From NCBI GenBank assembly GCA_964583985.1, contig CAZOYD010000074.1:1-15717 (forward strand): 15,717 nucleotides of DNA, written 5' to 3'. Both the position numbers and the translations under genes were made by a program. Positions 1-15,717 of this stretch are shown one piece after another. This stretch comes from an uncultured archaeon. GTDB taxonomy: Archaea > Asgardarchaeota > Lokiarchaeia > Sigyniarchaeales > SOKP01. The notes below the pieces were generated by a model. The model searched no databases, was not told the origin of the DNA, and worked only from the letters and a program-made list of their open reading frames with translations. The stretch's first letter is position 1; each line of letters begins with the position of its first letter.

Positions 1-244
1 GACAGTCGAAGACCATTGCAATTATATCTTGTTTATTAATATTAGCATTTTTTATAATCTCATTTGTAGATTTCTTTACAGCATTCCAAAAATCTTCGGG
101 TTCCTGCTCTGCCCAACCTTCATTTGGATAGTAAATAGGATAGGATACTTTTTCATAATGAATTGCATTCAGTTTTAAATCGAAAAGAACTGCTTTATTA
201 CCGGTTGTTCCCAAATCATGCGCTAAAATATATTGATTCACCAT
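1..244 (-). CDS. FGGY-family carbohydrate kinase (xylulokinase-like), N-terminal part; runs off the window edge
   Basis: Hand translation from ATG at 244: MVNQYILAHDLGTTGNKAVLFD...YPIYYPNEGWAEQEPEDFWNAV...IIAMVFDC. DLGTT and GWAEQxPEDFW are FGGY N-domain signatures. Not in the supplied ORF track. Confidence 0.9.
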   Translation of the reverse strand, partial: MVNQYILAHDLGTTGNKAVLFDLKLNAIHYEKVSYPIYYPNEGWAEQEPEDFWNAVKKSTNEIIKNANINKQDIIAMVFDC

Positions 245-444
245 AATACCTTTTCACTTTTTGAAATAACTAATTATTATATTATAATTTCTATAGTATT
301 TTATACCTCTCCTTTTGTCTATTTAAAATATAAAGCCAATATTGAAATGATAATTCGTCGTTTTAAGACGAGTAAATCTGAAATGGTTTAATTCAATAAT
401 TCATTTTCTTTTTATTGAGATATTCATGAATAAAAAAACGTGCT

Positions 445-462
445 AAAAGGATTAATCCTTTT
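445..462. promoter_or_regulatory. Perfect 18-bp palindrome AAAAGGATTAATCCTTTT, candidate transcription-factor site
   Basis: Seen directly, in the divergent intergenic region between the FGGY kinase and the SDR. Function is inferred. Confidence 0.35.
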
Positions 463-468
463 GGATCG

Positions 469-618
469 ATGGATTATAAATATCCTTCTCTATTTACTTT
501 AGTAATGATCGGAGATGTCAGAGAAGTAGATTGTGGAAATCTCACAAAAGTCTCACGATATTCTGGAATAATAGCAGGAATCTTAGGGATGTGGATCCTT
601 ATTGTTATTTATAAATAA
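469..618 (+). CDS. Possible 49-aa peptide with a hydrophobic C-terminus, or a gene remnant
   Basis: Hand translation MDYKYPSLFTLVMIGDVREVDCGNLTKVSRYSGIIAGILGMWILIVIYK. No recognisable family. Confidence 0.25.
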   Translation: MDYKYPSLFTLVMIGDVREVDCGNLTKVSRYSGIIAGILGMWILIVIYK

Positions 619-715
619 ATATCTAATCTGGGGGAATTAAGAATTTTTAGTATTAATTTTCAAATTAAAATTAAAACCAATTAACTTATATACTAAATAG
701 GAATAAGATTAATAT

Positions 716-1570
716 ATGAGTTCCCCCACGAAAATAGTAATTGCAGGCTCCACAGGTCATCTCGGTAAAGCACTTGTAGAAGTAGGTATTAAAAGAGGAT
801 TTCAAATTCGAGCACTTGCTCGTCATCCCGAAGTACTTAATATTTACAAATCTAATAAACTATTTGAAATTACTAAAGCTGATGTGACTCGTCCCGAAGA
901 ATTAACCGGAATCTTAGATGGATTTGAAGCAATAATTACAACAATAGGTATCACTAGGCAAAAAGATAAAGTATCATTCATGGATATAGACTACCAAGCA
1001 AACCTAAATCTTCTGCTCGAAGCAAAAAGAAGTAATGTTAAAAAATTCATATATACCTCAGGTTTTGGGGTGGAACACAACTTAGATATTGCGTTATACT
1101 ACGCAAAACATGAATTTGAAGGTGAACTTAAAAAAGGTGGGATTCCGTACGTTATAATACGACCAACAGGCTTTTTTTCAGACATTCTTGAATTCTTTAA
1201 GATGGCTAAAAAAGGAAGAATAATCTTACTTGGACATGGAAATAATTCTATGAATCCTATTGATCCACTTGATTTAGCCGAATTTTTTTACGATCATATC
1301 GATGATGTGGATAAAATAATTCCTGTTGGTGGACCTGATATAATGAAGATCAATGATATTGCAAAACTGGCTTTTGAAGTTCTTGATATAAAACCTAAAA
1401 TTATTCATCTTCCCTCATTTTTAGTGAAATTATTGCTTGGAATGGTTAGGTTATATTCTTTTAAAACCTATACGGTACTAAAATTTATGAGCCGTTTTAT
1501 GAATGAAGATGTTGTTGCACCAAGTTATGGGAATCATCATTTAGAAGGAATGTTTAAAGCTAATATTTAA
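716..1570 (+). CDS. Atypical SDR / NmrA-like NAD(P)H-binding oxidoreductase
   Basis: N-terminal Rossmann motif IAGSTGHLG, plus ADVT, IDYQANLNLL, YYAK and IIRPTGFF. TATA-like CTTATATA at 685-692 suggests a leaderless mRNA. Confidence 0.85.
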   Translation: MSSPTKIVIAGSTGHLGKALVEVGIKRGFQIRALARHPEVLNIYKSNKLFEITKADVTRPEELTGILDGFEAIITTIGITRQKDKVSFMDIDYQANLNLLLEAKRSNVKKFIYTSGFGVEHNLDIALYYAKHEFEGELKKGGIPYVIIRPTGFFSDILEFFKMAKKGRIILLGHGNNSMNPIDPLDLAEFFYDHIDDVDKIIPVGGPDIMKINDIAKLAFEVLDIKPKIIHLPSFLVKLLLGMVRLYSFKTYTVLKFMSRFMNEDVVAPSYGNHHLEGMFKANI

Positions 1571-1812
1571 TTATGCTAACTCAATTTAAAACAAGTAGGG
1601 TCGAACTTAATATCTTCTACTAAAATACAATCAACCCCATCTATAGTCCATAATTAAGATAATTGAACTCCGCAGCTGATCTAATTACAACTAATTTATA
1701 TGATTCTATAGATTCATTTATCATGGTCAAGAGGAGTATGAGGATGAACTCCTTTCCAATCATAATCATTATATTCATATTAGATATATATGGTAAATAT
1801 GTTAGAATTATA

Positions 1813-2601
1813 TCATAGTATCTTTCGTCTAACTATTTCTTTTATAAAGAAAGTAGCTACAACGTCACTATAAGTCCCAGGACCAAAACCAGCATCATAA
1901 CCTAGTTCCTTTGCTAACTCGTTCGTAATCCTCGACCCTCCGCAAATTAGTATAATTTTTTCGCGTATTCCTTCTGCTTCTAATAATTCAACTAAATTAG
2001 TTAAATTTCCAACGTGTATGTTTTTCTGGGTTACGGTTTGAGAAACTAATAATACATCAGCTTTAAGTTCAATTGCTTTTTTTATAAATTCTTCATTAGA
2101 TACTTGGGATCCCATATTATATGTTTCAATCTTTTCATATCTTTCAAGTCCGTAATGACCAGCAAATCCTTTCCTATTCATTATTGCATCAATTCCAACG
2201 GTATGGGCATCTGTTCCAGTGGTAGCACCTATTACTATCAATTTTCGTTTGATATTTTCCTCAATGTATTGATTTATTTCCTCAATTGTCATTGATTCAA
2301 CTTTTACTGATTTAGCTTTTATTTTAGTTGCATCAACTGAATGAATAAGTTCTCCGTATATAATGAAAAAGGTAAAGTTTTCATCGAGAGATTTGTGGTA
2401 AGCAACTGAAGGGTCTTCTATACCCATTTTTTTAGATAGTTCTATGGCAGCATAAATTGCATTATCCCCATCTTCAATTGGAAGCGTGAAACTGATTTGA
2501 ATTTTCCCATCATTCATTGTATCTCCATAAGGTTTAATTCGAGTTAGATCTAAATTAGTATCGAATTCTTTCTTGTCAGTAGAATATAATCCACCACCCA
2601 T
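1813..2601 (-). CDS. kamE: D-lysine/beta-lysine 5,6-aminomutase beta subunit (AdoCbl- and PLP-binding)
   Basis: Base-off cobalamin motif DAHTVG, PLP-lysine region IMNRKGFAGHYGLERY, N-terminal KPYGDTMNDGKIQISFTLP. The ATG directly abuts the kamD stop (TAAATG). Confidence 0.97.
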   Translation of the reverse strand: MGGGLYSTDKKEFDTNLDLTRIKPYGDTMNDGKIQISFTLPIEDGDNAIYAAIELSKKMGIEDPSVAYHKSLDENFTFFIIYGELIHSVDATKIKAKSVKVESMTIEEINQYIEENIKRKLIVIGATTGTDAHTVGIDAIMNRKGFAGHYGLERYEKIETYNMGSQVSNEEFIKKAIELKADVLLVSQTVTQKNIHVGNLTNLVELLEAEGIREKIILICGGSRITNELAKELGYDAGFGPGTYSDVVATFFIKEIVRRKIL

Positions 2602-4179
2602 TTATTTATCATCTCCTAAATTTAATTCTTGTAACATACAATTCAAAAAGGGATTAAAATATTCTTTATCTATTTTAATTACGCCATCCAATCCTTTCCC
2701 ACCATCAATCGGCCTTTTGATTCCAGCAAAAATACCTTTTTCAATAGTTTTAAAAAGTCCTTCCTTTTCAATTTTTATCAGAAGTTCAAGGGCTTTATTT
2801 AATACATCATTAGCACGTTGTTGCATTATCCCGCCTTCTTTAAATATAATATCATCACCTAAATCTTTCAAATTTTTAAAGATATATTGTGCATTTTCAA
2901 TAGATAATGCTCGATCAGACATAAATGGGGTGTGAATTGCTTCTGTTAACATCCCTAATAAATGAATTCTTTGGTTGGTTAGGATAGTAATGATATTGAA
3001 TAAGGCATCTTGGACATGACCTTTAAAAATATTTCCCGTCATATATTTTGTGGGAGGCATGTATTTTAATGGAGCATTGGGAAAGATTTCACGTGCCATT
3101 TGAGCTTGCGCAAGTTCATAAATAAATCCATTTTCCATATCTGGATCTATTTCAAAAGCATGTCCTAAGCCCATTTGTTCTTCTTTTAGCCCTGCTAATT
3201 TTGCAAACTGCTCATTGATAAACTGTGATGCTAATACTGTATGCGCCGCTTCATAAGCATCATCAGTTGTAAGATAATTATCCTCCCCCGTATTAATTAT
3301 TACTCCAGCAAATGCATTTATCATTCTTGAAAAATATTGATCTATTAAGGTTCTTTGCATATTTATATCCCTAAATAAAATACCGTACAAAGCATCATTT
3401 AACATCATATCTAATCTTTCATAAGCACCCATAGCCGCAATTTCAGGCATGCAAAGTCCCGAACAATAGTTTGTAAGCCTAATATATCTACCTTCTTCTT
3501 CACTGACTTGATCTAAAGCAACCCTCATTAGACGAAAATTTTCTTGCGTTGCATAAGTTCCTCCAAATCCTTCAGTCGTACTACCAAAAGGAACATAATC
3601 TAATAAACTCTGCCCAGTAGATCGTATAACAGCAATAACATCAGCACCTTGTCTTGCAGCTGCTTGAGCTTGGACTATATCTTCAAAAATGTTTCCTGTG
3701 GCAACAATTATGTAAATTAAGGGTTGGGTTTTTTCTCCATATCTTTGAATTAATTTTTCTCTCTTTTGCTTGTTTCGCCTGATTATATCTAAATTTTTCT
3801 GTACAATTGAAGATAATACTTCTTTTATCTCAGATAAGCCCTTTATTGGAATATCCGTGATGTTTAATTGGTTTTGACTGATTTTTTCTGCAATATTTTG
3901 GGGGGATAACTTTGTATGTATAATTGCATTCCCAAGGTATAATGCAACACCCTTCTCTATTTTTCCTGTTTTTTTGACGTGATCAACTACTACATTGGGT
4001 AGTGGAATTCCAAATTCGTCAACACCATCAATTCCTAATAATCGACAGATGGTTCGTTCAATAGTAGTTGTAGTATGGGCATTTATAAATGTTTGAGTAT
4101 CATTAGCAATTACTTTGGCTACATTTCTCGCTTTTTCGACTAATTCAAAATCTAAATTCAGTTTACTTGTTGTTATCAT
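2602..4179 (-). CDS. kamD: D-lysine/beta-lysine 5,6-aminomutase alpha subunit
   Basis: Motifs IVATGNIFEDIVQA, AVIRSTGQSLLDYVP, GFGGTYATQENF, NYCSGLCMPE, KYMPPTKYMTG and GMLTEAIHTP. 525 aa, GAGG Shine-Dalgarno upstream, adjacent to kamE. Confidence 0.97.
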   Translation of the reverse strand: MITTSKLNLDFELVEKARNVAKVIANDTQTFINAHTTTTIERTICRLLGIDGVDEFGIPLPNVVVDHVKKTGKIEKGVALYLGNAIIHTKLSPQNIAEKISQNQLNITDIPIKGLSEIKEVLSSIVQKNLDIIRRNKQKREKLIQRYGEKTQPLIYIIVATGNIFEDIVQAQAAARQGADVIAVIRSTGQSLLDYVPFGSTTEGFGGTYATQENFRLMRVALDQVSEEEGRYIRLTNYCSGLCMPEIAAMGAYERLDMMLNDALYGILFRDINMQRTLIDQYFSRMINAFAGVIINTGEDNYLTTDDAYEAAHTVLASQFINEQFAKLAGLKEEQMGLGHAFEIDPDMENGFIYELAQAQMAREIFPNAPLKYMPPTKYMTGNIFKGHVQDALFNIITILTNQRIHLLGMLTEAIHTPFMSDRALSIENAQYIFKNLKDLGDDIIFKEGGIMQQRANDVLNKALELLIKIEKEGLFKTIEKGIFAGIKRPIDGGKGLDGVIKIDKEYFNPFLNCMLQELNLGDDK

Positions 4180-4253
4180 ATTTGTTGAACCTCAAAAAGA
4201 AATTAACTTTTTTAAAAATTATATATTAGGTAAGAAATCACATAAATTATATT

Positions 4254-5291
4254 TTAGTATTCACTCGGTCCGAGATCATAAATCGGAATAGTAATTCCTT
4301 TTTTTAAATCGTTTAAAAACTTAAATTTGTCAAATTCATATCCTAATGGCGAAGTTGGATTGATCGTAATCAAAATAAGGTTAATTTTATTTAATACCTT
4401 TATTATTCCTCCTTTTTTCAAATACTTCTCATATGGTGATTTGCTTAGAAATAATTTTGTTGTGTCAGGAACTAATAAAGTAATAGTTTTATAAATTTCT
4501 GTTTTTTTCATCAAATCCTCGATGAAATCATCCGTAATAGCTCCGTTAATCACGAGATATTTAGATTTATCATTAAGGCTTTGTAAGATCTCATTGATGG
4601 AATCTAATGCGGTTAATAATTCTAAAAATTTGATAGAATTATCTTCATTAATAATCCCCACTTTTGCTTTGGAAATGATTTCATTAGCCAAATTTATAAT
4701 TTGAGAATTATTTTCGCTTTCTAATGTTAATAAGCTGACAATATGGTGAGTTTCATCAATTACGTCTTGTATCTTTTTAGAAACTGATGCTCCAGTAGAT
4801 AAAATTGTTGCTTGAGAAATCAAGGGAGATGCATAAGAACGCCTATCGAAGGCTCCATCGATCAGTACTAAGGCACAACCCAATTCAAGTAAATTATTAC
4901 ATATCAGTTTTAATTCTGAATTAATGGAAGGTCCTGCAATTTCAACTAATCCACCATTCAAGGCTTTAACAATTTTAATCTCTCCCATTGGTGTATTCAT
5001 CCCAGTTTTTTTAATTATCTCAAATTCAACTTCACTATTTTCTAGACTTTGGGATGCAGTTGCAAAAATAGTCCCTCTCTCGATAAAAATGCGTGGTTTA
5101 GGTAGACTCGTTATAGCATCATATTCTTCCCCATCACGTCCAATAGATGTGAGACCCAACTGAATTCTTCCTTTTAAAAGTTGGATTATATGATTTAAGG
5201 TCGTTGTTTTACTTACATTTTTCGCAAGACCAATAATTGAAATTATCTTGTATTTTTTTATTTCTTCTAATATTAAATCGTTAAAATCCAT
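4254..5291 (-). CDS. kamB: Lysine 5,6-aminomutase reactivase subunit KamB-like protein
   Basis: ISIIGLAKNVSKTTTLN, LTSIGRDGE, VEIAGPS, LIDGAFDRRS, ATILSTGAS and ITINPTSPLGY match the conserved protein found between kamA and kamDE. ATG 5291 is preferred over TTG 5309 on TATA spacing. Confidence 0.85.
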   Translation of the reverse strand: MDFNDLILEEIKKYKIISIIGLAKNVSKTTTLNHIIQLLKGRIQLGLTSIGRDGEEYDAITSLPKPRIFIERGTIFATASQSLENSEVEFEIIKKTGMNTPMGEIKIVKALNGGLVEIAGPSINSELKLICNNLLELGCALVLIDGAFDRRSYASPLISQATILSTGASVSKKIQDVIDETHHIVSLLTLESENNSQIINLANEIISKAKVGIINEDNSIKFLELLTALDSINEILQSLNDKSKYLVINGAITDDFIEDLMKKTEIYKTITLLVPDTTKLFLSKSPYEKYLKKGGIIKVLNKINLILITINPTSPLGYEFDKFKFLNDLKKGITIPIYDLGPSEY

Positions 5292-5442
5292 TCTAAAGGG
5301 GTTTAGCAATCGTTTCTATTTAATATAAGATAAAAAAGAATGTATACAATAATAATTAATTCTAATTGAAATGATTTAAACAGATAAAGTTAAAAATTCT
5401 AATGATAAATTTTATACAACAAATAATCAGTTAGAAAAAATC

Positions 5443-7515
5443 ATGAAAACAATAATTAAGAAGCATATTACTACAGTATTGGTAATCTCGGTTTTGCTGG
5501 TAATACCTTCAATTATCGGAGTAATTCCTAATTCTAATGAAGCCCGAAGAAGGTGGGTAAACGATTTACCTAGTTCATATGAACATTTGAATGATATTGT
5601 TAATGCTACCATCGGATATGAAGGTCGAAAAAATATATATTTGCACGATAGTAATCTAAGTAATGGATTCTATGCTCAGTCCACTCGAGTTTATTTAAAT
5701 ACGTCGGTAAATGAAGATTCCTTTACGGGTTCATTAAACAAGATAAATAACAGACAAGATACTGCAGACTTTGGGATGGCGGGAATATTAAGAACCATGT
5801 ACCTTGATAATGTTACTGAGGTCTTAGACCCAACTTTTAAGCTCCAATTAAAAAATGCGATTCTCAATTTTAAGTACTGGTTTACAGAACCTGGTCCATC
5901 CGATATGATAATGTGGACTGAGAATCACATGATACTCTTTCACTCGTGTGAGTTACTCGCAGGACAACTTTATCCTAATGAAACATTTATAAATTCTGGT
6001 ATGAATGGAACACAACATGTAAATCGTGTTTTACCATTAATTAATAGATGGATTGAATGGAGATCGCGTTATGGTTTTTCGGAATGGCATTCTGATATTT
6101 ATTATGAAGAGGATTTAATGGCCTTACTGAATTTGGTCGAATTTGCTAAAGATAATGATACTGCTACAAAAGCTGCGATGTTAGTAGATCTTTTCGCATT
6201 TGATTTCGCGAACAACTATTTTAAGGGGGCATATGCCACAACGAATGGTCGTACTGAGGATAATAAAAAAGTGGGAACTAGTTTAACTGATCTTCCTTCA
6301 AGAGCTTCTTTTGCAGAAGCAGCATGGATTTTACTTGGAGTCGGATACCACGATCCAAATGCAGGTAGTAGCATGTCAGCAGTAGCCTTATCTACCAGTG
6401 ATAAATACTTACCTCCTCCAATTTTAGAAGCGATTGCTAATGTAACCTTGGATTACAATGAGCATAAAGATAGAAACAGTATCAATATAGCAGATGGACC
6501 AAGTTATGGATTTGGTTACGAATCTGAAGATGATATGATGTTTTGGTGGCCAATGTCAGCAGTTTTTACAGGAGAAACTATTGAACCTTCATTAAATTTA
6601 ACCGAATATTACAACTTGGGATATGATACAGTATTTAATGATGAAATGCTTGTAGATCTAATAAAAGTTGCTGCGGATATTTATGGAATGAGCCTTCCAG
6701 AACTCTGCACGTTTCTGAAAGAAGCTACAGAAGGGGTAGTACTTGAGGAAGTAAATACATATACATACCGTACGCCATATTATCAGCTTTCTGGAGCCCA
6801 AGATCATCAGAAAGGGATGGGTGGATATCAAGAATATATATGGCAAGCTTCTTTAGATGAATATGCTTATATTTTTACTAATTCACAAGGAGGATTTCGT
6901 ATGGAGGATTATGTAGGGGGATTTAATCCTAGAGCAACATTTTATGAAAATGTGGGCGTTATTCAATATGATCGCCTTTCTCAGTCCTTAATCTTAGAAT
7001 TAGTATATCTCCTTTTAGAATTTGAACCGGTAATCCAGACTTATTTTCCTCGTTGGGCATTTGATGAAGTAATTCAACAAGGTAAGTGGATATTTGGAAG
7101 CAGATCGGGTGGTTATGTCGCTTTATATTCTGACGAACCTACATATTGGGAAACAGATTATGAACTTAGATCAGCTGGCAAAACAAATGCTTTTATTGTA
7201 GAACTTGGAAGTGTTGATGATTATGGTACATTCGAAAATTTTACATCTTCGTTATTAGCAACACAAGTAAGTGTTCAACATTTAGCTGTTGGGTATAATA
7301 TAGAATACGTGTCTCCTACTCAAGGTTTAGTAAAAGTAGCATGGAATGGACCTATGACTGTTGCGGGAGTACCTGTTGACTTAGGATCTTATGCTAAATT
7401 TGACAATGATTTCTGTCATCAAGAATTTAACACGTTAAGAACTACAATAGAATATTTGAACATGAAATTAGTGCTAGATTTTGAAAATGCTACGAGGACA
7501 TATACAGAAATATAA
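5443..7515 (+). CDS. Secreted or membrane-anchored hypothetical glycoprotein, 690 aa; possibly heparinase II/III- or polysaccharide-lyase-like fold
   Basis: Basic N-terminus followed by a hydrophobic segment (ITTVLVISVLLVIPSIIGVIP). Conserved-looking motifs WTENHMILFHSCELLAGQLYP and GFSEWHSDIYYEED. Helical N-half, beta-rich C-half, 11 N-x-S/T sequons. The fold assignment is inference. Confidence 0.75.
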   Translation: MKTIIKKHITTVLVISVLLVIPSIIGVIPNSNEARRRWVNDLPSSYEHLNDIVNATIGYEGRKNIYLHDSNLSNGFYAQSTRVYLNTSVNEDSFTGSLNKINNRQDTADFGMAGILRTMYLDNVTEVLDPTFKLQLKNAILNFKYWFTEPGPSDMIMWTENHMILFHSCELLAGQLYPNETFINSGMNGTQHVNRVLPLINRWIEWRSRYGFSEWHSDIYYEEDLMALLNLVEFAKDNDTATKAAMLVDLFAFDFANNYFKGAYATTNGRTEDNKKVGTSLTDLPSRASFAEAAWILLGVGYHDPNAGSSMSAVALSTSDKYLPPPILEAIANVTLDYNEHKDRNSINIADGPSYGFGYESEDDMMFWWPMSAVFTGETIEPSLNLTEYYNLGYDTVFNDEMLVDLIKVAADIYGMSLPELCTFLKEATEGVVLEEVNTYTYRTPYYQLSGAQDHQKGMGGYQEYIWQASLDEYAYIFTNSQGGFRMEDYVGGFNPRATFYENVGVIQYDRLSQSLILELVYLLLEFEPVIQTYFPRWAFDEVIQQGKWIFGSRSGGYVALYSDEPTYWETDYELRSAGKTNAFIVELGSVDDYGTFENFTSSLLATQVSVQHLAVGYNIEYVSPTQGLVKVAWNGPMTVAGVPVDLGSYAKFDNDFCHQEFNTLRTTIEYLNMKLVLDFENATRTYTEI

Positions 7516-7532
7516 TTTAATAGGTGAACAAA

Positions 7533-8402
7533 ATGAATAGAAAAGACTATATCTATGGAATGAAAATTTTTAATTGGATTAAAGGAGGTGTTTTAGCATT
7601 CATCGGAACATTAATATCGCGTTGGGGAATCGGAGTTGGTCGGTTTAATATAAATATCTATTTTGGGATACCCATCTACTTTTTAATCTCGTGTTCAGGA
7701 ATGTTAGTAGCATTAATTCTCAAGATTGAAGAATCACCGAATGAGAGAAAGGCGTTAAAATCTAAAAAGTTAGAAATAAGCAGTGCAGTAATATATGTTA
7801 TAGCATTTATAACATCAATTGTCCATACAATTTACTATAATTTAGAAGTATTGAATGTATTCCTATTAGCTATTATTGGTGTTGTGTGGTTTCTTTCAGT
7901 ATTTTATGGTAGATCGTGGAATAGAAAGACCCTACTTGCTAATATTCTTATAAGTTTATCTTTTTCATTTGGGATAATTTATGGAGCTGCAATTAATAGT
8001 AGTATTATACCATTCTCGATTTTTATATTCTTTGGAGCTATTTTTCTATTGCAATTCTCCAAAGATTTGATAAATGAAAGTAAGAATAAAGAAAAATACA
8101 CCAGAGCAGGTGTTTTCTCTCTTGCCACTATTTTAGGCGTTGAAAGAACTCGGAAGGTTTCATTTATCTTAGATTTGGTAGTTGTACTCTTACTCATCCT
8201 TCCATTCATCCCAGATTTTGTGTATTTACTTAGTATATTGTTTTACATGATTCCAGTCATTATTACCGTCATTTTACTTGGGATAGCTATGTTTTTAACT
8301 TATAAAATGAAAGCTGAAAAAACTTATTATAGAACCATTAAAATTCTATTAAGAATCGGAATGTTCCTCATATTTACAGGTTTAATACTCGCCTATTTTT
8401 AA
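7533..8402 (+). CDS. UbiA-superfamily (DGGGP synthase-like) polytopic membrane protein with degenerate Asp-rich motifs
   Basis: Multiple TM segments. WNRKTLLANILISLSFSFGIIYGAA and FSKDLINESKNKEKYTRAGVFSLATILG align by eye to DGGGPS segments (LKxxPLIGNxxVA...FGG; REIIKDxEDxEGD...G.xTLP..G). The GTG at 7524 is part of a GGTGA SD, so ATG 7533 is the likely start. Confidence 0.7.
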   Translation: MNRKDYIYGMKIFNWIKGGVLAFIGTLISRWGIGVGRFNINIYFGIPIYFLISCSGMLVALILKIEESPNERKALKSKKLEISSAVIYVIAFITSIVHTIYYNLEVLNVFLLAIIGVVWFLSVFYGRSWNRKTLLANILISLSFSFGIIYGAAINSSIIPFSIFIFFGAIFLLQFSKDLINESKNKEKYTRAGVFSLATILGVERTRKVSFILDLVVVLLLILPFIPDFVYLLSILFYMIPVIITVILLGIAMFLTYKMKAEKTYYRTIKILLRIGMFLIFTGLILAYF

Positions 8403-8413
8403 CTTAATAATTA

Positions 8414-8441
8414 TTTTTTATTTTTACTTAACTTTTTTTTT
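8414..8441 (+). terminator. Oligo-T archaeal-type terminator after the UbiA-like gene
   Basis: Several T runs, including a T9 at 8433-8441, just downstream of the stop at 8402. Confidence 0.5.
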
Positions 8442-8538
8442 CTTACATTCCTCTATTGATTAATTATAAAATCACGAAATATTTATTGAGAAATAATTCA
8501 AGAATATTTTATAAATTAACAAATACGAAAGCTACGAA

Positions 8539-9654
8539 ATGCCAACATGCCATAGGGTTTATTATAAGAAAGCACAAAAAATGGAAGAAATTGAAGACAG
8601 TTCTATTGCTTTAGTTATCACTTCACCTCCTTATCCGATGATAGAAATGTGGGATGAGATTTTTGCACTTCAGAATGAAGAGATTAAAGTAGCTTTGGAA
8701 GTTGGAGATGCTTCATTAGCATTTGAAAAGATGCATAAGGAGCTTGATAAAGTATGGTCCGAATTATATAGAATTTTGAAACCAGGTGGAATAATTTGCA
8801 TCAATATAGGAGACACTACGCGAACAGTAAATAAGAACTTTCAACTTTTTCCCTCTCATTCAAGAATTATTAATGCTTTTCAAAAACTTGGTTTCCAAAA
8901 TCTACCCGAAATATTATGGAGGAAACAAACTAATGCACCAAATAAATTTATGGGGTCAGGAATGTTTCCACCTGGAGCTTATATTACACTAGAACACGAA
9001 TATATCTTGATTTTCCGAAAGGGTGAAAAAAGAGAATTTAAATCAAAAGCTTTAAAGGAAAATAGAAGAGAAAGTGCATATTTTTGGGAAGAAAGAAATA
9101 TTTGGTTTTCAGATTTATGGGATTTTAAAGGAATTTCACAGGGACTAAACAATAAAGAAACTCGTAAAAGGAGTGCGGCTTACCCATTCGAACTAGCATT
9201 TAGATTAATAAACATGTTTTCAGTAAGGAATGACACGATTCTTGATCCTTTTCTTGGGACTGGAACGAGCTCATTGGCAGCTATGGTTTCAGAGAGAAAT
9301 AGTATTGGATATGAAATCGATAAGAATTTAAAAGAGAATATTAAAGAACGGTTTCTTCAAGTAATTCCATTTGGAAATAAATATATTGAAAATAGGCTTA
9401 ACTCCCATATTTCATTTATCACTGAAAGAATAAATGAAAAGGGACCGACAAAATATATAAATGAAAACTTAAATGTCTCAGTTATTACGAGTCAAGAAAA
9501 GGATTTAAAAATTAATATACTAAAATCAATTAAAGAGATTGACCAAGAATTTGTATTGAAATATAAGCAAATTGAATATAATTCAACATCGGATGACTTA
9601 AATAACAAAAAATTAATAGAAAAGAAATCTGCGTTGGATAAGTGGATTTCCTAA
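8539..9654 (+). CDS. Type II site-specific DNA methyltransferase, beta class, probably N4-cytosine (M.MthZI/M.MjaI-like)
   Basis: Motif IV ITSPPY precedes motif I DPFLGTGT (beta order), and SPPY is typical of m4C enzymes. Convergent with an MjaI-family endonuclease. TTTATAAA at 8508-8515 suggests a leaderless mRNA. Confidence 0.93.
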   Translation: MPTCHRVYYKKAQKMEEIEDSSIALVITSPPYPMIEMWDEIFALQNEEIKVALEVGDASLAFEKMHKELDKVWSELYRILKPGGIICINIGDTTRTVNKNFQLFPSHSRIINAFQKLGFQNLPEILWRKQTNAPNKFMGSGMFPPGAYITLEHEYILIFRKGEKREFKSKALKENRRESAYFWEERNIWFSDLWDFKGISQGLNNKETRKRSAAYPFELAFRLINMFSVRNDTILDPFLGTGTSSLAAMVSERNSIGYEIDKNLKENIKERFLQVIPFGNKYIENRLNSHISFITERINEKGPTKYINENLNVSVITSQEKDLKINILKSIKEIDQEFVLKYKQIEYNSTSDDLNNKKLIEKKSALDKWIS

Positions 9655-9657
9655 ATT

Positions 9658-10275
9658 TTAAAATAGAGTAGTTTGTTTTTTAGTTTTATAGAATTTATCC
9701 GGAATCTCAAAATTAATCCTATCCTTTTTTTTATCATAATAAATGATATCAATATTGATTTCTTCAGGTAATGCTTTTTTTTGCTTGTGGGTAATAGGTT
9801 TTATCTGAACTGGAGTTTCGTCTATAAATCCATCAATATTCTTTGATTCTTCTTCCGGGTATGCTAATCTTGTTTTGACTTTTAAATCCTCTCCTAATTT
9901 CTTGAGTATGATGTTTTGAATCTTTAATCCGAAGAAAGTTTTATTATATACTAAATCTTTAGCCCATTTTTCAATCATTTCGTCATTAATTAAATGAATT
10001 GCTTGCTTAAGGTTCTCCACCATTACGCTAATTCTACTTACAGCATTAGATATAGCAGTGGGATATTTTTCTTCATACCAAGAAACCCAATCTTCAAATG
10101 TTTCACCCTCAAAGTGTTGGATTAATTCTGATAGTTGACCTACAACTTTGGGTCTAGTACCTTGTGAATTTTGATTTGCTAGATTCATTATTTGGGTTGT
10201 ATACTTTGGAAATTCTTCTATCTTTATTTTAAATAATTTATAGATTTCTTCATTTTTTAAAACTAATTTAATCAA
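9658..10275 (-). CDS. MjaI/MthZI-family type II restriction endonuclease
   Basis: FPKYTTQIMNLANQNSQGTRPKVVGQLSELI N-terminus and a PD-(D/E)xK-like IDGFIDETPVQIKP. 205 aa, TTG start with AAGGTGGG SD, tail-to-tail with the MTase (3-nt gap). Confidence 0.88.
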   Translation of the reverse strand: MIKLVLKNEEIYKLFKIKIEEFPKYTTQIMNLANQNSQGTRPKVVGQLSELIQHFEGETFEDWVSWYEEKYPTAISNAVSRISVMVENLKQAIHLINDEMIEKWAKDLVYNKTFFGLKIQNIILKKLGEDLKVKTRLAYPEEESKNIDGFIDETPVQIKPITHKQKKALPEEINIDIIYYDKKKDRINFEIPDKFYKTKKQTTLF

Positions 10276-10330
10276 ATCCCACCTTATTTTTTTATTTTCT
10301 GGTGAAAATTTGATTTGTTAAGATTTAATA

Positions 10331-10419
10331 ATGTCTAATGAAATAGTTAGATTTCATAAGATATAATTAGATTTATAATGATCTCATTAGGAATTTTATA
10401 AAATGATAACAATTATCAT
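10331..10419. promoter_or_regulatory. Divergent REase/wHTH promoter region with inverted-repeat operators
   Basis: TCTAATGAAAT-N6-ATTTCATAAGA at 10334-10361 (10/11 match). Third half-site ATCTCATTAG at 10381-10390. Palindromic TATA ATTTTATAAAAT at 10393-10404. ATGATAA-CAA-TTATCAT at 10403-10419. Confidence 0.55.
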
Positions 10420-10425
10420 AATTTT

Positions 10426-10695
10426 ATGGAAAAGATAACATATTTGATTAGTGATATTTTAAAGCTAAAAATATTATATGCCCTCCAAGATAAAAAATTT
10501 CATACTCCATCAGAATTATCTATAAAGTTAAACACAAACGGTACAACCCTATTGAGGAATTGTAAATTTCTAAAACTTTTGAAACTTGTAGAAATTGATG
10601 TTAAAAAAACTAAGGGTATAAATTACTTTTTAAAATTATCTGAAAAAGGTCAAGATTTTGTACAAGATCATCCCAAAATACTTCAAGATATCTAA
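10426..10695 (+). CDS. Small winged helix-turn-helix (ArsR/MarR-like) DNA-binding protein
   Basis: LKILYAL...TPSELSIKL.TNGTTLLRNCKFLKLLKLVEI...YFLKLSEKGQ is the wHTH pattern. Divergent from the REase gene. Confidence 0.8.
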   Translation: MEKITYLISDILKLKILYALQDKKFHTPSELSIKLNTNGTTLLRNCKFLKLLKLVEIDVKKTKGINYFLKLSEKGQDFVQDHPKILQDI

Positions 10696-10713
10696 TTTGA
10701 ATCTTTTTTAATA

Positions 10714-10878
10714 CTAATATTCGATAAAAGAGAACTTTTTTTCCGATTCTTCTTCTATTTGGAACTCGTTCTTAAAATTGTTTATGACAGTATCTAAGAA
10801 TTTCTTAAAAATATCTGAATTTTGGTCAAAATCTTCATTAAGTTTGAATGAAAAACTCATTTTTATTATTTTAGTCAT
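10714..10878 (-). CDS. Possible 54-aa hypothetical protein
   Basis: Hand translation MTKIIKMSFSFKLNEDFDQNSDIFKKFLDTVINNFKNEFQIEEESEKKFSFIEY. Fills the gap convergent with the wHTH gene, with an AT-rich TATA-like element ~25-30 nt upstream. Below the ORF-track cutoff. Confidence 0.45.
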   Translation of the reverse strand: MTKIIKMSFSFKLNEDFDQNSDIFKKFLDTVINNFKNEFQIEEESEKKFSFIEY

Positions 10879-11038
10879 TTGATAACCACTTACTCACAAG
10901 ATCTTTTAATTAATAGGAACACGGCAAATTCTTTTGTTCTACATTAATGAGTTTAATTAGAACTTAAATATTTATACTACACTTAAAAATATATATTTCA
11001 TATGAGAGAAGTTAAATTGTAGAGGAGTGGAATAAAAT

Positions 11039-11082
11039 ATAACCGCTAATTTGATCAAATTATTGCTTGAATTAACGGTTAT
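11039..11082. repeat. Imperfect 20-4-20 inverted repeat with an overlapping perfect 16-bp palindrome, downstream of kamA
   Basis: ATAACCGCTAATTTGATCAA-ATTA-TTGCTTGAATTAACGGTTAT (16/20 match). TAATTTGATCAAATTA at 11047-11062. On the minus strand it is followed by ATTTTATT. Confidence 0.5.
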
Positions 11083-11131
11083 TAAAAGGGAGTTAAATAA
11101 TTAAGAGTGTAATATGTAAATCAATAATTTT

Positions 11132-12370
11132 TCATTTGGATAAGTTTCTTTTTCTGATATTTCTCTCCAAATCTTCAGGTTCTATTGTTATCTTTTCACC
11201 ACTTAGTAATGCTGATACACCAATTTGTTTTTCGCAATTTTCACAATGACAAATTGGTACATAATCTTTAGGTTCTTCATAGGTAGTAATGACACCTTCA
11301 AAATTCCTAAGTACAACCCGACTATTTCCTTGAGAAATTGTATAATCAGGCATAACAGGGATTTTACCTCCTCCGCCCGGAGCATCCACAACGAATGTGG
11401 GAACGCAAAGACCAGAAGTATGTCCTCTAAGACCCTCAATAATTTCAATGCCTTGAGCTACACTCGTACGAAAATGTCCGAGTCCAACAGATAAATCACA
11501 CTGATATATATAATAAGGTCTTACTCTTATCTTAACTAAATCTTGAACCAGTTTCTTCATAATATGAATACAATCATTAACTCCTCTCAAAAGAACTGAC
11601 TGATTTCCTAGAGGAATACCCGCATCAGCTAACATTGCGCAAGCCCGAGTGGAATCTTCTGTGATTTCATTTGGATGGTTAAAATGAGTATTAAACCAAA
11701 TAGGGTGATGCTGCTTTAGCATTTCACATAAGTCAGGAGTAATCCTTTGGGGCATAACTACAGGAGTTCTTGAACCTATTCTGATAATCTCAACATGAGG
11801 AATTTCTTTCAAATTAATTATAATTTCTTCTAACAACTTATCTGAAATTAGCAATGCATCACCTCCAGATAAAAGAACATCCCTTATAGAAGGGGTTTCT
11901 TTAATATATTCAATACATTTTTCAATTTGGTCTTTTGGAGGGGCCTTGTCATGATGTCCTGCAAATCTCCTTCGAGTACAATGTCTACAATACATGCTAC
12001 AATTCTCTGTTACGAGGAACAGAACTCTGTCGGGATAACGGTGGGTTAAACCAGGCACTGGAGAGTCAACTTCCTCATGAAGGGGATCCTCTAAATCACC
12101 TAGCTCTCTATGGAGTTCATGAATAGTTGGAATTGCTTGTTTGCGTATAGGATCATATGGATCGTGAGGATCTATTAAGGATAAATAATAGGGGGTGATA
12201 GCCATTCTCATTTTTTCTAAGATCCTTGGATCATCTTCTTCCTTCATCAATGGGATATATTGTTTCACTTCTTCGAGAGTTGTTATCCTATTTTTGAATT
12301 GCCATCTCCAATTATTCCAATCCTCATCTGAAATATGCCCAAATATTTCTTTTCGTCTATTTACTCTCAT
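11132..12370 (-). CDS. kamA: L-lysine 2,3-aminomutase (radical SAM, PLP)
   Basis: CSMYCRHCTRRR (CxxxCxxC), LTHRYPDRVL, LLSGGDAL, PLP lysine in DAPGGGGKIP, C-terminal Zn ligands CHCENC. Confidence 0.97.
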   Translation of the reverse strand: MRVNRRKEIFGHISDEDWNNWRWQFKNRITTLEEVKQYIPLMKEEDDPRILEKMRMAITPYYLSLIDPHDPYDPIRKQAIPTIHELHRELGDLEDPLHEEVDSPVPGLTHRYPDRVLFLVTENCSMYCRHCTRRRFAGHHDKAPPKDQIEKCIEYIKETPSIRDVLLSGGDALLISDKLLEEIIINLKEIPHVEIIRIGSRTPVVMPQRITPDLCEMLKQHHPIWFNTHFNHPNEITEDSTRACAMLADAGIPLGNQSVLLRGVNDCIHIMKKLVQDLVKIRVRPYYIYQCDLSVGLGHFRTSVAQGIEIIEGLRGHTSGLCVPTFVVDAPGGGGKIPVMPDYTISQGNSRVVLRNFEGVITTYEEPKDYVPICHCENCEKQIGVSALLSGEKITIEPEDLERNIRKRNLSK

Positions 12371-12474
12371 GATGATTACTAATTATCGTAACTATTTTAA
12401 ATTAAGAAGTCTTATTTGTTAAGGTTTGGGAGTATGTGGGACAAATTCCCCATTATTAAAATTAATTGAATATT

Positions 12475-12918
12475 TTAGGGGAATTTTGACTTAAATTCTT
12501 CACTTCGACGAATCATTCTGTCTAAGACATTAAAAAAAAAGTTTAATTCGTCTTCATTAAATTCTTGTTTTATTAAATCAAAACTCATTAATCTGTTTTG
12601 CATAAAAGTCATATATAATTCTTTTCCTTCTGAAGTTAAGGTCAATTTTTTCAATCTTCCATCATCTTTTGATAAATTTCGCTTCACAAGTCCATTTCTA
12701 ACTAGTTTATCAATTCTTCTCGTTGCTGTACTGGGGATAACTTTCAAATAATTTATTATATCTTTCATGAAGCATTCCTCTTTCTTTCCGATATAATTTA
12801 TTAAGAAAATACCAATACCGATATGTTTATCTTTATAAGTTAAATTTTCTACCCCTTGAATAATTATACTCATAAAGCGGTTTAATATTTCAAAAAGACG
12901 TTCTTTTTCAGTTTCCAT
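12475..12918 (-). CDS. MarR-family transcriptional regulator
   Basis: MKDIINYLKVIPSTATRRIDKLVRNGLVKRNLSKDDGRLKKLTLTSEGK is a MarR wHTH with a DxR wing. ATG 12918 (147 aa) is preferred because the longer ORF (to 12987) runs across the divergent promoter. Confidence 0.9.
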   Translation of the reverse strand: METEKERLFEILNRFMSIIIQGVENLTYKDKHIGIGIFLINYIGKKEECFMKDIINYLKVIPSTATRRIDKLVRNGLVKRNLSKDDGRLKKLTLTSEGKELYMTFMQNRLMSFDLIKQEFNEDELNFFFNVLDRMIRRSEEFKSKFP

Positions 12919-12953
12919 TATAGAGAAATAAATATTATTGATAAATAAATCTT

Positions 12954-12984
12954 TTGCATTTATACAATATTTGCAAAAACGCAA
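12954..12984. promoter_or_regulatory. Tandem 14-bp palindromic operators, candidate MarR sites
   Basis: TTGCATTTATACAA (12954-12967) and TTGCAAAAACGCAA (12971-12984) both fit TTGC-N6-RCAA. They lie between the divergent genes, next to TTTAAAATA (12987-12995). Confidence 0.6.
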
Positions 12985-13038
12985 CATTTAAAATATCGGA
13001 TCAATTTCATTTTATTATCTATTAAGGTGATATTTAAA

Positions 13039-14124
13039 ATGAATTCAGTAGAAGGTAGTAAAGCACCTAGACGGATGCAAGGGAAATTACAAGGAAAAGA
13101 TGAAATTATTTTTTTAGAACAATGCCGAAAATTTCCTGATCTTGTAATCCCTTCTCATCATGATTCACCTCAAGAAGGATTTGCTTACATATTTGATAGA
13201 ATTAGCGATCCAGAGTCAGATAAAATGCCATCCATGATTCAAATGAGAGGTGTAAGAGGGATGCTTCGATTTATGCGTGTATTTATGAAATATGGAAGCA
13301 AATTGTTGCGAGGAAGGAAGCAATCTTATACAGATATAAAACCCTATCTCTTAGATTTAGACCAAAATGGAAAGTATACAATGGAAACAAATGTCGATGA
13401 ACTACTTAATTCTTATCCAAATAAAGAATTATGGCTCGAACTTCAGGAGTACGCTAAAAATGAATGGAATATTTTAAAAATTGGTTTTACAGAATTACCA
13501 ACACAATTAATTTTTAGAAATAAAGTGGTTTTGTTTCGATATGCTCTTGTCTTCATGCAAGAAATGAATAAGGAAAAGATTGATAAAGCTCCAGGGATTA
13601 AGGCAGGAGACGAGACTATAAAGATTTATGCAGAATTAGGAGAGGCAGTTGCAGATATTGCAAATTGGCTTCGTTCAAAAGGAATAAGATCTCAAGCTGT
13701 TCATCCATTAGGGGGACTTGTATGCTTGCCTCCACTCGCAGGCAAAGCGGGAATGGGAGGTCAGGGGATGCATGGATTTTTAGTTACACCTGAATTCGGG
13801 TCAAGACAACGATTATCACCCATATTTATTGAAGAAAAGATCTTTGAATATACTGATAATGATGATCATAAATGGATTGAGCAATATTGTGAATCTTGCC
13901 GACTCTGTCAAAAAAATTGCCCAGTCGATGCCATACTTGATGAAAAAGTCGTTTCAGTTACGAATATTCCTGGAATTGGAGCATTAAGATCTTGTATTGA
14001 TAGAATGAAATGCTTTCCTTATTTTGGAAAAACAGTAGGATGTTCGGTTTGTGTTAAAGTATGCCCTTTTTCAAATGGCGGGGACACTTATGAAAAATTA
14101 AAAAAAACGATTGTTAAGAACTAG
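13039..14124 (+). CDS. Reductive dehalogenase-like cobalamin/2x[4Fe-4S] protein, no Tat signal
   Basis: IYAELGEAVADIANWLRSKG, AGKAGMGGQGMHGFLVTPEFGSRQRL, CESCRLCQKNCP and C-x9-CSVCVKVCP match the RdhA/QueG superfamily. The QueG DYH motif is missing. GTG 13027 is part of a GGTGA SD, so the likely start is ATG 13039. Confidence 0.75.
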   Translation: MNSVEGSKAPRRMQGKLQGKDEIIFLEQCRKFPDLVIPSHHDSPQEGFAYIFDRISDPESDKMPSMIQMRGVRGMLRFMRVFMKYGSKLLRGRKQSYTDIKPYLLDLDQNGKYTMETNVDELLNSYPNKELWLELQEYAKNEWNILKIGFTELPTQLIFRNKVVLFRYALVFMQEMNKEKIDKAPGIKAGDETIKIYAELGEAVADIANWLRSKGIRSQAVHPLGGLVCLPPLAGKAGMGGQGMHGFLVTPEFGSRQRLSPIFIEEKIFEYTDNDDHKWIEQYCESCRLCQKNCPVDAILDEKVVSVTNIPGIGALRSCIDRMKCFPYFGKTVGCSVCVKVCPFSNGGDTYEKLKKTIVKN

Positions 14125-14133
14125 AATTATTTT

Positions 14134-15171
14134 TTAAATATACTTCTCTTCAAAAATAGTTCTTAATTTTTTTGAATTTCTTAGTAAATCCAAAGTAATT
14201 TCAGCATGATCTTTAGTATATCCATTGCCTATTATCATAGTTACATCTTTACCTACCCCCTCAGCTCCAAGAGCTGCTTTTGTAAAACTTGTCGCCATCG
14301 AGAAAAAGTACACGATTCCACCATCTTTTACGGGTAATATACATGACATTTCAACACTCGGAATGGATAAACAATTGATAGAAATATCAACTTCTTTTCC
14401 ACCATTAGCTTTCAAAGTTTCTTCTAGGATATTGACTGGATTTTGTACAGCTGCGATAATTATTTTATCACAAAAATTTGTATCTTTGAGGAATTGGGCT
14501 CTATTTTCATTTCTAGCTTGACCGATTACTATTCCTTTAGAACCAACCATTTGTTTTGCCATGCAAGAGCACATTAATCCAGATTTTCCAGTTGCTCCTA
14601 AAATCAAAACACAATCCCCAGGATGTACTAATTTTTTTACTTGAGCCGGTGCTCCTGCTACATCAAGAGCTGCTAAAGCGAGGGTATCTTCCATATCTTC
14701 GGGAAGTTTAGCGTAAATACCACTTTCAAAAAGAATTGCATTTCCCTCAATTTCAACTCGATCTATATTAGGGATAACTTTCTTTATTTTATTTATCTTT
14801 AGGGGAGTTAATGAGAGTGAAACCAAGGTAGCAATTTTATCTCCAACTTTTAGATCTATTTTATTAAATAACTTAGATCCAATCTCTTGTACTCTACCTA
14901 TTAACATTCCTCCCGATCCTGTCACTGGATTCTGCATCTTTCCTCTTTGATTAACGATTTCGAGAATCCTAGTTTTTATATTCTCTATTTCTCCGTTCGC
15001 TTCTTCTTTTAATTGTGTAAAACTTGCAGAATCGATATTTAAATAGTCCACATCAATCAAAATCTCATTATCATATATTTCCATATCATTTGAAATTTTA
15101 ATAGCTGGTTGAGGTAAAGATCCTTTAGGTTCAATTACTCTATGAGTACCATATAGGGTGCCCTTTTTCAT
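14134..15171 (-). CDS. kdd: L-erythro-3,5-diaminohexanoate dehydrogenase
   Basis: YGTHRVIEPKGSLPQPA, LNIDSASFTQ, RGKMQNPVTGSGGMLIG, ATLVSLSLTPL, LDVAGAPAQ and FTKAALGAEGVGKDV. GGAGA SD, same strand as the kam genes. Confidence 0.95.
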   Translation of the reverse strand: MKKGTLYGTHRVIEPKGSLPQPAIKISNDMEIYDNEILIDVDYLNIDSASFTQLKEEANGEIENIKTRILEIVNQRGKMQNPVTGSGGMLIGRVQEIGSKLFNKIDLKVGDKIATLVSLSLTPLKINKIKKVIPNIDRVEIEGNAILFESGIYAKLPEDMEDTLALAALDVAGAPAQVKKLVHPGDCVLILGATGKSGLMCSCMAKQMVGSKGIVIGQARNENRAQFLKDTNFCDKIIIAAVQNPVNILEETLKANGGKEVDISINCLSIPSVEMSCILPVKDGGIVYFFSMATSFTKAALGAEGVGKDVTMIIGNGYTKDHAEITLDLLRNSKKLRTIFEEKYI

Positions 15172-15302
15172 ATTTTTATCTCCAAGACAAGTTGATTTGA
15201 TCTATACAATATTAAGTTTAATAAGAATTTTTCTTACAGCCTTCAAATTCTAAAAATATTTATTTAGATTGATGACCAAATATAATTCATTGGTGATTAT
15301 AA

Positions 15303-15717
15303 ATGTCGGGACTAGATCTTGGGGTAGTTGGAAAGAAGTTTCCAGAAAAAACATTTAAATATTCAAATAAGGATGTTATACTTTATGCCTTAGGAATAGG
15401 TGCTCAAATTGATGAACTTTCATTTATTTATGAAGGAGTAAAAGGAGGATTAAAAGTATTTCCTAGTTTTGCTACAATTGCTCGAGGAATCGCTTTTCCT
15501 AATCTTGGAAATATTATATTCCCCAAGTTTATCCATGGAGAAGAAACAGTAAAATTATATAAACCTTTTAAACCTCAAGGAGAAATTATTTGCTTTAGTG
15601 AGGTAATTAACATTTATGATAAAGGAAAAGGTGCTACAATTCATGTGTTGTTTACAGGTTTGACCAGTGATAGACAACCATTATTTGAAGTGAAGTCAGT
15701 TTTTTTTTATTTAGGAG
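15303..15717 (+). CDS. MaoC / (R)-specific enoyl-CoA hydratase 2 (MFE-2 hydratase-like), N-terminal part; runs off the window edge
   Basis: Hand translation MSGLDLGVVGKKFPEKTFKYSNKDVILYALGIGA...FIYEG...KVFPSFAT...IHGEE...IYDKGKGA. GGTGA SD at 15292-15296. Not in the supplied ORF track. Confidence 0.88.
   Translation, partial: MSGLDLGVVGKKFPEKTFKYSNKDVILYALGIGAQIDELSFIYEGVKGGLKVFPSFATIARGIAFPNLGNIIFPKFIHGEETVKLYKPFKPQGEIICFSEVINIYDKGKGATIHVLFTGLTSDRQPLFEVKSVFFYLG

Follow-up and report, generated by a model that had tools for sequence, protein, structure and literature searches.

A candidate PCNA-docking tail on the methyltransferase of a Lokiarchaeial CTAG restriction-modification pair

A convergent restriction-modification pair

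The window, which is the whole stretch of 15,717 nucleotides that was analysed, contains a methylase and a nuclease of the MjaI/MthZI type together with a small winged-helix gene (Table 1). The pair lies within a variable island of the genome, which is Lokiarchaeial (Promethearchaeota). Its two reading frames are convergent, with stop codons 3 nucleotides apart, so that positions 9622-9684 include the final 10 codons of the methylase and the final 8 codons of the nuclease. An Asgard host had been proposed in the initial annotation, and the closest homologues of both the methylase and the host PCNA do carry Lokiarchaeota or Promethearchaeota names. The host assembly has one PCNA gene, on the minus strand at L001:1024-1836. 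No match to DNA_pol3_beta, and hence no beta-clamp gene, was found in the genome, whose completeness is 100%.

Table 1. Features of the CTAG restriction-modification locus, with positions in the window
Feature	Position	Strand	Basis or remark
DNA methyltransferase gene, 371 aa, beta-class, M.MjaI/M.MthZI-like, probably N4-cytosine at CTAG	8539..9654	+	Pfam, motifs, homologues
Catalytic N6_N4_Mtase domain, residues 23-270	8605..9348	+	Pfam, E 2.6e-42
Conserved C-terminal helix and beta-hairpin module, residues 271-344	9349..9570	+	AF2 model, alignment
Charged linker, residues 345-361, variable in length and sequence among homologues	9571..9621	+	Homologue comparison, AF2
PIP-like motif KKSALDKWIS	9622..9651	+	Sequence, host clients, family comparison, complex prediction
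MjaI-family restriction endonuclease gene, 205 aa, TTG start	9658..10275	-	Sole copy in genome
Clade-specific 18-residue extension ending KKQTTLF (9661-9681)	9661..9714	-	QxxLF form
RE_MjaI domain, residues 27-187	9715..10197	-	Pfam, E 1.1e-58
Winged-helix protein, 89 aa, accompanying the pair; possible cassette controller	10426..10695	+	Weak HTH_24 match

The methylase matches the PF01555 (N6_N4_Mtase) profile over its full length (positions 1-221 of 221; 145.7 bits against a cut-off of 26.7). The TSPPYP sequence (residues 28-33) precedes motif I, DPFLGTGTS (residues 236-244), and TSPPY serves as motif IV. Because SPPY is typical of N4-cytosine enzymes, the modified base is probably m4C. According to the family alignment, the core ends at Y342. 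The AF2 model (m637f508258c9) places helices at residues 262-301 and strands at 326-334 and 337-344, followed by coil at 345-351 and a lone helix at 352-370, whose pLDDT of about 70 does not clearly indicate disorder. The reading frame terminates in ...NNKKLIEKKSALDKWIS. The nuclease matches positions 1-162 of the 164-position PF09568 (RE_MjaI) profile with 198.2 bits, against a cut-off of 22.7, and its reading frame terminates in ...DKFYKTKKQTTLF.

The MjaI and MthZI systems likewise combine PF01555 and PF09568 domains, contain SPPY and have two convergent genes, and the Halobacteria have comparable orphan methylases that produce m4C at CTAG. In Haloferax volcanii, methylases target C(m4)TAG (PMC7776575), whereas for the present copy we infer the CTAG site from the family name and from the pairing with an MjaI-family nuclease. 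No clamp motif was found reported for these known systems. CTAG is the second most depleted tetranucleotide of the host genome (O/E 0.67), a depletion that is not specific to this restriction-modification system.

A reading frame of 89 aa occupies the equivalent position in two other loci (L202 and L203), and the winged-helix gene was deleted along with the nuclease in two related genomes (G254 and G246). The protein may be the controller of the cassette. Together, the three genes would constitute a mobile Type II cassette of the MjaI/MthZI kind.

The methylase tail and host PCNA clients

The initial annotation drew attention to the C-termini of both enzymes, KKSALDKWIS in the methylase and KTKKQTTLF in the nuclease, as possible clamp-binding peptides. 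Both tails are present as described, and the linker that precedes the methylase tail, KQIEYNSTSDDLNNKKLIEKK, is indeed charged. The methylase tail also fits the proposed x-x-L-x-x-W-I pattern, in that L365, W368 and I369 occupy positions 4, 7 and 8 of a PIP box, and one residue follows. Position 1 is K362 instead of the canonical Q. This Q is likewise missing from some PIP-like ends of the host, including those of a RadA-like protein (NMTLDCWF) and a NUDIX protein (KGNLDSFL), which are putative PCNA binders.

Other host proteins with comparable ends are PolD DP2 (KIKQQKLSDFF), Fen1 (KKQISLDSFFK), PolB (SLQKDLVLFLEK, which includes QKDLVLFL), and a Y-family polymerase (IQKDLLSYVND). The ALDKWIS sequence of the methylase shares with host clients an L-D-x-aromatic-hydrophobic pattern at the extreme C-terminus. 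More generally, archaeal PCNA clients (Fen1, PolB, PolD DP2, Y-family polymerase, RNase HII, and NucS/EndoMS) resemble the methylase in carrying a C-terminal peptide after a variable linker, with an L-x-x-aromatic-hydrophobic pattern preceded by basic residues. The methylase differs from them in that it belongs to a Type II restriction-modification system, has K in place of Q, carries its tail as an option, and is a putative client.

A loose form of the motif, [QKRNS]xx[LIMV]xx[FWY][FWYLIMV] followed by 0-3 residues, matches the ends of 59 of 3004 long host reading frames (2%), true PCNA clients included. A PIP-like tail is absent from all 15 of the other DNA-methylase-like reading frames of the host (4 with N6_N4 matches and 11 with N6_Mtase matches). 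No Dam-type or C5 methylase was found in the host genome.

Docking of the methylase tail to host PCNA, as envisaged in the initial annotation, was modelled with methylase residues 318-371. The predicted complex had a median ipSAE of 0.43 (runs of 0.43, 0.29 and 0.48) against 0.00 for the best control, but the verdict of the tool was only 'weak support'; no interface was reported. At least 73% of contacts were common to the runs, and the pLDDT of the partner was at least 38. Among solved complexes, 58 of 80 reach the mark for such predictions, as do 2 of 110 mismatched pairs, and the range up to 0.60 holds only 7 of the 80 solved complexes along with both passing mismatches. Because PIP-PCNA complexes have already been solved, the passing score may come from likeness to them.

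Tails across the methylase family

The CTAG methylase family, with roughly 8000 members, is found in many bacterial phyla as well as in archaea. We compared 275 unique members, each cut at the end of the core, and counted tails among labelled homologues with an extension of at least 12 amino acids, where a PIP-like motif was sought within the last 12 residues. Fourteen of the 37 archaeal homologues carry the PIP-like motif (shuffle mean 1.6, maximum 8 in 2000), an enrichment of about 9-fold over shuffles, and one carries a beta-clamp motif. Among the 57 bacterial homologues, 29 have a beta-clamp motif of the QLxLF type (shuffle mean 1.45, maximum 6), and none has a PIP-like motif. Fisher tests of this contrast between domains give 3.5e-7 and 2.2e-7, values that are inflated by the non-independence of related sequences. 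With labels assigned by nearest neighbours from the core alone, the matching motif is present in 28 of 61 archaeal and 43 of 92 bacterial members.

The archaeal tails that bear the motif comprise about a dozen types on unrelated linkers, which differ between lineages. Examples are KKSxLDxWIS, NLDKWR, KNLESWM, EFKLDKWI, QKSLSKFL, RKGLDSFM and QSTLDDWI, as well as NKGLLEYL and NKGLFEWV in Sigynarchaeota, NLSKWL in Hermodarchaeota, and SLYNFF in DPANN. A second methylase subfamily (33-35% identical), which is paired with MjaI nucleases in Asgard genomes, ends with SKDILSFI or SKDILSYL.

Bacterial homologues end with QQQLF, QLKLF, QLELF, QLDLL, QTSIGF or EKTLFDL. Cultured bacteria also bear the motif, among them Desulfobacter curvatus DSM 3379, whose homologue ends with a looser variant, ...PEGLLFPDFDLGS, and relatives of Desulfonema magnum. 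These ends are similar to the bacterial beta-clamp motif, QL[SD]LF or QxxLxF, which Dalrymple et al. reportedly described in 2001 in Pol III alpha, Pol IV, MutS, MutL and Hda. In the methylase tree, archaeal and bacterial clades are interleaved. DPANN copies adjoin a Desulfobacterales clade with QLxLF tails, yet they end with ..NFF.

Many members of the family have no tail. An extension of at least 12 amino acids is lacking in 111 of 172 archaeal members, including those of the cultured Lokiarchaeum ossiferum and Promethearchaeum syntrophicum, as well as the copies from Heimdall and Hod. The tail is missing from about 15 of the 22 closest homologues (83-87% identity), and in three genomes of the same genus (G254, G246 and G251), it was deleted or cut by a stop codon together with the nuclease. 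Given this absence and loss, the tail is an accessory that the enzyme can do without, rather than one of its conserved parts. The refuting outcome named in the initial annotation, tails that are not conserved in close homologues, was thus partly observed.

A link between the methylase tail and a neighbouring nuclease was considered and rejected, because in each domain clamp-type tails occur on orphans as well as on paired copies. A different conserved ending, K-x-[IV]-Q-S-R-L-I-P, which fits neither clamp consensus, is found on the resident methylases of this archaeal family.

Candidate clamp coupling and its extent

As a whole, these observations are best explained if the methylase tail is a PCNA-docking motif that acts as a host-matched accessory tether on the family core, and we regard this explanation as likely. 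The enzyme would consist of the family core (residues 1-344), a charged linker of roughly 20 residues, and the terminal S-A-L-D-K-W-I-S. As a short linear motif, this terminal peptide would occupy the hydrophobic pocket beneath the interdomain connector loop on the single PCNA of the host, which is the binding site for the C-terminal ends of Fen1, PolB and PolD. The methylase might then ride clamps left on newly made DNA, such that CTAG is methylated soon after the fork has passed. The tether would be an accessory that is often gained and lost, while tail-less orphan copies persist. Because bacterial relatives bear the QLxLF motif in the corresponding position, the methylase probably acts on new DNA while attached to the clamp, and tethering seems to be a property of the family that is adapted to the clamp of the new host when the gene crosses between domains. 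The original proposal of a clamp-tethered methylase is therefore well supported by comparison (host clients, recurrence of the motif and the bacterial swap), despite the tail-less close homologues.

A precedent for motifs that are host-matched or cross-acting is provided by NucS/EndoMS, whose C-terminal clamp motif is directed to PCNA in archaea and to the beta clamp in actinobacteria (PMC6159515, PMC6159521). There also, members of a single family end in a clamp peptide in archaea and bacteria alike. However, clamp binding and activation have been measured for NucS/EndoMS, whereas the CTAG pair is known through its sequences.

The nuclease tail requires a different description. It is not PIP-like, because the aromatic pair at positions 7-8 is missing and the protein stops at Q-T-T-L-F. 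The initial annotation had entertained both a truncated PIP box and a likeness to the bacterial QLxLF motif; the former reading fails, and the latter is the better description. The tail is confined to a clade of seven members. The tail fits Q-x-x-[LIVM]-[FL] at the C-terminus. Because the host lacks the beta clamp and has one PCNA, the form of the tail and the host do not match.

One explanation is that the nuclease tail is a beta-clamp-type peptide left over from a bacterial cassette, or neutral read-through, and that it is functionless in the archaeal host, where only the methylase would be clamp-coupled. We give this account slightly less than an even chance. The bacterial form of the tail in a PCNA-only host is consistent with it, as is the methylase tree, in which the family moves between domains. 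The nuclease is also rare and decaying: it is present in 9 of the 399 genomes of the phylum, in several cases with internal stops, versus 191 of 399 for the methylase family, and in one genome (G253) the last 50 nucleotides of the nuclease gene remain as a remnant beside the methylase. Survival of the motif through linker changes in the archaeal clade points the other way. One clade member has a shortened linker (DKFYKQTTLF), and a member that is 62% identical has DNLVQNSTQKKLF where the present nuclease has DKFYKTKKQTTLF. Moreover, the nearest relatives outside the clade have no tail, so the tail was not simply inherited from them. A separate clade of nucleases, probably bacterial, ends with DEDQATLF or PPTLF, but it is not sister to the archaeal tailed clade, and their last common node is the root of the 121-sequence tree.

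Alternatively, both enzymes might be clamp-coupled, with KKQTTLF serving as a minimal PCNA-docking peptide. Clamp-loaded, replicating DNA would then be where restriction takes place or is controlled, and the two enzymes would compete for the pocket. We consider this possibility doubtful. The archaeal clade is well supported (0.99) and retains the extension despite its changed linkers, but it is shallow, with members mostly above 84% identical, of which one has KSQSFIAK instead and two are without the final F. The diverged, 62%-identical nuclease likewise has a PIP-tailed methylase as its partner, with the terminal sequence KKNLESWMNVSK. In addition, the methylase beside the one QATLF nuclease examined ends with SLQQTLF; this separate pair implies at least two origins for pairs in which both genes carry clamp-like tails. 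The labelled neighbours of that methylase (contig L197) are both archaeal and bacterial, at 62-66% identity, and the pair is probably bacterial, judging from GntR, ABC-transporter and gamma-glutamyltranspeptidase genes nearby.

Ends of the form Q..[LIM]F followed by 0-2 residues are rare in the host (3 of 3004 long reading frames), by a pattern that was written after the tail was seen. The archaeal motif of EndoMS can work on a bacterial clamp, so binding across clamp types has a precedent (PMC6159521). Against coupling of both enzymes, QTTLF has no aromatic pair with which to fill the pocket of PCNA, and an end of this kind occurs on none of the known host clients. Tails are essentially absent among about 300 other MjaI nucleases sampled, including the partners of clamp-tailed methylases in Latescibacterota, in DPANN and in another Asgard pair. 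Overall, MjaI-nuclease tails are confined to two small clades.

A broader proposal is that the whole cassette is clamp-coupled through the PIP-like methylase tail, the minimal Q-x-x-L-F nuclease tail and the related K-x-I-Q-S-R-L-I-P tails of resident methylases, as a general design of CTAG restriction-modification. In that event, host DNA would be marked while it is made, unmodified DNA of an invader would be cleaved once host clamps are loaded onto it for replication, and tethering would be a general cross-domain feature of CTAG systems. We regard this design as unlikely.

It is decidedly improbable that the methylase tail binds a partner other than PCNA (a different hub of the replisome, either the nuclease or the winged-helix protein, or DNA contacted by a basic amphipathic helix) or is a chance match: the lone helix in the AF2 model, the dispensable nature of the tail, the 2% background of the loose pattern and the different conserved ending of the resident methylases would fit such readings, but the motif persists in orphan copies with no nuclease or winged-helix gene nearby (P0053, P0025 and L109-L112), chance is rejected at the family level (14 observed versus 1.6 expected), and the bacterial switch to QLxLF is predicted by a clamp partner and has no obvious reason under other partners.

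Sliding clamps are known to coordinate polymerases and repair nucleases, and in eukaryotes also the maintenance methylase DNMT1. Prokaryotic DNA methylases, by comparison, are generally thought to reach their sites by diffusion. In full-text literature, with subscription journals mostly outside coverage, no report was found of a clamp-binding motif on a prokaryotic DNA methyltransferase or a Type II restriction enzyme. If the methylase tail is a host-matched clamp peptide, as we favour, then replication-coupled methylation would exist in both Bacteria and Archaea and would have been re-invented at each change of domain by the gene. This arrangement would bear on how restriction-modification systems avoid self-cutting after replication and on how orphan methylases maintain epigenetic marks. 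It would also bear on prokaryotic forerunners of clamp-coupled methylation in eukaryotes, by analogy and not by descent.

DNMT1 binds PCNA (PMC9690074), and in both cases a DNA methyltransferase would be brought to new DNA by a PCNA-binding peptide, which is putative for the CTAG methylase. The parallel with maintenance methylation is an analogy only. DNMT1 is a C5 enzyme that is unrelated to the Type II beta-class amino-methyltransferase described here, with no evidence of shared descent. Its motif is N-terminal and it acts alongside UHRF1, whereas the present motif is C-terminal, on an enzyme for CTAG in a restriction-modification or orphan context.

A second host-wide class of motifs, in which QxxL-hydrophobic ends would mark DNA enzymes, was also considered and was rejected because its matches are mostly unrelated proteins. 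These include an ADP-ribosylglycohydrolase, an MFS transporter, an SBDS protein and a P-type ATPase. A further match, the QKKLLEY end of a second Fen1/XPG paralogue, is in fact a PIP box.

A convergent methylase and nuclease pair

The window encodes a DNA methyltransferase (hereafter methylase) and a convergent MjaI-family restriction endonuclease (hereafter nuclease), with 3 nucleotides between their stop codons. The methylase contains TSPPY followed by DPFLGTGTS, an order found in beta-class enzymes, and SPPY is the usual motif IV variant of N4-cytosine enzymes. This SPPY motif, together with the cutting of CTAG by MjaI and MthZI, makes a Type II system of the CTAG/m4C kind the most likely identity of the pair. 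Among the 256 tetranucleotides, CTAG ranks second for under-representation in the host genome (Markov-2 O/E 0.67, ~4288 sites), and GGCC is depleted equally.

The methylase ends in NNKKLIEKKSALDKWIS and the nuclease in DKFYKTKKQTTLF, exactly as the initial annotation read them. Its suggestion of an Asgard host is also borne out, as the closest homologues of both the methylase and the PCNA of this genome carry Lokiarchaeota or Promethearchaeota names. A single PCNA gene is present in the 3.8-Mb host assembly of 138 contigs, and a gene for a beta clamp, the bacterial sliding clamp, is absent.

Coordinates of features in the window and of host proteins (genome G000) with PIP-like ends
Feature	Location	Strand	Description
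kam-type genes, island flank	below 5309		
Variable island containing the cassette	5310-11131		5.8 kb; flanked by lysine-fermentation genes
690-aa protein	5443-7515		N-terminal hydrophobic segment; no Pfam match at E 0.01
Methylase gene	8539..9654	+	371 aa; Pfam N6_N4_Mtase, residues 23-270, E 2.6e-42
Nuclease gene	9658..10275	-	205 aa; Pfam RE_MjaI, residues 27-187, E 1.1e-58
Winged-helix gene accompanying the pair	10426..10695		89 aa; weak HTH_24 match
Aminomutase gene, island flank	11132-12370		
DUF72 protein (L086)	C9:75294-76094		ends KQKKLTEYF
DUF72 protein (L089)	C19:591-1310		ends NQTSLKNFLT
NUDIX hydrolase (L088)	C17:9743-10165		ends RKGNLDSFLN
Deoxynucleoside/thymidylate-kinase-like protein (L084)	C2:44412-45041		ends STQLTLNKFLSET
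Radical-SAM protein (L090)	C26:23451-24599		ends KKRGIEYFL

Terminal peptides of the methylase family

Clamp-binding peptides are well established on polymerases, Fen1, MutS/MutL and NucS/EndoMS. Among the C-terminal ends of all long ORFs called in the host genome (n=3004) are those of PolD DP2 (KIKQQKLSDFF), Fen1 (KKQISLDSFFK), PolB (SLQKDLVLFLEK), a Y-family polymerase (IQKDLLSYVND), a RadA-like protein (NMTLDCWF) and a second XPG/Fen1 paralogue (RKIQKKLLEY). The S-A-L-D-K-W-I-S of the methylase has the L-D-x-aromatic-hydrophobic arrangement of host clients, followed by a single terminal residue, and carries K at the usual Q position of the PCNA-interacting (PIP) box. Because a loose PIP-like pattern fits 59 of the 3004 host ORF ends (2%), the match by itself is weak evidence. 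The same tail is absent from all 15 other methylase-like ORFs of the host. PIP-like ends also occur on host DUF72, NUDIX, kinase-like and radical-SAM proteins (see the table), which are not usual entries among PCNA clients.

The distribution of tails across the family is more informative. We aligned 275 unique members (drawn from 120 protein-search hits, 80 organism-labelled reference-genome loci and 90 loci of the host's phylum), removed the conserved core, which ends at query Y342, and counted a remainder of 12 residues or more as an extension. PIP-like motifs were scored in the last 12 residues, and beta-clamp motifs as Q..[LIVM][FL] or Q..[LIVM].[FL]. Among 37 labelled archaeal members with an extension, 14 are PIP-like (shuffle mean 1.6, maximum 8 in 2000 shuffles) and one has a beta-clamp motif, whereas the 57 bacterial counterparts include no PIP-like tail and 29 beta-clamp motifs (shuffle mean 1.45, maximum 6). 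Fisher tests of this contrast give 3.5e-7 and 2.2e-7, values that are overstated because relatives are not independent. When unlabelled members are assigned to a domain by their closest labelled member, judged by the core only, these counts become 28/61 archaeal and 43/92 bacterial. Many bacterial tails outside the strict pattern are obvious variants (EKTLFDL, ELTLFDF, NQLF, QSLFSQV).

The linkers that carry the archaeal motifs defy mutual alignment. The motifs include KKSxLDxWIS, NLDKWRAAPND, KNLESWMNVSK, EFKLDKWI, QKSLSKFL, RKGLDSFME and QSTLDDWI, as well as NKGLLEYLA and NKGLFEWV in Sigynarchaeota, SLTNLSKWL in Hermodarchaeota and NAPSLYNFF in Woese- and Nanoarchaeota. Archaeal and bacterial branches interleave in the core tree, where DPANN copies adjoin a Desulfobacterales clade with QLxLF tails. 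A second methylase subfamily (33-35% identical, ~420 aa), which neighbours MjaI nucleases in two Asgard genomes (G165 and G228, loci L205/L207), also ends PIP-like, in KSKDILSFI and KSKDILSYLNADS (terminal SKDILSFI or SKDILSYL).

A short linear motif that docks on a clamp is predicted to persist at the terminus over changing linkers and to change type with the clamp of the host, as is seen here. On these comparisons the methylase tail probably docks on the clamp, and rival explanations have difficulty accounting for a motif that is independent of its linker and matched to the clamp. The tail is optional, as an extension of 12 aa or more is absent in 111 of 172 archaeal members; none is found in the Lokiarchaeum ossiferum, Promethearchaeum syntrophicum, Heimdall or Hod copies.

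In an AF2 prediction, the methylase is well modelled up to the strand at 337-344 (mean pLDDT 77.7), and residues 352-370 form a lone helix (pLDDT ~70). For PCNA and methylase residues 318-371 (alignments of 48 and 18 rows, respectively), predicted complexes score ipSAE 0.43, 0.29 and 0.48 (median 0.43), versus 0.00 for the best control, with contact agreement between runs of at least 73% and partner pLDDT of at least 38. Of 80 solved complexes, 58 passed the mark, as did 2 of 110 mismatched pairs, but scores of 0.60 or below comprise only 7 of those 80 and both passing mismatches. The prediction lends the proposed docking on PCNA weak support, and likeness to solved PIP-PCNA complexes may also have contributed to the score.

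In the host's archaeal family, the resident CTAG-type methylases (50-55% identical, six genera) have a different conserved end, K-x-[IV]-Q-S-R-L-[IL]-[PST], again on variable linkers (L148, L149, L153, L160, L162, L173, L174 and L175). It is observed 7 times versus 0.02 expected from shuffles, all from one clade. This Q-x-x-L-hydrophobic end departs from both the PIP and the beta-clamp consensus, and is closer to the QTTLF of the nuclease than to a PIP box; NEQALLLP is the end of one distant nuclease. Within the host genome, such ends have no other tie to DNA enzymes.

The putative clamp-client peptides are here on an enzyme class not known to carry them, and in the full-text literature, as far as its incomplete coverage extends, no prokaryotic DNA methyltransferase or Type II restriction enzyme is described with a clamp motif. 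The closest precedent is NucS/EndoMS, a single family whose archaeal and bacterial members both use a clamp motif at the C-terminus, and whose archaeal version is partly functional in a bacterium (PMC6159521; PMC6159515). The parallel with DNMT1, which binds PCNA in eukaryotes (PMC9690074), is an analogy, because the enzymes are unrelated in fold class and differ in recruitment mechanism. The clamp idea lends itself to simple tests and would hold for Archaea and Bacteria alike.

The nuclease tail

The nuclease ends in KKQTTLF, whose terminal Q-x-x-L-F has the form of the beta-clamp motif of bacteria; the host itself has no beta clamp. A PIP box is ruled out, because the protein stops at position 5 of the motif. 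Among 120 close homologues, 150 representatives (50% clustering) and 25 labelled-locus nucleases, the last including partners of clamp-tailed methylases from Latescibacterota, DPANN and another Asgard pair, similar tails are confined to two clades. The window's own clade (7 members, support 0.99) includes a 62%-identical nuclease in which the linker differs (DNLVQNSTQKKLF) and whose methylase partner again has a PIP-like end (KKNLESWMNVSK). The other clade (support 0.95), which is not its sister, ends in DEDQATLF or PPTLF. In the member examined (L197:3001-4916), on a 5.4-Mb contig that is probably bacterial, the nuclease ends in DEDQATLF and the adjoining methylase in KPSLQQTLF, a beta-clamp-type terminal peptide on both genes.

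Perhaps the nuclease tail is a leftover or neutral extension, a tentative explanation that fits a motif unmatched to the host's clamp. Because the two clades are separate, tails on both genes of a pair arose at least twice, which keeps alive the idea that both enzymes are clamp-coupled. With thin evidence and this mismatch, clamp binding by the nuclease itself is doubtful, and less likely than a leftover or neutral extension. The initial annotation's interpretation is partly supported, as probable for the methylase and doubtful for its partner.

The cassette in relatives

The methylase family is present in 191 of 399 genomes of the phylum and the MjaI nuclease in only 9, several with internal stops; thus, in Asgard archaea the methylase is mostly an orphan, and the window's complete cassette is an exception. 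The methylase, nuclease and winged-helix genes also occur together on two metagenomic contigs (84% identity).

Conservation of the methylase tail in close homologues was not found, as about 15 of the 22 closest lack it and it is lost with the nuclease in close relatives. In same-genus genomes, the methylase keeps its position between a UbiA-like gene and a lysine 2,3-aminomutase gene. In two of them (G254 and G246), a deletion removes the methylase 3' end along with both the nuclease and winged-helix genes. In G251 (L212), the nuclease is truncated and a stop cuts the methylase tail after KKSGLN; G254 (L104) has an in-frame TGA within the methylase linker. In both G254 and G251 the tail is decaying. 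Genome G253 has a tailed methylase in a different context, where all that persists of the adjoining nuclease gene is its final 50 nt. Island gene content also differs among same-genus genomes, each with a different subset; G254, which is without the 690-aa gene and the UbiA-like gene, is also without the nuclease.
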